A stretch of DNA of 64,000 bases from a virus (taxonomy: Duplodnaviria; Caudoviricetes), in the IMG/VR virus record IMGVR_UViG_3300032312_001422, positions 32,001 through 96,000 of that record, one strand, 5' to 3'. Positions within the stretch are counted from its first letter, which is position 1, and each line of letters opens with the position of its first letter. The translations under genes and the position numbers were made by a program. This document shows positions 1 through 64,000 of this stretch, piece after piece. The notes beneath the pieces were generated by a model. It searched no databases. It was not told the DNA's origin and was given only the letters and a program-made list of their open reading frames with translations.

Positions 1-2
1 AA

Positions 3-1397
3 CAGAATGATATACTGAGTCGTTTAAGTAGCAACGGTTACGGTACCACAACCTGGGGTGCCGGCGGCACACGCATAGAATCAGTTGCATTGGAAAACTT
101 CACAGACTCGGCCAAAGGTTCAAAGATCAACTTCTGGACCACACCTGCGGGCAGTATAACATCACAGTTGGTGGCCAGCGTGAACTCGGTGGGCTTGGTT
201 GCCAATGGTATTCAATTCAGCACAGACAGCACCATACAGACCACAGCTGGTATCCCACTCACACAAAAGGGCGTGTCACAGGGTGTAGCCACCTTGGGCG
301 TGGATGGTCGATTGACCACTGAACAAATCCCCAGCAGTTTGAGTGGCGCTATTACTTTCCAAGGTGGCTGGAATGCGTTTACTAACACTCCTGCACTCAG
401 CAATGGCACAGGTGTTACAGGCCAGCAGTATATTGTTATAGTAGGCGGTGACCGCAACCTAGGCGCAGGCAATGTTGTTTATGCCCCAGGTGATACTGTC
501 ACTTACGGTGCCAATGTTTGGAACTACGTACAAGGTACCAGTCCAATCTCATCGGTGAGTGGAAACCTACACATGCAGGTTGGTCCCACAACTGGTGCTG
601 TTGTGATCGGTATCAATGCCACTCCCAATGCCACTGCCAGTACTGTTGTGAGTCGTGATGCGTCAGGCAACTTCCAGGCCAACACTATTACCGCCACGTT
701 GGCAGGTCAAGCAACTTCAGCCATAACAGCCGCAACTGTTACCACAGGCACACAAAGTGCAATCACCAGTGTTGGTACACTGACCAGTTTGGCAGTCACC
801 GGCAATGTCTCAGCAGGCAACGTTACTGCTGCCACTGGAACAATCACAGCCGCAACAGGTCAGTTTACCAATATCAATTCCAGCCTACAGACTATCGGCG
901 CCAATCTTGGTACAGCAACCACAAACATCGCAACATTGTTCAGTAATGCCGCAACACAGCAAACACAGATCACAAATATTACTACAAATGCCAATGCCAA
1001 CACAGCCGCTTACTTAACCACAGCCACTGGCAACATTTCAGCTGGTAATATAACAGCTACCAACTATACCGGAAAAGTCACTCACTCAATTCGTAATGCA
1101 GGCAACGTAACTGGCACCACGTTGACATTAGATGTTACCACAGATGACCTTGTCAAATGTACTTTTTCTGATGCATTTACAGTGGCATTCAGCAATATTG
1201 TTGCTGGTAGAGTAATCACACTTATTGCCACCAATACCTCTGCTGGCGATACTGACATTATTACCGCAGGTATTAGTAGTGTAAACATGCAGGGTGATTC
1301 CACACTCACAGTTACTCAACAAACCACAGCAATAATCACCTATTACAGTCTTGACGGTGACACCGCCAACATCTATGCTTCGGCAGTTTACGCTTGA
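3..1397 (+). CDS. Tail fibre-like virion protein, 5'-truncated by window edge
   Basis: Frame is open from nt 3 with no stop before the ORF-track start at 90; T/A/G/N-rich low-complexity repeats; GVATLGVDGRL and GGWNAFTNTPAL motifs typical of phage fibre proteins. Confidence 0.6.
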   Translation, partial: QNDILSRLSSNGYGTTTWGAGGTRIESVALENFTDSAKGSKINFWTTPAGSITSQLVASVNSVGLVANGIQFSTDSTIQTTAGIPLTQKGVSQGVATLGVDGRLTTEQIPSSLSGAITFQGGWNAFTNTPALSNGTGVTGQQYIVIVGGDRNLGAGNVVYAPGDTVTYGANVWNYVQGTSPISSVSGNLHMQVGPTTGAVVIGINATPNATASTVVSRDASGNFQANTITATLAGQATSAITAATVTTGTQSAITSVGTLTSLAVTGNVSAGNVTAATGTITAATGQFTNINSSLQTIGANLGTATTNIATLFSNAATQQTQITNITTNANANTAAYLTTATGNISAGNITATNYTGKVTHSIRNAGNVTGTTLTLDVTTDDLVKCTFSDAFTVAFSNIVAGRVITLIATNTSAGDTDIITAGISSVNMQGDSTLTVTQQTTAIITYYSLDGDTANIYASAVYA

Positions 1398-1510
1398 TGA
1401 TGTATTCGCCAGCACAGTATATGTTATATAAGAGTTAAATCACCAAAATCCTTGACACACACCATTTATTGTAGTATTATTACTGAGTTAGAACTCTTAA
1501 ATATTACACT

Positions 1511-3091
1511 ATGATATTTGGTTACTTCACCCTATTTGTTGCATTACTGATCGAAGTTGTAGGTGCCTACTACAGCATCACCGGCCTTGCAGCAATCTTT
1601 TCGGGTGCAGTAATTCCAATCCTGATCATGGGCGGAGTACTAGAAGTTGGCAAAGTCACTGCCGCTGTTTGGTTAAAGAACAATTGGGAAAGAGCTAGCC
1701 TTACATTTAAACTGTATCTGCTGCCTGCTGTAATATTACTAATGTTTATTACCAGCATGGGCATCTTTGGTTTCCTATCCAAAGCACACAATGATCAAAA
1801 TCTAGTGTCTGGCGATGTGCTGGGCAAGATTGCCATTTACGATGAAAAAATAAAAATCCAGCGAGACAATATCGATTCGGCTCGCCGTGCCCTACAACAA
1901 ATGGATGCCGCAGTTGATCAAACAATGTCACGTTCAACGTCTGAAACCGGTGCAGACAAAGCCACTGCCATACGTCGCAGTCAAGCACGTGAACGCACCA
2001 ACTTGCAAAATGAAATAGCCCGGGCACAGACCGAAATTGTACGACTAAATGATCTACGTGCTCCGATTGCTGCCGAAGTACGCAAAGTCGAAGCCGAAGT
2101 GGGTCCTATCAAGTATATTGCCAAACTGATCTATGGTGACAATCCTGATGCCAACCTGTTGGAGCATGCAGTGGTCTGGGTCATCATCATGATTGTGGCA
2201 GTATTTGATCCACTTGCACTTGTGCTGATCTTGGCCGCACAACAAAGTATTCGCTGGGCACGTGGCGAAGATACAGAAGAACCTGTTGTCGCCACGGATG
2301 CAAAGCCAACCGTGTTTGGTCAATTCACAGAAAAGATTCGACGTCGCTTTGTCAAAGACGACACACCGGACTTTGAAGGTGTAAAGTTACCCGATGGTAC
2401 TTGGGTGCAGACTGGTCCAGCATTCAATACTGCCGAACCCCGAGAAGAATACACCGACATCAATGACGTAAATGCCATGTTGGCCGAAGCCGCTGAGGAT
2501 AGTCGAGCAGACTATACCGAAGGCAGTCTAGTTGTAGAAAACACACCGGATGATGAAGATTACAAACCATTCAAAGGCACTGGCATTTCGCCCACTGGTT
2601 TGGTAAGCACTCCTTATATACAGCCTCAAGTTGAAGACGAAAAAGAACCAGATCCGTTTATGGAAGATCTAGTTGTGGCCAAAGAAGAGCCTGAACTTGT
2701 ATCCGAGCCAGTGGCCGTTGATACACCAAATCCTCGTGCCGCCGAAGCCGCACCCGGACAGAATCGCGGTGCTATGTATTCTGCACCCATACAAGCAGAC
2801 AACTCACTACAATTGGGCAAAGCCGCCAGCACAGGATTTGGTAATGATTTCCCTGCAAACCCACAAAAAGGTGATGTTTACTTGAGAACCGACTACTTGC
2901 CAAATCGGTTATACAAGTTCAACGAAAAGAAATGGATAGAGGTTGACAAAAACTCTACAGACGTGTATGCTTATGAAGAAGCGTACATCCGTCATTTGAT
3001 TGAAGAAATTGAAGCCAACAGATACGACGCTGATACACTGACAGACGTAGAACGTGAACAAATTGCTGAATATCTAAGGAAAAATGCATAG
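1511..3091 (+). CDS. Membrane-anchored coiled-coil hypothetical protein
   Basis: Three N-terminal hydrophobic helices, long coiled coil, a further TM helix and acidic C-terminal region; TTGACA-N17-TAGTAT promoter upstream. Confidence 0.7.
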   Translation: MIFGYFTLFVALLIEVVGAYYSITGLAAIFSGAVIPILIMGGVLEVGKVTAAVWLKNNWERASLTFKLYLLPAVILLMFITSMGIFGFLSKAHNDQNLVSGDVLGKIAIYDEKIKIQRDNIDSARRALQQMDAAVDQTMSRSTSETGADKATAIRRSQARERTNLQNEIARAQTEIVRLNDLRAPIAAEVRKVEAEVGPIKYIAKLIYGDNPDANLLEHAVVWVIIMIVAVFDPLALVLILAAQQSIRWARGEDTEEPVVATDAKPTVFGQFTEKIRRRFVKDDTPDFEGVKLPDGTWVQTGPAFNTAEPREEYTDINDVNAMLAEAAEDSRADYTEGSLVVENTPDDEDYKPFKGTGISPTGLVSTPYIQPQVEDEKEPDPFMEDLVVAKEEPELVSEPVAVDTPNPRAAEAAPGQNRGAMYSAPIQADNSLQLGKAASTGFGNDFPANPQKGDVYLRTDYLPNRLYKFNEKKWIEVDKNSTDVYAYEEAYIRHLIEEIEANRYDADTLTDVEREQIAEYLRKNA

Positions 3092-3374
3092 TAACTTTAT
3101 TACCCCGCCCGACCTAATCGAAACAGTACTGGTAGTTAACGCCACTGAAGACCAAATCAAATTGTGTGCCGATGCTTGCAGAAACAGTGATCGTGCATAT
3201 AATGTTTACTTTTATCATACAGATATGCGAGATGTGTATTGGTTAGGCCAAGCAGTACAACGTGCAGAAACCATTTTACAAGCAGTAGACTCAGAAGTAC
3301 CTGTATTATGCCCGACCATCAAGTTTGGCCCAGATCAAGAATTAACTAACCCCGAAGACTATTTCAATAAATAA
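3084..3374 (+). CDS. Hypothetical protein
   Basis: 96-aa ORF overlapping previous stop, in co-directional gene string. Confidence 0.55.
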   Translation: MHSNFITPPDLIETVLVVNATEDQIKLCADACRNSDRAYNVYFYHTDMRDVYWLGQAVQRAETILQAVDSEVPVLCPTIKFGPDQELTNPEDYFNK

Positions 3375-3378
3375 CACT

Positions 3379-3630
3379 ATGGCATATCAACCCAAAGGCG
3401 GTCCAATCGTTTGTAGAGGCAACACAGTCACATTGCGTGAAGGTGAACCTGTAGAAAAAGCTCTACGTAAATTCAAGAAGAAAGTGCTGGAATCCGGCCT
3501 GCTTCGTGATCTCAAAGAGCGTGAAACCTACGAAAAACCCACTACACGACGTAAAAAAGCTAAAGCAGCAGCCAAGAACCGTTGGCGCAAAAAACTAGCT
3601 AGCGAATCGCTTCCTAAGAAACTCTACTAG
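3379..3630 (+). CDS. rpsU: Ribosomal protein bS21 homologue
   Basis: VTLREGEPVEKALRKFKKKV...RETYEKPTTRRKKAKAAA matches the bS21 pattern. Confidence 0.9.
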   Translation: MAYQPKGGPIVCRGNTVTLREGEPVEKALRKFKKKVLESGLLRDLKERETYEKPTTRRKKAKAAAKNRWRKKLASESLPKKLY

Positions 3631-4594
3631 CAATATCAGCAAACATCTGTTGTTGAAAGTCTGGGCTATACACAAGGTCCAGATTTTTTTGACGGCGGTG
3701 CAATGTGTCCAGCCAAATCTGATCTAAATCCTGTGCTAACAAATTGGTAATTGCAGTCATTAACATAGCAATCTTCGTTTCTAAATCGGGTTCTTGATCG
3801 TATGCATGATCGACGATGTCATCAAACACATCTACACCAATTGCTCTAAGATATTCAACAGTTCCCACAGATCCCAAGATTAAAAACAGTTGTCCAGAGA
3901 ATATGGGCTTCCATGTTTTTTCACTAACAAACGTATTTTCAGTACGACTTTCAGGCAAGTAATCTATGTAACAGGTTTGATAAGTGGGGCAGGCGTTGCT
4001 TTCAAATTTGTCCATGTCATCTGCTACACTTAGTCTAAGCGGATAAATTGAACGCAAATAGTCAGCGTCTTGTGCAGTAACTTTATTTAAAACGTCTGTG
4101 CTGAGATAATCATACTGTTCAGATAACTCTGGATAGATCCACCCAAAACTTTTTTGTACTTGATCAAACCATGGCTGTTTGCTCATGGCCACAAAATTTA
4201 ATGTTTTGTGAGTCCAAGGATTTTTGGTCAAACAACTTATCGGATATGGTCTAAGAGTTGTAATGTCAGGCCGTTGATTGTTTGGATCTCGCAACATGCT
4301 GGCATAGTATCTGGGCAAATGTACAATTTTAGGATGTTTATCGAAATGATAGCGATAGTTTGATGTTGCAACAATAAACTCCTGTTGTAAATTTAACTCT
4401 GCTATCCAATCCAAATATTCTAATTCGTTATCTTCTGGCCCAAGACTTTTATCAAATATGATTAATTCAGCACTGGGATTCGCGGCAATTTGTTCCACAA
4501 TTACAGGTCGTTGGTCATCACCGGGTAATCCGTAGCCATTGACAACTATGGGTAATATTTGTTTTTTTGGGTTGAATAAATTATAAGGATACAT
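3614..4594 (-). CDS. Hypothetical protein, EKTxKPI paralog family (possibly glycosyltransferase-like)
   Basis: 326 aa; SEKTWKPI...GVDVFDDIVDHAYD motif shared with 20757-21971 and 26616-27728. Confidence 0.6.
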   Translation of the reverse strand: MYPYNLFNPKKQILPIVVNGYGLPGDDQRPVIVEQIAANPSAELIIFDKSLGPEDNELEYLDWIAELNLQQEFIVATSNYRYHFDKHPKIVHLPRYYASMLRDPNNQRPDITTLRPYPISCLTKNPWTHKTLNFVAMSKQPWFDQVQKSFGWIYPELSEQYDYLSTDVLNKVTAQDADYLRSIYPLRLSVADDMDKFESNACPTYQTCYIDYLPESRTENTFVSEKTWKPIFSGQLFLILGSVGTVEYLRAIGVDVFDDIVDHAYDQEPDLETKIAMLMTAITNLLAQDLDQIWLDTLHRRQKNLDLVYSPDFQQQMFADIASRVS

Positions 4595-4628
4595 TTGACA
4601 ATCAGTGAAAAATCCTGTATAAATACTT

Positions 4629-4682
4629 ATGTAGATGCCCAGGTGGGGTCTACATTAAAGTCATACTTGCTTAATTAAGGAG
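4629..4682 (+). promoter_or_regulatory. hsp20 5'UTR: leader hairpin plus ROSE-like RNA thermometer
   Basis: ATGTAGA/TCTACAT stem (4629-4655); CTTGCTT-AATT-AAGGAG (4666-4682) pairs UUGCU with the SD with a bulged G; TATAAATA at 4618-4625. Confidence 0.65.
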
Positions 4683-4689
4683 AAAACAA

Positions 4690-5142
4690 ATGACAAATAT
4701 TACACTTCACACACTTGATTTACCCACATTCGTTAATCAAATTCATCGCCATACTGTTGGCTTTGACAGTTTGTTCAATGAATTAAATCGCGGCTTTGCC
4801 AACAGCAAAAGCGATAACTATCCTCCACACAATGTTATTCGCCTAGATGACCAACACCATGTGATTGAAATCGCAGTGGCTGGTTTTGCCGAAAGCGAAA
4901 TTGATGTTGAACTAAAGGACAGCGTATTAACTGTGCGTGGCGAACAAGCTGCCAAAAACGAAGAGATTGAATATCTGCACAAGGGATTATCAACTCGTAA
5001 TTTTGAACGCACATTCCGTTTGGCCGACAACACCGAAGTCAAAGGTGCCACAATCAAAAACGGTATCTTGGCCATTGCTTTAGAGCATATTGTTCCTGAA
5101 GAACAAAAGCCTAAAAAAATTGCCATTACATTTGCAAAATAA
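4690..5142 (+). CDS. Small heat-shock protein (Hsp20/IbpA family)
   Basis: NYPPHNVI, IEIAVAGF, YLHKGLSTRNFERTFRL, NGILAIAL alpha-crystallin motifs. Confidence 0.95.
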   Translation: MTNITLHTLDLPTFVNQIHRHTVGFDSLFNELNRGFANSKSDNYPPHNVIRLDDQHHVIEIAVAGFAESEIDVELKDSVLTVRGEQAAKNEEIEYLHKGLSTRNFERTFRLADNTEVKGATIKNGILAIALEHIVPEEQKPKKIAITFAK

Positions 5143-5156
5143 GTAATAGGTGTGTA

Positions 5157-5189
5157 TAATAAGGGGAAGGCAACTTATTCCCCTTATTA
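5157..5189 (+). terminator. Hairpin between hsp20 and clpS
   Basis: AATAAGGGGA...TCCCCTTATT inverted repeat. Confidence 0.45.
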
Positions 5190-5197
5190 AAATAATC

Positions 5198-5527
5198 ATG
5201 AGCGAAACAATGTCAAAAACCAAAACCCAGTCGGTAGTTCGTACCCGTATTGAACCCAAACTCAATATCAGTGAGCCACCGCAGTTCCGTGTGATCTACA
5301 TAAACGATGAACAGACCACGCAGGAATTTGTAGTAGAAACACTCAAGGTCATATTCAACTATGACGAGGGTGCTGCACAATCGTTGACCATGAAAGTGCA
5401 TGAAGAAGGTTCGGCTGTGGTGGCAGTATTGCCCTACGAAATGGCCGAACAAAAAGGCATTGAAGTTACGTTACTTGCTCGTAACAATGGATTTCCCTTA
5501 CAAGTCAAAATTGAACAAGACAGATGA
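5198..5527 (+). CDS. clpS: ClpS N-end-rule adaptor homologue
   Basis: FRVIYINDEQTTQEFVV...KVHEEGSAVV...EMAEQK...ARNNGFPL; start moved to ATG 5198. Confidence 0.9.
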   Translation: MSETMSKTKTQSVVRTRIEPKLNISEPPQFRVIYINDEQTTQEFVVETLKVIFNYDEGAAQSLTMKVHEEGSAVVAVLPYEMAEQKGIEVTLLARNNGFPLQVKIEQDR

Positions 5528-6003
5528 TATTCAATCACATTCGTAAACTCAAAGACGATGGCAAGAAGATTGGCATTACATTTTCAACATTTGATATGTT
5601 GCATGCCGGTCACATTGCCATGTTGGCCGAAGCCAAGAATCATTGCGATTACTTGATTGCTGGCCTGCAAACAGATCCTACCATTGACAGACCCGATACC
5701 AAAAACAAACCTGTACAAAGTATTGTGGAACGTCAAATTCAATTGGCTGCTTGCCGTTATGTGGACGAAGTGGTTGTTTATCAAACTGAGCAAGATCTAG
5801 TGGACTTGTTACTGATACTACCTTTGGATATTCGAGTGCTTGGCGTCGAATACCAAGACAAAGAGTATACTGGTAAGCACGAAGGTCAGCGTCGCAACAT
5901 ACAACCAATCTTCAATGGACGTGACCATTCATTCTCCAGTTCGGGCTTGCGTAGCCGTGTGGTAGAAGCCGAATCATTGAAATTATTGACAAAAAAATCT
6001 TAA
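5524..6003 (+). CDS. Cytidylyltransferase-like (TagD/HIGH family)
   Basis: FSTFDMLHAGH (HxGH), RYVDEV, RDHSFSSSGLR. Confidence 0.85.
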   Translation: MIFNHIRKLKDDGKKIGITFSTFDMLHAGHIAMLAEAKNHCDYLIAGLQTDPTIDRPDTKNKPVQSIVERQIQLAACRYVDEVVVYQTEQDLVDLLLILPLDIRVLGVEYQDKEYTGKHEGQRRNIQPIFNGRDHSFSSSGLRSRVVEAESLKLLTKKS

Positions 6004-6020
6004 TGTAGTATAATACTAAC

Positions 6021-6578
6021 ATGGATATAATGTTAGATTTAGAAAGCCTAGGAACACGCCCAGATTGTGCTATTCTCACTTTGGGTGCTGTCAAGTTTGA
6101 TCCTTTTACTCCTGATGCGTTTGGTGACAGTTTATACCTACGCATAGACGTAGATGAACAGTTAGCCCTGGGTCGTGAAGTGCAGGAAGATACACTTGCA
6201 TGGTGGTCAAATCAAGCAGAAGACGTCCGCGAGGAAGCCTTGGGAGAAGGTAACCGTGTTAGCCTAGACAGCATGTACCGACAGTTAAACCGATTCACAG
6301 TCGGTGCGGAAAACATCTGGTGCCAAGGTCCTGCATTCGATATTGTTATACTAGAAAATATCTATAGACAATGTGGCTGGCCAACTCCGTGGCAGTTTTG
6401 GCAAATACGTGATAGCCGTACCCTATTTGGTGTACACGGCGATCCTAGAGAAAAAGGCAAAGCTGGCTTGCACAATGCCTTAGAAGATTGCGTTAGCCAG
6501 GCTCAAGGTGTACAAGCGATTTACCATGCACTTAAATTAGAAAAGCGTACCTACGCTAAAGCAATGGAAAAAGCATAA
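6021..6578 (+). CDS. DEDD-family 3'-5' exonuclease
   Basis: MLDLESLG, FDIVILE, RDSRT, HNALEDC motifs. Confidence 0.85.
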   Translation: MDIMLDLESLGTRPDCAILTLGAVKFDPFTPDAFGDSLYLRIDVDEQLALGREVQEDTLAWWSNQAEDVREEALGEGNRVSLDSMYRQLNRFTVGAENIWCQGPAFDIVILENIYRQCGWPTPWQFWQIRDSRTLFGVHGDPREKGKAGLHNALEDCVSQAQGVQAIYHALKLEKRTYAKAMEKA

Positions 6579-6895
6579 TGCAAATTATTTGGAATCAAGA
6601 AGCAGCAGAAAGTTTACGTACCAATCAAACTGTGTTGGAATTAGAAACATTCCCAGTTGGTGATCAAACCATTACCGCTTATTGTGTAGTTCCAGCTGAA
6701 CGAGTATTTCCAGACATTGCACGTTTAGAAAATCTTAAAGAATTGCATCAAGCCTTTATAACAGCACTCAATGAAAAGAATTATCAACTGTGTCAGGACA
6801 TAGCACCAAACCTTGTTGGGTCGTTTGCCGGCGAACTGGATAGTTTCTATCAAACCATACTGGATAAAATAACCAATGCAACAGATAATTCCTAA
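6578..6895 (+). CDS. Hypothetical protein
   Basis: 105-aa ORF coupled (TAATG) to upstream gene. Confidence 0.6.
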   Translation: MQIIWNQEAAESLRTNQTVLELETFPVGDQTITAYCVVPAERVFPDIARLENLKELHQAFITALNEKNYQLCQDIAPNLVGSFAGELDSFYQTILDKITNATDNS

Positions 6896-7982
6896 TTCTA
6901 GTTATGCATACGGTATTTACGAAACTGGATCAAAGCAGTATTTAAATAAAACAGATGCGTTGATAGAAGCAACACGCACTGGACAAGATGTGCATTGGAA
7001 TTTTCATGACAAAACATATGGTTCTATAGATTGGACAAAACGTCCAACCGGCACATTAAAAGAATTATATCAAAAAAGAGCACAACAAATACGTGACAAA
7101 TACGATTACATTGTTGTGCATTTCTCTGGCGGTGCAGACTCCTGGACTGTGTTAAATAGCTTTTTATCAAACGGTCTTCATGTCGATGAAGTGTTTAGCA
7201 GGTGGGCAAATTCAGCTGAACAAAAATATAAAACAGCAAATAATTTAGATCATCGAGAAAGTAATCTTTTTAGCGAGTACGACTTTGCTGCATATCCAGT
7301 ATTAAAAGAAATTGAAAAAAAATATCCAAAAACATATATTCATATTGATGATTACTCAACCGAGTATGAACACGATGTTGATGACAACAATCTTAGACAC
7401 GGCGGGCATTACCTGACCTTGGGAACCTTTTATAGATTTAGTCGTAAAAGCCCAGCAGAAGTTGCTGCCGCAGAATCCGGGAAACGTATAGCAGTTGTAT
7501 ACGGGTTTGACAAAATACAGTATTGTACAGAAAACAATAATATGTACGCATATTTTGTAGATAGATTTGGCGGAACTGATCAAGACCCTGCAAGACATGT
7601 TGAAGCATTTTACTGGAGTCCCGATCTTCCTGAGATTCCAGTTATGCAAGCCCACGATATGAAACGTTATTATGAAAAAAATCCTTTACTAACAGACGAG
7701 CTAGACAATTTTAATAGAAAAAGTTATGTTCATGTGTGTTATCCTGATTACAATCTTGATACTTTTCAAGTAGGAAAACCCATTGGTGCAGAAATATGGC
7801 AAAGCGAAATGTGGATACGACAACACAATCCTAGATACGTTGACTCTTGGCAATGGGCAATCAATCAATATATACACAACGTTGACGCAAGATTTTGTGA
7901 ATTTTTCAACAATAAACTCAGGCTCGGGTACAAAATGAACACTAGCAATATGTACTGCTTGGGTCCTATACTTCCGTTTTAA
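6876..7982 (+). CDS. PP-loop (adenine nucleotide alpha-hydrolase-like) protein
   Basis: IVVHFSGGADS PP-loop motif. Confidence 0.65.
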   Translation: MQQIIPNSSYAYGIYETGSKQYLNKTDALIEATRTGQDVHWNFHDKTYGSIDWTKRPTGTLKELYQKRAQQIRDKYDYIVVHFSGGADSWTVLNSFLSNGLHVDEVFSRWANSAEQKYKTANNLDHRESNLFSEYDFAAYPVLKEIEKKYPKTYIHIDDYSTEYEHDVDDNNLRHGGHYLTLGTFYRFSRKSPAEVAAAESGKRIAVVYGFDKIQYCTENNNMYAYFVDRFGGTDQDPARHVEAFYWSPDLPEIPVMQAHDMKRYYEKNPLLTDELDNFNRKSYVHVCYPDYNLDTFQVGKPIGAEIWQSEMWIRQHNPRYVDSWQWAINQYIHNVDARFCEFFNNKLRLGYKMNTSNMYCLGPILPF

Positions 7983-8079
7983 ACCCACTTATAATTTGTT
8001 CTAGATCCTATTAAATACTAATAGGAGCTAAAGTCTAACGACTTTACTACCGATAATAATAATAAAAAGAGGTAGCATT

Positions 8080-8550
8080 ATGGGCATCAAAAAACAGGTT
8101 ATCGCATCCTATGCCAGCGTATCTGTAGCACTGATCATGGTATCTATGTCAACAGCATCCGCTGAGCTGGTACACAACTTTCAAAGTCCGGCCTTTATAC
8201 CAGGCAATGGATTTAGCCAGCACGTTCTTACTATTCATCAGTTAGAAGAAGCCAAGAAAAAAGAGATCAAAGCAGAACAACTTGCTGCCATAGCCAAAGC
8301 AGAAACTGCGGCCAAAAACACCAACTTGGCAAAATTCTTGGTCAACGTAGAAGCACGTATCTACGCACAATTATCCAAACAACTGGCAGATCAAATGTTT
8401 TCCGAAGGTGGCGGCGATAGTGGAACTATGAACTTTCAGGGTAGCACTATCAGTTGGGTTAAAACTGGCACCGATGTAACTTTAACTATTATTGAAGCCA
8501 CGGGTGGCCGAACTGAGATCACTGTACCTATAGCGAGCTTTGCATTTTAA
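8080..8550 (+). CDS. csgF: Curli assembly protein CsgF-like
   Basis: Signal peptide then AELVHNFQSPAFIPGNG, resembling the CsgF N-terminal motif; directly upstream of csgG-like gene. Confidence 0.75.
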   Translation: MGIKKQVIASYASVSVALIMVSMSTASAELVHNFQSPAFIPGNGFSQHVLTIHQLEEAKKKEIKAEQLAAIAKAETAAKNTNLAKFLVNVEARIYAQLSKQLADQMFSEGGGDSGTMNFQGSTISWVKTGTDVTLTIIEATGGRTEITVPIASFAF

Positions 8551-9686
8551 TGAAAAGAATTTTATTATCATTGATTTTATTAACATTGTCTGGCTGTGCC
8601 CATGTTCACATGGAAGCAGGCAAGGAAGACCCAGTGGCTCTACAACCTAGAGAAAGTTTAATCAGTAAAATACCAGAATTGGATGGACCAGCCATTACTA
8701 TTGCTGTCTACGGATTTACAGACAAAACAGGTCAGATGAAGGCCAATGATAGAATAGCAGTATTCAGCAAGGCAGTTACCCAGGGTGCTGAAGTGTTCCT
8801 AATCAAAAGTCTGCAGGACTCAAAGAATTGGTTCAAAGTAGTTGAGCGTGTGGGACTAGATAATCTAATTAAAGAACGTCAGCTAATACGTAACCAACGA
8901 GAAGTTTACGAAGGCAAGGATGCCAGACCACTCAAGCCCATGACAGTGGCAGGAGTGATGATAGAAGGTGGCATCATTGGCTATGACAGCAATATTAGAT
9001 CAGGTGGTAATGGTGCTAGATTTTTAGGTATTGGAGGTAGCCAACAGTATCGCGTAGACGAAATTGTAATTAGCTTAAGATTAATCAGTGTCAATTCGGG
9101 TGAAGTATTGATAACCAATGCTGTAAGCAAGACTATTTTTAGTACACAACACAACGTGGGTGTGCTACGTTTTGTAGACGCAGGCACCAAGGCCTTGGAA
9201 TTAGAAAATGGCATGGCCTTGAATGAGCCTACTACTTATGCGGTACGGGTGGCCATTGAACAGGCAGTTTACGACATGATCGTTGAAGGCGAAAAGAAAG
9301 GCATTTGGAGATATAAGAAAACAGTCCAGGTGCCAGCGAAAGAAGAAGTCAAGGTAGAACCTAAGAAAGAAGTTGTGGTTCAACCGCAACCTAAGGTTTC
9401 TGCTCCTGTGGTAGAAACAACGGTAGAAGAAAAGAAAGCAGAACCTAAAACATTGTTTGGACAAAGTAGATTGAAAGAAGCCGAATTCATTTACAAAGAA
9501 CCAAACGATAAAAGTCAAAAAACTTGGCAGTTCAAGAAAGGCACAGTAGTAAATGTTGTCCAACCTGTAAGCGAGGGTTGGATTCGAGTGGTAGATGTAG
9601 AAGGAAGAGGCGGTTGGATTAAAATGGATGCAGTACAAGAAGTACCACCAGAGAAATCGGGGCTGGGGGACAAAAATAAAAATTAA
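8550..9686 (+). CDS. csgG: Curli secretion lipoprotein CsgG-like with C-terminal SH3-like domain
   Basis: Lipobox LSGC; IAVYGFTDKTGQ, AVTQGAEVFL, WFKVVERVGLDNLIKERQLIR, GGIIGYDSN; C-terminal KKGTVVNVV...GWIRV...GGWI. Confidence 0.9.
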   Translation: MKRILLSLILLTLSGCAHVHMEAGKEDPVALQPRESLISKIPELDGPAITIAVYGFTDKTGQMKANDRIAVFSKAVTQGAEVFLIKSLQDSKNWFKVVERVGLDNLIKERQLIRNQREVYEGKDARPLKPMTVAGVMIEGGIIGYDSNIRSGGNGARFLGIGGSQQYRVDEIVISLRLISVNSGEVLITNAVSKTIFSTQHNVGVLRFVDAGTKALELENGMALNEPTTYAVRVAIEQAVYDMIVEGEKKGIWRYKKTVQVPAKEEVKVEPKKEVVVQPQPKVSAPVVETTVEEKKAEPKTLFGQSRLKEAEFIYKEPNDKSQKTWQFKKGTVVNVVQPVSEGWIRVVDVEGRGGWIKMDAVQEVPPEKSGLGDKNKN

Positions 9687-9733
9687 AGGTCACTGACCAA
9701 GGAGCAAATTAGGCTAAACCTAATTTAATAAAA

Positions 9734-10390
9734 ATGAAAACAAGTAAGCTAGGTAGAAAATTACTTGCGATACTGATGACATCAGCAATGCTGTCATCGG
9801 GAACGTGGGCTAACGATGTATACATAGAACAGATTGGTGATAACTCATCAGTTTCAATTACACAGACAGGTGCTGGTAACATGGTCAACGGTAACGTGGG
9901 CGGAACTGGCAACGACAATGACACGGCATTGATTCGTGGTGATTTCAACGATGTAACTGTTAATCAAATTGGTGCTGGTAACATTGCCAGTATCATTATT
10001 AACAATGAAAGCAATGGTACTGGCGCCACAGTGGTTGTGTCAGCAGATGGTAGTAGCAATACACAGACCATTGGATGCGGCACAGCATTGAGTTCCAGTT
10101 GTAATGCCAGCGTTATCAGATCAGAAATCACAGGCAACAATAACAACACAGTACAGATGTTGAGTGGTGGTGCTGTACAAAGTAAGATCGCTATCAACGG
10201 TAACTGGAACAATGTAACACATGCCGCAAGTGGTGCGGGTCAACATTCAGGGGAGATCACAGTTTCTGGTAGCGGAACCAACAGTATTGCCAATGCTGTA
10301 ACACTGACACAAAGCGGAGCACTGACCAAGAATGCGATTATTACCAGCAACGGTTCTAATAACAACGTTATCGTTACTCAGTCCGATTAA
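9734..10390 (+). CDS. Curlin-like (CsgA/CsgB-type) repeat protein
   Basis: Signal peptide; NDVYIEQIGDNSSVSITQTGAGN and repeated N/Q/G beta-solenoid motifs. Confidence 0.7.
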   Translation: MKTSKLGRKLLAILMTSAMLSSGTWANDVYIEQIGDNSSVSITQTGAGNMVNGNVGGTGNDNDTALIRGDFNDVTVNQIGAGNIASIIINNESNGTGATVVVSADGSSNTQTIGCGTALSSSCNASVIRSEITGNNNNTVQMLSGGAVQSKIAINGNWNNVTHAASGAGQHSGEITVSGSGTNSIANAVTLTQSGALTKNAIITSNGSNNNVIVTQSD

Positions 10391-11432
10391 CAGCTTTGCT
10401 GCTGTAGGCAAAGTTACTGAACAAACAGGACCAACTGAGATTCTGCGTGACCGGAAGAGTATATCTTCAAGTGTAAACACCGGTGTGGAAATGAACGACA
10501 CAGTCAGTACTGCTCGAGCAAAAGCAGAACTGACTTTTGACGACAAGACCACAGTCAAACTCACAGAACACAGCAAACTGATCATAGATGACTTCGTATA
10601 TGACGCAAAGAAAGGCACTGGTAAATTGGCTCTAAACATGGCCATGGGTACTGCTCGCTATGCCAGCGGACAAATAGCCAAAAACAATCCACAACAGGTA
10701 GCAATAAAAACCCCCACAGCAACCATTGCGGTACGAGGCACTGACTTTTCCATGACAGTGGACGAACTGGGTCGTAGTCTAGTTATACTGTTGCCCAGTT
10801 GTGACAGCAAGGGCTGTGTAACTGGAGCAATTGAAGTTGGCAATTTGGCAGGTGTTGTGTTGCTGGATGTGCCTTATCAAGCCACCTTGGTGTCGTCCCT
10901 GAACACACCGCCAAGCCAACCTGCCATAGTCAAACTGGATCAAGCCAACATCAACAACATGTTGATCATCAGCAAGCCTCAGGAAGTACAAGACGATACT
11001 ACTGCTGGCACTACCAAAAAAGAAAAAAGTATATTGGACTTTAATGCCCTAGACGTTGACCTATTGAAATTTACAAAATTGGATGAAAACAAATTGGACA
11101 ATTTTAGAGAGCTAGATAGAAACGACCTTGATGCTGACCTATTGGCTTACAACGCATTGAATGAATTGGACAGACAGAACGCATCATTACTCGGTGATGA
11201 ATTGGACATACCAGTGTTGCCGGGATATAGTGCTAATAAAACTCTAGGGCTACTGTATTATTTCAACGACGATGCCAGCAAGGTAACCCTATACAAAGCA
11301 GGCACACACAATGCCACTGCCACATTTGACACTACTAAGAATGTTACCTTTACGCTGATACAAAATGGTCAGACCATCATACAGGACGTAAACAAAGGTA
11401 GTACCAGCACATTGACTATCACACAAAACTAA
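10332..11432 (+). CDS. FecR-domain periplasmic protein
   Basis: Signal peptide; ELTFDDKTTVKLTEHSKL, IKTPTATIAVRGTDF FecR-domain motifs. Confidence 0.85.
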   Translation: MRLLPATVLITTLSLLSPINSFAAVGKVTEQTGPTEILRDRKSISSSVNTGVEMNDTVSTARAKAELTFDDKTTVKLTEHSKLIIDDFVYDAKKGTGKLALNMAMGTARYASGQIAKNNPQQVAIKTPTATIAVRGTDFSMTVDELGRSLVILLPSCDSKGCVTGAIEVGNLAGVVLLDVPYQATLVSSLNTPPSQPAIVKLDQANINNMLIISKPQEVQDDTTAGTTKKEKSILDFNALDVDLLKFTKLDENKLDNFRELDRNDLDADLLAYNALNELDRQNASLLGDELDIPVLPGYSANKTLGLLYYFNDDASKVTLYKAGTHNATATFDTTKNVTFTLIQNGQTIIQDVNKGSTSTLTITQN

Positions 11433-11435
11433 ATC

Positions 11436-11597
11436 ATGATTCCGTTGAATATACCGCCAATATGTATTGTACCCGAATGCAAACATGGTGCCCAAATACT
11501 TTCCAAACAAGGCGATATCATCAAGTACATGCTAACATGTCGCCACCACTGGTTCGATCTAATACCACAGAATCGACAACAAAAACCCAATAAATAA
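11436..11597 (+). CDS. Small Cys/His-containing hypothetical protein (53 aa, absent from ORF track)
   Basis: MIPLNIPPICIVPECKHG...MLTCRHHW...; fills gap between fecR-like gene and next promoter. Confidence 0.45.
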   Translation: MIPLNIPPICIVPECKHGAQILSKQGDIIKYMLTCRHHWFDLIPQNRQQKPNK

Positions 11598-11689
11598 TTT
11601 TGTAAGTTTGAGATTTACTGAATACCCAGTACGGGATCAATGATGTATGAGTATCGAGATCAAGAAAAATAATAAAAAGGATCTCGACA

Positions 11690-13741
11690 ATGAAGTTTAA
11701 AAAAATAGTTGTGGCTATAGCAATAGCCTTTGCGACTTCGGCCGCTCTGGCTCAGAACTCTGTATTACAAAACGAATATATTAAAGCAGGTGTCAATGAA
11801 ACAACAGGCACATTGGGTTCTGGTGGCAACACCAGCCCTGGCCTGTTGTACAACAACGCAGGTTCCAGCACCTGGAACACAGCATACGATTACCTAACAC
11901 CTGGAAGTCCTTTTGAAGGCTTTACGGTACGTATTGAGGACTCAGCCGGTACATTAATTAATACATATACAAACAATAACACTGGTATTCGTAACCTAAC
12001 TGGAGCCTGGGTCGGATCACCATCAAGCAGTAGTGCAGTATGGGCCGGCTCTAACTCACAGTTTGCACTACAGCATACTTACAGTTTGCCAAGTGGTCAA
12101 AAGTACATTGATATTGACACACGCATTGAAGCATACATTGCCATGCCTAAGTTATGGTTTGGTCGATTCATTGACCCAGATGCAGTAGCAGCCGCAGGTG
12201 ACAGTTCGGCAACCGACAACGTGCTAGGCTACGGTGCTATCAGTCGTAACAACGTGGTGTTCTCTGAAGCCACAGTGAGTCGTTATGCATTAGGCCTGTA
12301 CTCGGCACAGTCCAACGTCAAAGCCGGTATTGCAGGATGGTCAACAGATCCCAAAGCATACTATGCCAACGGTACAGCAGGCTACGGCACCTATACTGAC
12401 AACACATACGGCAACGGTGACGATACCATTGGCTTAGGTTTTTACATGGGCGGCGTCAGCATTGGAGACATTGTAAACTTCCGTTATGCTTATATCTTTG
12501 GACCAAGTGCGTTTGGTGCAGCCGAATCGGCAGTGGCCGGCGGCGCAGGCGGCGGCACACCTGGTACAGTTCCAGGTGGCGGCACATTAGTAGACGTTGG
12601 GTCAGCAACTGATTCAGCAAGCACAGGTGGTTCAAGTGCACCTACTGTAACAGGTACGACTACAGCAACCATCACAGTTAGTGATGTAACCGCAGTAAAT
12701 ACCGTATTGCCTGTGATTACCGGCAGTATTGCACACCACGTGGCCACAGAAGCCACAGGCAAGCAAACCATTGCTCGTGAAACCACAACCAGTGTAACAA
12801 CACCAATGCGTCGTGATGTTACAACACTTGTAAGAACTACAAGTACCTGGAGTGACGGCACAACAACAACCAGTGATAGTGACGCAACAACAGCAACAAC
12901 ACTAAGCAACAATGTAGATACCAGCATTGCCAACGACAGTTTTTCAGGACGCATTGATCAACAAGCAGTATTGAACACCTTAAACAAAGGTCTTGGTCGC
13001 TCACTGGACATGAACGCTTTCCGTGCAGATGGTATTCGTACAGAAAATGGTCGTATGTACATCAATGGTGGTAGTGCTAAAACTGCTGGTCAAAACGGAT
13101 ACAATGCCACAAGTCGTTTATACGGTGTAGGTGTAGAAGTTAATGTTGATCGTGATTGGGCTGTTGGTGCACAGTTTAACAAAGTCAACACAACATTAAA
13201 TGGGGTTGACAGCACAACCGGTCAGGACAAAACACACTTTGGTTTGTTCAGCGTATTGGATATTGAAGGTGCCAAGTTGGTCAACAATATTGGTTATGCA
13301 CAAAACGATATCAAATCCAATCGTACTATTCGTGGCATTGACTTCAACAACAGTCACTCAACCACAGGCAGTGACTTGTGGACCAGTGTTAGATTGTACA
13401 GTCCAGATTATGCAGGCTTTCGTCCGTTTGTGGGTGGTGCTGTTGGTCGTCAACAAGTTGGTGGTTATACCGAAGCCGGTAGTATTCAAAGTTATCGTGT
13501 AGTAGGCAGTGAAAATACCAGTTATCGTTACGGTGAAGGTGGCCTGCGTTACGAAGCCAAACTAGACGACTTTACAGCAGCAACTGAATTGTCAGCCACA
13601 ACTGATCAGTTTAAAACAGCTGCAGTGAGTTTGGCATATGATGTAAACAAGTACAGCGTAGTTGCTGTTACTGGTCAACGTCAGATCAATCCTACTGTAT
13701 CAACTAACTTGGTTAATTTAACTTTAATGGTTAGATTCTAA
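11690..13741 (+). CDS. Secreted protein with C-terminal autotransporter-like beta-barrel
   Basis: Signal peptide, G/T/S-rich linker, amphipathic beta-strands, GFRPFVG...GYTEAGS, terminal Phe. Confidence 0.65.
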   Translation: MKFKKIVVAIAIAFATSAALAQNSVLQNEYIKAGVNETTGTLGSGGNTSPGLLYNNAGSSTWNTAYDYLTPGSPFEGFTVRIEDSAGTLINTYTNNNTGIRNLTGAWVGSPSSSSAVWAGSNSQFALQHTYSLPSGQKYIDIDTRIEAYIAMPKLWFGRFIDPDAVAAAGDSSATDNVLGYGAISRNNVVFSEATVSRYALGLYSAQSNVKAGIAGWSTDPKAYYANGTAGYGTYTDNTYGNGDDTIGLGFYMGGVSIGDIVNFRYAYIFGPSAFGAAESAVAGGAGGGTPGTVPGGGTLVDVGSATDSASTGGSSAPTVTGTTTATITVSDVTAVNTVLPVITGSIAHHVATEATGKQTIARETTTSVTTPMRRDVTTLVRTTSTWSDGTTTTSDSDATTATTLSNNVDTSIANDSFSGRIDQQAVLNTLNKGLGRSLDMNAFRADGIRTENGRMYINGGSAKTAGQNGYNATSRLYGVGVEVNVDRDWAVGAQFNKVNTTLNGVDSTTGQDKTHFGLFSVLDIEGAKLVNNIGYAQNDIKSNRTIRGIDFNNSHSTTGSDLWTSVRLYSPDYAGFRPFVGGAVGRQQVGGYTEAGSIQSYRVVGSENTSYRYGEGGLRYEAKLDDFTAATELSATTDQFKTAAVSLAYDVNKYSVVAVTGQRQINPTVSTNLVNLTLMVRF

Positions 13742-13743
13742 GA

Positions 13744-13850
13744 TGTAATACAAATGTAATATTCTAAGACTTAAATAATCTTAGCGGACACAAAGATGGG
13801 GTGTCACTGGAACCCGTAACCAGTAACAATTCTGTAATATCTTTGCAACA
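13744..13850 (+). promoter_or_regulatory. 11-bp-phased direct repeats resembling Pho boxes upstream of plcP-like gene
   Basis: TGTAATA at 13744 and 13755; GTAACA/GTAATA/GCAACA at 13823, 13834, 13845. Confidence 0.45.
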
Positions 13851-13865
13851 CCTTGAGCGATAAAT

Positions 13866-14663
13866 ATGGTTATGACAGCCAAAACTTATCGCTCAATTTT
13901 TATTAGTGACATACACTTTGGCACTAGAGATTGCAAAGCCGAACAACTCAACAACTTTCTCAAACACAACACCTGTGAAACACTTTACCTAGTGGGCGAC
14001 ATCATCGACGCCTGGAAGATTCAACAAAACAAATGGCGATGGAAACAAAGCCACACCAATGCAATCAGACGAATATTAGGACACGCTAAACGTGGTACTC
14101 GAGTGATCTATGTGGCTGGCAACCACGATGAGTTCCTGAGACCACTCATACCTTACGGCATGGGATTTGGACGTGTTGAAATAACAAATCAAACAGAACA
14201 CATCGGGGTAGATGGCAAAACATATTTGGTCACCCACGGAGACCTGTTTGATGGTATTACCAGGTTAGCACCTTGGTTAAGTTTCTTAGGTGATAAACTG
14301 TACGATCTAGTATTGGATTGGAACAGCAGATTCAACTGGATCAGACACAAACTAGGCTTTGGCTACTGGTCGTTAAGCAAGTATCTTAAACATCGTGTTA
14401 AAAAAGCCGCGGACTTTATGTTTCAATTTGAAATTAATCTAGCAACCTACTGCAAGAAGCGTGGCTTTGATGGTGTGATCTGTGGACACATACATCATGC
14501 AGAGATAAAAACTATAGATGGCGTCATATATATGAATGATGGCGACTGGGTAGAATCAATGACTGCCTTGGTTGAGCATCATGACGGTAAGTGGGAAATA
14601 GTAACTTGGACAAAGACACACGACGATGTGGATACTGATACTGTTGGCAGTTCACACCAATAA
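13866..14663 (+). CDS. plcP: PlcP-like metallophosphoesterase (phospholipase C; often labelled UDP-2,3-diacylglucosamine hydrolase)
   Basis: YRSIFISDIHFGT, LVGDIID, GNHDEFLR, HGDLFD, YWSLSKYLKHRVK, CGHIHH, NDGDWVES; adjacent GT4 gene. Confidence 0.75.
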   Translation: MVMTAKTYRSIFISDIHFGTRDCKAEQLNNFLKHNTCETLYLVGDIIDAWKIQQNKWRWKQSHTNAIRRILGHAKRGTRVIYVAGNHDEFLRPLIPYGMGFGRVEITNQTEHIGVDGKTYLVTHGDLFDGITRLAPWLSFLGDKLYDLVLDWNSRFNWIRHKLGFGYWSLSKYLKHRVKKAADFMFQFEINLATYCKKRGFDGVICGHIHHAEIKTIDGVIYMNDGDWVESMTALVEHHDGKWEIVTWTKTHDDVDTDTVGSSHQ

Positions 14664-14799
14664 CCCGCAAGACATACCCGGACGAGTAACAATTGAGTTT
14701 GCTACCGAATCCGAATGCTTACGAGCCCAAAGCACAGTTCAATACTGGCTCAAGTTTGATAGTTTCAAGGTAAGTACACGATGTCAAAAACAATCTTAA
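14626..14799 (+). CDS. Small hypothetical protein (57 aa, absent from ORF track)
   Basis: MWILILLAVHTNNPQDIPGRVTIEFATESECLRAQ...RCQKQS bridges plcP-like and GT genes. Confidence 0.5.
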   Translation: MWILILLAVHTNNPQDIPGRVTIEFATESECLRAQSTVQYWLKFDSFKVSTRCQKQS

Positions 14800-15776
14800 T
14801 CATAACAGACAATGTCCCAGATCAAATCAACGGCGTGGTCACAACTTTCACAAACCTGGAAGATCATGCTAGGCGTGATGGGTATAGTGTTGTTTATTGT
14901 CATCCCGGGCAGTTCCCTAATTTTGCTTGCCCTGGTTATCCTGAAGTTCGCTTGTGCTGGCCGCACGGTATCAGTAAGAAAATTAAAGCGATACAGCCAG
15001 ATTATATACACATCGCTACGGAAGGGCCAGTAGGCCTGTTTGCTCGTTGGTGGTGTGAACGCAATCATATACCCTACAATACCAGTTATCACACAGACTT
15101 TCCTGAATTCCTGCGTACCATGTACTGTGTACCAAAAAGTCTAACTTACTGGTACTTGCGTTGGTTTCACAAGAACAGTCATCGTGTGTTGGTTACTACA
15201 CGAACCATTGAGCAAGAATTATCCGGCCGTGGATTTTCTAATCTAGTTGTTTGGACCCGCGGTGTGCGTAGAGATCTAACACCAAGCCAAAAACGTTGTG
15301 AACGTACACGGCCCGTGTTGCTTAATGTAGGACGTGTCAGTGCTGAAAAAGGCCTGGCAGAATTATCCAAGTTGCAAGATGACTACACATTGGTCATTGT
15401 TGGGGATGGCCCATTTATGCCGCAGGCCCGGGAGTTATTGCCCAATGCCAAGTTTGTTGGATATAAATCTGGGCAAGAATTGGTTGATTATTATCACGAT
15501 GCTGATGTGTTTGTATTTCCAAGCCGAGCAGATACTTTTGGCCTAGTCATTATTGAAGCCATGGCGCAGGGCACTCCTGTTGCGGCATTTCCTGTACAAG
15601 GACCTGTGGACATCATTGAAACTGGTGTAAACGGCCACATGGAACAAGATTTAACTGTGGCAGTCAAAAAGTGTTTGACTCTTGATCGTCAACAAGTTAA
15701 AAAATCCAGTCAACGTTGGACTTGGCAAGAGTGTTGGAGTATCTTTAAGGACAATCTAGCAGTAATAAATACTTGA
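14781..15776 (+). CDS. GT4 glycosyltransferase (Agt-like glycolipid synthase)
   Basis: ITDN..DQINGVVTT, PGYPEVRL, HIATEGPVG, VGRVSAEKG, FPSRADTFGLVIIEAMAQGTPV. Confidence 0.85.
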   Translation: MSKTILIITDNVPDQINGVVTTFTNLEDHARRDGYSVVYCHPGQFPNFACPGYPEVRLCWPHGISKKIKAIQPDYIHIATEGPVGLFARWWCERNHIPYNTSYHTDFPEFLRTMYCVPKSLTYWYLRWFHKNSHRVLVTTRTIEQELSGRGFSNLVVWTRGVRRDLTPSQKRCERTRPVLLNVGRVSAEKGLAELSKLQDDYTLVIVGDGPFMPQARELLPNAKFVGYKSGQELVDYYHDADVFVFPSRADTFGLVIIEAMAQGTPVAAFPVQGPVDIIETGVNGHMEQDLTVAVKKCLTLDRQQVKKSSQRWTWQECWSIFKDNLAVINT

Positions 15777-17791
15777 TGTTCAAAAAAATCTTAACCAGTC
15801 CCTGGACTGCTCTATTAACCCTAACAATCATCGTGGGCTTGCGTGTTGCAGATCCTGTGTTTGTTGAAAGTGTAAGACTACGTTACTTTGACACTCTGGT
15901 TACCAGCAAGGCACCAGAAACAATTGGAGTTAGTGTAGTAAACATAGACGAAAAATCCCTAGAACGATATGGGCAATTTCCTTTTTCTCGCGATGTGTAC
16001 GGTGCTATTATTCGAGACCTTTATAAACGCAATGCCGGGCTTGTTGTGTTTAACGTTCTTACTCCAGACAAAGACCGTATGGGGCAAGACTCTGCGTATG
16101 TACAAGCATTAAAACAATTTCCAACAGTACTTCCCAACATTGGATCAACTGTGTCACGCAATACTCCACGGGTTCCCGGATCGGTTGTAATTGGTCCTTT
16201 TGAGAGACCGTTTATTGTGTATCCTGGTATTATTGCTAACGCACCGGCAATTGAAAATGCCGCCGTTGGTGTGGGCTTGGTAAACACACTTCCAGAAGTT
16301 GATGGTGTTGTGCGTCGTATGCCAATGGTAGCCGATAGCCAAGGTCGACTATATCCCAGTCTAGCAATGGAAGTAATGCGTGTGGCCGCAGGCGACACAA
16401 CATTCCAGGTCAAGATAAATGAGTCAGGCGTTGAGAAAATGCGTATTCCCAAATTTGGAGCCATTACCACAGACAGTCTGAGTCGTATATGGATTGACTG
16501 GAGCTTGACGCCAGAACGGTACAGTTTAATGGACTTGCCCCAAGACTTTGACGGAGAGATTGTCATAGTAGGTGTAAGTGCTCAGGGATTGAGCAATCCG
16601 GTAGCAACTAGTCTGGGTGAAATGTTACCACAAGATTTACAAGCAGCTGTGATAGGCACAGTAATTGCCAATCAAAATCGTCCTGCTATTACACGTCCTG
16701 ATTGGGCAGATGGTGCAGAAATCATGGCTATGGTCATTGCAGGTGTACTATTACTATTTTTAACGAGGTGGATATATGTTGGATTGGGTTCGGTTGTTGT
16801 TATTGCGGGTGCGGCGCTTGTTGGTGCTCATTATGGTTATCTCTATTATGCCTATCTATTTGATGTCACTGCCTTTGTTGGCGCAGTTGTTCTTGTGTCC
16901 CTCCACGCTTACGGAGTTAAGTTTGTCAGCGAATTCTTGCAAAAGCAACAGATAAAGAAACAGTTTGGAAGTTATGTCAATCCTACTATAGTAGAACGAC
17001 TACAACAACATCCTGAACTGATCAAACTAGGTGGAGAAAAGAAGATGTTGAGTGTGGTCATGACAGACATGCGTAACTTTACGGCACTGGGCGAAAGCTA
17101 TGGTGAAGCAGGCGTTGAAGATTTTACAAAAGTAATGAACAGTTATATGACTGCACTAAGTCGTCCTATCTTGAAGAATGACGGCACACTGATCAAGTTT
17201 ATTGGAGATGCCAGTTTACACATACACGGTGCTCCATTAGACGACCCAGATCATGCTTATCGTGCTGTACAAACTGCACTAGAAATGATTGAAGCAGTCA
17301 AAGTATTCAATGATGAACTTGCTGTGTTGGGCAAGCCACCTGTTGGTATGGGTGCTGGTGTCAACACTGGCGAGATTGTTGTGGGCAACATTGGTGCTGA
17401 AAGCAAGTTTGGTTACGATGTCTTGGGCGATCCAGTTAGTCTAGCCGCACGTTTAGAAAGTCAAACCAAAGGCTACGGCGTACTAATGATCATTAGTGAA
17501 AACACGGCTCGGTTAGTTGAAGGTCGCTTTTCACTGTGGGAGTTGGATAATATTGCAGTCAAAGGTAAAACAGAACCTGTGCGTATATTTGCCATACATG
17601 AACCCACAGATGAACACAAAGAATTTTTAAACAATTACTACGGTGGTAGTTGGTCAAAAGCGTTGAAGATGATTCCTGAGTGCAAAAACGCTGCACCTGA
17701 TATGGAGAAATATTATGATGCAATGGCAGACCGACTGGAACAAGGTAGACCCAAAACGTGGAATGGGTATTTTGTGGCTACCAGTAAATAA
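15776..17791 (+). CDS. CHASE2-domain class III adenylate cyclase
   Basis: CHASE2 (VVNIDEKSL..YGQFPFSR, PEVDGVVRRMP), 3 TM helices, TDMRNFT, KFIGDA, GVNTG, YDVLGD..SLAARLES. Confidence 0.9.
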   Translation: MFKKILTSPWTALLTLTIIVGLRVADPVFVESVRLRYFDTLVTSKAPETIGVSVVNIDEKSLERYGQFPFSRDVYGAIIRDLYKRNAGLVVFNVLTPDKDRMGQDSAYVQALKQFPTVLPNIGSTVSRNTPRVPGSVVIGPFERPFIVYPGIIANAPAIENAAVGVGLVNTLPEVDGVVRRMPMVADSQGRLYPSLAMEVMRVAAGDTTFQVKINESGVEKMRIPKFGAITTDSLSRIWIDWSLTPERYSLMDLPQDFDGEIVIVGVSAQGLSNPVATSLGEMLPQDLQAAVIGTVIANQNRPAITRPDWADGAEIMAMVIAGVLLLFLTRWIYVGLGSVVVIAGAALVGAHYGYLYYAYLFDVTAFVGAVVLVSLHAYGVKFVSEFLQKQQIKKQFGSYVNPTIVERLQQHPELIKLGGEKKMLSVVMTDMRNFTALGESYGEAGVEDFTKVMNSYMTALSRPILKNDGTLIKFIGDASLHIHGAPLDDPDHAYRAVQTALEMIEAVKVFNDELAVLGKPPVGMGAGVNTGEIVVGNIGAESKFGYDVLGDPVSLAARLESQTKGYGVLMIISENTARLVEGRFSLWELDNIAVKGKTEPVRIFAIHEPTDEHKEFLNNYYGGSWSKALKMIPECKNAAPDMEKYYDAMADRLEQGRPKTWNGYFVATSK

Positions 17792-17979
17792 TTTTGTAAA
17801 CTGGTATATTGAAACTTGCATGTGGAATTTTATGCAACTATGGGCCTTGCCTTACCAACTACCTGGCAAGATGGGTGAGATTGAAAAATGGACTCAATCT
17901 GTTAGTTTAAACGGAATTAGAAACTCTAACCTTTGCAAGCCCAATTGACTTTTTAATCCGTTTCTGTTATAATTAATTT

Positions 17980-19098
17980 ATGTCTGACGTATGTTCTATA
18001 TCCTTTGCACTGGATCCCACTAATACTCCTAGTTTTTTATTAGACTGGGAAATTACCAAACGCTGTAATCTCGATTGCACGTATTGTGGTCCAACAGAAC
18101 ATGACAACACCACAGAACACCCGCCCCTAGCTGAATGTTTACAAAGCATAGACTTTATGTTTGAGTACGTTAGCGAGTATATGCAACACATCAAGCCTAA
18201 TCAACGTAAAGTTATTTTAAATGTGTATGGCGGTGAAAGCCTATTTCACCCAGACATTGTTCAAATACTAGAACAGGTTAGAATCAAATACCGACCCTAT
18301 GCCGACCAATGGTACTTAACCGTTACCTGCACAACCAATGGGGTAGTGGGGGAAAATCAATTTGGAAAGATTGTTCCCCTGGTAGATTACTTTTCAATGA
18401 GTTATCATGCAGAGGGATTACTCAAACAACAAAAATTATATTTTAACAATTTGCTCGCACTAAAACAAGCCAACAAGCCCACCAAAGCAATCATCATGAT
18501 GCATAACACACGCTGGAAAGATAGTGAACGTGCTATTGAATTTTGTAAAGAACACAGCATCAATTATCTGGCCAAAGTAGTAGACACACCTGCAGACAAA
18601 GAATGGAAGTACAACAATACACAACTTGACTACATGAAAATGTTTTGGGTAAGTAAGTCTGAGTTTGACTCTAACAAGAACATGTTGGAGCAAGGACGTG
18701 CCTGTTGCGGCGGACGAAAGTTAAGCACCAATGGAAACTTACGAGAAGCCATTACGTTTGTTCCTAGACAAGGATTTCGTGATTGGTCGTGTAGTGTAAA
18801 CTGGTACTTTTTATTTGTAGAACAGCTTACTGGACAGGTCTATACCAACAAAGATTGTAAAACAAGTACTACAGGACGAGTTGAGCCTCTTGGCACCATC
18901 AACAACTATCGAGAGATTATTGACACAGTTCGACAACAGTTTGCCGCAGGCATGCCTGTTATACGTTGTGTAAAAGATCGTTGTGCTTGCGGATATTGTG
19001 CACCAAAGGCTGAGTCGCCAGCGGAGTTTTTAAACTTGCTTGGCCGCCATGTTGTCGATTTGAGGATTTTTGACAGTGACAAGACCAAATCGATGTAA
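17980..19098 (+). CDS. Radical SAM protein
   Basis: CNLDCTYC motif, YGGESL, Cys-rich C-terminus. Confidence 0.85.
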   Translation: MSDVCSISFALDPTNTPSFLLDWEITKRCNLDCTYCGPTEHDNTTEHPPLAECLQSIDFMFEYVSEYMQHIKPNQRKVILNVYGGESLFHPDIVQILEQVRIKYRPYADQWYLTVTCTTNGVVGENQFGKIVPLVDYFSMSYHAEGLLKQQKLYFNNLLALKQANKPTKAIIMMHNTRWKDSERAIEFCKEHSINYLAKVVDTPADKEWKYNNTQLDYMKMFWVSKSEFDSNKNMLEQGRACCGGRKLSTNGNLREAITFVPRQGFRDWSCSVNWYFLFVEQLTGQVYTNKDCKTSTTGRVEPLGTINNYREIIDTVRQQFAAGMPVIRCVKDRCACGYCAPKAESPAEFLNLLGRHVVDLRIFDSDKTKSM

Positions 19099-19770
19099 CA
19101 GTTTAATATAAGTCCAGCCCAAGTCCCATTCCCACTTTTTTACACTGAGTTTTGCACTGGCTGGATCTGCGTGATGATTGTTGTGTAGTTCTTCGCCGCC
19201 GATGAAAAACGCCCAAGGCACAATGTTAGTACTGTAATCTTTGGTCTGTGTGTTGCGATATCCCCACCAATGCCCAAAGCCGTTGACAACACCAGCAGCC
19301 CATAAGGGGATCCAAATCATCTGCCATAGCCAAGGTAACCAACCCCAAGCCCAACCAAATATCATCGAGTTTATAAAGAACATTAGGATTATGCCCACAA
19401 AGTTAAATCTTGTGTAGATATTCCGTTCAACCCAGTCATTGGGTGTACCCGCCCCATAAGATTCAACCATTTGTTTATCTTTGGCAGCATCAGCATAATA
19501 AAAAGCACCACAAAGAAATACCTGCCAAATGCCAAATACGTGTGGGCTATGCGGGTCGCCCTCTGCGTCAGTGAATCTATGATGTTTGCGATGTGTAGCT
19601 ACCCATTGTTTTGTGACCATGCCCGTGGTTAACCACAACCAGAATCGCATGAAATGTTCTACACGAGAATCAAATGTGACACCGCGGTGTGCTTGACTTC
19701 TATGTAGATATAGAGTAACGCAAGCAATGGTGATGTGAGTCATCACCAGAATGTATATTAATAAGCCCAT
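19030..19770 (-). CDS. Membrane fatty-acid desaturase (delta-9-like)
   Basis: His boxes HRSQAH, HRKHH, HNNHH; GEELHNNHHADP. Confidence 0.9.
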   Translation of the reverse strand: MGLLIYILVMTHITIACVTLYLHRSQAHRGVTFDSRVEHFMRFWLWLTTGMVTKQWVATHRKHHRFTDAEGDPHSPHVFGIWQVFLCGAFYYADAAKDKQMVESYGAGTPNDWVERNIYTRFNFVGIILMFFINSMIFGWAWGWLPWLWQMIWIPLWAAGVVNGFGHWWGYRNTQTKDYSTNIVPWAFFIGGEELHNNHHADPASAKLSVKKWEWDLGWTYIKLLHRFGLVTVKNPQIDNMAAKQV

Positions 19771-19782
19771 CTAATACTTATG

Positions 19783-20103
19783 CTATCCGTTACCGCCAGT
19801 GGCTTCTTTGTCGTCGGATGTTTTTTCTATTTTATTGATGGCTTTTTCAGCTTCTACACGCTCGTACTCTATGGTTTTACCGCGTAGGTGTAACACAGTA
19901 TTGACCTTTTGATTCAACCGAATTAGATCGTTGTCCAGCATACGTATGCGGTCAATAAGAGCAATAAGCACAGTATTGGCGTCTGATATAACTGGTTTGA
20001 CTTCTTTTGTGGCCCATTCCCAAACATATTTGATGATGTAACCCATGCCAACTGCCATAACAATGGGAAAGCCATATTTGTTGATTAATGATACAATATC
20101 CAT
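19783..20103 (-). CDS. Small membrane protein with GFPI motif (YvrJ-like)
   Basis: INKYGFPIVMA; paralog of 20430-20711. Confidence 0.6.
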   Translation of the reverse strand: MDIVSLINKYGFPIVMAVGMGYIIKYVWEWATKEVKPVISDANTVLIALIDRIRMLDNDLIRLNQKVNTVLHLRGKTIEYERVEAEKAINKIEKTSDDKEATGGNG

Positions 20104-20249
20104 TATGCTATCACTCCCACAATAACGCCTGCTATAAATGCTATAAATGCAAATTTGGCTAAATCCATATCAGTCCAAATAGCCCGACCTTTTAAATATT
20201 CTTTTGTTGATGGAGACAAGTTGTCATACCATTGTTGCCATTTATTCAT
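20103..20249 (-). CDS. Small C-terminally anchored membrane protein (48 aa, absent from ORF track)
   Basis: MNKWQQWYDNLSPSTKEYLKGRAIWTDMDLAKFAFIAFIAGVIVGVIA; overlaps both neighbours. Confidence 0.5.
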   Translation of the reverse strand: MNKWQQWYDNLSPSTKEYLKGRAIWTDMDLAKFAFIAFIAGVIVGVIA

Positions 20250-20430
20250 TGTCGACTCCGTCTCTTAGAAATTTTTCCAATGGATCAACTTTGACCAGCA
20301 TAGCACGACCATTGATGTTTTTGACTTGAAAATAATCGCCGTTGCGCCATCCCAACTTGTCAATGTTGAGCTCGGCATCTAATAATATTCTATTAGGTTC
20401 TAAGTCCCAATCGTAGTCGTAATATTTCAT
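20242..20430 (-). CDS. Small hypothetical protein (AbrB-like beta fold possible)
   Basis: LGWRNGDYFQV pattern. Confidence 0.5.
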   Translation of the reverse strand: MKYYDYDWDLEPNRILLDAELNIDKLGWRNGDYFQVKNINGRAMLVKVDPLEKFLRDGVDNE

Positions 20431-20711
20431 TAATCTCTCCTGGCGTCATTTTTGCCGTCGGCACGAGCAATACGATCTGTATCAGGCTTTAATCCTAATG
20501 CATTAGATACAATAGTGTCTATACGGATAACATCATGATTCATGGTTTTTACACGATTGTCTAAGGCTGTGATAATGCCGGCCATACCTTTGATAGAGGA
20601 CAATACGCCAGCTAATAACAGTTTGATTGTGAGATATACAAAGTAGCCACCAGCGAGTGCGGCAGCAATTGGAAAACCCAGATCTCCGATGATCTTAAAT
20701 GCTTCATTCAT
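20430..20711 (-). CDS. Small membrane protein with GFPI motif (YvrJ-like)
   Basis: IGDLGFPIAAA; LDNRVKTMNHDVIRI parallels LIDRIRMLDNDLIRL of 19783-20103. Confidence 0.6.
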   Translation of the reverse strand: MNEAFKIIGDLGFPIAAALAGGYFVYLTIKLLLAGVLSSIKGMAGIITALDNRVKTMNHDVIRIDTIVSNALGLKPDTDRIARADGKNDARRD

Positions 20712-20756
20712 ACTAGCTCCTTGAACGTCAACTTGAGTTGATCTATGTACAAGTAT

Positions 20757-21971
20757 TTATTGTTTGAGGCGAGTTTTTACTTCTGTCAAATATTTAGGAG
20801 TTAATTCAAAGCGAGTATGATATCTGCTATGATTGTTTGGGTGCCTACCATTGTTAATGCGGCATAATATATGTTCGAAGTTATCCACTAACTCATCCAC
20901 AATCAAGTCTTTGAATGTGGTATAAAAGTGCGTGAAGTTGTATTCTAATGTTTCTTGCATTTCTTGGTGCATTTGTCTAAGCAACGCCGGAGACATAGCA
21001 CACAGTTTGGCAAGCTCAAATGTAATTTTTTCTATGCGTACATAATGATCTGTTTCTTCATCGTAACTTTCGTCTATCCATCGATCAAATGTGCGAAATC
21101 CGTAACTCTTTAAATAGGCCAAGTTACCTGGCGCGGCCACCAAAAAGAATGGACGTTTTGCCACAATAGGTTTAAACACTTTTTCTGTTAAGTGTAGTTT
21201 ATCTTGGAAATAAACAGTCTCTGTAACCACATGGAACAGGGCACCAGTTAAATCCTTAAAGTTAACTTTTGCACTCATTTCTCCTGTTGGTGCATCGGTA
21301 TCTATAGTCAATGGTTCTACTACATTTTTTAATGTTTGATATATTTTTACTCTAGCACGATTATCTAACGAATTGTCTGAATCTTCAATGGTTTCTTTCC
21401 AGCCCGAATGAAATAGACTGACCTGCCCGTGTTTGATCAAATCCTGTTCTATTAGATTGCTAACGAGATGTAATCGATAGGAACGATATTTTGACGTCAA
21501 ATGATTATAACATATAAATACTTTATCAAATCGATCAAATGATTCAGGTTCAAAATATTGAAAATCTCTGTACCAATCTAATGCTGCGAAACCGTGAAAG
21601 AAATAATACCAATCGTATAAGCGATTAGCTTTAACAAAATTATTTTTTAATTCAGATTTTTCACTGTTAGCAAGTATATTAAGTCGGGCAACTCCGTGAA
21701 AACTATTTTCATTAACTAAAAATGATTTTTTAATAATTGGAAGAGTATATTCGTAATACGGTTCCTGATCAAAGAAATATGCGTGTACCCAGGTTCGGGT
21801 AAATTGACTATTCTGATAATCAAAATCTTGTGTTATTGATGCCGACGAATCGTGTAAAATAGTTCTGTGCTGATACGTTCCAAATGGGTAAAAGTATACG
21901 CTTCGACTATTCCCAAATTGGTTGATCAAGTTGTTATGAAGAATGTTGTAAAATTTGTCTAAGGAAAACAT
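20757..21971 (-). CDS. Hypothetical protein, EKTxKPI paralog family
   Basis: VTET...TEKVFKPI...GFRTFDRWIDESYD. Confidence 0.65.
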   Translation of the reverse strand: MFSLDKFYNILHNNLINQFGNSRSVYFYPFGTYQHRTILHDSSASITQDFDYQNSQFTRTWVHAYFFDQEPYYEYTLPIIKKSFLVNENSFHGVARLNILANSEKSELKNNFVKANRLYDWYYFFHGFAALDWYRDFQYFEPESFDRFDKVFICYNHLTSKYRSYRLHLVSNLIEQDLIKHGQVSLFHSGWKETIEDSDNSLDNRARVKIYQTLKNVVEPLTIDTDAPTGEMSAKVNFKDLTGALFHVVTETVYFQDKLHLTEKVFKPIVAKRPFFLVAAPGNLAYLKSYGFRTFDRWIDESYDEETDHYVRIEKITFELAKLCAMSPALLRQMHQEMQETLEYNFTHFYTTFKDLIVDELVDNFEHILCRINNGRHPNNHSRYHTRFELTPKYLTEVKTRLKQ

Positions 21972-21974
21972 TAA

Positions 21975-23198
21975 ATGAACGTAGGCTTTATAGGTTGTGG
22001 AAAATTAGGAATGGCTTGTGCTGAAACTATGGCAAGCAAACACGATGTCACTGGTTATGATATTTATCCGGTAAAAAGCGACAAAATAACTATTGCATCC
22101 ACTTTGCAACAGGCAGTGGAAGGCAAAGAGTTGATCTTTATTGCTGTCCAAACTCCGCATGATCCCATCTACGGTGGCGATCAACCAATTACTCATTTAA
22201 AGAACAAAGACTTTGATTATACTGTAGTCAATGATGTATTACGTCAAGTAAATGAATTTGCAACACCTGAGCAGTTAGTAGTTCTTATCTCCACAGTTCT
22301 TCCCGGCACTACACGTAGAGAACTGAAGACAAACATTACCAAGGCACGTTTCATTTATAACCCATACTTAATCGCAATGGGATCAGTAGAGTGGGACATG
22401 GTTAACCCAGAGATGGTTATCATTGGCACTGAAGATGGTAGCGAGACAGGCGATGCTCGCTTATTGACCGACTTCTATAATACATTAATGGAGAACAATC
22501 CACGTTACGTAGTGGGCACGTGGGACGAGGCTGAATGTATCAAGGTATTTTATAATACATTCATCTCGGCAAAGATTGGCCTGGTAAACATGATCCAAGA
22601 CGTAGCTGTCAAACAAGGCAACATCAATGTGGATGTAGTCACTGATGCATTGGCCAATTCAACCATGCGGATTATGGGACCCAAGTACATGACAGCAGGA
22701 ATGGGAGATGCAGGGCCATGTCATCCTAGAGATAACATTGCCTTGCGTTACCTTGCAGAAAACTTGGATCTAGGATATGATATTTTTGATACCATCATGA
22801 AAGCACGTGAGATTCAAGCCAAGAATATGGCACGTTACATTTATGATAACCGTACAGGACTTCCCGTTTACATCCACGGCAAGGCCTATAAACCCGGTGT
22901 GGCTTACCTAGAAGGCAGTTATAGTTTGTTGGTAGGTAGCTATTTGAAACAAATGGGTATAGACCCTTATTATATTGATCCGTTAACCGATCCAGCGACA
23001 GTACCGGCCAGTGTTGTGGGTTGCGTGTTGCTGGCACATAACCAACAGGTAACGTATGGCTATGCCGGTGTTACCGATAGACAACCACTGTATTCTGAAA
23101 TACTCAGTGGTAGTATTGTTATTGATCCATGGCGCAAATATACCACAGACAACAAAGAAATTTGTGTTATACACTACGGCAACACAAGACATCAATGA
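21975..23198 (+). CDS. UDP-glucose/GDP-mannose dehydrogenase family
   Basis: GFIGCGKLG Rossmann motif, STVLPGTT, YNPYLI, K..YN.F, AGPCHPRD. Confidence 0.9.
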   Translation: MNVGFIGCGKLGMACAETMASKHDVTGYDIYPVKSDKITIASTLQQAVEGKELIFIAVQTPHDPIYGGDQPITHLKNKDFDYTVVNDVLRQVNEFATPEQLVVLISTVLPGTTRRELKTNITKARFIYNPYLIAMGSVEWDMVNPEMVIIGTEDGSETGDARLLTDFYNTLMENNPRYVVGTWDEAECIKVFYNTFISAKIGLVNMIQDVAVKQGNINVDVVTDALANSTMRIMGPKYMTAGMGDAGPCHPRDNIALRYLAENLDLGYDIFDTIMKAREIQAKNMARYIYDNRTGLPVYIHGKAYKPGVAYLEGSYSLLVGSYLKQMGIDPYYIDPLTDPATVPASVVGCVLLAHNQQVTYGYAGVTDRQPLYSEILSGSIVIDPWRKYTTDNKEICVIHYGNTRHQ

Positions 23199-23701
23199 TT
23201 ATAAACTATAATATTGACGTATTTTGGGATGATGAGTATAAACATCTCAACTATCTTGACGAGCCGTATAATGATCCCGCAGCCACACCACTGTGGTTAA
23301 GTCAAGGCTACTCTCCCAAAATCAACGGCGGACTGTGCGACATGCGTCATCCCCAACCAAGCTGGAATCATAAATTTATAAAATTTTACGAAAGCATGGG
23401 ATGGAAAGATATTGGTACAGCATATTATTGTATGAGCACTGGTACAATAATGCCAGTACATCAAGACCACTATAAAAAATATATAAGCGTTTTTAATTTA
23501 CAAGGACAAGAACACACAATACATAGAGCCATTGTTTTTCTTGAAGATTGGGCCAGTGGCCATTACTTTGAAGGTAACAATATAGCCTACACCGGTTGGA
23601 AGGCAGGCGCTGTGGCAGAGTGGTGTTATAATTTACCGCACATGGCTGCAAATATGGGGTTAACTCCTAGATACACACTTCAAATAACAGGTCATAAATG
23701 A
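23195..23701 (+). CDS. Putative Fe(II)/2OG-type oxygenase (cupin fold)
   Basis: MPVHQD...PHMAAN.G...RYTLQITG; start moved to ATG overlapping upstream stop. Confidence 0.55.
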   Translation: MIINYNIDVFWDDEYKHLNYLDEPYNDPAATPLWLSQGYSPKINGGLCDMRHPQPSWNHKFIKFYESMGWKDIGTAYYCMSTGTIMPVHQDHYKKYISVFNLQGQEHTIHRAIVFLEDWASGHYFEGNNIAYTGWKAGAVAEWCYNLPHMAANMGLTPRYTLQITGHK

Positions 23702-24618
23702 TATCAAGCTACAATGAATGGGATCCAATTCGTTCAGTAGTAGTGGGTAGTGCAAAGTACGCAAACTGGCCCAGTCAAGATCCAGTGTTTTCTAGAGAAG
23801 CAGAAAAAACAACCTGGAAAGAAACACCGGTTCCCAGCGGACCAGTGCCAGACCATATTGTCAACGAAGCCAACGAAGATCTTAACGAACTAGCCCTTAC
23901 ACTACATCGTCTTGGTATACACGTTATTAGACCTAGTCCACGCAACTATCCTGTAACAGGAGGCATGTATAACTATTGTCCCAGAGATAGATTGTTAATC
24001 TATGGTAGCACCATTGTTGATCCTGCTATGATGTATCCGTGCCGTGATCAAGAGATTATTTGTTTAGAAGAAGTAACACACAAAAGCCACGACATTAGAG
24101 TAATGCCTAGAGATGCGGGCATGGTGTTTGATGCAGCCAATGTGTGTAGACTAAATGATACCTGGTTATACCTTGAAAGCGACAGTGGAAATAGACGAGC
24201 ATATGAATGGTTGTGTGATCAATTTCCTGCGGTTACTATAGAACTAGTTAACTTCTACTCTGGTGTGCATATTGACAGTACTATTGTTCCCCTGCGTGAA
24301 GGACTTGTTATGCTAAATGCCAGTCGTGTCTCAGAAGCCACAGTTCCCAAATGTTTGCAAAGTTGGGAAAAGATCTGGGTACACGATGTGGTAGCACAAG
24401 ACTTTTACAAGTACCCGTATGCCAGCAAATGGATTGCAATGAACATGTTGGTTGTAGATCCCAGCACAGTCATAGTAGATCGACACCAAGTAGAACTTAT
24501 TAAAACATTAGAAAGTCATCGATTCACAGTTATTCCCTTAGAACTGCGTCATAGTCGCACTTTGGGTGGAGGATTTCATTGTGTGACATTAGATTTATTG
24601 CGTTCTAGCAATAAATAG
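23698..24618 (+). CDS. Amidinotransferase (pentein superfamily)
   Basis: SYNEWDP, YCPRD, DAAN, HIDST and GGFHCVT catalytic motifs. Confidence 0.9.
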   Translation: MISSYNEWDPIRSVVVGSAKYANWPSQDPVFSREAEKTTWKETPVPSGPVPDHIVNEANEDLNELALTLHRLGIHVIRPSPRNYPVTGGMYNYCPRDRLLIYGSTIVDPAMMYPCRDQEIICLEEVTHKSHDIRVMPRDAGMVFDAANVCRLNDTWLYLESDSGNRRAYEWLCDQFPAVTIELVNFYSGVHIDSTIVPLREGLVMLNASRVSEATVPKCLQSWEKIWVHDVVAQDFYKYPYASKWIAMNMLVVDPSTVIVDRHQVELIKTLESHRFTVIPLELRHSRTLGGGFHCVTLDLLRSSNK

Positions 24619-24622
24619 TAGT

Positions 24623-25351
24623 ATGACTTTTTCAGACTACACAGACGCGGTTCTTTCCGCTTTGATTTTTAATCCCCGCTTTGACGATGTGGTTGCACGT
24701 AAGCAGGAGATTCTTGACGGGGTTTATCGTACTGAAAATCTTGAACCGACCACGATTTTGTTTGTTGGATTCAATCCTGCTATTTTAAGTTGTCGAGCCA
24801 AAACTATTGCAGTTACAGAAATTAGTGACACAGCACAGGCGTTTCTTAAAACACACAATGTAAAATTTAATTACATTGATTCTGCAGATTTATCAAAATA
24901 TCAAAAACAATTTCAATGTGTTGTAGCAATGGATGAGTATTTCACCTTTGCTGACAGCGATCAAGCCCAGCAAGATAAAATAGCTAAAATTTGTAATTTG
25001 GCCACAGCATTTGTGGTAAGTACTATACGTGATTATAAAAACCAAGACTACAAAGATCGTGAATTTAGTCAACCAGTGGCAGTTAGAAATGGCAAAGACA
25101 CTAGAATTTTTTTAGAAAATCACAACTGGGATCTGAAAGATCGTACAAGATGGGACACCATGATTTACGAAATCGAAGAAAGCAGTTTAAAAACATACGG
25201 TATATTTGATCGTCGCACTATGTTTTTTAAACAGTTAGCAAAGTTTAGTATGGACGCAGGAGCCGTGAATTTCCTCGTGCATAAAAACCTGATGTACAAG
25301 AGTCTAATCAAAAAGAACTACGAGCATGTAGTTAGCATACAATTCGAGTAA
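24623..25351 (+). CDS. Hypothetical, possibly degenerate methyltransferase fold
   Basis: TILFVGFNP, FQCVVAMDEYF; TAAATA core upstream. Confidence 0.5.
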   Translation: MTFSDYTDAVLSALIFNPRFDDVVARKQEILDGVYRTENLEPTTILFVGFNPAILSCRAKTIAVTEISDTAQAFLKTHNVKFNYIDSADLSKYQKQFQCVVAMDEYFTFADSDQAQQDKIAKICNLATAFVVSTIRDYKNQDYKDREFSQPVAVRNGKDTRIFLENHNWDLKDRTRWDTMIYEIEESSLKTYGIFDRRTMFFKQLAKFSMDAGAVNFLVHKNLMYKSLIKKNYEHVVSIQFE

Positions 25352-25353
25352 AA

Positions 25354-26619
25354 ATGGATATTGACCAACACGTAAATCAAATAGTACAAAATCTAGTAAC
25401 AGAAATAACAACAAAAGTCCAACAGCAAGCTGCGGCCGCTGTTGAATCTAAAATTGCTGAAGTACTAGCGGCCATTGACACCAACACCATGTTGGCTGAA
25501 CGTCTCAGTCAAAAAATTGATGAGCGTCTGAGTCGTTTGCCAATCGATGCAAAAACTATACAATCAGAACTGACTGTCAGAGTCAATGATCTGGCTACAA
25601 ATTTGGCCACACAAGTTCAAAATAAATCCATACAAATAGTCAACGACACAATTCAACAACAAGTCAATGCTATTAATTTTCAAGAGTTGTGCCAAGCTTC
25701 GTTGATAACTGCTATACAATCCAATAGATTTTCTTTTCCCGACGCTAGTGTTCCGGGCATTGCAGTTGATGTCAGCACATTACGTGTGTCTGGGGAAAAT
25801 ATCACCGGCGGCATTATTAAAAGTTTTGGCAGTACTGGTATTGACGACAAAGCCACTGCTTGCCAATTGAGCATATTTGATGATGTAACTGTGATAGAAA
25901 ACAATTTGTTAACCCAAGACCTAACAGTCAAGGGCACCACAACAATTGAAGGAGATTTAGTTGTGACCGGTACGGTACCGAGAGATTCTGCTATGTTTGT
26001 CAGTCTAGTAGATTCTGTGTCCCTAGAAGTCAAAAACGGACTCAATCATGATGTGTTTAGTGGTTTCAGTGATTTGGTATTCAAACAGATACGTGACAAC
26101 GGTCTGGACCTTAACAAGATCACACTAAACGGCACCGAAATTGTCAACGGCGGCAATCTTTCCAACAACATCACGTTCAGTAATCTACAACGTGTGGGTA
26201 CTCTAGCAGAACTTCGTGTAGGCGGCGAAAGTTTGTTAAGTCAAACCTTATATACCACCAACAAACGTGTGGGTATTAACACAGTTGAACCGGCACATGC
26301 ACTCAGCATCTGGGATCAAGAAATTGAATTTGGATTCAGTAAACGTGAAACCAATGTGGCAATATTTGAAACTCCAAGAAATCAAAAACTAATTATCGGT
26401 ACCAACGGCAAAAACAACCTGACACTATTACCCGACGGAAGTGCCGCAGTTGATCGTATTAGCGTAGGTGCCGTGGTATTGTCCAGTGCCAGTGTGCCAC
26501 CAAACTATGATGCACCGCACGGTGCTATTGTGTTTAATTCAAGCCCCACCATTGGCGGACCATTGGGTTGGGTAAGTCTAGGCGGCGCCCGCTGGGCTAA
26601 TTTTGGATTTATTGATTAG
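25354..26619 (+). CDS. Putative virion structural protein
   Basis: N-terminal coiled coil; RVGINTVEPAHALSI fibre-type motif. Confidence 0.5.
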   Translation: MDIDQHVNQIVQNLVTEITTKVQQQAAAAVESKIAEVLAAIDTNTMLAERLSQKIDERLSRLPIDAKTIQSELTVRVNDLATNLATQVQNKSIQIVNDTIQQQVNAINFQELCQASLITAIQSNRFSFPDASVPGIAVDVSTLRVSGENITGGIIKSFGSTGIDDKATACQLSIFDDVTVIENNLLTQDLTVKGTTTIEGDLVVTGTVPRDSAMFVSLVDSVSLEVKNGLNHDVFSGFSDLVFKQIRDNGLDLNKITLNGTEIVNGGNLSNNITFSNLQRVGTLAELRVGGESLLSQTLYTTNKRVGINTVEPAHALSIWDQEIEFGFSKRETNVAIFETPRNQKLIIGTNGKNNLTLLPDGSAAVDRISVGAVVLSSASVPPNYDAPHGAIVFNSSPTIGGPLGWVSLGGARWANFGFID

Positions 26620-27728
26620 TCAAACAACACGTGGGCCAGTGTGCCACTGAATTCTCGATACCAGTCACGTCCCATCATTACATTATAATTATGATCTACA
26701 ATGTCTCTACATTGGGCCAGGATCTGTTCTTGTGGCTGTTTGCATAACCACTTTAGTTGTTCTAATGCTGCATATTGACGTGTGGGATAGTGTTCTATTT
26801 CGTCATAACTTTCGTCAATGATGGTATCAAATGTTTGAAATCCTAGATCACGCAACATGGCCAAGCTGTATCTATTAGCAACCATGACAAATAATCTACG
26901 TGCCAAGATTGGTTTAACTGTTTTTTCTGTAAAGAACACACAGTCATTGTCACAGTTGGTTTCGCATACTAGACTGTATGCTGTTTGATTATAGATATTC
27001 AATGGCATGACCTGACTCAAACTCATAGTGTGCCCATAATACTTGACAGGCTCCACAGTCCATTGAACAGTCTCTTGTTCGGCTAATCCTTTGTCTTCCC
27101 ATATCCACTCTTTATCAGTTGTTTTTTGAAAGTCAATGTCATGAGTGTTTATATAAGTTACTATGCCCTTGTCTGCCAGACCTTGTTCGTGTATGAAATC
27201 ATACGCACGACTGCGATGCCGCTTTAAGCGACCAAGCAAGGCATCAAACATCAGGGGTTTAGGTTCGTAGGGATTCAATTGATATAAGGTTGTGGGACGC
27301 ACATGTTTATAAAAATGTACTGTGGTTGTAAACCAGTCTAGGAATGTGTATGTACGGCCGTTGTTCAATGGAGGAGTCAATCGCCCACACAGGAACCAAC
27401 GCATCTTAGGTAAGTCATGACGACGTATAAAGTCCACTGTGGATGCGTGTAACTCACTGCCAAGGAGAATTATCATATCTACATGATTGTAGATATCGGC
27501 TATTTCTTGGTCAATAATATTGTTTTTTGGATAGTTCGGATCACCGTAGGGGTACGGGACCTGAAAACAAGCAACTCGCCTGCTGTGCTTGGACTCAATA
27601 AAACGATCTACATCGTTATAGTAACTCCAATCATCAGCTGGGCGACCGCCTAGTTCTTTAAAATGAAACCTAAAAATAGGATTAGAACGCTCTGGGAAAT
27701 AAATCCCAACATCCTGAGTTGCTACCAA
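26616..27728 (-). CDS. Hypothetical protein, EKTxKPI paralog family
   Basis: VCET...FTEKTVKPI...GFQTFDTIIDESYD. Confidence 0.65.
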   Translation of the reverse strand: MVATQDVGIYFPERSNPIFRFHFKELGGRPADDWSYYNDVDRFIESKHSRRVACFQVPYPYGDPNYPKNNIIDQEIADIYNHVDMIILLGSELHASTVDFIRRHDLPKMRWFLCGRLTPPLNNGRTYTFLDWFTTTVHFYKHVRPTTLYQLNPYEPKPLMFDALLGRLKRHRSRAYDFIHEQGLADKGIVTYINTHDIDFQKTTDKEWIWEDKGLAEQETVQWTVEPVKYYGHTMSLSQVMPLNIYNQTAYSLVCETNCDNDCVFFTEKTVKPILARRLFVMVANRYSLAMLRDLGFQTFDTIIDESYDEIEHYPTRQYAALEQLKWLCKQPQEQILAQCRDIVDHNYNVMMGRDWYREFSGTLAHVLFD

Positions 27729-27971
27729 TTATTTTTTAGCAGTTGTAGTTGCTTTTTTAACAGCAGTCTTGGCTCGGGTTGCTGTAGTTTTAGCTTTGGT
27801 TGCAACTTTTTTAACTTCGGCTTTTACTTCGGCTTTTACTTCTTCAACAACAGCCTGTGCTTCAGCTTGACTAACATGTCCGTCTTTGTTGACGTCGGCT
27901 TTTTTGGCGAATGAGGCAAAAGCAATGTATATGATTCCTAATGCCAATACTAAAACGATGATTAATTCCAT
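27729..27971 (-). CDS. Membrane-anchored protein with EF-hand loop and Lys/Ala-rich tail
   Basis: TM helix, DVNKDGHVSQAE, VKAEVKAEVKKVATKAKT... Confidence 0.6.
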   Translation of the reverse strand: MELIIVLVLALGIIYIAFASFAKKADVNKDGHVSQAEAQAVVEEVKAEVKAEVKKVATKAKTTATRAKTAVKKATTTAKK

Positions 27972-28046
27972 TTTTAGATCTCCTTAATTGATGGATAGTA
28001 TTATTTAGTAGGTGTTTTATGACAACAATATTTTTGCCCAAAAAGG

Positions 28047-28075
28047 TTGCATTTTGTTGCAATGCAATATATAAT
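28047..28075 (+). promoter_or_regulatory. Sigma70 promoter with palindromic operator in spacer
   Basis: TTGCAT (28047)-N17-TATAAT (28070); TGTTGCA-A-TGCAATA at 28055-28069. Confidence 0.6.
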
Positions 28076-28096
28076 TGCTAAATAAAGTAGTAGCAC

Positions 28097-28148
28097 ACAA
28101 GATGCCGAACGGTTTGGGTCTTGTAATAACATTTCGCTTAAAAGGAAA
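28097..28148 (+). promoter_or_regulatory. Leader hairpin plus ROSE-like SD hairpin
   Basis: ACAAGA-TGCC...GGG-TCTTGT; TTTCGCT-TAAA-AGGAAA with bulged G. Confidence 0.5.
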
Positions 28149-28153
28149 ATAAA

Positions 28154-28384
28154 ATGTTTAATTTCAAATCAGTAGTAGACCAAGTAGTAACAGCAAGTAA
28201 GCAACCTTTGACATTGGTTGAAGACAAAGCCATTCGTGCAAACCTAGAAACTCTAGTGGATTCTTATGCCGATTTTACCAAGACTGTTTACGACACCAAT
28301 TTAGAGTTGGCCAAGCAAGTAGTAGAAAGCACAAAATCTGTTGATTTTACCAAGGCTTTTGAAAAGTTTACAGCCACCAAGTAA
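28154..28384 (+). CDS. Phasin-like amphipathic helical protein
   Basis: 76 aa all-helical, LETLVDSYADFTKTV...LELAKQV; PhaR-type palindrome in promoter. Confidence 0.55.
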   Translation: MFNFKSVVDQVVTASKQPLTLVEDKAIRANLETLVDSYADFTKTVYDTNLELAKQVVESTKSVDFTKAFEKFTATK

Positions 28385-28386
28385 TC

Positions 28387-28513
28387 TGTTGTAGTAATAC
28401 AACACCCTAAAACCCCTGAAAAATGGGGTTTTTTTACGGCCAAAATTTTGGTTGATCCATAAATCCATTAAATGTATAATGTATGTATAGTGATTAATAA
28501 GGAGCAAGCAATG
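28387..28513 (+). repeat. Terminator-promoter-RBS cassette, copy 1
   Basis: Near-duplicate of 51557-51683: palindrome, AAAACCCC..GGGGTTTT hairpin, TTGATC-N17-TATAAT, ATAGTGATTAATAAGGAG. Confidence 0.85.
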
Positions 28514-28783
28514 AGCAAACTCACAGCATACACAGTAGAAATTTATAAAGCTGATCGCCGTGTTAAAGCGGGTCGTCGTTTGGTTGAAAAACGTGACTTT
28601 GATCCAGTAACCCAAGATTATATCAACAGCGTGGTTGGAGGATTTAAAGCTCGCGGCTTTATTGCAGAAGTCCACGAAACCTTTGTGACCAAGAAAAATC
28701 TTATGGGTGGTCGGGAATTCACCGAGCGTTATGATACTCCGCATTATTGCAGTCCTGCTTCCGAATCATACTGGAGCATGTAA
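28511..28783 (+). CDS. Hypothetical early protein
   Basis: ATG 28511 after AAGGAG; ORF-track start lies inside the promoter. Confidence 0.7.
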   Translation: MSKLTAYTVEIYKADRRVKAGRRLVEKRDFDPVTQDYINSVVGGFKARGFIAEVHETFVTKKNLMGGREFTERYDTPHYCSPASESYWSM

Positions 28784-28807
28784 GTCAGCGGGCACTAACC
28801 TGCCCGG

Positions 28808-28868
28808 TTGACCCAAAAATACCATTAATGTATAATAGTTGTATAGTTAATAAAAAGGAGTAACAATG
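28808..28868 (+). promoter_or_regulatory. Early promoter-RBS cassette
   Basis: TTGACC-N17-TATAAT...TATAGTTAATAAAAAGGAG. Confidence 0.8.
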
Positions 28869-29165
28869 AGCCAGAACCATTTAGATACGTTGACAGTTGA
28901 TGATTTACAAAGTTACTTCAGTGACTTTCATAAAGACTATTATGGTTTCCGTCCTCGTTTTGCTACTCCCGAAGAATGGCGTGATGCAGAGTGGCTGAAA
29001 CAGCAGATCACCTACATACATGATGAAATGGATCATATGAAAACCACACCTGAGGGTCGTGCTGAATTGCGTAGACAAGGTTGGGTAGTAGAAGAATCAG
29101 ACATTGATATGTTGGAACAGGCTGAACAGTCTGCCGATCAAGACGCTATCTATTACGGAGCATAA
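28866..29165 (+). CDS. Hypothetical early protein
   Basis: Strong RBS, SDFHKDYYGFRPR motif. Confidence 0.7.
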   Translation: MSQNHLDTLTVDDLQSYFSDFHKDYYGFRPRFATPEEWRDAEWLKQQITYIHDEMDHMKTTPEGRAELRRQGWVVEESDIDMLEQAEQSADQDAIYYGA

Positions 29166-29166
29166 C

Positions 29167-29322
29167 ATGGGATTTTTCAAAGATATCCATATCGAAATCA
29201 TTGAATGGTTGGCCCGAGGCCGTTCAGTAGAAGAAACTTATATCTACTTCAAAGACTATGTGACCATGGAGCAGGTACAGGCCATTGCCAACCAAGAATA
29301 TGACTTGGACCCAATTGACTAA
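29167..29322 (+). CDS. Hypothetical protein
   Basis: ATG 29167 immediately after upstream stop. Confidence 0.55.
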   Translation: MGFFKDIHIEIIEWLARGRSVEETYIYFKDYVTMEQVQAIANQEYDLDPID

Positions 29323-29352
29323 CAATTTAAATTATCATATAATAATAATATT

Positions 29353-29586
29353 ATGAAACTAGATCGAAACAATTTTAAACTCAGCCATCATGCATGGCAC
29401 AAACGAACATTTGATCCTGCCAGTGCCGAAGACCTGCGTGTGTACCAAGATTTTTTGTTAAACAGCCGTTGGAAAAACGGATGTCCGTTTATCATTGAGT
29501 GGCCGTTTTTAACTGTGGCAGATCTAATCAAGCACAAAATTGTAAGGCATCATATTTCTGGGTTGATCAAACAGGCCCGGGTGTGA
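29353..29586 (+). CDS. Hypothetical protein
   Basis: 77-aa ORF with TTGACT-N17-TCATAT-like promoter upstream. Confidence 0.6.
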   Translation: MKLDRNNFKLSHHAWHKRTFDPASAEDLRVYQDFLLNSRWKNGCPFIIEWPFLTVADLIKHKIVRHHISGLIKQARV

Positions 29587-29882
29587 AACTAGCGGCTGTC
29601 CTGTTGGTTGCGGTATCGTTGATTGGTTGTGCAACTGGCCATAGGTCCAGCCAGGCACTTACTTATGCCCAATTGGATTCCTTGCGTTACACCAATGCAG
29701 ATTGCCCACAGTTGGATCGCAATATTCAGTTTATTGAAACACAATTACGCCTTAAAGGTTTGCTTAATGCGGATCCAACCAAATTAAATGAGCCAGATAG
29801 AGTGTACAATGCCACAGCTCGCATACTGATATGGAATTTGCGTATTGGTTGCCATAACCCCACAAGGTTCAGTAACAAATGA
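29583..29882 (+). CDS. Putative lipoprotein
   Basis: GTG start overlapping upstream stop; lipobox LIGC. Confidence 0.6.
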   Translation: MKLAAVLLVAVSLIGCATGHRSSQALTYAQLDSLRYTNADCPQLDRNIQFIETQLRLKGLLNADPTKLNEPDRVYNATARILIWNLRIGCHNPTRFSNK

Positions 29883-30448
29883 AACTGGCAATAACTTTGA
29901 CCTTGTGTTTGGCCGCATCAACCGCTATGGCTGATTGCTACCAACGCAGTAACATCAAGATAACGCAACAAAAAATCAATGGTGTACCCACTGACATACA
30001 GACGTTGACGACACCAGATGCCAAAGGACAAAAATGTGTGGCTAGATATAGACTACACATTGGCGATGCCTGGACCACGGTAGAAGGTACGGCTGTGGCA
30101 CGAACTGAAACAGAAGCCTGTGGCCAAGCCTTGGATATCAAACGTGGTGTGGCCCTGGAAGAAGTTGCTCCAGCCACAGTTGGTGCAGATCATCAATTGG
30201 TTTGCAGTGATTTACCAGACATTCGAGTGCGTCCAGTGCGTAAGGGAGAATTAATTTGGGAAAGCGAAGCAGACTTACACAGCCATCCTTTGGAAAGAAA
30301 ACAACCGTATTTTGTTTGGAAACAGGCTCGGTGTCGTAAATTTATTGAACGCACCAGCCTGGACCAAAACCTAATCATTTATCAAGGCGTCATGTGCCAA
30401 GCAACCACAGCCAAGAATTCAAAGTGGTTGGTACTTGACAAATATTAA
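29879..30448 (+). CDS. Secreted Cys-containing hypothetical protein
   Basis: Signal peptide (AMA/D), several paired Cys. Confidence 0.65.
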   Translation: MKLAITLTLCLAASTAMADCYQRSNIKITQQKINGVPTDIQTLTTPDAKGQKCVARYRLHIGDAWTTVEGTAVARTETEACGQALDIKRGVALEEVAPATVGADHQLVCSDLPDIRVRPVRKGELIWESEADLHSHPLERKQPYFVWKQARCRKFIERTSLDQNLIIYQGVMCQATTAKNSKWLVLDKY

Positions 30449-30495
30449 CCGTAATTGTATAATGTTGTTATAGTAACCAAACCGAAAGGTATAAA

Positions 30496-31209
30496 ATGAA
30501 GAAGCTTTTAATTGTTGTAGCAGTAACAGGTTTGCTTAGTGCCTGCGGATCTACCAAGCACCAGACTCGTGCAGACTTGTACCCTACAGGTCCAACCGCA
30601 GGTCAACAATCCAATGCAATCAGCCAAGCACCTGAGTGGATGACCAAATTGCCCAAAAGTGCCAATGCTGTGTACGAAAGTGCAACAGCAACGTCGGGCG
30701 ACTTTGCTATGGCAGATATGAAAGCCAAGGCCATCGCCTATGCCAAGATTTGTACCAGTGCCGGCGGCAAGGTGCGTAGCCAGACCAAGGTGTTTACACA
30801 AGACAATGGTACCACTACTACCGAAATGAGTGAAATGGCCATCCGTAGTATTTGCCCGGACATTGACATCACAGGTGTAGAAACTGTGGAAATGAAACAC
30901 GTGGCTGACGGCAATCGTATCCGTACCTATGTTCTAGTAGCTCTCCCAATTGGTGCGGCCAATACCATGAAAACTGCCAAAGAATCGGCTCGTGGCGCCA
31001 AAGAAGCTTTTCGAGAACTAGACGAAATTACTGGTAATTCCAAGGCTGAACCTGCAACACAAAAAGGCCAAGAAGTTAGTGTGGTCCGACCTGACGGTAG
31101 TACCAGTACCTTAAACTTGTTGCCAGTGGAAAACGAAGAGTATAAAGCTCGTCGTGCAGAAGCTATCAAAAAGCCTGGTGCTGTAGTAGGACAAGTTACC
31201 ATTAACTAA
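30496..31209 (+). CDS. Lipoprotein (LPP20-like)
   Basis: Lipobox LSAC, APEWM motif; TTGACA-N17-TATAAT promoter. Confidence 0.7.
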   Translation: MKKLLIVVAVTGLLSACGSTKHQTRADLYPTGPTAGQQSNAISQAPEWMTKLPKSANAVYESATATSGDFAMADMKAKAIAYAKICTSAGGKVRSQTKVFTQDNGTTTTEMSEMAIRSICPDIDITGVETVEMKHVADGNRIRTYVLVALPIGAANTMKTAKESARGAKEAFRELDEITGNSKAEPATQKGQEVSVVRPDGSTSTLNLLPVENEEYKARRAEAIKKPGAVVGQVTIN

Positions 31210-31285
31210 GCCGTTAATGATGTAATAAAGTGGTAGTTAATGCTCTCGTGAGGTACGTTATAAATACCTTAGCGAGGGCATTTTC

Positions 31286-31771
31286 ATGGCTAGACCCAAT
31301 CCCATCAGAGCAATTATGGAAGCTGAGCTTCCCAGCATTACGTATCAACGACGTATGCAGTTCCGTCCTAGCTATACGGATATTAACTACGTATATAATA
31401 TCTGTAATCGTTATCTTTTTGACAACCGACTAAGACGTCCAATGATCACACAAGGTAGCCGCAGGCAAACCTGGGGTTTCTGTGAGTGGGAAAACGATCT
31501 ACAAGATACAGGTAGTTATACCACAATCAAATTGATGGATAAATGGTTTTGTCCAGCCTGGTTTGTACAAACTCTAGCACATGAAATGGTGCATCAATAT
31601 CAGTGGGACATCACACGTTGGGAAGAATATGATGGCAAAATGCCAGAGTCTGGGGCTCACGGACCCAGCTTCTTTGCACACCGCGAACGTTTTGACTACT
31701 ATGGCCTTCGATTAAAAACATCATATGGTATGAAGCGTTGGTTCAAACACCAAAACTGGTACAAGTGCTAG
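31286..31771 (+). CDS. SprT-like zinc metalloprotease
   Basis: TLAHEMVHQYQ...HGPSF. Confidence 0.85.
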   Translation: MARPNPIRAIMEAELPSITYQRRMQFRPSYTDINYVYNICNRYLFDNRLRRPMITQGSRRQTWGFCEWENDLQDTGSYTTIKLMDKWFCPAWFVQTLAHEMVHQYQWDITRWEEYDGKMPESGAHGPSFFAHRERFDYYGLRLKTSYGMKRWFKHQNWYKC

Positions 31772-31803
31772 ACTAATCTGTAGTTTTCTGTTATAATAAT
31801 CCT

Positions 31804-32664
31804 ATGTTTACCAAGTTGCATATTGAATATGCTGACCCTACTGACCTGCATGACTCCGTTGTAGTGTTATACTGCATACGACCTACCGCTGTAGCACAAC
31901 GCTGGGTTCAAAAAGTATTACTAGCCAAACAACAATACTCAATAGATGATCCCCAACGCTTTTATGGTTTTGGTAGTTATGAATATCAGGTCGAGGATGC
32001 ACTAGATCGTATCAATCACAACATCACAGTGATCAACTTGCACCGACAAATTATCAATCGCAACCTGTTGGACATCAACGATCAGGATACGCTCAACTAC
32101 CTACACAATATTTTTGAAATACATCACGGGTTATTAGATCAACAAGATGACGTCAATTGGTTAGAGCTTCCCGAAAGTGTTCAACTTGCCTTAGCGGACC
32201 TAAACCTGTGTGTGCATCGTTGCGAAAGTGTTGCCCGTGGTGCTAGTCCTAGGCATGTGGTCACTTGGTACGGTTTGCCCAAAACTGACGTTCTTGACCC
32301 AGCGGATTATGATTTGGTACAATACACCTGGAGTGCCGGTACTGTGTTTTTGAACTACGCAGAGATTGGAAAGACCCTAGAAGACCTAGCATTTGACAAT
32401 GACCAATATATCAAACCTGGAGCTTTTCAACCATTTAGACATTACTCGGCAGATTTTGTGGTAAGATTTTATGAGCAAACTCCCAAGCAAGCACAAGAAA
32501 AACGTGCTATAATAGATGCATACTACAGAAGTCAGCGAGCATTTTTTGGAGAGTGGCAATCATGCTATCGGCCGGGTGCTATAGCAGTGGCAGACATTGT
32601 AGACCCAGTACCATTTAAGGAATTAGAAACAAGGCAGTACATTAAATCAGTATCATTTACATAG
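31804..32664 (+). CDS. Hypothetical protein
   Basis: 286-aa ORF; LHNIFE and LNLCVHRCE motifs. Confidence 0.65.
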   Translation: MFTKLHIEYADPTDLHDSVVVLYCIRPTAVAQRWVQKVLLAKQQYSIDDPQRFYGFGSYEYQVEDALDRINHNITVINLHRQIINRNLLDINDQDTLNYLHNIFEIHHGLLDQQDDVNWLELPESVQLALADLNLCVHRCESVARGASPRHVVTWYGLPKTDVLDPADYDLVQYTWSAGTVFLNYAEIGKTLEDLAFDNDQYIKPGAFQPFRHYSADFVVRFYEQTPKQAQEKRAIIDAYYRSQRAFFGEWQSCYRPGAIAVADIVDPVPFKELETRQYIKSVSFT

Positions 32665-32672
32665 GAAATATT

Positions 32673-33293
32673 ATGCCAAATTTTGTGCCAACAGTATTAG
32701 AAAAAACAAGCAATGGTGAACGTGCTTACGACATTTACAGTCGTTTGCTCAAGGATCGCATTGTGATGCTGGACACAGATGTCAACGAGCATAGTGCAAG
32801 TTTAATAGTAGCACAAATGTTATTTTTAGAAAGCGAAGATCCCAATGCAGACATATTATTCTACATTAATAGCCCCGGCGGTAGCGTTACAGCAGGTTTG
32901 GCTATCTACGATACAATGCAGTTTATCAAACCCGACGTTAGCACTATTGTACTGGGCCAGGCTTGCTCCATGGGCAGTTTTCTTGCCCAATCAGGAGCCC
33001 GAGGCAAACGAATAGTCCTACCAGAATCACGCACAATGATTCATCGTGTTAGTTCGGGCACTCCCGGCACACGTGGTAGTGTACACGTACAAGAACTACA
33101 GTTTGAAGATGCCAAACGTAGCTTTGAAGAAAGCCAGCGGTTAAATGAGCGTCTAACTGAACTGTATGTCCGACACAATACCGCAGGAAAAACCTACGAC
33201 GAACTGTTTGGCGACATGAAGTTTGACACATTCTTGAGTGCCCAGCAAGCAGTTGAGTACGGCCTGGCAGACCAAGTGATTGAAAAACGATAA
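32673..33293 (+). CDS. clpP: ATP-dependent Clp protease proteolytic subunit
   Basis: YDIYSRLLKDRI, YINSPGGSVTAGLAIYDTMQ, ACSMG, MIH. Confidence 0.95.
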   Translation: MPNFVPTVLEKTSNGERAYDIYSRLLKDRIVMLDTDVNEHSASLIVAQMLFLESEDPNADILFYINSPGGSVTAGLAIYDTMQFIKPDVSTIVLGQACSMGSFLAQSGARGKRIVLPESRTMIHRVSSGTPGTRGSVHVQELQFEDAKRSFEESQRLNERLTELYVRHNTAGKTYDELFGDMKFDTFLSAQQAVEYGLADQVIEKR

Positions 33294-33368
33294 ACAAATA
33301 GTATAATCATTGTTGCCCTGCAATAAATAATTATATCAGTATAAACACTGAGAACATTGGAGAGCAAT

Positions 33369-33482
33369 ATGAAAGTATTAAAATTTATCTGGTCTGTACT
33401 TATGGACATAGCTCAAGCTAGCCATTCAGCACATTTAGCACGTAACGGACAAATTGAGCGAGCCAAATCCGCTTACAAGTAA
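33369..33482 (+). CDS. Small hypothetical protein (37 aa, absent from ORF track)
   Basis: MKVLKFIWSVLMDIAQASHSAHLARNGQIERAKSAYK, GGAGAG upstream, stop abuts GNAT start. Confidence 0.5.
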   Translation: MKVLKFIWSVLMDIAQASHSAHLARNGQIERAKSAYK

Positions 33483-33483
33483 C

Positions 33484-34041
33484 ATGTTTGTCACAGAGTT
33501 TCTCTCATCTAAACATCACTATCAGTATGGTGATTGGTTAAAAAGCCAAGACGAGGAAACACGTCAGCTGTATTTTGGTGTAACCACTGGCCCAGGACTG
33601 ATTGAAAGTCTAATAGACCGCATAGAAGTGCAATCAAATCAACACGAAATTCTAGTAGCACAAAATTGCACAGAGTGGTTGGGCACATTACACATTGCCA
33701 AAATGAGTGACTCGGAAGTGGAATTTGGCATAATTGTTCATCGAGATTATCGTGGTGAAGGCATTGCCAACACGATGTTACAAGAAGCTATTGTGTGGGC
33801 TCGCAATCGTGGCTACACAGACTTGTTTATGCATTGTTTGGGTCATAACAAACCCATACAACACCTGTGTCAAAAACACGGACTCCTGCCACGTAACATA
33901 ATGGGTGACAGCGAAGTAAAAGTAAAATTAAATCCTCCAAGTTGGGCCACCATTGCTTCTGAAGTTGGCATTAATCAACGCAATATCTATCACACATTCT
34001 TACAAAAAAGCCAATTGTTGTATCAAGAGATCTACGGCTAA
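33484..34041 (+). CDS. GNAT acetyltransferase
   Basis: EFGIIVHRDYRGEGIA, N.PIQHL. Confidence 0.85.
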   Translation: MFVTEFLSSKHHYQYGDWLKSQDEETRQLYFGVTTGPGLIESLIDRIEVQSNQHEILVAQNCTEWLGTLHIAKMSDSEVEFGIIVHRDYRGEGIANTMLQEAIVWARNRGYTDLFMHCLGHNKPIQHLCQKHGLLPRNIMGDSEVKVKLNPPSWATIASEVGINQRNIYHTFLQKSQLLYQEIYG

Positions 34042-34065
34042 ATACTCCACAACAGGAGATTTTCA

Positions 34066-34500
34066 ATGAAACACATTCTAGCCTTATTATTGCTGGTGCC
34101 TGCACTAGCCCTTGCACAAAAAGCACCCACAGGTGTGACCTATGACGCACAAATTGTTCGCGTCAGTGACGGTGATACTATTGTAATCGCCGCACCATTC
34201 CTACCTGCTCCACTCAAGCCCGAACTTGCTGTTAGAATCTACGGAGTTGACACTCCAGAAAAAGGATTCCGTGGTCAATGCGACAGCGAAAAGGCTCGTG
34301 GTGAAGCTGCCTCAGAGTTTACTAAGAAAGCTGTGAAATCAACCAAAAAGCATCAAGTTATCCTGTATAGCTGGGACAAGTTTGGCGGCCGTGTGTTAGG
34401 CGACATGATCCTGGATGGTGTTAGCTTACGTGCCGAATTGATTCGTAACGGCTTTGCCCGTGAATACTACGGCGACGCTAAACAGAGCTGGTGTAACTGA
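34066..34500 (+). CDS. Thermonuclease (SNase-like), secreted
   Basis: Signal peptide; VSDGDTI, RIYGVDTPE, DKFGGRVLG. Confidence 0.9.
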   Translation: MKHILALLLLVPALALAQKAPTGVTYDAQIVRVSDGDTIVIAAPFLPAPLKPELAVRIYGVDTPEKGFRGQCDSEKARGEAASEFTKKAVKSTKKHQVILYSWDKFGGRVLGDMILDGVSLRAELIRNGFAREYYGDAKQSWCN

Positions 34501-34568
34501 TACCTGACCTGTTACTGTCAAGATAAATAATAGGGTAACTACAAATTACCCTATTTTTATGACTGATT

Positions 34569-37427
34569 ATGCGATATAAAGAACTGCTTTCTGAACAACA
34601 ACTAGACGAACTACGCATGAGCCCAGGCAGTCTTCGTGCTTTTGCCGCCAGTCCCGAAGCCGAAGGTATACGTGCTGGTTTTGAAGCAGAACTGGTATTT
34701 ACTGGGCTGGGTGGCGAAGGCGAGTACGATGAAGATCCAGAACCCGATTACGATGCCGACGAGCGTGCCTACAGCATACAACAGGTCATAGACTTTTTTA
34801 GCAACGACGAATATGGTTATGCTGCCTATGGTCGTGATCTAGACAACCTACAAGATGGTCTAGATGAAAAATACATGGAATGGTCAGACGACCAAATGTA
34901 TCAGGCTTTCCGCAATGAAGCCGATGATTTAGTTCGTAAAATATGGTTGGATGAACGTCCAATGATAGAACGTGTGCATGACTACCTGGTTGAGGGCATG
35001 GACATGGACGATAGAGAAGCTGATCGTATACAAGCAGTTGGCGACGAGGCTCCCAAATTTGAAACCAGCTCTGAAGCGGCTGCGTACATGAAACAAAATC
35101 CCGACTATGCTCTTTACGTTGAAGCAGTAGAAGGTGCAGAAGAAATACTTGAAGAAGATGTTGAACAAAGTGTCAAGGATCAAGACGGGTACTACGATCA
35201 AGCACTGGATGAGTTCCGCGATGATTTTTATGTGGACGATGACAGCGGTTTCTTCAGTGATGTTGGTTTGCGTTGGATGAGTGACATAGCCAGCGAATTT
35301 CAGCTGATGTGGCCAGTAATGACTTATACCGGTCAGAGCAGTGAAGGCGGCTTCAATCAGGAAAATGCCGAACAATTGGCTGATAGTTTGGAAAGTGCGT
35401 TGGGAGTCAAGACCAAGGTGTCGAATAACTATCACTCTGCCACACGTGATGATGAGACTTGGATTTTTGAACCAGACATGAGTTTGGATGCAGACGATTC
35501 AGATAACATGCCTGTGGAGATTGTTAGTCCTCCTATGCCACTAGAAGAATGCCTACGCCAAATGGAAAACTTCTTTACCTGGGCTGAATCAAACGGTGCT
35601 TACAGTAATAGCTCAACTGGTTTCCATATGGGTGTTAGTTTACCTGTCACAGGTGGACAAGTTGACTATGTTAAACTGGCCCTGTTCTTGGGTGACGAAT
35701 ATGTGTTGCGTGAGTTTGGTCGTAGTGGTAATCGCTTCTGCGAAGCTGCTATTAAGAAAATACGTGGCCGTGTCAAGGGCAATAAAGAAGCTGTTGGCGG
35801 TGCAATGGAGTTGATGAAACACAACCTGCTTGAACTAGCCCAAAAGGCTCTAGAAATCAACAATCACGGATTTGGCAAATACACCAGTATCAATCCACAA
35901 GGTGGCAACGACAGCACTAGACCACACCTAGAACGTGGTGCCAAATATATTGAGTTCCGCTCAGCTGGTGGATCAAACTACTTTGAAGACATTGACAAAC
36001 TAAAGAATACATTGATGCGTTATGCCAAGGCCATGACTGTGGCGGCCAGTCCGGCAGCAGAACGCAAAGAGTACTACAAGAAGTTGTACAAGTTAATCAG
36101 CCCACCTGAAGGTGATCCTGCGTTGGATTTGTTCAGTCGTTTTGCTGCCGGCGAAATTTCAAGTACGGATCTTAAAAAGAGTTGGGCAGAAAAACAGTTG
36201 GAAAAAGAGCCCAAAGGCGACTGGAAGTTCTGGAACGCATACAATGGTGTTGCTGTACCTGGTCACGAGTATCACGGATACACTAAATCAGAAGCAATAG
36301 AAAAAGCCAAACAAAAACTACAACCGGGTAGTAGTATGGAAGACTTCTTGAAAGCCTATAAAATATTACCAATGCAGTCAAAGACTGGTGACTGGGAAGT
36401 ATACAATGTTAACACCGGAGAAACATTGGAAATCTTGAATGGGTTTGAAACCAAAGGTGCAGCCGCTGATAGTGTATACGACAAATATGCTGATCAAGGT
36501 ATTGGGTTTAACTTACGTCCAGCAGATCCAGAAGCACCAGAGAAGCCATTGAGTCCACGTGAGAAGTTGGCAAAGAATATTAAATCTGCGCCAGCAGAGC
36601 CAATTAAAAACTGGAAAATTTACGATACCAAGACTGGCGAAGTACACTACGAACAAGAAGGTCGTAAGAGTAGCTTGGTACAGACTATGCGTAAGTTTGA
36701 ACGTGATAACAAGTTACCACAAGGGCGCCTGGCTATTGAGGAGATTCCTGCAGAAGAACCTGCTGTACCAGACAATATGGATCCAGCAGTGGCCAACGTA
36801 AAACGCAAATGGGAATTTTATTATTCTGGAACTGGCCGAGTGCTTGACACAGTAGATGACATCAATATGATGCAGGCCAATGCTGTTCTTGCTGACGTGC
36901 AACGTCGTTACGATGATTTGCCGGCTGATCAAATACGTATGCGTAGCGTACCCACTGAGGCCAGTGCAGAACGTGCCAGGGCTAGAAATAACAATGTGCA
37001 AGACACAGATATGGATGTGGCACAAAACTTTGGTGGACCACCAGCTGGATTCCAAACACAACGTCCTGCAACGGGTGACTACTATGAAGTACGTGGTGGC
37101 AATAATCGTGTCTACGGATACATCACCGGAGACGATGGGCGTGGCAACAACAGCAATGATATAGCCCGCAATTCAAAGCGTTATGTTGATGAATTGACTG
37201 GCACCGACGGAGCCTATATAGAATACCGTGCTGGCGATCCTGTGCAAGAAGTAGATGGCACAGGCGAACCTATCTGGCAAATTTACGAACGAGAGTCAGG
37301 GCATGTGGTACAAGAATTTAGTGCAGAAGATCAACCAACCGCTCGAGAAGAAGCACAAGAGTGGTTGCGTGACATTGGCGCAGAAAATCCTAATCTGTTC
37401 GGTGTACGACCCAAGATGAGTGCATAA
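34569..37427 (+). CDS. Large amidoligase-domain protein with C-terminal repeats; likely internal virion protein
   Basis: GFEAE, EPDMSL, EIVSPP, TGFHMG, IEFRSAGG; repeated W-x-(I/V)-Y modules; N-terminus MRYKELLSE. Confidence 0.7.
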   Translation: MRYKELLSEQQLDELRMSPGSLRAFAASPEAEGIRAGFEAELVFTGLGGEGEYDEDPEPDYDADERAYSIQQVIDFFSNDEYGYAAYGRDLDNLQDGLDEKYMEWSDDQMYQAFRNEADDLVRKIWLDERPMIERVHDYLVEGMDMDDREADRIQAVGDEAPKFETSSEAAAYMKQNPDYALYVEAVEGAEEILEEDVEQSVKDQDGYYDQALDEFRDDFYVDDDSGFFSDVGLRWMSDIASEFQLMWPVMTYTGQSSEGGFNQENAEQLADSLESALGVKTKVSNNYHSATRDDETWIFEPDMSLDADDSDNMPVEIVSPPMPLEECLRQMENFFTWAESNGAYSNSSTGFHMGVSLPVTGGQVDYVKLALFLGDEYVLREFGRSGNRFCEAAIKKIRGRVKGNKEAVGGAMELMKHNLLELAQKALEINNHGFGKYTSINPQGGNDSTRPHLERGAKYIEFRSAGGSNYFEDIDKLKNTLMRYAKAMTVAASPAAERKEYYKKLYKLISPPEGDPALDLFSRFAAGEISSTDLKKSWAEKQLEKEPKGDWKFWNAYNGVAVPGHEYHGYTKSEAIEKAKQKLQPGSSMEDFLKAYKILPMQSKTGDWEVYNVNTGETLEILNGFETKGAAADSVYDKYADQGIGFNLRPADPEAPEKPLSPREKLAKNIKSAPAEPIKNWKIYDTKTGEVHYEQEGRKSSLVQTMRKFERDNKLPQGRLAIEEIPAEEPAVPDNMDPAVANVKRKWEFYYSGTGRVLDTVDDINMMQANAVLADVQRRYDDLPADQIRMRSVPTEASAERARARNNNVQDTDMDVAQNFGGPPAGFQTQRPATGDYYEVRGGNNRVYGYITGDDGRGNNSNDIARNSKRYVDELTGTDGAYIEYRAGDPVQEVDGTGEPIWQIYERESGHVVQEFSAEDQPTAREEAQEWLRDIGAENPNLFGVRPKMSA

Positions 37428-38482
37428 TGTTTATTGCTGACCTATTTGAATCTAATGTAATGGAAACATTTAACCAGCCTTACCCAATCACATGGGAAGA
37501 AGGCGAATTTGGCTCATACGATGCCTTGGCAAAGTTAGATGACGGCACCAATTTAAGTATTATGTTTAACTTGGAGTCGGGAGGCCCAGGAGGCATGGAT
37601 GATGAATGGCAAATAGAATTTTGGCGCAATAACAGTTTAGAACTCACCGGTGAAGGCGATGCCCAACGAGTATTTGCTACGGTACTAACAGCTATTCAAG
37701 AGTTTATTAAAAAAGAAAATCCAGAGCGTGTGCGTTTCAGTGCTGCCAAAGACGACAATGACAACAATCAGAGCCGGGCTAAATTGTATAGTCGACTAGT
37801 TCGGCGTTATGCCGCATCATGGGGATATAGTGTTGATGTTTCTGAGTATGCAGGTTCTACTGTTTATGAACTAATCAACAATCTCAATGAGATTACTGCT
37901 GTACCCACTGTGGCCAAAAGCAAACGTCAACACTTGGATGTCATGCCCAACGATGGAAAGCCGATTCCTAAAGGTCAAGAAGCCGACTACCTAACAGACT
38001 TTGTTAGTAAAATGCCCGGCGGACATGAGTTATGGAGTTGGAAAGATCGCGGGACAACAACATACTATGTGTACAATCCTGAAACACGCATTAGTCAGTT
38101 GGCCACTACTGGTCGTTCCTACTCTGAAAATCAAGATAGCTTTGTGGTAATGGGCACATACTCTGGTCCCAAGAATACTTACCGTGCCGCAGACTTGTAC
38201 GCATTTTTAATTTTACGACTTGGTATTACCTTGGTCAGCGACAAAAAACAAAGTGAAGGTGGACAACGTGTTTGGCAAGAACTACAGCGTCGCTATGGTC
38301 GTAGCATAAACATACACGGCTTTGATACTAACACCGACAGGCCAGTGAATGTAAAACCAACCCCAGCCGATGAACCCGACACCTATGTGGATCGAGACAC
38401 AGTTCATAAAGCTGGACCACAGGGCAAAAAAGAGTTGGCCACCATCAGTAGAGATCTACGTTTCGTAGCCAGTGCCCGATGA
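37427..38482 (+). CDS. Two-domain hypothetical protein, GNAT-like fold suspected; likely internal virion protein
   Basis: MFIADLFE start, internal LNE, LVSDKKQSEGGQRVWQEL. Confidence 0.55.
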   Translation: MFIADLFESNVMETFNQPYPITWEEGEFGSYDALAKLDDGTNLSIMFNLESGGPGGMDDEWQIEFWRNNSLELTGEGDAQRVFATVLTAIQEFIKKENPERVRFSAAKDDNDNNQSRAKLYSRLVRRYAASWGYSVDVSEYAGSTVYELINNLNEITAVPTVAKSKRQHLDVMPNDGKPIPKGQEADYLTDFVSKMPGGHELWSWKDRGTTTYYVYNPETRISQLATTGRSYSENQDSFVVMGTYSGPKNTYRAADLYAFLILRLGITLVSDKKQSEGGQRVWQELQRRYGRSINIHGFDTNTDRPVNVKPTPADEPDTYVDRDTVHKAGPQGKKELATISRDLRFVASAR

Positions 38483-38880
38483 GAGCCCAAGAATTTGTCA
38501 CTGAGTCTCAAGCTGTATCTAGCGAACAGGTGTGGCAATATGTCAAAGATATACACCCAGAGGATCAACAGGGTGGTGGCTTTTTAGAAAAACTAATCAA
38601 ACAATATCCACGGTACCAATTGCGTACTGTACCATTAAACAGTTTACGCATACCTGATCAAGAATATGACGATGAAGAACAAGATACCAAAACTGATGAT
38701 CCCTACAATCGTGCTATGTTTGTAGATCCCCGCCATGCCGGTGAACACAGTCAACACAATGTGGATCGTAATCCCATTGTGATAGATGCCAATGGCTATA
38801 TATTAGATGGTAATCACAGAGCCTGGGCTGCAGCAGAATTGCTGGGACGTAGTAATATAAAAGCCTGGGTACCTGTATAA
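38479..38880 (+). CDS. ParB/Srx-like nuclease-domain protein
   Basis: PIVID.NGYILDGNHRAWAA; N-terminus MRAQEFVTE. Confidence 0.75.
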   Translation: MRAQEFVTESQAVSSEQVWQYVKDIHPEDQQGGGFLEKLIKQYPRYQLRTVPLNSLRIPDQEYDDEEQDTKTDDPYNRAMFVDPRHAGEHSQHNVDRNPIVIDANGYILDGNHRAWAAAELLGRSNIKAWVPV

Positions 38881-38885
38881 AACAC

Positions 38886-38909
38886 AAAACCCGCACTAGG
38901 CGGGTTTTT
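38886..38909. terminator. Bidirectional intrinsic terminator
   Basis: AAAACCCGC-ACTAG-GCGGGTTTTT between convergent genes. Confidence 0.85.
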
Positions 38910-38944
38910 CTTTGATATATTATTGTTTTTATTTACATTGAATT

Positions 38945-39550
38945 TTAAATCATTGCGTATGCGATAGTTCTTGTAATTTCGTTTTCGTTGAGATACGCAA
39001 CAAAATTACTATCTCTCCAGTGATTTTCGGTGAAATCGGCAGCATTGGTATAGGTATGAACAGCAATCAGTTGTGTTCCAGTGTTAGTAAAACTTACTAA
39101 TTTGTCTGACGCCTCTATAGAACTTGTAAAAATATCAAAGAAACTATCGGCGATGTTGGAATCAAATGTATAAGTTGTGGTACAGCTAAATGCAGAAGAA
39201 ATTCCAGTTAATGTGTATTGACCAGTTGGGTGAGTTAATCCGTTAGCTTCGGCGTAGGCAAAGTATTCTTTGTCAAGTGCAACACCAATGCAAGTGTCGG
39301 TGGTTGACCAAGTAGACATTGAATCAAAAGTTACTTTATTTGTTTGAGTCAACAAATCTGTAGAAAGAGTACGTTCAATAATAATTGACCCCGATACATT
39401 AGTACTTCGTTGATAGGATTCAGTATTGGTCGTAAAAGTATATGGACCTGTTGCCGCTTTGAAAGACACCAGTTCTGCATTATCAGTTTCATTGAAAAAT
39501 GGAATACTGGTATTGGGTCTACTAACAATTTTTGTTTCTACGATTGCCAT
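38945..39550 (-). CDS. Hypothetical protein
   Basis: Start likely ATG at 39550 (MAIVETK) with minus-strand TAAATA core upstream. Confidence 0.6.
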   Translation of the reverse strand: MAIVETKIVSRPNTSIPFFNETDNAELVSFKAATGPYTFTTNTESYQRSTNVSGSIIIERTLSTDLLTQTNKVTFDSMSTWSTTDTCIGVALDKEYFAYAEANGLTHPTGQYTLTGISSAFSCTTTYTFDSNIADSFFDIFTSSIEASDKLVSFTNTGTQLIAVHTYTNAADFTENHWRDSNFVAYLNENEITRTIAYAMI

Positions 39551-39602
39551 GGGTAAATTCCTTGTGATATTGTATTTATGCGTCAAACGCTAACAGTCGA
39601 TC

Positions 39603-39691
39603 TGTTGTGAAAAAACAACACTTTTTGGTTGTCCAAAAAATCCATTTAATCTATAATAGTATTTATAGTGATAAACAAGGAGTAGAAAATG
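39603..39691 (+). promoter_or_regulatory. Early promoter-RBS cassette with TGTTG-N8-CAACA palindrome
   Basis: TTGTCC-N17-TATAAT...TATAGTGATAAACAAGGAG. Confidence 0.8.
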
Positions 39692-39895
39692 GGTTTAGAA
39701 AGCCGTGTTTTAGATACAGTTCAAAAAGTGTTAAAAAAGGACAATGCCGCTGGTTTTACCAATGGTTGCTTGTTTGTGGCCTGTGATGAAGCAGAAGCCC
39801 GCAAGGTTTTTCACCGTTTGAGCCGAGATTTTGGTGTGGGCAAGGTGTTAATAAATGGCCCAATTCAAGGCGAATATGCCTTTGATATAATCTAA
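39689..39895 (+). CDS. Hypothetical early protein
   Basis: Strong RBS from cassette. Confidence 0.7.
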   Translation: MGLESRVLDTVQKVLKKDNAAGFTNGCLFVACDEAEARKVFHRLSRDFGVGKVLINGPIQGEYAFDII

Positions 39896-39901
39896 AAACG
39901 G

Positions 39902-39963
39902 TTGACCCAAAAAGACATTTAATCTATAATAGTAGTTATAGTGATAAACAAGGAGCAAAAATG
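39902..39963 (+). promoter_or_regulatory. Early promoter-RBS cassette
   Basis: TTGACC-N17-TATAAT...TATAGTGATAAACAAGGAG, nearly identical to 39629-39691. Confidence 0.8.
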
Positions 39964-40176
39964 AAGCTAGAAATTGGAACTCAAATTACCTGGGTCAGTG
40001 CCGCAGGCAAGTTAAGCGGTACAATTAAAAACATTGTTTTGGCCAAAAATGCTGCTGATAAAGTTGTTCCTTGGATTGATGTAGTATATGGCCAAGATTG
40101 TGGTGCTAGGTTGTGTGCCACTGATAGCAATCTTAAACAACTGAAAGTTCAATATTTAAAATTGGAGACTGTATGA
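39961..40176 (+). CDS. Hypothetical early protein
   Basis: Strong RBS from cassette. Confidence 0.7.
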   Translation: MKLEIGTQITWVSAAGKLSGTIKNIVLAKNAADKVVPWIDVVYGQDCGARLCATDSNLKQLKVQYLKLETV

Positions 40177-40448
40177 TTGACATCGTAGATATTCGTACCG
40201 CTATTGTTTCAGGTCGTTTTACCAACGCCGAACTAGATACTATACAAACGGCTATGACATTTGCTCGCAGTCAGCTTGCCAAAACGAAGATTCGTTCGTT
40301 TAACCGAGGTGCCATGGTCAAGTTTACCAGCAACCGAAATGGTCAATTTTATGTCGGTACCGTGGAAAAAGTAGGCATCAAGAATATCACAGTTCGTACC
40401 GCTGTGGGTCTATATCGTGTGCCGGCCAACATGTTGGAGTCAGTATGA
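40173..40448 (+). CDS. Hypothetical protein (SH3-like beta fold possible)
   Basis: ATGA-coupled; GAMVKF...GTVEKV...YRVPANML. Confidence 0.65.
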   Translation: MIDIVDIRTAIVSGRFTNAELDTIQTAMTFARSQLAKTKIRSFNRGAMVKFTSNRNGQFYVGTVEKVGIKNITVRTAVGLYRVPANMLESV

Positions 40449-40537
40449 TAATTATTGACATTGGCCTGGTCCTGATGGCTGTGGGTGGTTTTGGTCTAAT
40501 TGCAACTTTTTTGATATGGTGGAACTTGCGTGGATAA
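40445..40537 (+). CDS. Small membrane peptide (30 aa)
   Basis: MIIIDIGLVLMAVGGFGLIATFLIWWNLRG; ATGA-coupled. Confidence 0.5.
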   Translation: MIIIDIGLVLMAVGGFGLIATFLIWWNLRG

Positions 40538-40685
40538 TTTTTTAATTGAAGTAGATTACGATCCTGTTAGCGGATCTTATATGGCCTGCTATGCTAATGG
40601 GCAGAACATTTTGTTGGGTGGCAACACTTACCAAGATGCGGTGCTAGAAGCAGATTTAATCAATCCCGAGGAGTATGCATCATGA
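40530..40685 (+). CDS. Small hypothetical protein (51 aa)
   Basis: GTG start, fills gap in coupled gene string. Confidence 0.45.
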   Translation: MDNFLIEVDYDPVSGSYMACYANGQNILLGGNTYQDAVLEADLINPEEYAS

Positions 40686-40810
40686 AATCATTTATTTTAG
40701 GTACCATTTTTGGTTTGATTTTGGCTACTGTGGGTTTCAGTGGTATTGCTAACATTTTAGACAAAGGTGTGCAGACCGTTAAGACTCAAAGCCAGGAGTT
40801 GGCCAAATGA
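40682..40810 (+). CDS. Small membrane peptide (42 aa)
   Basis: MKSFILGTIFGLILATVGFSGIANILDKG...; GAGGAG RBS, ATGA-coupled both ends. Confidence 0.55.
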   Translation: MKSFILGTIFGLILATVGFSGIANILDKGVQTVKTQSQELAK

Positions 40811-40947
40811 AAACCGTTGCTATTGTTGTCCTGGTTGGCATGCTGACCGCTTGCGGTACTGTGGCCGGTATTGGTAGCGACATCCAAAAGTCCGCAGAAT
40901 GGACCCGAGACAAGATGTCTGGTACCAAATTGGATTCTACCAAGTAA
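40807..40947 (+). CDS. Entericidin (EcnA/B)-like lipoprotein (46 aa, absent from ORF track)
   Basis: MKTVAIVVLVGMLTACGTVAGIGSDIQ: lipobox LTAC followed by TVAGxGxDI. Confidence 0.7.
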   Translation: MKTVAIVVLVGMLTACGTVAGIGSDIQKSAEWTRDKMSGTKLDSTK

Positions 40948-41072
40948 TTTTGGTAAAAGGAATTTCATATTATGGTTGACTTGTAATTCGAATTAACCTA
41001 TAATATGAAATATGTTGGAGTGTGTCCAGCATAAATTGTAGTATTTTTTTAACTTAAAGATGGAGTTTTAAA

Positions 41073-41393
41073 ATGGATAAATTGTTCAAAGTTGGTGGTG
41101 TTTCTAAAACTAAAGGTCAGTATAAGGTGCGTTTTGCCGGTGACATGACTCGTATCAAGATCTTGGCCAAGACTGATAGTGATATCAATCTTATGGAATT
41201 GCCTAAGGCAATGTCCAAGCCAGAGTTGGTCACTTTCTTAAAGACCACAGAATTGTATGCCAATGGCGACTATCGTGCCGCAATTGATGCTGCTGATGCC
41301 AAGTACAATGGTACAGTAAGTGCCAAAGCTGGTAAAGTCAAGCCAAGTCTTGAAGCTATCAAGGCTCGTGCAACAGCCAAAGAAGCAGTATAA
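41073..41393 (+). CDS. Small basic hypothetical protein
   Basis: TTGACT-N17-TATAAT promoter, leader hairpin, GGAG RBS. Confidence 0.7.
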   Translation: MDKLFKVGGVSKTKGQYKVRFAGDMTRIKILAKTDSDINLMELPKAMSKPELVTFLKTTELYANGDYRAAIDAADAKYNGTVSAKAGKVKPSLEAIKARATAKEAV

Positions 41394-41431
41394 TAATCAA
41401 CGGGCACTCGCTGTGAAGCGTATAAGTCCCG

Positions 41432-41595
41432 TTATTATTGATAAGTGTTTGAGATGGAAACATGGGTATCGTCAGCAGACGTGTTGACTATACGGGCCTA
41501 ACTGGCGTGGAACAGGTCCTGACATAACTAACCAGACGCTATTGCCGGAAAGCATCCGACGCATAAATTGGTACTCAAGCACTTATTAATAATAA
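41432..41595 (+). ncRNA. Candidate structured non-coding RNA of unknown family
   Basis: 22-bp closing stem (41432-41453/41574-41595) enclosing several hairpins; no credible ORF; strand assumed. Confidence 0.55.
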
Positions 41596-41603
41596 ATATC
41601 ATT

Positions 41604-41774
41604 ATGGAACAATCTAAAAAACCCGTAGACCAATTTTACTATTCCGAGGACGAATGGGCAAGGTTAGGTTGTGGCCCTTTGCCACCCGAACGTGATCGTA
41701 ACTCACAATTACAAAATGCGGTGGCACGAGGCAATTCCCGTATTGACGGTAAGAATGTAAAAGGTTATAACTGA
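41604..41774 (+). CDS. Small hypothetical protein
   Basis: ATG 41604 just after TAAATA core. Confidence 0.55.
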   Translation: MEQSKKPVDQFYYSEDEWARLGCGPLPPERDRNSQLQNAVARGNSRIDGKNVKGYN

Positions 41775-41907
41775 CATGGGACTATTGGCATTTGCCGTTA
41801 TTTCGGCTCTTATAATTTATCTGTTAATTTCCATCAAAGACTGGACGGAATAACTTTCCTGGCCCAACCCAGGGCATAATAAATAGTGTTACAACCCAAG
41901 GAAGTCT

Positions 41908-43362
41908 ATGTTATTCGAAATCCACGCTGAGCGTAACGCCTCAGACAAAAAAATCTTTTATTATGACAACGAAACCAACACTTTAAAAAGTGAAGATGGT
42001 ACAGTATTTGAGTACCCGCAAATACAGGAACAAAATCAGACACCATTTGTTCCTTTCGATCGCAACCGACCCTTGAAGAAAAGCCGTGCAATACAGTTAT
42101 TGAAGATCCAAATGGGACTCAGTTGTAACTATAGTTGCGATTACTGTAGTCAAAAGTTTGTGGAACGTGCTCCGGAAACTTCAAAGAAAGACATTGATCT
42201 TTTTTTAGAAAAATTCAAAGTGTTAGAGTTTGATGAACAAAAGGGACTCAAAGTAGAGTTTTGGGGCGGAGAGCCATTTGTATATTGGAAAACATTCAAA
42301 CCCTTGGCTGAAGCTATTCTGGAAAAATTTTCCCATTGGAAACGCAAGCCACAGTTCAGTGTGATCACCAATGGCAGCATACTCAATGAGGAAATCATTG
42401 ACTGGCTTATGAAGCTGAACTTTGTTGTGAGCATCAGTCACGACGGTCCGGGACAACATGTGCGTGGACCCGATCCTTTTGCAGATCCTGAAAAGAAAAA
42501 ACAGATCCTGGGATTTTATCGTCAAATGAGTCGACTCAAAAAGGGCTTTAGTTTTAATCCCATGCTGAATGCTCAAAACATCAGTCGTAAACGGATCTAT
42601 GATTGGTTTGTGGATTTCACTGGAGATCCCAATGTAGTCCTAGGCGAGGGCGGAATCGTAGACAGCTATGATGCGGATGGCATGCAAAACAGCCTGCAAA
42701 CCAAACAGCAACATTTTGAATTTAGACGTACAGCCTTTGCTGATATCTTTAGCACACAAGGGCAAATTGGATTCAAGATGCAGTTGGACAAAATTGATGG
42801 CTTTACACAAAGCGTGTTGAGTCATGCTGATTCCAAGTATCTGGGACAAAAATGTGGCATGGACAATGAAAACACCTTGGCCATTGACCTACGTGGTAAT
42901 GTGATGACTTGTCAAAACGTCAGCAGTCTTGAAACTGGCAAAAACGGTGAAAGCCACTTGGGTGGTAATTTAGATGACTATGACAACGTGGCCATCAAGA
43001 CAAGTACACATTGGTCGAATCGTGCCGAATGCCCCAAGTGCCCTGTGTTGCATCTCTGTAAAGGTGCCTGCATGTTCCTGGACAAAGAGTTTTGGGATGT
43101 CAGTTGCGCCAACTCCTATTCAGACAATGTGGCCCTGTTTGCCTTGGCCATAGAAAAAATAACGGGTTATATTCCCACCTTGATCAAACAAGATGAATTG
43201 CCTTTGGAACGTCAAGACATATTTGGTACCATATACCAGCACACAGAAACTGAAAAGAAACGCATTATACCTATCAAAATTGTCAGTGAAGTAGTTGGAG
43301 AAATTGAAGGTGTTGAAGTGTATGGGCAAAGTCGTGTAGAATCAGTCATAAATACTCAATAA
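41908..43362 (+). CDS. Radical SAM/SPASM-domain maturase-like enzyme
   Basis: CNYSCDYC, FWGGEP, ISHDG, KCG...DLRGNVMTCQ...CPKCPVLHLCKGAC...C. Confidence 0.9.
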   Translation: MLFEIHAERNASDKKIFYYDNETNTLKSEDGTVFEYPQIQEQNQTPFVPFDRNRPLKKSRAIQLLKIQMGLSCNYSCDYCSQKFVERAPETSKKDIDLFLEKFKVLEFDEQKGLKVEFWGGEPFVYWKTFKPLAEAILEKFSHWKRKPQFSVITNGSILNEEIIDWLMKLNFVVSISHDGPGQHVRGPDPFADPEKKKQILGFYRQMSRLKKGFSFNPMLNAQNISRKRIYDWFVDFTGDPNVVLGEGGIVDSYDADGMQNSLQTKQQHFEFRRTAFADIFSTQGQIGFKMQLDKIDGFTQSVLSHADSKYLGQKCGMDNENTLAIDLRGNVMTCQNVSSLETGKNGESHLGGNLDDYDNVAIKTSTHWSNRAECPKCPVLHLCKGACMFLDKEFWDVSCANSYSDNVALFALAIEKITGYIPTLIKQDELPLERQDIFGTIYQHTETEKKRIIPIKIVSEVVGEIEGVEVYGQSRVESVINTQ

Positions 43363-43374
43363 AGTGAATTTACT

Positions 43375-44283
43375 ATGACACTACCAGCATCAGGACAAAT
43401 TGCAATCAGCGACGTCAGCGCCAAAATTGGGCAGGCCGCCACTTTCTCCACAAGTTTAAATTTCCTCAATGGATTAATTCGTAGTGATCAACGCCCGGCC
43501 ACACCTAGCATGACTGCTTTTTACAACAAAAACTATTTTCAAAATACTGCCGACGGTGCCAACTGTGCCAACGGCAACTGCACAGCAAATTGCAACTGCG
43601 GCAATATTCAATGTACTAATTGTGTCATAACTGGCACGATTAATTGTGGCAATTGTGACAGTCAGGCCTGGTTGCAGAATAACTGTAACTGTGCCTGTAC
43701 ATATAACTGTACCAGTGCAAACACAAGTTATGCGTGTAACTGTGCCTGTAACTGTAGTAAAATTATCTGCGCCAAGTTATACGACTTTGGCCTAATGGAT
43801 CAAAATATTTGGGCAGCTGACCAAGCATACGGTCAGTGGTTGCGTAAGAAAGACCGTAGAGTATATCGCGGTTATGTTCGCTGGGCACGTATTGTTACTG
43901 CTTGGATGGACGGCAAAGGTCCCAACTACATGCCCTGGATCTTGGATGCTGACCGTCGTAGTGAGGCACAAAAGGCCGCTATCACAGACATGGCTATCAA
44001 GATCGGCACACCATGGTCAGAGCATATGGCCTACTTGATGGGTGCGTTGCCCGAAGACAACGTCCAAGGACGTATTCTAATGGAAATAGGTAAACCTATT
44101 TGCCGATTTGTCGATAGCTTACCACGTGTTGGTAAAAAGTCACGTCGCCATCGCTTACCAACATTATACACAATGTGGGCTTTGTTTTACTTGAGTTACT
44201 ACACTTCTTTGGTAGGTGCTCGAACTCATTTGTTTTTTAAAAGTTTTAGTTTTGACAAACTAAGACAAAGGACAATAAAATGA
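43375..44283 (+). CDS. Cys/Asn-rich virion-type protein; candidate radical SAM substrate
   Basis: MTLPASGQIAISD...FYNK N-terminus; 16 Cys in residues 63-127; separate C-terminal helical domain. Confidence 0.75.
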   Translation: MTLPASGQIAISDVSAKIGQAATFSTSLNFLNGLIRSDQRPATPSMTAFYNKNYFQNTADGANCANGNCTANCNCGNIQCTNCVITGTINCGNCDSQAWLQNNCNCACTYNCTSANTSYACNCACNCSKIICAKLYDFGLMDQNIWAADQAYGQWLRKKDRRVYRGYVRWARIVTAWMDGKGPNYMPWILDADRRSEAQKAAITDMAIKIGTPWSEHMAYLMGALPEDNVQGRILMEIGKPICRFVDSLPRVGKKSRRHRLPTLYTMWALFYLSYYTSLVGARTHLFFKSFSFDKLRQRTIK

Positions 44284-44918
44284 CCACGGTCATTGATGAA
44301 AGTATTTTTTCCAGTAGTGTGAAACAATCATTATGGGAATGTCCGGTGTGGCACCAAAAAACTCCGTTTACAGAAACGTTTAATAAAGAGTTGTTGAAAG
44401 AAATGTACGAGATTGCTAGTACGTTTGACGAATCCTCAGGGAAAGAATCCCTATTAGATTATGATCGTCCCTGTATGCAAGAATTAATTGACTTTAAGAC
44501 TGAGGTAATCACCAATGTTGTCAATCAATACATGCCAGACACGCAAGAAGCCCGGTTTGTTGTATCGGGTGCTTGGCTTAATGTAAACACAGCCGGAGAA
44601 CGAATCGAACTTCATGCACACCCCGATTCGTCTATAGCTTGTAGTTATTACATACAAGGACCAGATGTTGGCGGTGAGTTTTACTATGTTGATACCGGCA
44701 GAGTTGGCGAGCACCGAACAGAAATTAAAACAATAACCCCTAAAAATGGCGACATGATATTTTTGCCATCGTATGTGCTACACGGAGTCAAGATGAATCT
44801 GGGGAGATGTAGAGTAAACCTGACTACAGATTTTAAACATGACCTTACCAAAGACAGCAAGGATCAGTTAGTGTTGAAAAGTTTTATAAACAGTATGCTA
44901 AGGATTAAGGATTTATGA
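44280..44918 (+). CDS. Putative 2OG-Fe(II) oxygenase (TIGR02466-like)
   Basis: WLNVN...HAH.DS...YY...G...IFLPSYVLHGV. Confidence 0.8.
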   Translation: MTTVIDESIFSSSVKQSLWECPVWHQKTPFTETFNKELLKEMYEIASTFDESSGKESLLDYDRPCMQELIDFKTEVITNVVNQYMPDTQEARFVVSGAWLNVNTAGERIELHAHPDSSIACSYYIQGPDVGGEFYYVDTGRVGEHRTEIKTITPKNGDMIFLPSYVLHGVKMNLGRCRVNLTTDFKHDLTKDSKDQLVLKSFINSMLRIKDL

Positions 44919-45313
44919 GCGATATTATTGTAGGCAAGCAACCAGTAGATTTTGATGCTGAAGATTACAACCGATATGTCAAGTATTTTTTAGACACTGA
45001 AGTTGGCGGTATTGTGTTCAATCTCACCAAGGATGAACAAGACAGCTTCTTTGAGATGTGTTATCGATATCCTGTCATATTAGACAAAGTGTTTTTGCTA
45101 CCCGGTGATCCTTTAATGAATTATATCATGTATGGTAACGAATTTTATGATGCACTCAAAAATCCACATGATGGTATTGACTTTAGTCCAAGCTACATTG
45201 TGGCTCAATATCGAGAGTGGGCTAAGGCACGCAATATACCCGAGCCTGTAGATCAAGTGGCAGTTGAAGGCTTAGATGTCACACCCATGCTGGAATTCCA
45301 AAAACAGCTATGA
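44915..45313 (+). CDS. Hypothetical protein
   Basis: ATGA-coupled within oxygenase cluster. Confidence 0.6.
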   Translation: MSDIIVGKQPVDFDAEDYNRYVKYFLDTEVGGIVFNLTKDEQDSFFEMCYRYPVILDKVFLLPGDPLMNYIMYGNEFYDALKNPHDGIDFSPSYIVAQYREWAKARNIPEPVDQVAVEGLDVTPMLEFQKQL

Positions 45314-45876
45314 ATCGGTACTATACTAAGTTAGATAGTATTAGTCCAAGCCTGTACAACAATTTTGAAAACCTAGGCGAACAACACGTTTGCGGCGGTG
45401 GATGGACTAGATACTACCGCACCAACTTGAGCAGAAATATACTATTGCCAGACCACTTGAAGCAGAGTTTTAATCTAAGCTACATGACATTTATTGGCGA
45501 CAATGCTCATCCACATGTGGATTTAGAGATAGGTTGTAGAATAAACATATATCTGTCTGACAATAAATGCCCAACCAAGTTCTTTAGTGTAAAGTCTGAG
45601 GAATTTACCAAACCCAAACCAGTCACGTGTGTAGGGTGTACAGTAGAAAAGTTCTGTGCTGGAGAGTGCCAGTGCAGTTACAAACTTGATAATCTAATGT
45701 TAGAGGATGAATTCGTAGCCCGCAAACACGACATATACCTGTTAAATATTCGCAAGATACACAGCGTAGAAGGACTCAGTAAAACCAATTACAGAGAAGC
45801 CCTGTCGTTTACCACCGATCTTTCTTATGAAACAGTATACGAATCTTTACAGCAATATGGCGCATTCTCTGTTTAA
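45310..45876 (+). CDS. Putative Fe(II) oxygenase (cupin) with Cys-rich insert
   Basis: PHVD...IHSVE...REALS; CVGC...CAGECQC insert. Confidence 0.55.
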   Translation: MNRYYTKLDSISPSLYNNFENLGEQHVCGGGWTRYYRTNLSRNILLPDHLKQSFNLSYMTFIGDNAHPHVDLEIGCRINIYLSDNKCPTKFFSVKSEEFTKPKPVTCVGCTVEKFCAGECQCSYKLDNLMLEDEFVARKHDIYLLNIRKIHSVEGLSKTNYREALSFTTDLSYETVYESLQQYGAFSV

Positions 45877-46384
45877 AAAACTTGCTGTAGCAGCCAATAT
45901 TGATTTTAAAATTCTAGATAAGAAAATAGAATTTGAGTTAGACTCTGCAGGTCGCCGAATACAATACTCCAACGTATCTTCACGCTACGTAGACAATTTC
46001 ATAGCTGGTCTTGGCCATCACGGAAAGCATTTTTATACAAGTTTTGTCAGCGTAGAAACAAATGTGCCGCCACACACAGACATTGTTGATCGAGTCAACA
46101 TCAACTTCTACATAGAAACAGGTGACTACCAAACTACGTTTTACAGAAGCAATGACAACTCAGCACGATTTACCTATGCAGATCACGGCGATGGTCATGC
46201 GTATCGTATAGAAGAACTAGAGCCTGTGGATAGTTTTGTTGCCCAACCCGGCGATGTGTACATTTTAAATGGTAAAAATATTCACGGAGTTGCCTGTACA
46301 GAGCCTACACCAAGAAAATTTTTGCAAGTCTCTACCAACCAGTTAGAATATGATCAAGTTTTAGAAATTTTGAATCTATGTTAA
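45857..46384 (+). CDS. Putative Fe(II) oxygenase (cupin), paralog of 45310-45876
   Basis: PPHTD...NINFY...IHGV...RKFLQ. Confidence 0.55.
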   Translation: MAHSLFKKLAVAANIDFKILDKKIEFELDSAGRRIQYSNVSSRYVDNFIAGLGHHGKHFYTSFVSVETNVPPHTDIVDRVNINFYIETGDYQTTFYRSNDNSARFTYADHGDGHAYRIEELEPVDSFVAQPGDVYILNGKNIHGVACTEPTPRKFLQVSTNQLEYDQVLEILNLC

Positions 46385-47082
46385 TGTTGATCTATACCAT
46401 TGCAACAATTCACCTGGGCTGTGCAGTGGCTTCGTTGTACATGCATCGGTATGTGATACACAGACAGTATCGTATGACTCCAAGAACAGAAATGGTCATG
46501 AAAGTCATGTATTGGATGTTGTTTGATGTGGTCACTAGAGAGTTTGTGGTACAACATAGAAAGCATCATGAATTCTCAGACACATACAATGATCCTCACA
46601 GTCCGAGATTTGGTTTTTGGTCATTGCTGAGATCTTGTCTGGTTCCAAGCTTCTTTAGATCCTACAAAATAACTGTGTCCGATTCGGAGTATCAGCGATA
46701 CGGTGCCGAGACTGCCACCAACACCGTTATTGATCGACACCCAAGATTGGGAGTTGTATTGTTATTGGTAATAAACATTGTGTTGTTTGGTTGGTTGGGT
46801 ATCATTGCGTGGATCGTCCATTTGTTTGCTGTGAATTTTTTAATAATAACAACAATAACAGTATTTGGGCATAGCATTGGCGGCAGGAACTTTGATCTTG
46901 GCGACTTTACTCGTAATGTTGTTCCTGTTGGCATATTGTGTGTGGGCGAAGAGCTACACAACAATCATCATAAAGATAGCAGGCTGTATAACATGGCTAT
47001 AAATAAAAATGAATTCGATCTAGGATTCTTTTATCTACAACTTTTAAATCGATTTGACTTGGTTCAATTCAAACAAAAATGA
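46378..47082 (+). CDS. Membrane fatty-acid desaturase-like protein
   Basis: His boxes HRYVIH, HRKHH, HNNHH. Confidence 0.85.
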   Translation: MLMLIYTIATIHLGCAVASLYMHRYVIHRQYRMTPRTEMVMKVMYWMLFDVVTREFVVQHRKHHEFSDTYNDPHSPRFGFWSLLRSCLVPSFFRSYKITVSDSEYQRYGAETATNTVIDRHPRLGVVLLLVINIVLFGWLGIIAWIVHLFAVNFLIITTITVFGHSIGGRNFDLGDFTRNVVPVGILCVGEELHNNHHKDSRLYNMAINKNEFDLGFFYLQLLNRFDLVQFKQK

Positions 47083-47678
47083 AAATAACTAAAACAGACA
47101 TGTGGGTGACCCCAGTGTGGGAAATTCAAACCGACTTTGACCAACAGTTCAACAACGAACTGCTGGACGAGCTTGGGCAGTACTGTGATCCCGAATCGGA
47201 TGTGGGCAACTCTAATATCTGGAACTGTGACACGCCACGAGTACAAGAACTAAAAAAATACACTATCAAAGTAGTCAAATCACAAACATACGATTACATA
47301 GCACCAACTGTCAAAGACTTTGAATTCTGGCACGCCCGTGGTTGGTTAAATTATCACAAGACAGGTGAAGGTATTCCCATACACGGACATGGTAGCCCTA
47401 AGATTGCAATGACCTACTATGTCAAGGCTCCCGACAACTGTGGGGATTTGTTACTGATAGATCCTCGCAACGGTTGCGACTGGGATTCAGGCAACGATGG
47501 TGTCAATGGTACCAAGTTTAACAGAATTAAACCAGTCGAAAGCAAACTGGTATTTTTCCCAGGGTTTGTATTACACATGGTCGAACCCAATCAGTCTGAC
47601 CAAGTTAGGGTATCTGTAACCAGCAACATGGGCACATTTGATAAAAGTACTGCTCAAGCATTTAAAAATACACTATAA
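47079..47678 (+). CDS. Putative 2OG-Fe(II) oxygenase (TIGR02466-like)
   Basis: WLNYH...IHGH...YYVK...DPR...VFFPGFVLHMVEPN...RVSV. Confidence 0.8.
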   Translation: MKITKTDMWVTPVWEIQTDFDQQFNNELLDELGQYCDPESDVGNSNIWNCDTPRVQELKKYTIKVVKSQTYDYIAPTVKDFEFWHARGWLNYHKTGEGIPIHGHGSPKIAMTYYVKAPDNCGDLLLIDPRNGCDWDSGNDGVNGTKFNRIKPVESKLVFFPGFVLHMVEPNQSDQVRVSVTSNMGTFDKSTAQAFKNTL

Positions 47679-47687
47679 GGATGTACA

Positions 47688-48479
47688 ATGTCATTCTATG
47701 AAAAATTAGACTTTATCAAATATGATCATGACCGCCTGGTGACCGATGTGCAACAACATGTGTTCAGTCTGGGACAAGCTGTTATACAGGGCGAGGAATA
47801 TGAAACCGATGCCTACAAGGGTTTTGGTGGATGGAGTCTGCAGAGTCAAACCGGAGACTGGCAAGACGGCTGGGAATTTTTTCAAAACGAAGAAGGCACC
47901 ACTATTGAAGAAGTATTCTTTCCCAAGGATGCTAACAATTACACTACCTTAAAATACTTTAATATTGCACATTCTTTAGAGTACAAAAAGCCCACACAGG
48001 GCTATTGCGGTGAGATTGCCGAGGTGATTGATCAAATAGAGGCATTCGGCTTGACACCTAGACGAGCCAGAGTAACCTGTTTAAAAGCTGGTAGCAAAAG
48101 CCTAGTACACAGAGATTGTGGTGAAAACCAATACATGGCACGTATACACATACCCCTGATCACCAATCCTGAGTGTACTTTTACTGCCGAAGGAGAAACC
48201 TTATACATGGAACCCGGTACGGCCTACATGGTCTGGGTAAATGTGTGGCATCAGATTCGCAATGATTCGGAACAAGATCGATATCACATAATTATGGATG
48301 CTTACGATACCAGACATGTCACAGATAAGTTCAAGTACATGGGTGATATTAGCCAGTTGGAAACCTTTGCCAACGAATTGCGGCAACAGGTTGATCAAGC
48401 TGTTGTTACTGCAGATTTGGAACAAAAGTTTGAAACTGAATTGGCAAAATGGCGAACTAAATCCAAGGTTGACACATAA
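47688..48479 (+). CDS. Asp/Asn beta-hydroxylase-like 2OG oxygenase
   Basis: RARVTCL...VHRD...RIHIPLITNP...WHQIRN.S..DRYHII. Confidence 0.8.
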   Translation: MSFYEKLDFIKYDHDRLVTDVQQHVFSLGQAVIQGEEYETDAYKGFGGWSLQSQTGDWQDGWEFFQNEEGTTIEEVFFPKDANNYTTLKYFNIAHSLEYKKPTQGYCGEIAEVIDQIEAFGLTPRRARVTCLKAGSKSLVHRDCGENQYMARIHIPLITNPECTFTAEGETLYMEPGTAYMVWVNVWHQIRNDSEQDRYHIIMDAYDTRHVTDKFKYMGDISQLETFANELRQQVDQAVVTADLEQKFETELAKWRTKSKVDT

Positions 48480-48497
48480 GTTTAATAAGTATATAAT
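48469..48497 (+). promoter_or_regulatory. Consensus sigma70 promoter of tmRNA
   Basis: TTGACA-N17-TATAAT perfect match. Confidence 0.85.
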
Positions 48498-48503
48498 ATT
48501 AAT

Positions 48504-48803
48504 ATTGTTGTAATTCCTTCAAATTGAAGGCGCTGTGGACGGGAGTTCGATTCTCCCCGGGTCCACCAAAAGGAGATTAGCATGGATCATGAAGCTGTAT
48601 TGCTTGGTGCATTTGTTCTAATAGGATTAGTCCTAGTCTTTTTTTGATGGGCCCGACCGGTTTCGACATGGTGAGCTAGAAGAGAAGGAAACAGGACACA
48701 GATAGTCCTAAAAAGTAAATAACGTAAACGCAAACGACGAACAGTTCGCATTGGCAGCCTAACAGCCGCCTAGGGTAGGAAATACCTCGTAACAGAAATC
48801 ACC
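48504..48803 (+). ncRNA. ssrA: Circularly permuted (two-piece) tmRNA
   Basis: T-arm GGGAG-TTCGATT-CTCCC and CGGGTCC-A-CCA (ends 48568) precede 5' end GGGCCCG (48649); G3:U70 pair; tag ANDEQFALAA-stop at 48730-48762; ends approximate. Confidence 0.9.
48582..48647 (+). CDS. 21-aa hydrophobic peptide ORF inside tmRNA intervening segment
   Basis: AGGAG at 48571, MDHEAVLLGAFVLIGLVLVFF-stop. Confidence 0.45.
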   Translation: MDHEAVLLGAFVLIGLVLVFF

Positions 48804-48823
48804 AGAGCCCCTTCGGGGGCTCT
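48804..48823 (+). terminator. GC-rich hairpin after tmRNA
   Basis: AGAGCCCC-TTCG-GGGGCTCT. Confidence 0.75.
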
Positions 48824-48844
48824 AATATTTCCATACAAACACAC

Positions 48845-50110
48845 ATGAAAAAAACGTCACTGACAACCATTGCCGCCAGTACAATTGGCACAGTATTTGA
48901 ATGGTATGATTTTGTTATCTTTGGCTTGGCCAGTGTTCTTGTTTTTAATAAATTGTTTTTTCCAAACATTGATCCAGCTCTGGCCCTGGTAGTGTCAATG
49001 CTGGCCTATGCGGTGGGCATTGTAGCACGACCATTGGGTGGTATCATCTATGGCATGATAGGCGACAGGTTTGGTCGAAAACGCATGTTGACCACTACCA
49101 TGTTGCTTATGGGCATCAGTACTTTTATAATTGGTGTGTTGCCTACATATGATGCTATTGGAATATGGGCACCTGTTATTTTGATCTTGCTAAGAATTAT
49201 ACAAGGTATTGGCATTGGCGGCGAGTGGGGAGGAGCCAGTGTTATAGTACAAGAACATGCACCCGACAACCGTCGTGGTTTTTATTGTAGTTTTGTACAA
49301 ACAGGACTGCCTATGGGAATGTTAATGGCATCGGGTATATTTGCTGTGCTGAATTTGATGTTGAGCGAACAAGAGTTTCTTGCCTGGGGGTGGAGAATCC
49401 CGTTTCTGTTGAGTGCAGTCTTGGTGATTATTGGCACAGTTCTTAGACATCAAATTTTAGAAACTCCGGTGTTTTTAAAACTAACACCTCCCACAAATCC
49501 CATTAACGAGCTATTTACAAAATATCCAACAACCTTGTTCAAAGGTATCGGACTTAAAATAACAGAAAGTGTTTGGTTTTTCATAGTCACAGGTTTCATT
49601 GTCGGCTATGCTGTAAACAATTTTAATATACCAAAAAAAGATCTGTTACAAATTGTAATGATGGCCAATGCTGTCAGTATTGTGTGGACCGTGATAGTGG
49701 GTTACGTGTCAGATCTAATAGGACGACGTCCAATATTTTTCTTTGGATCTGTTTTTACAATGATCATGCCGTTTCCATTATTTTATTTGGTTGGCACCGG
49801 CGAGTTTGCAATGATTGCCACAGCAATGATAATAGGACAATGTATTGGTAGTACCACAATGTTTGCTGTTTTATCATCATACCTGCCAGAGATATTTCCT
49901 CCTAGTGTACGAAGCATAGGCAGTAGTTTGAGTTTCCAACTTGGAGCCGCTGTAACCGGTGGCATAGTTCCTGTGTTGGCCGCCTGGGCAGTTGGATACT
50001 GGGGTAGCAACTATGCTGTTTGTATCATCATGATGCTGTTTGGTGCAATTACTTTTGTATCTGCTTACAGGTCTAAAGAAACATTTCGCTTGGCGACAAA
50101 TAAATTATGA
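48845..50110 (+). CDS. MFS transporter, metabolite:H+ symporter (ShiA/ProP-like)
   Basis: GTVFEWYDF, RPLGG..G..GDRFGRK, QGIGIGGEWGG, SDLIGRR; 12 TM. Confidence 0.92.
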   Translation: MKKTSLTTIAASTIGTVFEWYDFVIFGLASVLVFNKLFFPNIDPALALVVSMLAYAVGIVARPLGGIIYGMIGDRFGRKRMLTTTMLLMGISTFIIGVLPTYDAIGIWAPVILILLRIIQGIGIGGEWGGASVIVQEHAPDNRRGFYCSFVQTGLPMGMLMASGIFAVLNLMLSEQEFLAWGWRIPFLLSAVLVIIGTVLRHQILETPVFLKLTPPTNPINELFTKYPTTLFKGIGLKITESVWFFIVTGFIVGYAVNNFNIPKKDLLQIVMMANAVSIVWTVIVGYVSDLIGRRPIFFFGSVFTMIMPFPLFYLVGTGEFAMIATAMIIGQCIGSTTMFAVLSSYLPEIFPPSVRSIGSSLSFQLGAAVTGGIVPVLAAWAVGYWGSNYAVCIIMMLFGAITFVSAYRSKETFRLATNKL

Positions 50111-50937
50111 TCAATACTTTTGTTGACAAACCCGACTTTATAATCAATGATCCTAGAATCAATCGTCCAATGCATTGGCAGTACACAGTCTCAGCCGAGC
50201 TCATGTCAACCCGGCACAAGTTGTTTTTTCATAAAACTGACCTTGCAGGCAAACGTATACTAGATCTGGGATCCTGTTGCGGTGCCACTGGTGCTTGGGC
50301 ACTGGATCGCGGAGCCAGTCATTACACCGGAGTTGAATTACAGACCAAGTTTGTAGAAACTAGCCGCTCTGCACTAGGCAAACATTATTCGCCAACTCAA
50401 TGGAACATAGTGGCCAGTGGAGTTGAAGAATATCTAACTAATTGTACAGAAAAATTTGACATAGTGATCATGGTGGGAGTACTACATTGTTTGTTTGATT
50501 ATCAGCATGTGTTGAATCGTATTACAAAAATCAGCAACGAAGTCATAATTGAGTGTTTTCATCCCTACAATGCGTTTAAAGATCTTTTCCCAACCTTAGA
50601 CAATGATGCATTATATACTCTGTGCAAAACCACAAGCCTAGCACAAATAGCAACCAAAACCGGTACTGCTGGAGAAAACGGTGGCAGTTATAACTTCGAC
50701 GGTGTACGACTATCAATGTTGGGACTTGCTAATGTTTTTGGTTATCTAGGTTGGCACACGGATTTGTTGTTCAATGATGTGTGTATAGAAAAGCTACCAG
50801 ATGTTTACAGTCTCGATACACCAAGCTATTGCCCTCGTTATGTAACAAGAAGTGTAGTAGATAAAAGAACGGTATTTGAATTTGCCGACGGCTACTTGGA
50901 TCCTGCAAAAACCAACTATGAATACAAAAACTGGTAG
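50107..50937 (+). CDS. Class I SAM-dependent transferase (CmoB-like)
   Basis: GKRILDLGSCCG, FDIVIMVGVLH. Confidence 0.7.
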   Translation: MINTFVDKPDFIINDPRINRPMHWQYTVSAELMSTRHKLFFHKTDLAGKRILDLGSCCGATGAWALDRGASHYTGVELQTKFVETSRSALGKHYSPTQWNIVASGVEEYLTNCTEKFDIVIMVGVLHCLFDYQHVLNRITKISNEVIIECFHPYNAFKDLFPTLDNDALYTLCKTTSLAQIATKTGTAGENGGSYNFDGVRLSMLGLANVFGYLGWHTDLLFNDVCIEKLPDVYSLDTPSYCPRYVTRSVVDKRTVFEFADGYLDPAKTNYEYKNW

Positions 50938-51553
50938 CTGGACATTTGATCAACATGTTGCTGAAACATTTGTGGATCACGCCAGACAACATATTCCCAA
51001 CTACGACGCAGTCATTGATAAATGCATTGATATATGTCGGCAACTAACACCATCGGCCAGAATAGTTGATGTGGGTTGTGCCACCGGCGAAACAATACGC
51101 AGGCTACACTCTCAAGGATTTGACAATTTGACAGGTGTTGAGTCCAGTCATGCCATGTTACAACATTGTGATCGTGCCTTGGCTGAATACATACACAGCG
51201 ATAGATTCCCAAACAAAATATTTGACATAGTATTGTGCAACTGGACCTTGCATTTTATCAAAGATAAAATTGAGTATTTGTATAATATACATCAAAATTT
51301 AAGCCCGGGAGGTTTTCTTGTGCTTAGTGATAAAACCAGTTTAAATCCTCGTGCAATTAGATTGTATCACCAGTGGAAACACCAACAAGGAGTTTCGTGG
51401 GAAGATATTCGTGCCAAAGAACAGGCCGTAGAAGGAATCATGCACATAAACGATAATAAATGGTACTTGGAATCCCTGGAACAAATTGGCTTTAAAAACA
51501 TACAAATCATTGATGCCAGTTGGTGCTTTACAACATTCTTATGTGAAAAGTAA
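50918..51553 (+). CDS. Class I SAM-dependent enzyme (CmoA-like)
   Basis: WTFDQHVAETF..H...IPNY, DVGCATG, NWTLHFI, PGGFLVLSDK. Confidence 0.75.
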   Translation: MNTKTGSWTFDQHVAETFVDHARQHIPNYDAVIDKCIDICRQLTPSARIVDVGCATGETIRRLHSQGFDNLTGVESSHAMLQHCDRALAEYIHSDRFPNKIFDIVLCNWTLHFIKDKIEYLYNIHQNLSPGGFLVLSDKTSLNPRAIRLYHQWKHQQGVSWEDIRAKEQAVEGIMHINDNKWYLESLEQIGFKNIQIIDASWCFTTFLCEK

Positions 51554-51556
51554 ATC

Positions 51557-51683
51557 TGTCGCATAAAAACAACACCTTAAAACCCCCGTAACAGGGGGTT
51601 TTTTGTACCCAAAAATTCTGGTTGTGCCATAAATCCATTTAATGTATAATGTTTGTATAGTGATTAATAAGGAGCCAAAATTG
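51557..51683 (+). repeat. Terminator-promoter-RBS cassette, copy 2
   Basis: Near-duplicate of 28387-28513. Confidence 0.85.
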
Positions 51684-52022
51684 AACTACACTAAAGATCA
51701 AATTGTTGCCATTGTTGCAGAAGCCAAAACAGAAGCTCGCATTGCCGCTGATCGATTCTTCCAAGAAAAGCTGGGCGGTCGGGATCAGTTCAGTTGTGGT
51801 TTTGCCTGGGTTGACATTTGTGGTATCAAAGGCAATACCCGATTGGGTCGTGCTTTCAAAGAAGCCGGTGTTCGTAAAAGCTACACAGGATCATTCCAGA
51901 TTTGGAATCCGGCTGACATGGGTGTGCAAAATATCGACACTCTTGAAGCCGGTGCCGAAGCGGCTGCAAAGGTTTTTGAGCGATATGGTTTCACAGCCTA
52001 TGCTGGTAGTCGTTTAGACTAA
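51681..52022 (+). CDS. Hypothetical early protein
   Basis: TTG start after AAGGAG; CGFAWV motif. Confidence 0.7.
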   Translation: MNYTKDQIVAIVAEAKTEARIAADRFFQEKLGGRDQFSCGFAWVDICGIKGNTRLGRAFKEAGVRKSYTGSFQIWNPADMGVQNIDTLEAGAEAAAKVFERYGFTAYAGSRLD

Positions 52023-52375
52023 TGAAGTTTTTTCGAGAAACCACGCCAGATTGGGCAAGTCCTACGCCCAATCACGTTTATTTGCTAACCACAGATAAAA
52101 GCAAGATGTACGGTTACATCAAACAAGGTACCGAAGATGTAACAGTATTCAAAAAACCTTATCGATTTGATGCACGTCGTAGAACTTTTCAAGAAGTTCG
52201 AGAGTTGGGCGAAATTGATTTGGACGAAGTAAAATCAGAAAAGTGGGAATTTATAGGCAGTAAAGGCGATACTTATGTTGTCCAGAAAATAGATAATATG
52301 TTAAAATGTAGTTGTCCTGGATTTACATTCCGCGGTGAATGTAAACATGTTAAATCTGTAGAGGAGCAAGTGTAA
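52022..52375 (+). CDS. SWIM zinc-finger protein
   Basis: CSCPGFTFRGECKH. Confidence 0.75.
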   Translation: MKFFRETTPDWASPTPNHVYLLTTDKSKMYGYIKQGTEDVTVFKKPYRFDARRRTFQEVRELGEIDLDEVKSEKWEFIGSKGDTYVVQKIDNMLKCSCPGFTFRGECKHVKSVEEQV

Positions 52376-52812
52376 TGGCCACACGTTCAGCAATTGGTAT
52401 CAAACACGGTGACAGAATCAAAGCAATCTATTGCCACTATGACGGTTACGTCGAATACCTGGGTCGTGCCCTGCACACCTACTATCAAGATTCGGTCAAG
52501 GTCAATGGGTTGATTGCTCAGGGCGATATGAGTTGTATAGGCGCCGACATTGGCGAAAAACATCCATTCAATGACCGTAGCGAATACATTGATGAGTGGA
52601 TTGCTCGACAATGTACTTTTTACAGTCGTGATCGCGGTGAAGACAATGTAGATTTTAGATCTTTTGCCACAGAAGCAGACTTTATAGATTACTATGATGG
52701 ATCTGGTGTACAGTTTTACTACCTGTATGATCACGGTGTTTGGTATGTGAGCAAAAATGGTCGAAACAATTTTCAACCCTTGCACGAAGTTTTAAGCCTG
52801 GAGACAGCATAA
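52375..52812 (+). CDS. Hypothetical protein
   Basis: MATRSAIG...IYCHYDGY motif; TAATG-coupled. Confidence 0.7.
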   Translation: MATRSAIGIKHGDRIKAIYCHYDGYVEYLGRALHTYYQDSVKVNGLIAQGDMSCIGADIGEKHPFNDRSEYIDEWIARQCTFYSRDRGEDNVDFRSFATEADFIDYYDGSGVQFYYLYDHGVWYVSKNGRNNFQPLHEVLSLETA

Positions 52813-52979
52813 TGTCCAAGACCACAGATTTCCGCAGATGGTTGCACGAGTTGTGGTTGCGTAATTGTGATGAACGCACAGAGTATGGCGAAATGCGTTA
52901 TACACAAGAACAGTATTTTCAGCAGTACAAGTATTGGTTGAAAAGAGAATTCAAATATCAAAGGAGCCAAAATGCCTAA
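52812..52979 (+). CDS. Small hypothetical protein
   Basis: ATG 52812 coupled to upstream stop. Confidence 0.6.
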   Translation: MSKTTDFRRWLHELWLRNCDERTEYGEMRYTQEQYFQQYKYWLKREFKYQRSQNA

Positions 52980-53583
52980 TTGGTGCGGCAATACTCTAAC
53001 ATTAACTCACGCAGATCCGGAAATGATTGTTCGTGCCAAAGCGGCCTTTGTGGAGGGTCGGTTGCTGGAAGAATTTATCCCTGTACCTGCAGGACTTAAA
53101 GATACTACTAGTCCCAACCGTGATGGTACGGCCGAGGAACTTCGAGCACAATATGGATACACCGATTGGTACGACTTTTGTGTAAACGAATGGGGCACCA
53201 AGTGGGACATTGGTGACGGGCAAGGCGTTCAGGCCTGGGACGACAACGAACTGATTGTGTACTTTGACTCAGCATGGAGCCCACCTGTTGCGGCCTACGA
53301 AAAGTTCATGGATCTTGGCTTTACAGTTTACGCAACCTACTACGAACCTGGCTGTGCCTTTGCTGGTATTTTTGAAGATGGTGCGGACGACTATTATGAT
53401 CTGTCTAACATGGATTCGGGTGATGTGCAACAGCAGTTGCCGCCAGATTTAGATAGTGCCTTTGGTATCAGTGAATGTATGGCCGAATACGAAGCTGAAA
53501 ACGAAGACGAAGTTACCACCTGGTACAAAGAAGGTGTAGAAGAAACCGGTCTTACACCACACGAGGTAAAGAAACATGCTTAA
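52972..53583 (+). CDS. DUF1281/YubB-like ferredoxin-fold protein
   Basis: MPNWC.N, DWYDFCVNEWGTKWD, FDSAWSPP, YYEPG..FAG. Confidence 0.75.
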   Translation: MPNWCGNTLTLTHADPEMIVRAKAAFVEGRLLEEFIPVPAGLKDTTSPNRDGTAEELRAQYGYTDWYDFCVNEWGTKWDIGDGQGVQAWDDNELIVYFDSAWSPPVAAYEKFMDLGFTVYATYYEPGCAFAGIFEDGADDYYDLSNMDSGDVQQQLPPDLDSAFGISECMAEYEAENEDEVTTWYKEGVEETGLTPHEVKKHA

Positions 53584-54886
53584 ACCCTGGCAAGTTGTAC
53601 AAGAACTTGAAAGCGACAACAGTCGCTTGTTCAAAGAAAGCGTGGTTGAGCGTGAAGCTGCGGCCGGCAACGATGAGTTTTTTAAAGGTGCTCAGTGGGC
53701 TTTGGACGCCATGATCACCTTTGGCATACGCAAGGTAGAAGAAAAGTCTGGGGATGGCCGAGGCTTAAAACCAGAAACATTTTGGGCCACAGCCGGACAG
53801 TTGTCACGCAGAGAGCTTACCGGCAATGCGGCCATCACCGCAGTCAATTATATGCGTTTGAATGCAACCGAAGCTGAATGGAATCATTGGTATAGAAGAA
53901 TTTTGATCAAGGATTTACGTTGTGGTGTCTCAGAAAAAACCGTTAACTCTGTAGTGGGAAAGAAATATGGAAAGTATATTGTACCTGTTTTTAGTTGCCA
54001 ACTTGCTCACGATGGTGCTAATCATGAAAGCAAAGTGTCAGGATCCAAGCTGGTGGAAGTTAAGTTGGATGGAGTGCGTGTTATTACTATTGTCTATCCA
54101 ACTGGGAATGTTGATCAGTATAGTCGTAATGGCAAAGAGCTGGTAAACTTTGAGCATATCAAGCGTCAGTTCGCTAAACATGCCCGACTGTTACGTGAGC
54201 CGATGGTGTTTGATGGCGAAGTAATGTCGAGCTCATTCCAAGACCTGATGCGTCAAGTGCATCGTAAAAGTGATGTAGAAGCGTCGGATGCGGTGTTACA
54301 CTTATTTGATATTTTAACATTAAAAGATTTCCAGACTGGCATCAGCTCAGTGCCACAAGTGGATCGTAGCAATTCGTTACGTGCTTGGTATGCTCCTATT
54401 GCGGACCATATGCCTAACGTGGCTATTTTGGGATATGAACTTGTGGATTTAGATACCGAACCGGGTCGTATTTTGTTCCAATCCATCAATCAACGAGCCA
54501 TTGCTGGTGGTTACGAAGGTATCATGATCAAAGAACCCACGGCAGGATATGAGTGTAAACGCAGTACCTCTTGGCTCAAACAAAAACCTTATATCGAAGT
54601 CAGTTTGACTGTGATTGGAGTTGAAGAAGGAACTGGTCGCAATGCGGGCAAGTTAGGTGCTATAATAGTAGAAGGAGAAGATGATGGTAAACTTATTAGG
54701 ACCAATGTCGGGTCAGGACTTACAGACAGTGACCGTGATCAGTTGTGGACTCATCGTGATCAGCTCAATGGCCGTGTTGTTGAAGTTCGTGCTGACGCTG
54801 TTACGCAAAATCAAGATGGATCGTACAGTTTAAGATTTCCCAGATTCAAGGGATTCAGAGGGTTTGAGCCCGGAGAGAAACTATAA
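53576..54886 (+). CDS. ATP-dependent DNA ligase
   Basis: KLDGVR motif I, FDGE, EGIMIK, WLKQK, SLRFPRF. Confidence 0.95.
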   Translation: MLKPWQVVQELESDNSRLFKESVVEREAAAGNDEFFKGAQWALDAMITFGIRKVEEKSGDGRGLKPETFWATAGQLSRRELTGNAAITAVNYMRLNATEAEWNHWYRRILIKDLRCGVSEKTVNSVVGKKYGKYIVPVFSCQLAHDGANHESKVSGSKLVEVKLDGVRVITIVYPTGNVDQYSRNGKELVNFEHIKRQFAKHARLLREPMVFDGEVMSSSFQDLMRQVHRKSDVEASDAVLHLFDILTLKDFQTGISSVPQVDRSNSLRAWYAPIADHMPNVAILGYELVDLDTEPGRILFQSINQRAIAGGYEGIMIKEPTAGYECKRSTSWLKQKPYIEVSLTVIGVEEGTGRNAGKLGAIIVEGEDDGKLIRTNVGSGLTDSDRDQLWTHRDQLNGRVVEVRADAVTQNQDGSYSLRFPRFKGFRGFEPGEKL

Positions 54887-54888
54887 AA

Positions 54889-55809
54889 TTGAAAATAGCA
54901 TTAGGCAGTGATATACATTTAGAATTTGGCCCCATTACCTTGGATAATACTGAAGGTGCCGATGTGTTAGTTCTTGCTGGCGATATCTGCGTGGCCAAAC
55001 ATTTTGTTGATGGTGGCCCTACCTATGTGCAACACCTAGCCAAGGAATACAGGCAGTTTTTTGATCATGTGTGTCGAGAGTTCCCTCAAGTGGTGTATAT
55101 CATGGGCAATCACGAACACTACTCAGGCGACGTTGCTCATACTTATAATATTCTTCGGGAACATCTAGACTACGGTAACCTACACATTCTTGAAAAAGAA
55201 ACATGGACGCATCAAGGACATACCTTTGTTGGTGGTACCTTATGGACTGACATGAACCGAGAAGACGGAACTGCAATGAGCTATGCTCAGTCAGCAATGA
55301 ACGACTTCTGCGAAGTACTCAACAGCAATAGAATGGTTGTTAGACAAGTTCCCGTCTACGAACGAAATCCCTTATGGACTGGTGACGGCAAGAACGGTGG
55401 TCAGTACAGCAAAGACGCAACAGGCGCCATGATCAATATTGGCTATAAGAGCAAGGAAGAGCCAGCACGTTGGACTCCGGAAGATAGTGTAGCAGATCAT
55501 CAGAAAATGTTGGATTATATCAACATTGTTACCAGAGAACCTGGTAGCTATATTGTGGTAGGACATCATTGTCCCAGTGAGTTGAGTGTGGCTGAAATGT
55601 ACAAAGGTAACTTGTTAAATGCCGCATTCCGTAGCGGATTGGATGATTTTATTGAAGCTCGTCCACAGATCAAGTTATGGTTACATGGCCATACGCATTA
55701 TAACTTTAACTATTGGATTGGTGAAACTAGGGTAGTATGTAACCCTAGAGGCTATATTGGGCATGAGGCTAGTGCTGATTGGTTTAAATTACAGTATTTG
55801 GAGGTCTGA
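54889..55809 (+). CDS. Calcineurin-like metallophosphoesterase
   Basis: SDIHLE, LAGDI, GNHEHY, GHH, HGHTH, NPRGY. Confidence 0.9.
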   Translation: MKIALGSDIHLEFGPITLDNTEGADVLVLAGDICVAKHFVDGGPTYVQHLAKEYRQFFDHVCREFPQVVYIMGNHEHYSGDVAHTYNILREHLDYGNLHILEKETWTHQGHTFVGGTLWTDMNREDGTAMSYAQSAMNDFCEVLNSNRMVVRQVPVYERNPLWTGDGKNGGQYSKDATGAMINIGYKSKEEPARWTPEDSVADHQKMLDYINIVTREPGSYIVVGHHCPSELSVAEMYKGNLLNAAFRSGLDDFIEARPQIKLWLHGHTHYNFNYWIGETRVVCNPRGYIGHEASADWFKLQYLEV

Positions 55810-55991
55810 TGCAAGTCAAAGAATATACAGTATTGGTTGATTGTGTTGAGCGTGGCGTAACTTTTGGTATGGCTCGTGCATACAAGCACAGTGACACTCC
55901 TACGCCCGACAGTATTAAGCAACAGATAGCGGATGCAGTTCTACTAGAAATATCCGAATACTTTAATTTTAAGGAAGAACACGATGAGTGA
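55809..55991 (+). CDS. Hypothetical protein
   Basis: TGATG-coupled. Confidence 0.6.
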   Translation: MQVKEYTVLVDCVERGVTFGMARAYKHSDTPTPDSIKQQIADAVLLEISEYFNFKEEHDE

Positions 55992-56364
55992 GTATTCGCC
56001 GGACCGTTGGGTCGTTGTAAAAATTGTCACCGCCAAAGAACACTTGTACAAAGTGTTTGCTTGTTGGCACGGTGGTTATACTGGATCAGACAGTTGGCAG
56101 ATGAACTCAGGTATAACTCAAGCCACACTTGTTGACAACCGCTGGGAGTTTAAAGGCTACTCAGGATCTGTGTACAGTTGCCATAAGGAATCCTATGGCA
56201 CCAATGGATATGGTGGCACGGTGCTACAAGGTTTCATTGACCGGATGCCCGGCCAAGGAGCCCGAATGGAAATCATGCCTAGCGCCACAGACTGGGCCAC
56301 GCTAGACTATGATCCCTTACAGCAATGGATCAACTCTGGTATAGAGAAGGAAAATGTTAAATGA
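55984..56364 (+). CDS. Hypothetical protein
   Basis: PDRWVVVKI...GGY..SDSW..NSGI. Confidence 0.7.
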   Translation: MSEYSPDRWVVVKIVTAKEHLYKVFACWHGGYTGSDSWQMNSGITQATLVDNRWEFKGYSGSVYSCHKESYGTNGYGGTVLQGFIDRMPGQGARMEIMPSATDWATLDYDPLQQWINSGIEKENVK

Positions 56365-56534
56365 CAAGACTCAGTTGGATCACAACCATAGTAGAAGATC
56401 CTGATCATCCAGGTGAAATGTTACTGGACATTGGCGAAGCTTGTAAAGAACTTGGCTGGGCAGAAGGTGACACTATTGAGTGGATTGACAACAAGGATGG
56501 AACTTGGACACTGAGAAGAAAAGAGAAAAAATGA
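56361..56534 (+). CDS. AbrB/MazE-like small protein (57 aa, absent from ORF track)
   Basis: ELGWAEGDTIEWIDNKDGTWTL. Confidence 0.65.
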   Translation: MTRLSWITTIVEDPDHPGEMLLDIGEACKELGWAEGDTIEWIDNKDGTWTLRRKEKK

Positions 56535-56845
56535 CATATCATATTGTGTACGAAAATGCTGTAGTAGAAGATTTAGATATCAGAGACCGTGAACGTGAGA
56601 TCACTCACTTGCTGTACGAGCACGATTGCGAAGTAACATTTGTCAAGAAGGACGGCACAGTCCGCACCATGCCTTGTACTTTGCGTAAAGAAGCCATGCC
56701 CAAGCGTGACGCTGAAAAGTTGCACGAAACTCGACTATACAAACCTGAAACCATTACCGCATGGTGCCTGGACAAGGCAGAATGGCGTGCCTTCAAAACT
56801 GCCAACGTACGAGAGATCAGAATACTTGATGCCGAGAAGCAATGA
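56531..56845 (+). CDS. WYL_2/SH3-like beta-barrel protein
   Basis: VTFVKKDGTVRTMPCTL...WCLDKAEWRAF. Confidence 0.7.
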   Translation: MTYHIVYENAVVEDLDIRDREREITHLLYEHDCEVTFVKKDGTVRTMPCTLRKEAMPKRDAEKLHETRLYKPETITAWCLDKAEWRAFKTANVREIRILDAEKQ

Positions 56846-57236
56846 ATTTGACATGAGTCGTGACATGCAGGACTGTCAGTGGTTCAAAGACAAAGTCCGT
56901 GCCAGTAACTCCTATGCTCAAAATTTATATGCTGCCATGTGTAATACGCAATGGCAACGAGCCGAAATATGGCCTGTACTTCGAGATGAATACTGGTCGT
57001 GCAGTTGGCGTAGTGCTGGCGGTATAGTAGCCAATCTCAGAGCCTGTGGAGAAGATTACATGGACTACTATTGTTCGGGCATGGGCGGATTTAGTGCCCT
57101 CGATGATGAAACTGAAGAAGAAGCCCAGACACACTTTAAGGCCAGAGGATTTGTACCCGAAGAAGAAATAACCGATGAAATACGCAACGACCTTGCCCAG
57201 CTAGGATGGCATCCAGTAATTGTACCCAGGACCTAA
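56829..57236 (+). CDS. Hypothetical protein, paralog of 58076-58450
   Basis: YAQNLYAAMCN...SWRSAGGIVA...YYCSG. Confidence 0.7.
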   Translation: MPRSNEFDMSRDMQDCQWFKDKVRASNSYAQNLYAAMCNTQWQRAEIWPVLRDEYWSCSWRSAGGIVANLRACGEDYMDYYCSGMGGFSALDDETEEEAQTHFKARGFVPEEEITDEIRNDLAQLGWHPVIVPRT

Positions 57237-57239
57237 TAA

Positions 57240-57476
57240 ATGAAAACACAAGACATAGAAAAACTGTTGATTGGCAGTATCAAAGAAGTATTGCAAGACC
57301 CAAAATACTTTTATCAGTCAACTGTGGGTCCAGATTATTGCCATTTGACAGCGGTGGGCAATGATGTTATACTTGAAACAATTAATATCTTAGGATCCAG
57401 AATGTTGTTGGCAATGATGCTGGAAGATGTAGAACGCAGTAAACAGTTGGTATTAGACAATCTCAAAGGAAATTAA
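57240..57476 (+). CDS. Hypothetical protein
   Basis: 78-aa ORF in gene string. Confidence 0.6.
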   Translation: MKTQDIEKLLIGSIKEVLQDPKYFYQSTVGPDYCHLTAVGNDVILETINILGSRMLLAMMLEDVERSKQLVLDNLKGN

Positions 57477-57477
57477 A

Positions 57478-57642
57478 ATGGCATATGATCCACGTGCAGT
57501 AAAAGTATCAAAATCAGTAAAACGAGTGGCCGCAACAATAACCGACAAGGCACAACGCCGTGATTTTATACGTGGTTATGTTCAGGCCGAAGCCGCAAAT
57601 GCTCGAGCAGGTGCAAGTCGTCGCCGGGATAAAAACGAATAA
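57478..57642 (+). CDS. Small basic hypothetical protein (54 aa, absent from ORF track)
   Basis: MAYDPRAVKVSKSVKRVAA...; AAGGA RBS. Confidence 0.55.
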   Translation: MAYDPRAVKVSKSVKRVAATITDKAQRRDFIRGYVQAEAANARAGASRRRDKNE

Positions 57643-57739
57643 AACGGTTTGGTAAAATTAGTTGTTGCATTGTGCCAAAAAATAGTGCATAATATATTCA
57701 TGCTGTTGATTAACAGCGTTTAACTTAAAGGAAATTAAC

Positions 57740-58006
57740 ATGTTTGATCTTTCAACAAAACAAGGTAAGTTGTTTAACGCACTAGTATTAAAGGGTGAAA
57801 CTTTGACAGCGAGCCAAATCGCCAAGCGTTTCTCCATCAAGAACCCAACCGCTACAATCAGCGACATTCGTCATGCTGGTTTTGCTATCTATGGCAACAA
57901 GCGTGTGGCAGGCAACGGTGTTCAAGTAACTGAATATCGTCATGGTAAAGCAAGCCGTCGTTTGGTTGCTGCTGGTTACAAAGCATTGGCAGCTGGTTTA
58001 GTTTAA
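57740..58006 (+). CDS. Winged helix-turn-helix DNA-binding protein
   Basis: GETLTASQIAKRFSIKNPTATISDIRHAG; own promoter and AAGGA RBS. Confidence 0.7.
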   Translation: MFDLSTKQGKLFNALVLKGETLTASQIAKRFSIKNPTATISDIRHAGFAIYGNKRVAGNGVQVTEYRHGKASRRLVAAGYKALAAGLV

Positions 58007-58026
58007 TAAACCGTAACAAAACTGTC

Positions 58027-58054
58027 AAAAAAGCACCGTTCGCGGTGCTTTTTT
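58027..58054 (+). terminator. Intrinsic terminator
   Basis: AAAAAAGCACCG-TTCG-CGGTGCTTTTTT. Confidence 0.9.
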
Positions 58055-58075
58055 TATGAGCCCATTAAATACTTT

Positions 58076-58450
58076 ATGGGTCGCAAAGTTTTTAATCTTG
58101 AGCGTGATATCCGTAGTACAGATTGGATCATATCCAAAGTACGACAGCAAGAAATCTATGCCCAAAATTTATATGCCGCACTTTGCAACAATGAATATGT
58201 GCCACAGGATGTTTGGGGCATACTTAAAAATATACATTGGGACTGCACCTGGCGTTATGCGGCCAGTTTGGTAGCTGAAATACGTGAAGATGACAGTTAC
58301 ATAGATTGGTACTGCTCAGGTACCGGATTTGCCGGTACAGACTTTACTGGCTTTGTTGAAGAAAGCTATGTGACAGAAGAAGTAGAATACGACTTTAATC
58401 AAATTGGATGGTTACTGACAACTCGCCGATATTTTGATCTCCCAAACTAA
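58076..58450 (+). CDS. Hypothetical protein, paralog of 56829-57236
   Basis: YAQNLYAALCN...TWRYAASLVA...WYCSG. Confidence 0.7.
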   Translation: MGRKVFNLERDIRSTDWIISKVRQQEIYAQNLYAALCNNEYVPQDVWGILKNIHWDCTWRYAASLVAEIREDDSYIDWYCSGTGFAGTDFTGFVEESYVTEEVEYDFNQIGWLLTTRRYFDLPN

Positions 58451-58521
58451 ATAGCCGGCATTGAACTAATCTAGTTGACTTTGTGACACAAAGGCCTTAT
58501 ACTACAGTATAGGGATTTTTT

Positions 58522-58947
58522 ATGGCAAGAACAAAAAAACAAAATTCGGTACAAATATCAGCTGGGGGATATACTTTAAGTCCCACCTATTCAACCGCGT
58601 TTCCGGGTAGCAGTTACTCTAATATAACTATCACAGGTGGCGGAACTGCCTATAGCACAGGCACAAGCGCCAGTACCTGGGCCACCAATATCACATTGGA
58701 TCCGTATTATACCAAAAAACCCAAAGTTGAAATAACCGACACAGACTTGGTCATTGATGGCCTAAGTCTCAAGGATTTCATGCGTTCCGTGCAGAAAGAG
58801 CTATTGATCCCAGGTCGGCTCAACCGAAACGCCGAACTTGAAACGGAGTTTGCAGAACTCAAGGCAGCAGCCAAACATTATCACAAACTCGAAGAAAAGT
58901 TTTTGGAACAAAAAGCCATGTGGGAAACACTCAAAAAAACTGACTAG
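58522..58947 (+). CDS. Hypothetical protein
   Basis: S/T/G-rich N-terminus, C-terminal coiled coil. Confidence 0.65.
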   Translation: MARTKKQNSVQISAGGYTLSPTYSTAFPGSSYSNITITGGGTAYSTGTSASTWATNITLDPYYTKKPKVEITDTDLVIDGLSLKDFMRSVQKELLIPGRLNRNAELETEFAELKAAAKHYHKLEEKFLEQKAMWETLKKTD

Positions 58948-58973
58948 TAAATTGTTTTAATGTATAATAAGGT

Positions 58974-59147
58974 ATGACTACTGTAACCTTAGATTGTAAA
59001 AACAAAAACGTACATGAAATTATCAGTTGGTGCGACAACCAATTTCCCAAAGCATGGGATTGGCGTAGCCAATTTCCTAGTTATCGTTATGATTTTATTC
59101 TTCCCAACGAACAAGCAGCCATGCACTTTAAACTAAGGTGGCAATGA
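58974..59147 (+). CDS. Small protein of FxLKW family (57 aa, absent from ORF track)
   Basis: ...NEQAAMHFKLRWQ. Confidence 0.6.
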   Translation: MTTVTLDCKNKNVHEIISWCDNQFPKAWDWRSQFPSYRYDFILPNEQAAMHFKLRWQ

Positions 59148-59404
59148 CAATAACCATTAGAGTGCCTTGGTCGGATCCCTACAACAAAGACTTTATGTGG
59201 AACGAGTTGTTGGCATGGACTTGCGAAACCTACGGACTTCCCGGAGATGCAACTTGGCGTTATCATCCCAATGCTGACTGGATGGACTTTCACTTTTATA
59301 CTGACAACGATGCCATGATGTTTCAACTTAAAACCAATGGCCAACGCTGGGATCAACAAGAACAAGCAGTGGATCTAATGGGGGTGTACATCAATGGTAG
59401 TTAA
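59144..59404 (+). CDS. Small protein of FxLKW family
   Basis: FHFYTDNDAMMFQLK. Confidence 0.65.
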   Translation: MTITIRVPWSDPYNKDFMWNELLAWTCETYGLPGDATWRYHPNADWMDFHFYTDNDAMMFQLKTNGQRWDQQEQAVDLMGVYINGS

Positions 59405-59660
59405 TGTGGTATTTCATACATTCAGAATGGGCGATGTTGAAGATCCTTATTTGTATGCGGCACATCCTATATACGAGTGGCAACAGACTGAACACGGTCG
59501 GTGGGTCATGGATCATACTGTGGGAGAACCTACATTTTGGTGTAATCCCGATCCTGCAAGTTTTGGATATCGTGTGGCCATACAAGGCAAATTAGAAGAA
59601 AAAGATTACACCTTCTTCAAATTAAAATGGGGCAACTGTGCTGAAAATTACCGCCGCTGA
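59394..59660 (+). CDS. Small protein of FxLKW family
   Basis: EKDYTFFKLKW. Confidence 0.65.
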   Translation: MVVNVVFHTFRMGDVEDPYLYAAHPIYEWQQTEHGRWVMDHTVGEPTFWCNPDPASFGYRVAIQGKLEEKDYTFFKLKWGNCAENYRR

Positions 59661-59868
59661 ATATGATGAGTTCCTTAAACATTTGGCATGGACCAGACTT
59701 AAATCGCCGGACTACAGGTTTGGCCAAGCGTTCTTAAACTATTTTCCTGACATACGTGACATCATGGAACATAGTGGTGACCATGGTAGCCAAGGTGCAG
59801 CACATTTATTCTACGAAGAATGGGAACCTACAGCACGAGCACGATGCGAATCATGGGTAGAGAAATGA
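59638..59868 (+). CDS. Hypothetical protein
   Basis: YRFGQAFLNYF motif. Confidence 0.6.
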   Translation: MLKITAAEYDEFLKHLAWTRLKSPDYRFGQAFLNYFPDIRDIMEHSGDHGSQGAAHLFYEEWEPTARARCESWVEK

Positions 59869-59896
59869 TCAACTATTATAAAGACATTACATCTCC

Positions 59897-60208
59897 GTGA
59901 CAAAACATGTGACCAAAATCACCGAGCAATTGAACTTAATAGAAGTCAGGAACAATGGCGAAACACTAACGTTCCTTAACGGAACTATACAAATGGATAG
60001 TAAAAACAGATTTATACCTGCCCGTGGACCCTTAGATGGTAATTACTTGTTGATTATCGAAGACTATGCTTGGTGGCATGTTAATCATTATGATGTCACA
60101 GAATGGATGCAAGAAAACTTGCCACGTGGAGAAGATCATTGTGCCGGCATGGTTATACATTTCGATAATGAAGAACAACGTACTTGGTTTACGCTTAAAT
60201 GGTCATGA
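59897..60208 (+). CDS. Small protein of FxLKW family
   Basis: FDNEEQRTWFTLKWS. Confidence 0.6.
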   Translation: MTKHVTKITEQLNLIEVRNNGETLTFLNGTIQMDSKNRFIPARGPLDGNYLLIIEDYAWWHVNHYDVTEWMQENLPRGEDHCAGMVIHFDNEEQRTWFTLKWS

Positions 60209-60238
60209 TAAATACTTGTTCAACTAAAGAGATCTCAG

Positions 60239-61816
60239 ATGAAAGTTAAAAAAATCATAGTCGTAGGCGGCGGAACCGCGGGCTGGCTCAGTGCTGGTTT
60301 TTTGTCGAATCAACTGCCCGGCATAGAAATCACTGTGATACACAGTAAAGAAGTTCCTATCATTGGTGTAGGCGAAACCACAGTACCACAGTTCCGTAAT
60401 CATTTGGAAAAAATGGGCTTACAAGAAGATGTATGGATGCGTGAGTCGGGTAGTACGTTCAAGTACGGAGTTACTTTTGATGGATGGCGTACAGGCACCG
60501 ATACTCGCTGGCACGGCTTTGGTGATTTTATCACAGAAAAAGGTATTAGTCACAGCGTAGACGAATTTGGCAAGCGTGTTAGTTGTGCCAAAGACGACTC
60601 TGTACTAGTAGCTGACTACTGGATTGAGATGCTCAAGCGTGGCATTGTCACAGAAGCGGATTACTATCAATACGCATCAGACACATATCATCTAGTACAA
60701 AATCGTCGTGCTCACAGAGACCTAGCAGGACACCAGTATTCAAGTCGTGTGCCCGGCTATGCTTACAACATCAACGCATTCAAAGTTGGCCAAACTATTC
60801 GAGACAAGGTGGCCTTTCCCAACGGTGTTCGTGCCCTAGAGCGTCATATCGTACGAGTTGATCGTAACGAACGTGAAGAAGTCACAGGCATTGTGGACGA
60901 TAGCGGGGAAACACATACCGCAGACTTGTACATTGACTGTACCGGTTTTAAACGATTGCTAATTGGGCCCGTGGCCAAATGGGTCAGTTACGAAGATCGA
61001 CTACCTTGTAAAAATGCCATTGGCGGTCGTGTAAACTATCAAGGCAAACAAGAAGAATTCTGCGTACCTAACCTGCATGCCACAGCATTCAAGCACGGTT
61101 GGTCTTGGCGTGTTCCCTTGCGTGACGACATGGGTTCGGGTTATGTTTATGATACACGTTATACTACCACCGAACAGGCAATTGAAGAGCTAGGTGCTTA
61201 CTGGCGTAATCTAGGGATGGAGTGGGATCATAAAGTTACCTTAAAATTTGATAATGGTATTTTAGATCGTTCAGCACACCGCAACGTTATTGCTTGTGGC
61301 TTAAGTTCAAACTTCCTGGAACCCCTAGAAGCAACCAGTATCAGTTTCACTACACTTATCAATGAGCTAGTAGTAGCAGTATTGAAGAAACATGACAATC
61401 AATGGGATGACAAAAATGCCGAAGTTATTAGCAGACTTATGCACCGAGAAGTTAAGATCACTGGAGACTTCCTATGGGCACACTATGCCTTGACAGAACG
61501 TAGCGACACAGAGTTCTGGCGTGAGCAAGCTACCAAACGTGAGGAAGCTGTGGACATGGTACACGGATGGTTTGGTCGACATTTTAGCGATATCTATCGT
61601 AGAGAAAAAGACTTTGACCACACACGTTATAACAAGTACGATTGGGCACAGACTATTACTACCATGCGAGCATTTGCGGATTGTCCTACTAGACCTATTA
61701 ACGAAGCATTATTGCCACGTGCAAAACTATGGTATCAACATCGCGATGAAATGGCACGTGGTGTTTTAGACTTGGTGCCAACACACTGGGAATTGATCAA
61801 ATATATCAATAGATAA
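60239..61816 (+). CDS. Flavin-dependent (tryptophan) halogenase family protein
   Basis: GGGTAG, IGVGETT, TFKYG, DCTGF, WSWRVP, FLEPLEATSI. Confidence 0.9.
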   Translation: MKVKKIIVVGGGTAGWLSAGFLSNQLPGIEITVIHSKEVPIIGVGETTVPQFRNHLEKMGLQEDVWMRESGSTFKYGVTFDGWRTGTDTRWHGFGDFITEKGISHSVDEFGKRVSCAKDDSVLVADYWIEMLKRGIVTEADYYQYASDTYHLVQNRRAHRDLAGHQYSSRVPGYAYNINAFKVGQTIRDKVAFPNGVRALERHIVRVDRNEREEVTGIVDDSGETHTADLYIDCTGFKRLLIGPVAKWVSYEDRLPCKNAIGGRVNYQGKQEEFCVPNLHATAFKHGWSWRVPLRDDMGSGYVYDTRYTTTEQAIEELGAYWRNLGMEWDHKVTLKFDNGILDRSAHRNVIACGLSSNFLEPLEATSISFTTLINELVVAVLKKHDNQWDDKNAEVISRLMHREVKITGDFLWAHYALTERSDTEFWREQATKREEAVDMVHGWFGRHFSDIYRREKDFDHTRYNKYDWAQTITTMRAFADCPTRPINEALLPRAKLWYQHRDEMARGVLDLVPTHWELIKYINR

Positions 61817-62064
61817 TGCACGTAAACAATTACACCCTTCCTAGGCCGCCAGAACAAGCGTTGAATCAGTGTCATGCAGTTTACATCAATGATCCAGCAT
61901 TTCGTATGTGGGCTATGAAGAAGTACTGTAGAGAAAATAATTTAAGTTTGATGTGGTCGGAGTTGGTCGATACTTCGGATGTCAGTGCTATGTTTGACGA
62001 AGTTGCTGCTTTTTATTTTACAGAAGCACGAGATGCCACCCTGTTTAGTTTAAAGTTTAAATGA
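61816..62064 (+). CDS. Small protein of FxLKW family
   Basis: FTEARDATLFSLKF. Confidence 0.65.
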   Translation: MHVNNYTLPRPPEQALNQCHAVYINDPAFRMWAMKKYCRENNLSLMWSELVDTSDVSAMFDEVAAFYFTEARDATLFSLKFK

Positions 62065-62288
62065 TAAAAGACACAAGTTGGCCGCCACCAGACTGGACTG
62101 AAGTTGTTATACCCTGGGATGAAATGTTGGTGCCAAGAACATTTAGAAAACCATTGAACATACTGAACTGGGTTGAACAACAGCCCGGCGGAAGATATCA
62201 TTTGCACGGGTGGCAAAGTACCCAAGGATTTGCATTTAGATTTGAACGTCCCGAAGATGCCACTGCTTTTAGTCTAAAATGGCAATAA
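62061..62288 (+). CDS. Small protein of FxLKW family
   Basis: FRFERPEDATAFSLKW. Confidence 0.65.
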   Translation: MIKDTSWPPPDWTEVVIPWDEMLVPRTFRKPLNILNWVEQQPGGRYHLHGWQSTQGFAFRFERPEDATAFSLKWQ

Positions 62289-62295
62289 ATATCAA

Positions 62296-62324
62296 TTGAC
62301 CAATAAATCCTTTTAATGTATAAT
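62296..62324 (+). promoter_or_regulatory. Early promoter of the same cassette family
   Basis: TTGACC-AATAAATCCTTTTAATG-TATAAT. Confidence 0.75.
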
Positions 62325-62373
62325 GTAAGTGTAGTGATAAATTTAATCGATAACTCCGGAAAAGGAACTTAAA

Positions 62374-62613
62374 ATGAACTTAAAAATCAAAGCAGTTTTA
62401 CAAATTGTTGCAATGACAGCCATGTCAATAAGCATAGGCCTAGCACTTGCCTTTTACAATCGTTTGGTAGGCGATCAGTACACCCTGTACACCCTTGCTG
62501 GCCTATGTATGGTTGCACTATTTTATTCCATGTATAAACTCTTATTGGATCGTTTGGAATACGAAGAGCAAGTCAAAAATCTCAGCGAAGATTTAAAAAA
62601 ATTCAATAAATGA
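62374..62613 (+). CDS. Small two-TM membrane protein
   Basis: Two hydrophobic helices; AAGGA RBS. Confidence 0.65.
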   Translation: MNLKIKAVLQIVAMTAMSISIGLALAFYNRLVGDQYTLYTLAGLCMVALFYSMYKLLLDRLEYEEQVKNLSEDLKKFNK

Positions 62614-63287
62614 AAATTTATAAAAGCAATTATCGTAACCACTGGGTTAGCCCATACACAGTCTTAGAGCATGTGTTCTTTTGGACTGCTTGGTCAAAGT
62701 GTGGTCGCAATCGTGGTATTGTTGAAGATGCGGACTATGTGGAACATCCGGCCTGGGTAGAACGTGCTACAGAATATATCAGTCCTATCTGCCGTGCTGT
62801 ACAATTGGTGCTGGACTTTGTTCATCCACCTATCAACTACATACGGATTGATCGTTACGACACCTGGAGTATGGATCATACACTCAGTGACATTATTCTA
62901 CCTATGTTACAACAACTGCAAGAGACCAAACATGGTGCACCTTTTGTGGATGACGAGGATGTGCCTGAGCACTTGCATAGCACAGCAGCCGAACCCAAAG
63001 AAAACGAGTGGGATACTGATTCGAATCACTTCCTACGCTGGGACTGGGTCCTGGCAGAAATGATCTGGGCCTTTGAGCAAAAGGTGGCGGACGATGCCGA
63101 AAGTCAGTTCTTTGATCATTCGGCCTATGACATTGGTAATCGTGCTGGTAGACATGCCTGGATAGATGACATCAACAACTCAGTCAGCAAAACCAAGTAT
63201 GACCAAGAAGGACACAAAAAGTGGCAGGATCGCAAGGCCAATGGATTCCGCTTGTTTGGTAAATATTTTGAAGCACTTTGGGATTAA
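62610..63287 (+). CDS. Hypothetical protein
   Basis: DTWSMDHTL...WDWVLAEMIWAF...GFRLFGKYF..LWD. Confidence 0.7.
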   Translation: MKIYKSNYRNHWVSPYTVLEHVFFWTAWSKCGRNRGIVEDADYVEHPAWVERATEYISPICRAVQLVLDFVHPPINYIRIDRYDTWSMDHTLSDIILPMLQQLQETKHGAPFVDDEDVPEHLHSTAAEPKENEWDTDSNHFLRWDWVLAEMIWAFEQKVADDAESQFFDHSAYDIGNRAGRHAWIDDINNSVSKTKYDQEGHKKWQDRKANGFRLFGKYFEALWD

Positions 63288-63291
63288 AAAC

Positions 63292-63651
63292 ATGTTTGAA
63301 AGTTTGACCATCAGTTTATTTTGGGCCATGGCAACATGGATTATAGCAAACATTATTTTAGGTGTTATGGATGCGTTCCGAGAAGTTGACACTGAACTAA
63401 CAGACAAGATACGCAAAAAATTAGATGAAATTGTGCATCGTGTTGAAGTTGAGCAACAGGGCGATACTTATTACTGGTATGATCAGGACAATCGCACGTT
63501 TCTAGCACAAGGTCGTACTATCGAAGAGCTTGTTGCAGTTATCAAAAAGCGGTTTCCGGACCACATCTTCTATTTTGAAAAATCCAACCATCTCATCTGT
63601 GCAAAACACAACTGGGAACCACAACCTGCCAGGTTGTCCGATAAATCCTAA
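63292..63651 (+). CDS. Hypothetical membrane-anchored protein
   Basis: N-terminal TM; FLAQG.TIEEL. Confidence 0.6.
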   Translation: MFESLTISLFWAMATWIIANIILGVMDAFREVDTELTDKIRKKLDEIVHRVEVEQQGDTYYWYDQDNRTFLAQGRTIEELVAVIKKRFPDHIFYFEKSNHLICAKHNWEPQPARLSDKS

Positions 63652-63669
63652 TATAGTATAATACTTTAT

Positions 63670-64000
63670 ATGACAATGCACTTAGAGGGCCCTTGGCTCA
63701 GTACCACTGGTCGTAAACGTGGCCCTAAAAAATGGGCATCAGCTGAGGCCAAACGCAAGTATGAACTACAGCAAGAATCCTGGAACAATCTTCTCAAACG
63801 TCACGGTGCCACAAAAGATACCCCCAAAGTCAAAGCCAAAAATACCACTGGCAATTTAACCGACACATACAAGCTGACCATACCTGCGGGTCGTGAACTA
63901 CCCAAGATCAATAGTGTAGATACCGGCTGGATTGCCTGTACCAAGGGTACAGATAAAGTGTATACTGGTACCAAAGTCAAAGGTATTGGCACCATGCACA
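63670..64000 (+). CDS. Hypothetical basic protein, 3'-truncated by window edge
   Basis: Open from ATG 63670 to the end (MTMHLEGPWLSTTG...GIGTMH). Confidence 0.6.
   Translation, partial: MTMHLEGPWLSTTGRKRGPKKWASAEAKRKYELQQESWNNLLKRHGATKDTPKVKAKNTTGNLTDTYKLTIPAGRELPKINSVDTGWIACTKGTDKVYTGTKVKGIGTMH

What the first reader, a model, noticed from the sequence alone, without database searches (positions are those of the whole stretch)
41399..41595. Unassigned structured RNA closed by a 22-bp stem
TTATTATTGATAAGTGTTTGAG (41432-41453) pairs with CTCAAGCACTTATTAATAATAA (41574-41595) with two G:U pairs. The 120 nt inside contain ATG-GAAA-CAT, GTCAGCA-GACG-TGTTGAC and GGGCCT/AGGTCC, whose loop (CTGG, GCGT) can pair downstream (CCAG, ACGC) as a pseudoknot. 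A further GNRA-capped hairpin (41399-41433) precedes it. It is GC-richer than its flanks, has no credible ORF, and lies just upstream of the radical SAM locus. Possibilities: RNase III-processed sRNA, 6S-like or protein decoy, or ribozyme.
Basis: partly seen in the sequence, partly recalled or inferred. Interest (0 to 1): 0.65.

Follow-up and report, generated by a model that had tools for sequence, protein, structure and literature searches.

The report
New pseudoknotted jumbo-phage small RNA
The stretch is the gene for a real, compactly knotted RNA of about 150 bases, carried by many uncultured giant lake phages and matching no catalogued RNA family; its long closing stem carries the cutting signature of the host enzyme RNase III, but what the released RNA does is untested.

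Summary
The structure is confirmed; two details are corrected. Window 41432-41595 belongs to a family of at least 141 distinct members (47-100% identical), one copy per genome, in T4-like freshwater jumbo phages, with no Rfam match. Covariation supports a ~21-bp closing stem, six inner arms and a 5-6-bp pseudoknot (94.5% of cells paired; five exchanged pseudoknot types). The ATG-GAAA-CAT hairpin and CTGG/CCAG pairing are not supported. The 5' GNRA hairpin is a separate element of the upstream gene, and there is no link to the radical SAM gene. Most relatives sit inside tRNA arrays. The stem carries a symmetric RNase III proximal-box pattern, shared by 16 neighbouring modules with other cores, predicting cuts at 41441|41442 and 41587|41588 (146-nt RNA). 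The RNA is accessory (absent from five near-complete relatives) and has no co-occurring phage protein, so I favour a trans-acting RNA binding a host factor (~0.4) over ribozyme or ligand sponge. No expression data. The scan noted this stem system, and probably this family, earlier on other DNA.

The parts
40976..41004 (+). sigma70-like promoter, likely source of the transcript that carries the RNA
   Evidence: 11/12 consensus match; use inferred
41073..41393 (+). 106-aa conserved phage protein gene of no known family; its 3' side is a landing site for exchangeable RNA modules
   Evidence: 61 related loci; no Pfam or PHROG hit; contents of the site vary
41399..41433 (+). GNRA-capped hairpin with an internal loop; separate 3' element of the 106-aa gene, at the position where other relatives have a terminator
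   Evidence: inner stem covaries and keeps GNRA; present without the RNA in L004, L014, L020, L022
41432..41453 (+). P1 5' arm; RNase III proximal-box pattern at 41437-41439 and 41442-41445; predicted cut 41441|41442
   Evidence: 22/22 pairs with both-side changes; box pattern
41454..41462 (+). variable A-rich linker, absent in many members; not a conserved hairpin
41463..41465 (+). P2 5' strand, pairs with 41528-41530
   Evidence: GC/AU/GU exchange at the middle pair, 47 of 47 cells paired
41466..41493 (+). P3/P4 arm: conserved GGUA and CUA at the base, C.U mismatch, 7-bp variable stem, GACG loop at 41478-41481
   Evidence: 95.6% paired, 7 of 11 pairs with both-side changes
41494..41519 (+). 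P5: 6-bp stem, 4x4 internal loop, pseudoknot 5' strand at 41504-41509
   Evidence: 99.7% paired; five pseudoknot types
41520..41530 (+). conserved URANAYAAC linker running into the P2 3' strand
   Evidence: 136 of 138 members
41531..41540 (+). P6 5' strand (41531-41534) followed directly by the pseudoknot 3' strand (41535-41540; 5 bp in this copy)
41543..41572 (+). P7/P8 arm with asymmetric loop and 5-nt cap, conserved AAAU linker (41565-41568), P6 3' strand (41569-41572)
41574..41595 (+). P1 3' arm; predicted cut 41587|41588, giving a 146-nt RNA (41442-41587) with a 2-nt 3' overhang
   Evidence: inferred from E. coli rules in PMC1540722
41592..41598 (+). ATAAATA motif resembling a T4-type late promoter (own knowledge), in front of the 56-aa ORF 41604-41774; not part of the RNA fold
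   Evidence: sequence; motif is strand-biased in the genome, 57 vs 14; a TAAATA motif precedes most homologues of the ORF

Best explanation
This is a gene for a stable, trans-acting phage RNA delivered as a cassette. (1) Shown by comparison: the + strand folds into a ~21-bp closing stem around a compact core in which P2, P6 and the pseudoknot are formed by one continuous strand, with fixed helix lengths and conserved junction bases (probability about 0.95). (2) Inferred: it is co-transcribed with the upstream gene here, or with tRNAs in most relatives, and host RNase III cuts the middle of the stem on both strands. This releases a 132-153-nt RNA with an 11-12-bp terminal helix and leaves flanking tRNAs with short trailers and leaders for normal trimming (about 0.75). 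(3) Inferred, weakest step: the released RNA works by shape, binding and tying up or modulating a host protein or RNA-protein machine, most plausibly one acting on translation or anti-phage RNA cleavage, as an accessory host-takeover factor (about 0.4).
For: Covariation: 94.5% of cells paired, 46 of 59 pairs with both-side changes, slid controls 34-42%; the pseudoknot was not in the model used for aligning, and its four central pairs hold in five sequence types across 136 members. Strand: G:U 306 vs A:C 25; 1 of 1057 neighbouring tRNA/tmRNA genes is on the opposite strand. RNase III: box score 6.2-6.5 of 8 vs 3.8 shuffled (maximum 4.8), other registers 4.4 or less, also on 15 stem clusters; 16 recurrent modules with other cores score 5.66 vs 4.64 +/- 0.12; rules from PMC1540722 and PMC3867540. 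Predicted cuts leave 4-5-nt trailers after CCA in 25 of 38 cases and 8-13-nt leaders in 61 of 79. Trans action: no constant neighbouring gene; no protein of this genome tracks with the RNA; absent from five near-complete relatives; no long variable single-stranded guide region.
Against: The RNase III register was noticed after viewing the stem logo; the outer box position 1 fits in only about 20%, and no distal box is conserved. The rules come from E. coli while the host is probably a betaproteobacterium (beta-type tmRNA). An unfiltered set of stems gave only a weak signal (5.13 vs 5.02). Nothing identifies a binding partner. The co-occurrence test used only 3 negative and 5 positive genomes, and this genome is about 80% complete.
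Confidence: 0.45

Rival explanations
1. The core is a ribozyme of a new class that cleaves or ligates itself or another RNA.
For: Compact pseudoknot with conserved junction bases. The strand order of the 3' two-thirds (stem, 6-bp loop pseudoknot, A-rich linker, two further stems) parallels pistol (PMC6154101). Location among tRNAs recalls theta ribozymes (own knowledge).
Against: The junction equivalent to pistol's G-U cleavage dinucleotide is a 5-nt A-rich linker. No Rfam hit. The core is insulated from the tRNAs by a 21-bp stem with its own processing signature, so cis cleavage would not mature them.
Confidence: 0.12
2. The RNA is a free aptamer that sequesters a small molecule, such as a nucleotide alarmone or immune second messenger.
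For: Riboswitch-like size, junction architecture and conserved unpaired bases, without an expression platform or constant downstream gene.
Against: No ligand clue in the gene context; no riboswitch family match; I know of no natural example.
Confidence: 0.13
3. Only the stem matters, as a processing signal that separates tRNAs; the core is a passenger or a stabilising fold.
For: The same stem signature encloses many different cores. The tRNA CCA is paired to UGG inside the stem in 25 of 27 cases. L014 keeps the stem with the core deleted.
Against: The core keeps fixed helix lengths, a covarying pseudoknot and conserved single-stranded motifs down to 47% identity. This copy lies in a genome with no tRNA gene at default threshold.
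Confidence: 0.12
4. It acts with a phage-encoded protein, as a scaffold, antitoxin or guide.
For: Three proteins (a peptidase-like protein, an HNH-like protein, a 136-aa unknown) occur in four RNA-positive genomes and in none of three negatives.
Against: All three are absent from this genome (80% complete). A few such hits are expected among hundreds of genes. No constant neighbour. No TROVE/Ro60 gene.
Confidence: 0.12
5. It is a cis-regulatory leader of the downstream ORF or radical SAM operon, or a DNA element (MITE).
For: It lies 8 nt before a 56-aa ORF and about 310 nt before the radical SAM gene.
Against: 83 of 141 members are followed within 15 nt by a tRNA. The downstream ORF usually occurs without it. 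Single copy. G:U bias marks RNA-level pairing.
Confidence: 0.03

Closest known systems
Phage T4 species 1 and 2 RNAs (rnaC, rnaD; NC_000866)
   Same: Small stable non-tRNA RNAs of 120-140 nt encoded in the tRNA cluster of a T4-type phage.
   Different: No match to the family model (no hit above 4 bits over either gene); different folds; rnaC has a T-arm-like 3' hairpin; neither has the 21-bp closing stem.
GOLLD and ROOL RNAs (PMC12286853)
   Same: Pseudoknotted phage ncRNAs of unknown function, often near tRNA islands; ROOL is reported non-essential.
   Different: Four to five times larger, cage-forming, in Rfam; no match here.
RNase III substrates: T7 R1.1 / uR1.1 (PMC1540722, PMC3867540) and rRNA processing stems
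   Same: About two helical turns; A-U pairs at proximal-box positions 2-4 with G-C excluded at position 2; twofold symmetry around the cut.
   Different: Here the stem brackets a small exchangeable RNA and often incorporates the upstream tRNA's CCA; distal box not conserved; cleavage untested.
Pistol ribozyme (PMC6154101)
   Same: Order of elements in the 3' two-thirds: stem, loop forming a 6-bp pseudoknot, A-rich linker, second stem, pseudoknot partner, third stem.
   Different: No G-U two-nucleotide cleavage junction; no GCG after the pseudoknot; longer loop; extra P2-P4 domain; no Rfam hit.
Candidate structured RNAs from IMG/VR (Fremin et al. 2023, PMC10690425)
   Same: Same source collection; the family could be among the 10,006 unnamed candidates.
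   Different: Not highlighted in the passages retrieved; supplement not held, so overlap could not be checked.

Membership tests
Any Rfam 15 family | covariance-model hit | tested here: not met
   no hit over the element in the window, in seven family members among ten loci, or in a distant member
RNase III substrate (E. coli rules) | helix of about 22 bp | tested here: met
   22 bp here; family median 21
RNase III substrate (E. coli rules) | proximal boxes: AU/UA at position 2, AU at 3, no GC at 4, GC at 1, in symmetric register | tested here: met
   position 2: 97% in both halves; position 3: 93% and 68%; position 4: 100% and 83%; position 1: 93% inner but 18% outer; score far above shuffles
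RNase III substrate (E. coli rules) | distal box about 11 bp from the cut | tested here: inconclusive
   no conserved sequence; PMC3867540 says the box is not conserved among substrates
RNase III substrate (E. coli rules) | cleavage with 2-nt 3' overhang | not testable with these tools
   needs end mapping or an in vitro assay
Pistol ribozyme | P1 loop forms a 6-bp pseudoknot with the P2/P3 junction | tested here: met
   analogous topology
Pistol ribozyme | fixed-length G-U dinucleotide junction and G40-C41-G42 | tested here: not met
   junction is a 5-nt A-rich linker; bases after the pseudoknot vary
HDV-like / theta ribozymes | nested double pseudoknot with P3/L3 and catalytic C; G1 abutting the tRNA 3' end (own knowledge) | tested here: not met
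   no P3/L3 equivalent; the linker has no conserved C; the core is separated from tRNAs by the stem
T4 rnaC / rnaD | sequence or structure similarity | tested here: not met
tRNA / tmRNA / Y RNA mimics | T-arm, CCA end, Ro60 partner | tested here: not met
   ARAGORN negative over the element; no TROVE gene; no T-loop motif in the alignments
6S RNA | long rod with a central bubble | tested here: not met
   multibranched pseudoknotted fold; no Rfam hit
Riboswitch | constant downstream gene class and expression platform | tested here: not met
MITE | multiple copies, DNA-level inverted repeats | tested here: not met
   single copy; G:U 306 vs A:C 25; target-site duplications were not searched systematically

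The most novel reading that the evidence does not exclude
The core is the first example of a new catalytic or small-molecule-sequestering RNA class, which jumbo phages release with host RNase III from a plug-in cassette in tRNA-type transcripts and use against host defence or stress signalling.
Probability: 0.2. Interest if true: 0.9.

Novelty: new variant of a known kind. Interest (0 to 1): 0.6.

Why it matters
Stable non-tRNA RNAs in phage tRNA clusters have long been known (T4 species 1 and 2; GOLLD, ROOL), and GOLLD and ROOL still have no described function. This family is small enough to synthesise, has a covariation-defined fold, more than 140 natural variants and base-exact predicted ends, so structure, partner and activity can be tested directly. 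The shared stem signature also gives a rule for finding the other uncatalogued RNAs that these phages carry.

Tried and rejected
Rfam at permissive thresholds: only chance miRNA hits nearby. BLAST against cultured phages: none. Model search of five cultured jumbo phages (PA5oct, Vibrio 2.275.O, Phosso, XacN1, Atu_ph07): none, with no positive control in that call. T4 rnaC/rnaD: no match. GTDB genomes: one pattern found nothing, the other gave one mis-binned phage contig and one truncated contig end. Phage protein partner: none found. An RNase III register with the conserved AG as distal box was dropped because it puts a G-C pair at proximal position 2 in window-like members. By-eye resemblances to SRP helix 8, group I and II intron cores, RNase P P4, SAM-II and kink-turns were rejected because the motifs are not kept across the family (recalled consensus, not formal tests). 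Literature searches found no description; the library lacks most subscription papers.

Full report
Setting. The window lies in a 288,815-base linear virus record, about 80% complete. Its capsid protein is 67-69% identical to those of Pseudomonas phage PA5oct and Vibrio phage 2.275.O, so it is a T4-type jumbo phage. A permuted tmRNA matching the betaproteobacterial model at 48455-48853 suggests a betaproteobacterial host. The genome has no tRNA gene at default threshold.

Observation. The 22-bp stem is there with two G:U pairs and is the longest such stem in the genome. The region folds far better than shuffles on the + strand (z -4.7). Rfam has nothing for it.

Family. Loci fetched through the two flanking proteins gave the first homologues. 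Four DNA patterns in viral contigs and one in metagenomes and two covariance models extended this to 141 distinct matches, 138 of full length, down to 47% identity with the window copy, median 61%. Every genome checked has one copy. Five near-complete relatives lack it, so it is accessory. The patterns bias the sample: about 100 members were selected for the GGUA, GACG and CUA motifs, so the conservation of those motifs rests on the other 52.

Structure. On 52 distinct members the structure P1, P2, P3/P4, P5, pseudoknot, P6, P7/P8 gives 94.5% paired cells and 46 of 59 pairs with both-side changes, against 34-42% for slid partners. The alignment was fitted to the nested helices, so those counts lean in their favour. 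The pseudoknot was not modelled, and its four central pairs are kept in five different sequence types in all 136 members parsed. One strand, 41528-41540, pairs in succession with three partners (P2, P6, pseudoknot), which suggests a continuous stack (inference). Unpaired motifs URANAYAAC and AAAU are kept in 136 and 132 of 138. The GNRA hairpin 41399-41433 belongs to the upstream 106-aa gene: it covaries on its own and precedes other modules or none.

Context. 130 of 141 members have a tRNA or tmRNA within 2 kb, on the same strand in 1056 of 1057 cases; 83 have a tRNA starting within 15 nt of the 3' end and 43 a tRNA ending near the 5' end (relaxed ARAGORN threshold). The window copy belongs to a minority downstream of the 106-aa gene, a site that in relatives holds other stem-closed RNAs, a plain terminator, or in L014 the stem with the core deleted. 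No protein family neighbours more than 22 of 152 loci. This rules out a leader of the radical SAM gene.

Processing signal. The arms of P1 vary freely except at two groups of positions. These match the E. coli RNase III proximal box (G-C, A-U or U-A, A-U, A-U or U-A; G-C inhibitory at position 2; position 4 next to the scissile bond; PMC1540722) in twofold symmetry around the middle of the stem. The score is 6.5 of 8 for 133 members and 6.2 for 15 stem clusters, against 3.8 for shuffled pair order and at most 4.4 in other registers. I saw the register in the logo first, so I tested it on other data: 16 recurrent stem-closed modules with other cores from the same clusters score 5.66 of 7 against 4.64 +/- 0.12. 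An unfiltered set full of chance stems showed little. The predicted cuts here are 41441|41442 and 41587|41588. In tRNA arrays they leave 4-5 nt after the upstream CCA (25 of 38) and 8-13 nt before the downstream tRNA (61 of 79), and the CCA itself pairs with UGG in the stem in 25 of 27 cases. I found this before reading that earlier scan notes report the same stem system; those notes are not independent evidence.

Function. Shown: conserved fold, strand and context. Inferred: release by RNase III. Open: activity. The variable bases are paired and there is no guide-like segment, so antisense action is unlikely. No protein of this genome is shared by the positive genomes and missing from the negatives; three proteins fit that pattern for four other positives but are absent here. 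I therefore favour binding to a host factor (0.4), ahead of ligand sponge, new ribozyme, phage partner or passenger (about 0.12 each). The 3' two-thirds has pistol-like strand order but lacks pistol's cleavage junction. It works like the stable accessory RNAs of phage tRNA clusters but is not a member of T4 rnaC/rnaD, GOLLD or ROOL.

Novelty. No Rfam family and no paper found; it may be an unnamed candidate in PMC10690425, whose supplement I could not read. The scan has noted look-alike stretches in other genomes. Verdict: a real, undescribed RNA family with a new fold within a known category; interest 0.6.

Noticed in passing
L004:3358-3436, L015:3370-3445, L024:3360-3440: A different ~75-nt stem-closed module (core starting CCCGAACC) at the same site; no Rfam hit; by eye the same stem signature.
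   Followed up: partly
L013:2469-2702, L006:3367-3608, L022:3370-3665: A ~190-nt core starting GGTTACC inside a 23-bp stem; recurrent; no Rfam hit.
   Followed up: partly
L004:3440-3625, L006:3645-3945, L012:3600-3880, L013:2715-2920: A large conserved ORF-free module ending GCAGAGCA that often directly precedes this RNA; no Rfam hit.
   Followed up: no
L014:3021-3060: Empty cassette: the closing stem is kept, the core is replaced by a 5-nt loop.
   Followed up: partly
L316:3688-3901: Bacteroidota MAG contig (rpmF- and plsX-like ORFs, recognised by eye) ends in tRNA-Ser followed by a truncated copy 95-97% identical to phage copies; chimeric assembly or insertion at a tRNA end, unresolved.
   Followed up: partly
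L315: Contig in a Haliscomenobacter MAG is a mis-binned phage fragment (tRNAs, permuted tmRNA with the same tag peptide as the window's, this RNA).
   Followed up: yes
L106, L107, L117, L152: Four members replace the GACG tetraloop by a UGAUC loop, the only alternative seen.
   Followed up: no
window:48455-48853: Permuted two-piece tmRNA, tag ANDEQFALAA; its intervening segment contains a short ORF-like stretch.
   Followed up: no
window:28443, 28799, 39620, 39900, 48460, 51613, 62287: Repeated ~56-nt sigma70-like promoter elements (families D1 and D3).
   Followed up: no
window:41908-44283: Radical SAM gene followed by an Asn/Cys-repeat protein and then oxygenase-type genes; not linked to the RNA.
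   Followed up: partly
window:12565-12651: tRNA-Gln(TTG)-like call only at relaxed ARAGORN threshold.
   Followed up: no
G000:C1:6141-6252 (outside the window): The only other 18-bp-or-longer stem on the + strand of the genome, with 5 G:U pairs, enclosing about 76 nt.
   Followed up: no
L377:14507-15055: HNH-like ORF about 265 nt from the RNA on the opposite strand in G045; homologues lie far from the RNA in G051.
   Followed up: partly

Follow-up and report, generated by a model that had tools for sequence, protein, structure and literature searches.

The question raised by this locus is whether a phage may carry its own enzyme for the radical-based modification of a fibre-type protein. The locus lies in the 289-kb genome of a giant freshwater phage, and we analyzed a stretch of 64,000 nucleotides from it, hereafter called the window. 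The preliminary description had reported a complete radical SAM/SPASM gene placed 12 nt before a gene for a protein rich in Asn-Cys dipeptides, and both open reading frames, on the plus strand and separated by this gap, were confirmed. The features of the gene pair are the following.

41880..41885, plus strand: TAAATA hexamer, 23 nt upstream of the enzyme ATG; possible T4-type late promoter core
41908..43362, plus strand: radical SAM/SPASM enzyme gene (484 aa, member of PHROG 1802); proposed maturase
42124..42147, plus strand: CX3CX2C motif for the SAM-binding 4Fe-4S cluster (residues 73-80), invariant in the enzyme alignments A2 and A3
42853..43107, plus strand: SPASM region (residues 316-400) with seven invariant Cys (316, 335, 375, 378, 384, 388 and 400)
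43349..43354, plus strand: TAAATA hexamer, 21 nt upstream of the second ATG, within the end of the enzyme gene
43375..44283, plus strand: Asn-Cys protein gene (302 aa)
43375..43560, plus strand: N-terminal segment (residues 1-62), conserved in alignment A1 and, in this subfamily, always found with an Asn-Cys run
43561..43755, plus strand: Asn-Cys run (residues 63-127) with 16 Cys, 16 Asn and 12 Asn-Cys; proposed modification site
43756..44139, plus strand: helical 'KIIC' C-terminal domain (residues 128-255), a putative module modelled by AF2 as all helices
44155..44247, plus strand: C-terminal aromatic/hydrophobic helix (residues 261-291) in the AF2 model

The two TAAATA hexamers had been read as late promoter cores. 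Both are present at 41880 and 43349 on the plus strand, but the promoter reading is weak: the window contains 45 such hexamers versus 56 expected, and the full T4 late box TATAAATA is absent from either site, these reading AATAAATA and CATAAATA. Across the window the full box was found 5 times versus 3.7 expected. By eye, about 10 of the 33 plus-strand hexamers precede a start at a distance of 40 nt or less, which is no more than a hint.

Modules of the Asn-Cys protein

The 302-aa protein belongs to no family in Pfam, PHROG or NCBIfam, and at least 421 homologues were found in metagenomes. A recount of residues 63-127 (nt 43561-43755) reproduced exactly the 16 Cys, 12 of them preceded by Asn, that had been described before. 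Since most of these Cys and many of the preceding Asn are invariant across 24 homologues with 57-87% identity, the pattern is not due to chance; in some homologues the run is extended by additional repeat units of 9-11 residues. Among the six-frame ORFs of the 289-kb genome, just one other contains an (X-C)≥3 run, and a second copy of any of the three modules was not found in this genome.

In the AF2 model, the N-terminal segment has a pLDDT of about 60, and the run, at 30-40, has no confident fold. The KIIC domain is modelled with pLDDT values of 73-91 over residues 131-250 (in 10-residue blocks) and 58 for residues 251-260. A feature search (Atlas) with the N-terminal 62 residues returned unnamed viral clusters only, and the Foldseek search with the protein model matched only uncharacterised proteins having the KIIC domain. 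Many fibre-like proteins of 185-1859 aa that lack an Asn-Cys run also have this domain as their C-terminal module. The C-terminal helix at residues 261-291 could associate with a membrane. A clear transmembrane helix at the C-terminus was rejected because the best 19-residue Kyte-Doolittle mean, only 0.96, was judged too low. The same segment appears more hydrophobic by eye in relatives such as P0148 and P0142.

The combination of N-terminal segment and Asn-Cys run recurs in several architectures. It occurs as a stand-alone protein of 127-135 aa that ends at the last Cys, as mini versions of 72-77 aa in a Bradyrhizobium prophage, and, elsewhere, followed by a self-cleaving Hint domain, the position that is taken by the KIIC domain in the window phage. 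The earlier suggestion that the N-terminal segment acts as a leader proved weak: members of this enzyme family are also found with Asn-Cys tails whose carrier proteins have unrelated N-termini, among them collagen-repeat fibres and the fibre of Achromobacter phage JWF, and the segment is therefore not a universal leader.

Association of the enzyme with Asn-Cys runs and tail fibres

We surveyed gene neighbourhoods in viral contigs and bacterial genomes. Of 80 related viral contigs (a non-dereplicated set with substrates 44-87% identical), 79 have the enzyme gene closely preceding the Asn-Cys gene, and the sole exception is cut at the contig end. The bacterial loci, mostly prophage, were collected with an alignment query, single queries with the L086 or JWF enzyme having given zero or only four close relatives. 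These comprise 57 non-redundant loci, each with at least 3 kb of upstream DNA, and were searched for (X-C)≥3 runs in ORFs on the strand of the enzyme. In 52 of them the enzyme family is located 0.02-3.7 kb downstream of a same-strand protein with an (Asn/Asp-Cys)n run, where Asn accounts for 68% and Asp for 12% of the X positions. The five other loci encode more distant enzymes (33-39% identity) and have no Asn-Cys run within 5 kb. The run forms the C-terminal tail of the protein, 0-11 residues before the stop, in 50 of the 52 loci and is followed by a Hint domain in the other two.

The pairing takes several forms. In one, an NC-Hint protein is directly followed by an enzyme with 57% identity; in another, a stand-alone NC protein precedes the enzyme, as in the L087 locus and in a T4-like contig where both directly follow a Peptidase_S74 fibre. 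The gap between run protein and enzyme is 19 nt in a Paraburkholderia locus. Among cultured phages, the pairing is present in JWF; in Ralstonia phage RSP15 the enzyme is encoded in the tail-fibre module, but the fibre ends with only a two-Cys motif. Proteins that have the KIIC domain but lack an Asn-Cys run are not accompanied by a radical SAM gene; the enzyme thus follows the run rather than the domain. The survey supports the view that the enzyme and the Asn-Cys gene form a real, strongly conserved functional unit. Their pairing as enzyme and substrate is well supported, and the run itself would be the part on which the enzyme acts.

A second regularity concerns the company in which the pair is found. 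About 130 phage and prophage loci have the enzyme/Asn-Cys pairing beside or on tail fibres, and for this reason chemical modification of a fibre-type protein by the phages carrying it is probable. Most relatives have the run at the very C-terminus of a protein resembling a tail fibre; collagen repeats, as in tail fibres, were present in 3 of 10 Asn-Cys tail carriers tested, and the annotation of the JWF tail carrier is that of a T4 gp36-like fibre. Genes related to the N-terminal plus Asn-Cys module adjoin Peptidase_S74 fibres and T4 gp15, and in other phages the module occurs in tail-fibre neighbourhoods, with its genes inside the tail-fibre modules and lysis genes adjacent. In the window phage the cassette stands among oxygenase and metabolic genes and outside any structural module; its Asn-Cys protein may be located in the virion.

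The oxygenase is a third component of the cassette, and it is followed by further syntenic genes.

44280..44918, plus strand: 2OG-Fe(II) oxygenase of family PF13759 (212 aa; Pfam E-value 1.6e-10)
44915..48479, plus strand: further syntenic genes, namely orf132, orf188 and orf185, which have no family, and the Pfam-assigned genes below
46378-47082, plus strand: fatty-acid-desaturase-family membrane protein (Pfam)
47079-47678, plus strand: second PF13759 oxygenase (Pfam)
47688-48479, plus strand: Asp/Asn beta-hydroxylase-family protein (Pfam)

The PF13759 oxygenase is syntenic in most viral loci and conserved in both phage groups. Profile-profile comparison relates the window oxygenase to the gene that immediately precedes the enzyme gene in prophage loci (probability 98.7%, E-value 3e-16); BLASTP of the window oxygenase against the prophage genes gave no link. 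In the majority of the 80 viral loci, orf132, oxy1 and orf188 are found again downstream, and in 10 loci desaturase genes separate the enzyme gene from the Asn-Cys gene. The genes in 44915..48479 are possible tailoring enzymes with a weaker link to the pair. A protein family of about 270 aa that is conserved in the prophage cassettes has no counterpart among the window genes.

Comparison of the enzyme with characterized SPASM enzymes

The enzyme scores 39.8 bits with PF04055 (cut-off 29.5), which assigns it to the radical SAM superfamily, and 34.1 bits with the SPASM model TIGR04085 (cut-off 27), which assigns it to the SPASM subfamily; its match to phrog_1802 has an E-value of 1.5e-63. The SPASM motifs are arranged as CX13GX4C at residues 316-335 and CX2CX5CX3C at residues 375-388, with the final Cys at 400. 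In alignment to anSME, the invariant Gln336 occupies the position of the Asp that follows the second SPASM Cys of anSME. Seven SPASM Cys are a feature of thioether-forming enzymes, and the seven Cys together with Gln in place of Asp are what we take to indicate an open iron site, as in thioether synthases (from the CteB and anSME structures). In the AF2 model (pLDDT 88), residues 1-28 contribute three beta strands and no helices ahead of the core, and no winged-helix RiPP recognition element of the PqqD-like, N-terminal type is present. The nearest solved relatives by fold are anSME, CteB, ChlB, TigE and SuiB, and the closest solved structure by sequence is 8vpo, a cyclopropylglycine synthase entry. 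These comparisons support a peptide- or protein-modifying SPASM type. None of the curated maturase families in NCBIfam reaches its own cut-off with the enzyme, and the thioether maturase families are far below.

The closest parallels in gene arrangement are CteB/CteA (SCIFF, thermocellin), PapB/PapA (freyrasin) and NxxcB/NxxcA (Asn-x-x-Cys beta-thioether), in which a SPASM enzyme with seven SPASM Cys is likewise encoded beside a Cys-rich substrate. The phage enzyme has CteB among its best matches both by fold and by sequence. The conserved residues of the phage substrate are Asn/Asp and Cys, which are the acceptor-donor pairs in the PapB and NxxcB products. The scores remain far apart, at 85.2 bits versus 340 for PapB (NF047865), where only the radical SAM core aligns, and 52.6 bits versus 425 for SCIFF. 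Unlike the substrates of CteB, PapB and NxxcB, those of the phages are complete proteins, between 72 and more than 600 aa long, that carry the run at the C-terminus and in many cases are tail fibres, and the phage cassettes differ further in having neither a winged-helix recognition element (AF2) nor a visible protease or exporter gene. Their spacing also differs, with Asn-Cys dipeptides in place of the NxxC or CxxxD of ranthipeptides, and this adjacency counts against a thioether reading. A protein retained in a larger assembly is modified by QhpD, a SPASM enzyme that installs Cys-to-Asp/Glu thioethers in QhpC, the gamma subunit of quinohemoprotein amine dehydrogenase. The QhpD model is the third best NCBIfam match of the phage enzyme (63.7 bits versus a cut-off of 453), but substrate and context are unrelated to the phage pair.

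Proposed modification and alternative explanations

On balance, we favour, with some reserve, the explanation that the two proteins are the enzyme-substrate pair of a widespread phage system, in which the SPASM enzyme acts on the (Asn/Asp-Cys)n run of a fibre- or adhesin-type protein. The most likely chemistry would be thioether formation. A Cys thiolate of the substrate would bind to the iron left open in the first auxiliary cluster, a neighbouring Asn or Asp carbon would lose a hydrogen to the 5'-deoxyadenosyl radical, and the Cys sulfur and this carbon would then join into a thioether staple, as in ranthipeptides, sactipeptides and QhpC. Counting against such chemistry, neither the enzyme closest in sequence (8vpo) nor the one closest in fold (anSME) makes thioethers, and the curated thioether maturase families score far below their cut-offs. 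The five bacterial loci lacking a run, the position of the window cassette away from structural genes and the missing confident AF2 fold of the run also speak against the favoured explanation. The PF13759 oxygenase probably adds a second modification, for example the hydroxylation of Asn or Asp. In some relatives the Hint domain would cut itself off and expose the tail; in the window phage the KIIC domain may serve as an assembly or anchoring module, and it too might be removed. In its full form the model is put forward only tentatively: many Proteobacteria phages, along with T4-like giant phages from freshwater, would employ a dedicated radical SAM enzyme and an oxygenase for the covalent stapling of the distal Asn-Cys tip of a receptor-binding fibre or adhesin, and the Hint and KIIC domains would be C-terminal modules whose removal exposes the modified tail.

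Alternatively, the run could bind metal or an iron-sulfur cluster, for instance as a tail along the axis of a trimeric fibre, and remain free of covalent modification, with the enzyme acting on a glycan, lipid or host molecule. Alternating Cys-x-Cys forms metallothionein-like metal sites, and the His-x-His iron sites in T4-type fibres and spikes provide a model; trimeric collagen-repeat fibres are among the tail carriers, the failure of AF2 to fold the run alone is expected if metal or partner chains are needed, and desaturase-family, sugar or lipid genes lie nearby in the window phage. We nevertheless consider this unlikely in view of the constancy with which enzyme and run stay paired across unrelated phage types and gene orders while the surrounding genes vary, of the conservation of Asn or Asp in the run and not only of Cys, and of the placement of the enzyme in the peptide- or protein-modifying SPASM group.

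It is quite improbable that the enzyme is anSME-like and converts the Cys of the run to formylglycine, producing an aldehyde-rich, reactive fibre tip. Its score with TIGR03942 is 56.6 bits versus a cut-off of 349, the eighth, cluster-ligating Cys of anSME is missing, Gln stands in place of the Asp, and the Asn-Cys protein has no Cys-x-Pro/Ala-x-Arg motif, which is the sulfatase motif (Cys/Ser-x-Pro/Ala-x-Arg in full). The idea draws on anSMEcpe (PDB 4K36-4K39) being the top match by fold and, among solved structures, the only one to align with almost the full length of the enzyme, with a full-length sequence alignment as well, on the JWF record that names its enzyme anSME, and on the absence of a leader-recognition domain from the AF2 model, since anSME acts on whole proteins without one. 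Finally, the small Asn-Cys proteins could be precursors of a released RiPP-like peptide (a toxin, signal or exclusion factor) and not part of the virion. Two or three tandem small genes each ending in a run (L090, L159, L169) are reminiscent of RiPP clusters, and in that subfamily a conserved N-terminal segment is followed by a C-terminal core-like run. We regard this as highly improbable: in none of the cassettes did we see a gene for a protease or an exporter, long fibres of the collagen-repeat and gp36-like kinds terminate in the same tail, and the genes are placed in tail-fibre modules adjoining lysis genes.

The known substrates of radical SAM/SPASM maturases are small secreted peptides and a few enzyme subunits. 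Our literature search found no description of a radical SAM/Asn-Cys phage system and no report of a radical SAM/SPASM maturase acting on virus particles. If the full stapling model is true, no virus particle would have been known before to undergo a radical post-translational modification of the RiPP type, and enzymology would gain (Asn-Cys)n as a new substrate motif along with a new family of maturases. It would also explain the PHROG 1802 gene, so far unexplained in the tail modules of cultured phages such as JWF and RSP15. If phages do enzymatically cross-link the tips of their host-recognition fibres, this would add a new layer to phage-host recognition and particle stability.

The gene pair and its surroundings in the window

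The window spans bases 32001-96000 of its source record, a 288.8-kb IMG/VR virus with a completeness estimate of 80%. According to the preliminary description, a full radical SAM/SPASM enzyme stands 12 nt before a Cys/Asn-rich protein, and our searches bear this out: both domains score above their cut-offs (radical SAM, PF04055, 39.8 bits vs 29.5; full SPASM, TIGR04085, 34.1 bits vs 27), and the six-frame ORFs are separated by 12 nt.

41908-43362, + strand: radical SAM/SPASM enzyme, 484 aa
43375-44283, + strand: Asn-Cys protein, 302 aa, beginning 12 nt past the enzyme ORF

Cysteine motifs of the radical SAM/SPASM enzyme
residues 73-80: CX3CX2C
residues 316-335: SPASM CX13GX4C
residues 375-388: SPASM CX2CX5CX3C
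residue 400: last SPASM Cys

The enzyme also matches PHROG 1802 (E 1.5e-63). None of the curated maturase families matched it above cut-off, the top one being PapB with 85 bits vs 340.

Searches of Pfam, PHROG and NCBIfam gave no family for the Asn-Cys protein. Its residues 63-127 (nt 43561-43755) contain 16 Cys, 16 Asn and 12 Asn-Cys dipeptides, and our recount is identical to the earlier figures for Cys and Asn-Cys. We found at least 421 homologues in metagenomes. Aligning 24 homologues (57-87% identity) showed no variation at most Cys of this run and at many of the Asn in front of them; as far as sequence comparison indicates, the Asn-Cys pattern is selected and not due to chance. Some homologues carry extra units of the same type, 9-11 residues long, and thus the run lengthens through added repeats, as a solenoid or multi-core substrate would. 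Tandem units enlarge the Cys region in the homologues P0019, P0045, P0041 and P0113 (330-388 aa). A six-frame search of the whole 289-kb genome for ORFs with at least three X-Cys dipeptides in a row yielded, besides the Asn-Cys gene, only one other. This 139-aa Cys-rich frame, which lies outside the window on the minus strand (G000:C1:253326-253742), probably represents a spurious ORF on the reverse strand.

The pair is surrounded by oxygenases, a desaturase-family gene, a halogenase and sugar genes, and not by structural genes. The tryptophan-halogenase-family gene (phrog_2928) lies at 60239-61816; a Trp_halogenase gene is also found in a T4-like contig (L172, 8863-10059), two genes downstream of the radical SAM enzyme. 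A sigma-70-type promoter match (12/12; TTGACA, 17 nt, TATAAT) occurs at 48469-48497, directly after an Asp/Asn hydroxylase-family gene. As for the TAAATA late cores proposed for the two genes, both hexamers are present but the motif is not enriched. It is strand-biased in the window, with 33 copies on the plus strand (including 1498, 13861, 15766, 24612, 31261, 34039, 58066 and 60209) and 12 on the minus strand; visual inspection places some 10 of the plus-strand copies no more than 40 nt ahead of a start codon. Such placement would fit T4-type late promoters, with AT-rich intergenic DNA as a confounding factor.

Conserved linkage in phages and prophages

Scanning IMG/VR with the family alignment of the Asn-Cys protein identified 80 loci, which were not de-replicated (substrate identity 44-87%). 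The enzyme gene is upstream of the Asn-Cys gene in 79 of them, and the exception begins at a contig end. In ten loci (L014, L018, L033, L048, L051, L054, L058, L059, L061 and L062) one or two fatty-acid-desaturase-family genes are inserted between the two, and these membrane proteins belong to the cassette. The window encodes such a protein at 46378-47082, and a weakly related protein (21% identity, E 4e-5) is encoded ahead of the enzyme at L159:3480-4211, a prophage locus of Bradyrhizobium. Downstream, most of the 80 loci have homologues of orf132, the PF13759 oxygenase (44280-44918) and orf188.

Among the cultured phages of the phage collection, Ralstonia phage RSP15 and the Achromobacter phages JWF and 2-1 encode, within their tail-fibre modules, enzymes that share 40-46% identity with that of the window. 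The annotation of JWF gp028 gives it a T4 gp36 fibre domain as well as a Hint domain, with an alternating run of six Cys immediately ahead of the latter, and the side tail fibre of RSP15 (ORF048) has a short two-Cys version at its C-terminal end. Querying 185,579 bacterial genomes with an enzyme alignment gave 80 loci. Limnohabitans and other Burkholderiales, Rhodobacterales and Bradyrhizobium account for most of them, and tail and lysis genes are their usual neighbours. Among the 57 non-redundant loci having at least 3 kb upstream, 52 contain an (X-Cys)≥3 run in an ORF on the same strand, X being Asn at 68%, Asp at 12% and Ala at 9% of positions; the five run-less loci have the most distant enzymes (33-39% identity). 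The run ends 0-11 residues ahead of the stop codon in 50 of the 52 and is followed by a Hint domain in the other two. The last 30 residues of run carriers hold 4-11 Cys. Collagen triple-helix repeats, often present in trimeric phage fibres, were detected in three of the ten carriers tested. Small genes, each encoding a Cys tail, occur in tandem sets of two or three in some loci (L090, L159 and L169), and the Bradyrhizobium tandem proteins (72-77 aa) resemble a miniature of the N-terminal and run module of the window.

In prophage loci, the gene immediately upstream of the enzyme has weak PF13759 matches, and profile-profile comparison relates these genes to the PF13759 oxygenases of the window (probability 98.7%, E 3e-16); the oxygenase family is present in 60 of 84 loci. 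In RSP15 and 50 prophage loci, a member of a ~270-aa family, Ig-like in its C-terminal part, is encoded between the Asn-Cys-tailed fibre and the oxygenase; this family has no counterpart in the window or giant phage.

Examples of the ~270-aa family (loci L090-L171)
L117:3590-4411
L002:3314-4129 (RSP15 ORF047)

Since the oxygenase is matched in both phage groups and the ~270-aa family is not, the common core of the cassette, as read from these sequences, is the enzyme, the Asn-Cys run protein and the oxygenase.

Modules of the Asn-Cys protein

Searching 1.84 billion representative proteins with a profile returned 1054 matches, which resolved three modules. The N-terminal segment with the run (profile positions 1-127) can stand alone as a protein of about 125-135 aa ending just past the last Cys. 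After one such protein, P0150, comes the beginning of the same enzyme; another, P0177, is encoded in a T4-like contig near T4 gp15, with a 641-aa Peptidase_S74 fibre on one side and the enzyme on the other. In P0139, P0212, P0243 and P0264 this module precedes a Hint domain, with the usual Hint start, Cys-Phe-x-x-Gly, directly after the run; P0212 is directly followed by an enzyme 57% identical to that of the window and then by lysis genes. Another module (positions 127-270), the helical KIIC domain, begins with Lys-Ile-Ile-Cys and ends many Gly-rich or otherwise fibre-like proteins of 185-1859 aa that have no run, such as a 616-aa protein encoded between fibre genes of Synechococcus phage SynMITS9220M01. 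In P0138, a Hint domain precedes the KIIC domain.

No radical SAM neighbour was found for the run-less KIIC proteins P0148, P0142 and the cyanophage protein, and the phage collection has no enzyme homologue in Synechococcus phages. Because the enzyme adjoins the run in other architectures and these KIIC proteins have no such neighbour, the observations point the same way: the enzyme accompanies the run and not the KIIC domain. The N-terminal segment had been proposed as a leader; since enzymes of this family also occur with tails carried by unrelated proteins, it is not a general one.

In the AF2 model of the window's Asn-Cys protein, residues 131-250 form helices (block pLDDT 73-91), the run has pLDDT 30-40, and a final helix spans 261-291. 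In this protein the hydropathy of helix 261-291 (0.96) seems too low for it to count as a transmembrane helix. A hydrophobic last helix is a feature of the KIIC domain both here (43756-44283) and in SynMITS9220M01_028 (L001:4669-6519). Fold searches with the model retrieved only uncharacterised proteins having the KIIC domain, which may serve in assembly or anchoring or as a removable chaperone.

Likely chemistry and biological setting

The predicted enzyme model is confident (pLDDT 88, pTM 0.88). It has no winged-helix recognition element, and only a three-stranded sheet lies ahead of the core. The top fold matches are the anaerobic sulfatase-maturating enzyme (anSME), CteB, ChlB, TigE and SuiB; by sequence, the top solved matches are the TigE entry 8vpo, anSME (at full length) and CteB, and a paper on cyclopropylglycine synthases cites 8vpo.

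In the alignment with anSME, the position following the second SPASM Cys, Asp in anSME, is an invariant Gln in the enzyme, which also lacks the additional Cys of anSME, leaving seven. In published anSME structures, eight Cys reportedly ligate both auxiliary clusters completely and the Asp is the proposed base, while CteB is said to have an open iron site that binds a substrate Cys. Together with these structures, the Asp-to-Gln replacement and the seven SPASM Cys favour thioether over formylglycine formation as the putative chemistry. The thioether enzymes PapB, QhpD and NxxcB join Cys to carbons of Asp, Asn or Thr, and the conserved Asn/Asp of the run fits such links.

The linkage is conserved across unrelated phages, and for this reason the reading of the Asn-Cys protein as the putative substrate of the radical SAM enzyme is well supported. 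Thioether chemistry and a virion location of this putative substrate, both part of the initial proposal of a stapled virion component, are plausible hypotheses. Our literature searches found no description of a system of radical SAM enzyme and Asn-Cys protein. SPASM maturases paired with Cys-rich substrates are known as a kind; what is new is the setting in phage fibre proteins.

What the first reader, a model, noticed from the sequence alone, without database searches (positions are those of the whole stretch)
48469..48823. Circularly permuted two-piece tmRNA in a phage
A perfect sigma70 promoter is followed by the acceptor piece (T-arm, CGGGTCC-A-CCA), an 80-nt intervening segment, the coding piece starting GGGCCCG (G3:U70 alanine identity) with tag ANDEQFALAA, and a terminator hairpin. 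Permuted tmRNAs are established in alphaproteobacteria, some cyanobacteria and a betaproteobacterial lineage; I recall a near-identical tag in Dechloromonas. A permuted copy in a phage is unusual and hints at the host lineage.
Basis: partly seen in the sequence, partly recalled or inferred. Interest (0 to 1): 0.8.

Follow-up and report, generated by a model that had tools for sequence, protein, structure and literature searches.

The report
Phage two-piece tmRNA with spacer minigene
A 289-kb uncultured phage really does carry a rearranged ("two-piece") gene for tmRNA, the RNA that rescues stalled ribosomes; such phage genes are already known, but the 80-base stretch that is cut out of this one looks like a tiny gene for a 21-residue membrane peptide.

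Summary
ARAGORN and two Rfam models (beta_tmRNA 160 bits, tmRNA_permuted 116 bits) call a circularly permuted tmRNA at 48469-48827. It has a 12/12 sigma-70 promoter, an 80-nt spacer and tag ANDEQFALAA. The carrier is a genuine jumbo T4-like myovirus with portal, sheath, tube and baseplate genes, and the gene lies 80 kb from the contig end.

The reading is only partly right. Phage two-piece tmRNAs are published (Melnitz and pelagimyophages, PMC9004378), and I found at least 93 viral copies with this same tag. The RNA does not reveal the host. Bacteria with this tag, Dechloromonas included, have one-piece genes. The window's gene sits in a phage-only clade, 55-60% identical to bacterial beta-type genes. 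Cultured Xanthomonas and acidobacterial phages also carry permuted genes.

What I add: the spacer holds AAGGAG-N6-ATG and a 21-codon hydrophobic ORF ending one base before the coding piece. Its SD is locked in a covarying 14-bp stem. Two close homologs and a wider peptide family exist. Of 36 such spacers, 31 are open in frame (5.6 in shuffles). Variable sites show codon periodicity (p=4e-7), and two family members hold a DUF2061 gene in the same slot. The T-arm, acceptor stem and spacer are swapped together as one cassette. I found no paper on this. This scan has noted spacer genes before on other phage DNA.

The parts
48469..48497 (+). sigma-70 consensus promoter (TTGACA, 17 nt, TATAAT). The -35 box overlaps the last codons of the upstream hydroxylase gene.
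   Evidence: 12 of 12 matches. The same promoter is kept in the syntenic relatives L050/L069. 23 of 65 family upstreams score at least 10/12.
48506..48568 (+). Acceptor piece: 5' strands of helix P2, T-arm (48541-48557), acceptor 3' strand CGGGUCC (48558-48564), discriminator A, encoded CCA (48566-48568). The 5' end is inferred from the promoter and the start of the Rfam model.
   Evidence: Rfam alignments. RNAalifold on 20 genes shows compensatory changes in P2, T-arm and acceptor stem.
48569..48648 (+). Intervening segment (spacer), 80 nt, closed by a stem. In the precursor, 48567-48580 pairs with 48633-48646.
   Evidence: MFE fold, z = -3.6. The closing stem covaries, U:A to A:U at columns 65/164. 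Spacer ends pair in the family, 10.5 of 14 nt against 2.3 in shuffles.
48570..48575 (+). Shine-Dalgarno AAGGAG, 6 nt before the ATG, sequestered in the closing stem.
   Evidence: Sequence; fold.
48582..48647 (+). Spacer ORF: 21 codons plus TGA, peptide MDHEAVLLGAFVLIGLVLVFF. The stop ends one base before G1 of the coding piece.
   Evidence: Homologs in L192 and L240. 31 of 36 SD+ATG spacers are open to this stop against 5.6 in shuffles. Codon-position bias 59/23/78, p = 4e-7. GRAVY 2.06. A DUF2061 gene sits in the same slot in L028 and L044.
48649..48827 (+). Coding piece: acceptor 5' strand GGGCCCG (48649-48655), conserved GGUUUCGAC (48659-48667), P2 3' strands, a hairpin, the mRNA-like region and the 3' hairpin.
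   Evidence: Rfam beta_tmRNA alignment over model positions 1-331; covariation.
48730..48762 (+). Tag reading frame: resume codon GCA, ANDEQFALAA, stop TAA, preceded by GUAAAC.
   Evidence: ARAGORN. 14 synonymous nucleotide versions of the same tag in the family. GUAAA(C/U) precedes the resume codon in 83 of 85.
48804..48823 (+). 3'-terminal hairpin (8 bp, UUCG loop), a probable weak terminator followed by AAUAUUU.
   Evidence: Last helix of the beta_tmRNA model. Not called as a + strand terminator. L050/L069 have a proper U tract here.
47688..48479 (+). Upstream neighbour, an Asp/Arg beta-hydroxylase-like gene and synteny anchor. Not part of the RNA.
   Evidence: Pfam PF05118 9.5e-14. 92-93% identical and directly upstream of the tmRNA gene in L050/L069.
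48845..50110 (+). Downstream neighbour, an MFS transporter gene starting 21 nt after the hairpin. Not part of the RNA.
   Evidence: Pfam PF00083 5.5e-33, phrog_2034 3.5e-54.

Best explanation
This is a phage-encoded, circularly permuted tmRNA gene of the beta type. It is transcribed from its own consensus sigma-70 promoter, so probably early, by host RNA polymerase, as one precursor of about 320 nt. Host tRNA-processing enzymes cut the precursor at the encoded CCA end (48568) and at G1 (48649), the latter by RNase P. The two pieces stay base-paired through the acceptor stem and helix P2. The RNA is charged with alanine through G3:U70. Together with the host's SmpB (the phage record has none) it enters stalled ribosomes and adds ANDEQFALAA, which marks the products for host proteases. 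That would keep ribosomes free during infection. In addition, the 80-nt spacer is itself a minigene: AAGGAG, 6 nt, ATG and 21 codons for a polar-headed, strongly hydrophobic peptide of single-membrane-span type. Its SD is paired with the ORF's own 3' end in the stem that closes the spacer. Translation is therefore most likely confined to the short time before that stem forms, or to the unprocessed precursor. The block of T-arm, acceptor stem and spacer moves between phage tmRNA genes as one cassette. Shown here: gene identity, phage origin, covarying structure, ORF conservation and coding signatures, and the cassette swap. Inferred: processing, charging, tagging, timing, translation of the peptide and its membrane role. 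My confidence is about 0.9 for the tmRNA part and about 0.65 for the peptide being translated.
For: tmRNA identity: ARAGORN permuted call with tag; RF01850 160 bits and RF04321 115.8 bits; 24 of 39 consensus pairs with compensatory changes and an invariant G3:U70; precursor fold z = -3.6; U(-5)A(-4) context before the resume codon and 14 synonymous versions of the same tag. Phage origin: portal 6.7e-110, sheath 5.8e-189, baseplate 1e-268, tube and fibres; portal about 50% identical to Atu_ph07, PA5oct and GAP32; same locus in related contigs of 104 and 357 kb. Own promoter, 12/12. No SmpB in the record. Minigene: SD and ATG spacing; homologs in L192 and L240 and a wider family of 22-34 aa peptides, with spacer lengths 80/83/86/89 nt; 31 of 36 spacers open in frame against a mean of 5.6 and a maximum of 12 in 300 shuffles; variable columns 59/23/78 by codon position, chi-square p = 4.4e-7; mean GRAVY 1.89; spacer 90% identical between the window and L192 while the flanking RNA is 34-60% identical; the same slot holds full-length DUF2061 genes (E 3.5e-20 and 3.7e-21) in L028 and L044 of the same tag family; all 13 parsed bacterial beta-type spacers are 24-42 nt with no SD or ORF. 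Cassette swap: alignment with L050/L069.
Against: The window's exact peptide type has only two relatives. The last codons (VFF-stop) are dictated by the closing stem, so part of the peptide's conservation is RNA conservation. The AAGGAGATT invariance in alignment A1 follows from my search pattern. The SD is fully paired in the predicted precursor, which could mean little or no translation. 48 of 67 unique spacers in the tag family lack such an ORF, so the peptide is dispensable for tmRNA function. The 21-aa peptide matches no Pfam family. The record is about 80% complete, so a phage smpB cannot be excluded.
Confidence: 0.7

Rival explanations
1. The tmRNA is functional but the spacer ORF is never translated. 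On this view the A/G-rich 5' strand and U-rich 3' strand of the closing stem only mimic an SD and hydrophobic codons, and the stem serves processing alone.
For: The SD is fully sequestered in a 14-bp stem. The stem is present in ORF-less spacers too, and in the bacterial gene L294. A stop codon at -4..-2 occurs in 83 of 85 spacers with or without an ORF, and it pairs with the CCA end. Most spacers have no ORF.
Against: This does not explain the in-frame openness of 31 of 36 spacers against 5.6 expected, the three-base periodicity of substitutions (p = 4e-7), length changes in whole codons, or a recognisable Pfam protein (DUF2061) in the same slot.
Confidence: 0.22
2. The RNA is a decoy that blocks host trans-translation, for example by titrating SmpB, rather than a working rescue RNA. 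This has been proposed for the tRNA-domain-only molecule of mycobacteriophage DS6A.
For: The phage record has no SmpB, so the RNA must compete for the host's. The decoy precedent is cited in PMC4131195.
Against: The gene keeps a complete tag frame with a canonical resume context and an ALAA end, preserved through 14 synonymous versions in the family. It also keeps the full beta-type body, model positions 1-331. A decoy would not need these.
Confidence: 0.06
3. The gene is host DNA: a bacterial ssrA at a prophage border, or a chimeric assembly, not a phage gene.
For: tmRNA genes are common integration sites, and IMG/VR records can include host flanks (general knowledge; PMC4383910 listed).
Against: The gene lies 80 kb from the nearer contig end, among phage genes on the same strand. 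It has the same locus and neighbours in other large viral contigs. No bacterial genome searched has a close copy. The tree places it in a phage-only clade.
Confidence: 0.02

Closest known systems
Phage-encoded two-piece tmRNAs of aquatic T4-like myophages (Methylophilales phage Melnitz and pelagimyophages; Buchholz et al. 2022, PMC9004378)
   Same: A permuted ssrA carried by a large aquatic T4-like myophage, sitting behind an early-type promoter. Its phylogeny does not follow the host.
   Different: Those genes are alpha-type and are described as controlled by a glutamine riboswitch. This one is beta-type (RF01850), and the window gave no riboswitch match. That paper does not describe a coding spacer.
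Betaproteobacterial two-piece tmRNA (Rfam RF01850; Sharkady and Williams 2004, cited in PMC9004378 and PMC11915505)
   Same: Same architecture over all 331 model positions, a similar tag (ANDE-x-FA-x-AA) and a stem-closed spacer ending UGAU as in L294.
   Different: Only 55-60% identical to the bacterial genes, and outside both bacterial clades. The spacer is 80 nt with SD and ORF, against 24-42 nt without either in 13 bacterial genes.
One-piece tmRNAs of Rhodocyclaceae (Dechloromonas, Uliginosibacterium), Limnobacter and Pasteurellaceae
   Same: Identical tag peptide ANDEQFALAA.
   Different: They have standard gene order. Similarity to the window is limited to about 50 nt around the tag.
Small hydrophobic bacterial and phage membrane peptides (type I toxins such as TisB and Ibs, small membrane regulators, holin-like peptides); from general knowledge
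   Same: Size (21 aa), a polar head followed by about 17 hydrophobic residues, and an SD occluded by RNA structure, as in many type I toxin mRNAs.
   Different: No sequence match to any family, no antisense RNA looked for, and the gene is embedded in a stable-RNA precursor rather than in its own mRNA. This is resemblance only.

Membership tests
Permuted (two-piece) tmRNA, Rfam RF04321 / RF01850 | Covariance-model score above the curated cut-off | tested here: met
   RF01850 160 bits (cut-off 84); RF04321 115.8 bits (cut-off 47).
Permuted (two-piece) tmRNA, Rfam RF04321 / RF01850 | Permuted order: the acceptor piece ending in CCA lies upstream of the coding piece, whose 5' end completes the acceptor stem | tested here: met
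   CGGGUCC-A-CCA at 48558-48568 pairs 7/7 with GGGCCCG at 48649-48655. Seven covarying versions of this stem occur in the family.
Permuted (two-piece) tmRNA, Rfam RF04321 / RF01850 | Alanine identity pair G3:U70 and a canonical T-arm | tested here: met
   U:G is invariant at alignment columns 58/171 in 20 of 20 genes. The T-arm is GGGAG-UUCGAUU-CUCCC, with 4 of 5 pairs covarying.
Permuted (two-piece) tmRNA, Rfam RF04321 / RF01850 | Tag reading frame with an Ala resume codon and a protease-recognition end | tested here: met
   GCA resume codon, ANDEQFALAA, UAA stop, with GUAAAC upstream.
Permuted (two-piece) tmRNA, Rfam RF04321 / RF01850 | Precursor processed into two RNAs; alanylation; tagging with SmpB | not testable with these tools
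No SmpB gene in the phage record, so host SmpB would be needed.
Betaproteobacterial two-piece tmRNA lineage (as a line of descent) | Nests within, or is close to, bacterial beta-type genes | tested here: not met
   55-60% identity to L292-L294. The window falls in a phage-only clade, 100/91 and 97/88 support. 401 Burkholderiales genomes gave only matches of about 50 nt.
Melnitz/pelagimyophage-type phage tmRNA | Alpha-type structure and an associated glutamine riboswitch | tested here: not met
   The best clan model is beta, not alpha. Only tmRNA families passed the gathering score in the 64-kb window. Alpha-type phage genes form a separate clade.
Protein-coding gene (spacer ORF 48582-48647) | Start signals, conserved open frame, codon-periodic substitution, homologs | tested here: met
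   AAGGAG-N6-ATG. 31 of 36 spacers open in frame against 5.6. Codon positions 59/23/78, p = 4e-7. Homologs in L192 and L240.
Protein-coding gene (spacer ORF 48582-48647) | Evidence of translation | not testable with these tools
   No ribosome profiling or proteomics available. The SD is paired in the predicted precursor.
Type I toxin-like / small membrane peptide | Membership of a described family, or a cognate antisense RNA | tested here: not met
   No Pfam match for the 21-aa peptide or for the 34-aa relatives. Antisense RNA was not examined. Only the hydrophobic single-span character is met (GRAVY 2.06).

The most novel reading that the evidence does not exclude
The part of a stable-RNA precursor that is thrown away during maturation doubles as a messenger. 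In this phage tmRNA lineage the stem-closed spacer is a slot for small genes, here a 21-residue membrane peptide. Expression of that gene is tied to transcription and processing of the tmRNA, because its SD is masked by the stem that also presents the RNase P and CCA processing sites. The tRNA-like core plus spacer is exchanged between phages as a mobile cassette.
Probability: 0.55. Interest if true: 0.72.

Novelty: new variant of a known kind. Interest (0 to 1): 0.55.

Why it matters
The tmRNA alone adds one more member to a published class of phage genes. It does show that a beta-type, phage-only lineage with one fixed tag is very common in large freshwater-type phages, and that the gene form says little about the host. 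The spacer minigene is the more useful part. If it is translated, it is an example of a protein gene nested in the excised segment of a stable RNA, with built-in structural control of its ribosome-binding site. It would also show that annotation pipelines, which mask RNA genes and ignore ORFs under 30 codons, systematically miss a class of phage membrane peptides. The cassette swap gives natural variants for testing what the peptide does. Cultured phages with related unannotated genes, Xoo-sp13 and Tunturi_5, offer experimental entry points for processing.

Tried and rejected
1. GenBank phages (blastn, distant mode) hold no close copy; only T-arm-sized hits came back.
3. My first regular expressions for the T-loop were too strict and parsed few genes. 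I replaced them with an acceptor-stem pairing rule. 9 of 94 genes stayed unparsed.
4. A glutamine riboswitch or other Rfam element in this window or in alpha-type spacers: none at gathering score.
5. A pattern search for more copies of the window's peptide type gave only L192 and L240. L330 is an ordinary gene start.
6. The one 'bacterial' carrier of the phage-type gene is a 23-kb contig of a Haliscomenobacter MAG. It has no PHROG hits and only a TctC-family gene in Pfam, so I cannot say whether it is a mis-binned phage contig.
7. A literature search for the tag strings found nothing. Sharkady and Williams 2004 (PMC516066) is not held.
I therefore make no claim about Polynucleobacter or Methylophilaceae, though the 1.7-2.3 Mb genomes made me consider them.
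9. Host prediction from tRNAs is impossible, because the record has none.

Full report
**Observation.**
- The promoter TTGACA-17-TATAAT lies at 48469-48497 and matches 12 of 12 positions.
- The T-arm is followed by CGGGUCC-A-CCA, ending at 48568.
- An 80-nt spacer runs from 48569 to 48648.
- GGGCCCG at 48649 completes a 7-bp acceptor stem with G3:U70.
- The frame GCA...UAA at 48730-48762 encodes ANDEQFALAA.
- A GC-rich hairpin lies at 48804-48823.

ARAGORN calls one permuted tmRNA with this tag and nothing else in the window. Rfam gives beta_tmRNA (RF01850) 160 bits against a cut-off of 84, over all 331 model positions. It also gives tmRNA_permuted (RF04321) 115.8 bits against a cut-off of 47. 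The one correction concerns the 3' hairpin: the U tract after it is weak (AAUAUUU), and the terminator scan did not call it on the + strand.

**Is it in a phage?** Yes.
- The window is bases 32001-96000 of a 288,815-bp IMG/VR record, rated about 80% complete, with 42% G+C.
- The record encodes a portal (phrog_213, 6.7e-110), tail sheath (5.8e-189), tail tube, baseplate wedge (1.1e-268), baseplate hub and several tail fibres.
- Its portal is about 50% identical to those of the jumbo T4-like myophages Atu_ph07, PA5oct, Phosso and GAP32.
- The tmRNA gene lies 80 kb from the nearer contig end. Its neighbours are phage-type auxiliary genes on the same strand: radical SAM, 2OG-Fe(II) oxygenases, a desaturase, a hydroxylase, an MFS transporter, methyltransferases and DNA ligase, most with PHROG matches.
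- Related viral contigs of 104 and 357 kb (L050, L069) have the gene at the same locus, directly after a hydroxylase that is 92-93% identical.
- The record has no tRNA gene and no SmpB gene, so the RNA would have to work with the host's SmpB.

**Structure.** The precursor folds into the expected T-arm and acceptor stem with a z-score of -3.6. In an alignment of 20 related genes, RNAalifold predicts 39 pairs. They cover helix P2, the T-arm, the acceptor stem, the spacer-closing stem and one body hairpin, and 24 of them show compensatory changes. The G3:U70 wobble is invariant. Across the tag family the acceptor stem occurs in seven mutually compensated versions. The six bases before the resume codon are GUAAA(C/U) in 83 of 85 genes, and the same tag peptide is written in 14 synonymous ways. 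These are the marks of a working tmRNA rather than a relic or a mere tRNA-domain decoy.

**How common, and is it known?** Phage two-piece tmRNAs are in print. Buchholz et al. 2022 (PMC9004378) describe one in the OM43 myophage Melnitz and in pelagimyophages. Using ARAGORN they counted 53 two-piece genes among 402 phage tmRNAs, 50 of them from aquatic samples. The 2025 tmRNA database lists 79 phage sequences (PMC11915505). ARAGORN called a permuted gene with this tag in 93 of them, on contigs of up to 357 kb. A permuted tmRNA in a phage is therefore not unusual.

**Host lineage.**
- In one genome per prokaryote species, 41 loci encode this tag. All are standard one-piece genes, from Rhodocyclaceae (including Dechloromonas and Uliginosibacterium), Limnobacter and Pasteurellaceae. 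The single exception is a 23-kb contig of a 'Haliscomenobacter' MAG, which carries the phage-type gene.
- Beta-type permuted genes are rare among Burkholderiales: 3 of 151 sampled genomes. They cluster in one family where 15 of 41 genomes have them, and in a group of 1.7-2.3 Mb genomes, 3 of 41 in their family.
- With spacers removed, the window's gene is 84% identical to its syntenic phage relatives but 55-60% identical to the bacterial genes.
- A DNA search of 401 Burkholderiales genomes found only matches of about 50 nt around the tag.
- In a maximum-likelihood tree of 107 genes the window falls in a phage-only clade of six (support 100/91), inside a phage-only side of 79 rows (97/88). The bacterial genes form two clades elsewhere. 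Because cassettes recombine (see below), the tree is only a rough guide.
- Two cultured jumbo phages carry unannotated permuted tmRNA genes that ARAGORN misses: Xanthomonas phage Xoo-sp13 and Tunturiibacter phage Tunturi_5, whose host is an acidobacterium.
- Melnitz already showed a phage tmRNA that does not match its host.

The beta type points at most to an old betaproteobacterial origin of this phage lineage, not to this phage's host.

**The spacer.** I noticed on first reading that the 80 nt between CCA and G1 hold AAGGAG (48570-48575), six bases, ATG (48582) and 21 codons for MDHEAVLLGAFVLIGLVLVFF. The TGA stop ends one base before the coding piece. Earlier notes of this scan on other phage DNA report genes in such spacers. 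I treated that as a lead and tested it here.

- **Homologs.** L192 (MDNEAVLLSAFVLIGVVLVFF) and L240 (MDQEAVLVVAFLLIGLLFVFL, on a 317-kb contig) carry the same peptide type at the same place. A wider set of 22-34-residue peptides shares the design of an acidic head followed by a hydrophobic span. Their spacer lengths of 80, 83, 86 and 89 nt differ by whole codons.
- **Frame test.** The second scan required only CCA + AAGGAGATT + ATG. Of the 36 unique short spacers it returned, 31 are in frame and open up to the terminal stop. Shuffling the interior gave a mean of 5.6 and a maximum of 12 in 300 trials.
- **Periodicity.** Variable columns fall 59/23/78 on codon positions 1/2/3 (chi-square p = 4.4e-7). 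This fits selection for U at position 2, that is, for hydrophobic residues. Mean GRAVY is 1.89, and the window's peptide scores 2.06.
- **Relative conservation.** Between the window and L192 the spacer is 90% identical. The acceptor piece is 60%, the start of the coding piece 46% and the tag region 34% identical, and the tags are quite different peptides.
- **The slot holds real genes.** In L028 and L044, members of the same tag family, the spacer ORF is a full-length DUF2061 membrane protein (E 3.5e-20 and 3.7e-21).
- **Contrast with bacteria.** All 13 parsed bacterial beta-type genes have spacers of 24-42 nt without SD or ORF.
- **Optional cargo.** In the tag-defined family, which is unbiased with respect to the spacer, 19 of 67 unique spacers carry SD + start + an ORF of at least 15 codons.

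Caveats:
- The window's own peptide type has only two relatives.
- The invariance of AAGGAGATT in my alignment follows from the search pattern.
- The final codons are fixed by RNA pairing.
- The 21-aa peptide matches no family.

**Spacer structure and control.** In the predicted precursor, 48567-48580 (CAAAAGGAGAUUAG) pairs with 48633-48646 (CUAGUCUUUUUUUG). This 14-bp stem stacks on the acceptor stem and buries the SD. The stem covaries: U:A changes to A:U at columns 65/164, which turns the last codon from Phe to Leu in L240. End-pairing is general among spacers, with 10.5 of the first 14 nt paired against 2.3 in shuffles. The last four bases are UGAU or UAAU in 75 of 85 genes, and a stop codon sits at -4..-2 in 83 of 85, whether or not there is an ORF. 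UGAU also pairs with the ACCA end, with one C-A mismatch.

My inferences from this are as follows. A ribosome can load only before the 3' strand of the stem has been transcribed, or when the stem is opened. That would give few rounds of translation per transcript. Translation and tRNA-like folding of the same molecule exclude each other for that moment. Some relatives, including the window's nearest kin L050/L069, have a spacer ORF that runs 27 nt into the coding piece. That ORF could only be read from the unprocessed precursor, which suggests the precursor is the messenger.

**Cassette swap.** Against L050/L069, three parts are nearly identical: the promoter, the first 35 nt of the acceptor piece, and everything from UUUCGACAUGG onward. 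The block of T-arm, acceptor 3' strand, spacer and acceptor 5' strand is entirely different, yet internally compensated: CGGGUCC/GGGCCCG in the window against CAUCUCC/GGGGAUG in the relatives. The tRNA-like core and its spacer therefore move as a unit.

**Literature on the spacer.** I found no paper that describes protein-coding ORFs in tmRNA intervening sequences. The 2025 database paper mentions only a tRNA gene and a repetitive element there. Other searches gave nothing relevant. The library searched is incomplete, so this is 'not found', not 'absent'.

**Verdict.** The tmRNA is real, phage-encoded and most likely functional. As such it is a new member of a known kind. The host inference fails. 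The spacer minigene and the cassette exchange make this a variant that I could not find described. I put the chance that the 21-residue peptide is actually made at about 0.65. This scan has seen spacer genes before in other phage tmRNA genes. Here the cargo is the smallest class, a single-span hydrophobic peptide.

Noticed in passing
L322 (Xanthomonas phage Xoo-sp13, MN047793, about 39.0-39.5 kb) and L323 (Tunturiibacter phage Tunturi_5, PP885688, about 157.8-158.2 kb): Both cultured jumbo phages carry a permuted tmRNA gene: T-arm, CCA, a stem-closed spacer of 147 and 36 nt, a GGG start, and a tag ending AMAA. The genes are unannotated in GenBank, and ARAGORN does not call them.
   Followed up: partly
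L276, L278, L284, L181 and about 35 other loci: Alpha-type phage tmRNA genes (RF01849) also have CCA + AAGGAGATT + ATG. Their ORFs encode acidic peptides of 18-28 aa (for example with GDSDEE) and stop 74-92 nt before the coding piece. That leaves an unexplained conserved stretch, and no Rfam family matched there.
   Followed up: partly
L024:460-540 (contig of 353 kb): This spacer holds no ORF. It has a stem-closed insert containing a T-arm-like GGTTCGAATCC, possibly a tRNA-like fragment.
   Followed up: no
L176 (G002:C1, chromosome-sized contig of the 'Haliscomenobacter' MAG), 1564-1799: A second, weaker permuted-tmRNA match (RF04321, 67 bits) lies next to a tRNA-Thr gene in a Bacteroidota genome. 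ARAGORN does not call it.
   Followed up: no
whole record G000 (288,815 bp): A jumbo phage with a tmRNA gene but no tRNA gene at all (ARAGORN). No smpB was found either.
   Followed up: partly
L192, L240, L196, L281, L216 and others: Close relatives of this tmRNA's tRNA-like domain carry very long, unusual tags of 24-31 residues, for example ANADTFDFSAMSFTGNTVSGKSKVALAA and AKTSTGEVTVSAKNIKFRTLAAKGQSLAV. The tag module is therefore exchanged as well.
   Followed up: no
L050:2560-2700 and L069 (nearest syntenic relatives): Their spacer ORF (37 aa, hydrophobic core) crosses the predicted RNase P site and ends 27 nt inside the coding piece. Processing would turn it into a message without a stop codon, which is itself a substrate for tmRNA.
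   Followed up: partly
window 48824-48847: The MFS transporter gene starts 21 nt after the weak terminal hairpin and has no obvious SD. It may be read through from the tmRNA promoter.
   Followed up: no
L134:2638-3540: A TctC/Bug-family periplasmic receptor gene lies directly after the phage-type tmRNA on the contig binned as Haliscomenobacter. From general knowledge this family is typical of Burkholderiales, so the contig may not belong to that bin.
   Followed up: partly

Follow-up and report, generated by a model that had tools for sequence, protein, structure and literature searches.

The permuted tmRNA locus

The window, i.e. the whole 64,000-nucleotide stretch analysed here, covers bases 32001-96000 of a 288,815-bp virus record; it is of uniform base composition, with densely spaced genes that run in one direction. 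A major capsid protein of the T4 type, Gp23 (E 4e-99), is encoded in the record and identifies its phage as a T4-like jumbo phage; the source is a giant, uncultured freshwater phage of 289 kb. At 48455-48827 the Rfam model beta_tmRNA (RF01850) matches with 160 bits (cut-off 84), the model tmRNA_permuted (RF04321) matches the same locus with 115.8 bits (cut-off 47), and ARAGORN calls a permuted tmRNA with the tag ANDEQFALAA. The acceptor stem is formed by GGGCCCG pairing with CGGGUCC and has a G.U third pair, a CCA is encoded upstream of the 5' strand, and the tag frame is present; judged from sequence, the gene is a two-piece, permuted tmRNA of the betaproteobacterial (beta) type. A gene for SmpB was not found in the phage record. 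The parts of the locus, all on the plus strand, are as follows.

48469..48497, + strand: sigma-70 promoter of the tmRNA precursor, TTGACA-17 nt-TATAAT (12/12 consensus matches; aligns with the promoter block of the RF01850 model)
48506..48568, + strand: acceptor piece of the tmRNA (RF04321 and RF01850 alignments, sequence)
48541-48557, + strand: T-arm of the acceptor piece (Rfam alignments)
48558-48564, + strand: acceptor 3' strand CGGGUCC (Rfam alignments, sequence)
48565-48568, + strand: encoded ACCA (Rfam alignments, sequence)
48567..48580, + strand: 5' arm of the predicted closing stem, holding AGGAG 48571-48575 (MFE and centroid fold)
48569..48648, + strand: intervening segment of 80 nt, cut out on maturation (insertion in both Rfam alignments)
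48582..48647, + strand: 21-codon ORF plus TGA, product MDHEAVLLGAFVLIGLVLVFF (sequence; 65% T at codon position 2)
48633..48646, + strand: 3' arm of the predicted closing stem, shared with the final four codons and a portion of the stop (MFE and centroid fold)
48649..48827, + strand: coding piece of the tmRNA, beginning with the 5' acceptor strand GGGCCCG (ARAGORN, Rfam)
48730-48762, + strand: tag reading frame, ANDEQFALAA (ARAGORN, Rfam)
48804-48823, + strand: terminal hairpin of the coding piece (ARAGORN, Rfam)

The limits of the intervening segment follow from the end of the encoded ACCA at 48568 and the mature 5' G at 48649. Directly upstream of the tmRNA, at 41908-48479, lies a co-directional run of genes for a radical SAM enzyme, two 2OG-Fe(II) oxygenases, a fatty-acid-desaturase-like protein and an Asp/Asn hydroxylase-like protein; this run from radical SAM enzyme to hydroxylase is shared with the phages of three other tmRNA loci (L082, L263 and L227) at 53-73% identity. 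The same phage also carries tryptophan-halogenase-like and UDP-glucose-dehydrogenase-like genes, at 60239-61816 and 21975-23198 (PHROG E 4e-92 and 2e-96, respectively).

A reading frame in the intervening segment and its counterparts in other phages

The original prediction held that a peptide gene is hidden in the intervening segment. Its description of the frame is accurate: the Shine-Dalgarno sequence AGGAG at 48571-75 is separated by a 6-nt spacer from the ATG at 48582, and the 21-codon hydrophobic frame ends with a TGA at 48645-47, 1 nt ahead of the mature 5' G48649. The product, MDHEAVLLGAFVLIGLVLVFF, has an acidic N-terminus followed by one uninterrupted hydrophobic helix. By itself the frame says little, as the interior remains open in 29% of shuffles of this loop, which is unremarkable, and the sequence is a singleton: neither the loop nor the peptide has a close relative in our viral-contig or metagenome scans. 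Scored against a profile of the other loop peptides, MDHEAVLLGAFVLIGLVLVFF reaches 0.5 bits, with a shuffle mean of 1.9 and 758 of 1000 shuffles scoring as high, and Pfam, the S23p family included, gives no match to it even at E up to 10. Since openness of this one loop is weak evidence, it is comparative data that decide the coding question.

Loops were collected in two ways. The first scan searched viral contigs for permuted tmRNAs with 60-90-nt loops and was blind to loop content; it yielded 110 distinct loops, 15 with an early ATG open to the terminal stop and 95 without. The second was keyed on the first six loop bases only and gave 52 distinct loops, 45 of them with such an ORF. Pooled, the scans contain 47 distinct ORF loops of the same layout in viral contigs, in which frame 0 is open in 47/47 cases, frame +1 in 0/47 and frame +2 in 15/47, while shuffled interiors of the same loops stay open in a median of 19% of trials. 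Codon position 2 is 63% T, and all length differences among ORF loops are whole codons. In the first scan an SD-like leader occurs in 13 of the 15 ORF loops and 4 of the 95 others (Fisher p 9e-12, a value that ignores relatedness among the sequences).

The comparison of synonymous with non-synonymous changes, which had been suggested together with the prediction, reveals a purifying bias in the class. Across 19 independent, non-overlapping sister pairs, to which the singleton peptide of the window does not belong, 42, 15 and 76 changes fall on codon positions 1, 2 and 3; 78 of these 133 changes are synonymous, where 24% would be expected (pN/pS 0.22, p 4e-17). When the first codon and the last five codons, which overlap the stem, are dropped, the interior codons still give a pN/pS of 0.25 (p 2e-13); read in the two alternative frames, these sites yield 0.66 and 1.96. 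Taken together, the open frame, the pN/pS values and the SD leaders indicate that the loops of this class encode peptides which are selected as peptides.

The loop peptides fall into about a dozen families of 17-27 residues, some of them mutually unalignable; in most of them the N-terminus is acidic and leads, often by way of a glycine around residue 10, into an uninterrupted hydrophobic run. A Pfam search with seven of them returned nothing significant, and none of the seven was present (0/7) in an exact-sequence look-up in a collection of 15 billion proteins. Among loops of 91-120 nt, ORFs are found in 30 of 95 distinct cases, some of the frames running into the mature RNA. To these longer loops (101-107 nt) belongs a Cys-rich family with the start MKYTALCPSCF, a CxxC and a later Cys (L181, L200, L201, L283, L208), whose frame bypasses the terminal UGA and does not stop until it is within the mature tmRNA; a Trp-rich family with the start MFENWHW (L099, L175, L192) behaves likewise.

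The loop of the window has the layout of the class, with an SD-like leader in the 5' stem arm, an ATG 5-9 nt further on and a frame closing at the terminal UGA. The nearest tmRNA body, that of L304, is 86-87% identical by two measures and carries an ORF-type loop with the same leader. It is on this architecture and this nearest relative that we base the membership of the window's ORF in the class. One might argue instead that in this particular phage the ORF is unexpressed, a chance or decaying frame in a U-rich, stem-closed spacer that happens to resemble the functional cassettes. The singleton status of the sequence, the absence of a profile match beyond composition and the 29% of shuffles that stay open would agree with this, as would the existence of decayed loops such as L131, which has an RBS and an ATG but an early stop, and the fact that ORF-less loops are the majority (95 of the 110 distinct loops). 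Nevertheless, AGGAG, a 6-nt spacer, an in-frame ATG, 65% T at position 2 and a hydrophobic helix occur together almost only in the selected class, and the L304 loop points the same way, so that we regard an unexpressed frame as unlikely. The proposal of a gene hidden in the intervening segment is thus very probably right: the segment very probably carries a real gene for a 21-residue membrane peptide, the class of loop ORFs being under purifying selection as protein, and we have good confidence that the window's ORF is a working gene.

The closing stem and access of the ribosome

It had also been predicted that a 14-bp stem, 48567-48580/48633-48646, closes the loop and buries the RBS. This stem, which includes three G.U pairs, is indeed both the MFE and the centroid structure (-24.7 kcal/mol); the loop fold has a z of -2.7, with 4 of 200 shuffles folding as well, and the stem is kept in the predicted fold of the whole precursor, where the unpaired probability of the SD is 0.00. 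In models of nascent RNA whose end lies before 48640, opening the SD takes 2-6 kcal/mol and its unpaired fraction is 70-87%; with the 3' arm present, these modelled values change to 11-13.5 kcal/mol and 0%.

The further idea of a possible dual-function switch is not supported in the form proposed: the stem is not purpose-built for one, as an 11-12-bp stem in the same register and the UGAU or UAAU end are found in ORF-less loops too. Pairing with the 3' end keeps a fixed register and involves about 11 of the first 12 bases of the loop, in 44 ORF and 77 ORF-less loops alike; stem covariation is abundant among the ORF-less loops, and 103 of 120 loops end in UGAU or UAAU, with or without an ORF, as does the loop of the window (48645-48648). 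The UGAU faces the ACCA tail (A-U, C.A, C-G, A-U), the C.A mismatch being conserved, and the terminal UGAU/UAAU may be a processing determinant. As the stem and the UGAU are shared with ORF-less loops, burial of the RBS follows from geometry; stem and stop, as far as the loop sequences tell, belong to a generic precursor hairpin rather than being adaptations to the ORF. Between L046 and L088 a compensatory change of a stem pair replaces Ile by Val and keeps the frame. Stems of ORF loops are also weaker (median -7.9 vs -11.8 kcal/mol, the p-value of this difference being inflated by relatedness of the sequences), with more G.U and fewer G-C pairs, which fits a compromise with ribosome access. 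As for the claim that translation and tmRNA maturation are mutually exclusive, what emerges is narrower, a modelled timing conflict on one molecule at one moment, since a ribosome at the stop codon would occupy the 5' acceptor strand, rather than a demonstrated switch.

Could loop translation then act only in cis, timing or chaperoning the folding and processing of the tmRNA precursor, with the peptide as a by-product? The RBS and the stop do lie inside the processing stem, the terminating ribosome would sit on the acceptor strand as just described, the stems of ORF loops are weakened, and RBS accessibility switches sharply in the model once the 3' arm appears. We nonetheless think this quite improbable, because amino acids are conserved at interior codons outside the stem (pN/pS 0.25), hydrophobic helices recur across mutually unalignable peptide families, and an ORF is lacking from most tmRNAs of this type, which mature nonetheless.

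The explanation that we favor, and hold to be probable, is that the spacer of this jumbo phage's permuted tmRNA carries a genuine small membrane-peptide gene. Transcription of the whole unit would start at the consensus sigma-70 promoter. Of the spacer, 12 nt at the 5' end would act as leader and RBS, and the 66 nt that follow would encode a 21-residue single-pass membrane peptide, the stop being the UGA in the UGAU with which almost every loop of the class ends, ahead of the mature 5' G. Because the spacer must also form an 11-14-bp hairpin that extends the acceptor stem, the two arms of this hairpin are made up of the RBS and the last codons. On the modelled folds, the ribosome would most likely load in the brief interval in which the RBS has been transcribed and its 3' partner has not. 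It would translate once and leave, whereupon the stem would close and lock the RBS, and tRNA-type processing would free the two tmRNA pieces. We suggest that the peptide probably acts in the inner membrane of the host early in infection, as a membrane-active or membrane-protein-modulating factor.

The resemblance to type I toxins noted in the original prediction did not carry further. A type I toxin-antitoxin-like module would consist of a membrane-damaging peptide restrained by RNA structure or by an antisense RNA; size and hydrophobicity are like those of Ibs, Hok or TisB-type toxins, and, as with hok mRNA, pairing of 5' and 3' parts locks the RBS. Yet the analysis turned up neither an antisense partner nor any other feature of type I toxin-antitoxin systems: a consensus scan gave two minus-strand promoter-like sites upstream of the ORF, both directed away from it, and none into it. 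In addition, no Pfam toxin family was matched, the basic C-terminus common in such toxins is absent from the loop peptides, and these peptides occur in lytic-type T4-like phages. We consider a toxin module very unlikely.

A different possibility, again improbable in our judgement and resting on modelled folds, ties the loop message to trans-translation, as a non-stop mRNA whose peptide is tagged and destroyed. An RNase P cut would leave the stop 1 nt from the 3' end of an intermediate consisting of acceptor piece plus loop, and 3'-to-5' trimming toward the CCA end would remove the stop and the 3' stem arm first, freeing the RBS; in the model, such trimming lowers the cost of opening the RBS from 11 to ~6 kcal/mol. 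If this were true, tmRNA activity in the infected cell would be reflected in, or would limit, the level of the peptide.

Exchangeable loops and comparison with known systems

Whatever the peptide does, the membrane-peptide gene is not a fixed part of the tmRNA. Unrelated loops, with a membrane peptide, a Cys-rich ORF or no ORF, are found on tmRNA bodies that share 97-99.6% identity over 200 nt or more. Phages sharing the upstream radical-SAM-to-hydroxylase cluster (53-73% protein identity) have structured, ORF-less loops, and one phage sharing a ligase cluster at 71% has a loop ORF of another family. The expectation that ORF and RBS are conserved in homologous loops was therefore borne out in part: many loops keep both, but the nearest syntenic phages lack them. 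From the ORF-less loops of these syntenic relatives it follows that the gene is dispensable, a facultative cargo and not part of tmRNA biology proper. Read in this way, the loop sequences indicate that the loops are exchangeable cassettes and that uncultured phages keep many small genes in the spacer, which would be a permissive, strongly transcribed slot where phages swap small genes. These comparisons use aligned pairwise identities of the tmRNA bodies; on a tree of the mature tmRNA parts the ORF trait is scattered, and the resolution of the tree is too poor for it to be used.

Downstream of the tmRNA, at 48845-50110, a gene for a 421-aa protein of the MFS/sugar-transporter family starts ~20 nt past the terminal hairpin, without an obvious RBS. 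A transporter is an unusual phage cargo. A functional tie between the loop ORF and this gene was considered and dropped, as the MFS neighbor is absent at every other ORF-type locus.

The distribution of the loops is narrow. A metagenome scan anchored only on the acceptor stem of the window's tmRNA found 17 loci, 3 of them ORF-type and none near the loop of the window. In the genomes of ~186,000 species this loop type is nearly absent, the sole match being a 7.6-kb MAG contig in which the ORF is present. The cultured phages SM1 (L312, Pseudomonas), XacN1 (L313, Xanthomonas) and Xoo-sp13 (L314) have beta-type permuted tmRNA genes that are unannotated in their GenBank records. No ORF-type loop was found in these three phages, which have long, structured loops; every frame contains stops in the loops of XacN1 and Xoo-sp13, and the SM1 loop was judged by eye only.

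Other contents were seen as well. In L083, a phage permuted tmRNA at 6867-7095 (RF04321, 90 bits) follows three other tRNA genes, and a complete tRNA-Asn gene (6920-6992) lies within its intervening segment; a tRNA in this position was called a unique feature of one sequence in the 2025 tmRNA database paper (PMC11915505). The ORF-less loops L263, L029, L056, L095 and L108 contain T-arm-like GGTTCGAxTCC hairpins, as if derived from tRNA fragments.

The intervening segment of permuted tmRNAs has been treated as disposable, and gene callers never report peptides so short. If the loop ORFs are translated, the precursor of a stable RNA doubles as a messenger, and annotation at present overlooks a whole class of phage membrane micro-proteins. 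For cassettes, the tmRNA spacer would offer a defined site with high expression, whose conserved flanks could act as recombination arms, and with RBS and stop overlapping the processing hairpin it would be a compact natural system in which to study how translation competes with the maturation of an RNA.

Transcripts that are both a functional RNA and the message for a small peptide are known, as in SgrS/SgrT and RNAIII/delta-haemolysin, and in such dual-function or structure-locked mRNAs, hok mRNA among them, the RBS can be hidden by long-range pairing. Here, by contrast, message and functional RNA are separated by processing, and the coding part is the part that is discarded.

The locus shares with known betaproteobacterial permuted tmRNAs (RF01850, RF04321; PMC11915505) the order of acceptor piece, CCA, intervening segment and coding piece, as well as the tRNA-like domain, the G.U third pair and a tag ending in ALAA. 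The intervening sequence is absent from the mature tmRNA, and the only contents noted for it are one tRNA-Ala and one repeat element; protein-coding content is not described there, whereas the segment studied here holds an ORF (PMC11915505). Our full-text literature searches likewise returned no description of tmRNA loop ORFs. Two-piece tmRNAs are also known from aquatic myophages, namely the OM43 phage Melnitz and pelagimyophages (PMC9004378), which are, like the present phage, T4-like aquatic phages with their own permuted ssrA and an early-type promoter. Their tmRNAs are of the alpha type, while the one described here is of the beta type, and the Melnitz paper treats a riboswitch and phylogeny and leaves the intervening segment unmentioned (PMC9004378).

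The nearest published analogues are of two kinds. One is the ORF-bearing intervening sequence of Coxiella burnetii 23S rRNA (PMC4990558), likewise a stem-closed spacer that is excised from a stable-RNA precursor and has an ORF inside. The Coxiella element is 428 nt long, lies in rRNA and carries an ORF of a known protein family, S23p, whose product, according to the abstract of that study, is apparently not made in vivo (PMC4990558); the ORFs described here are 17-27 codons long, membrane-type and situated in tmRNA, and as a class they are under clear purifying selection. The other is the homing-endonuclease genes within group I introns of tmRNA genes (PMC11915505), where a protein gene is likewise nested in a part of the precursor that is removed. 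Those introns are self-splicing, lie in the T-loop and encode a mobility enzyme, whereas the spacer described here is no intron, has no mobility gene and is taken to be removed by tRNA-type processing.
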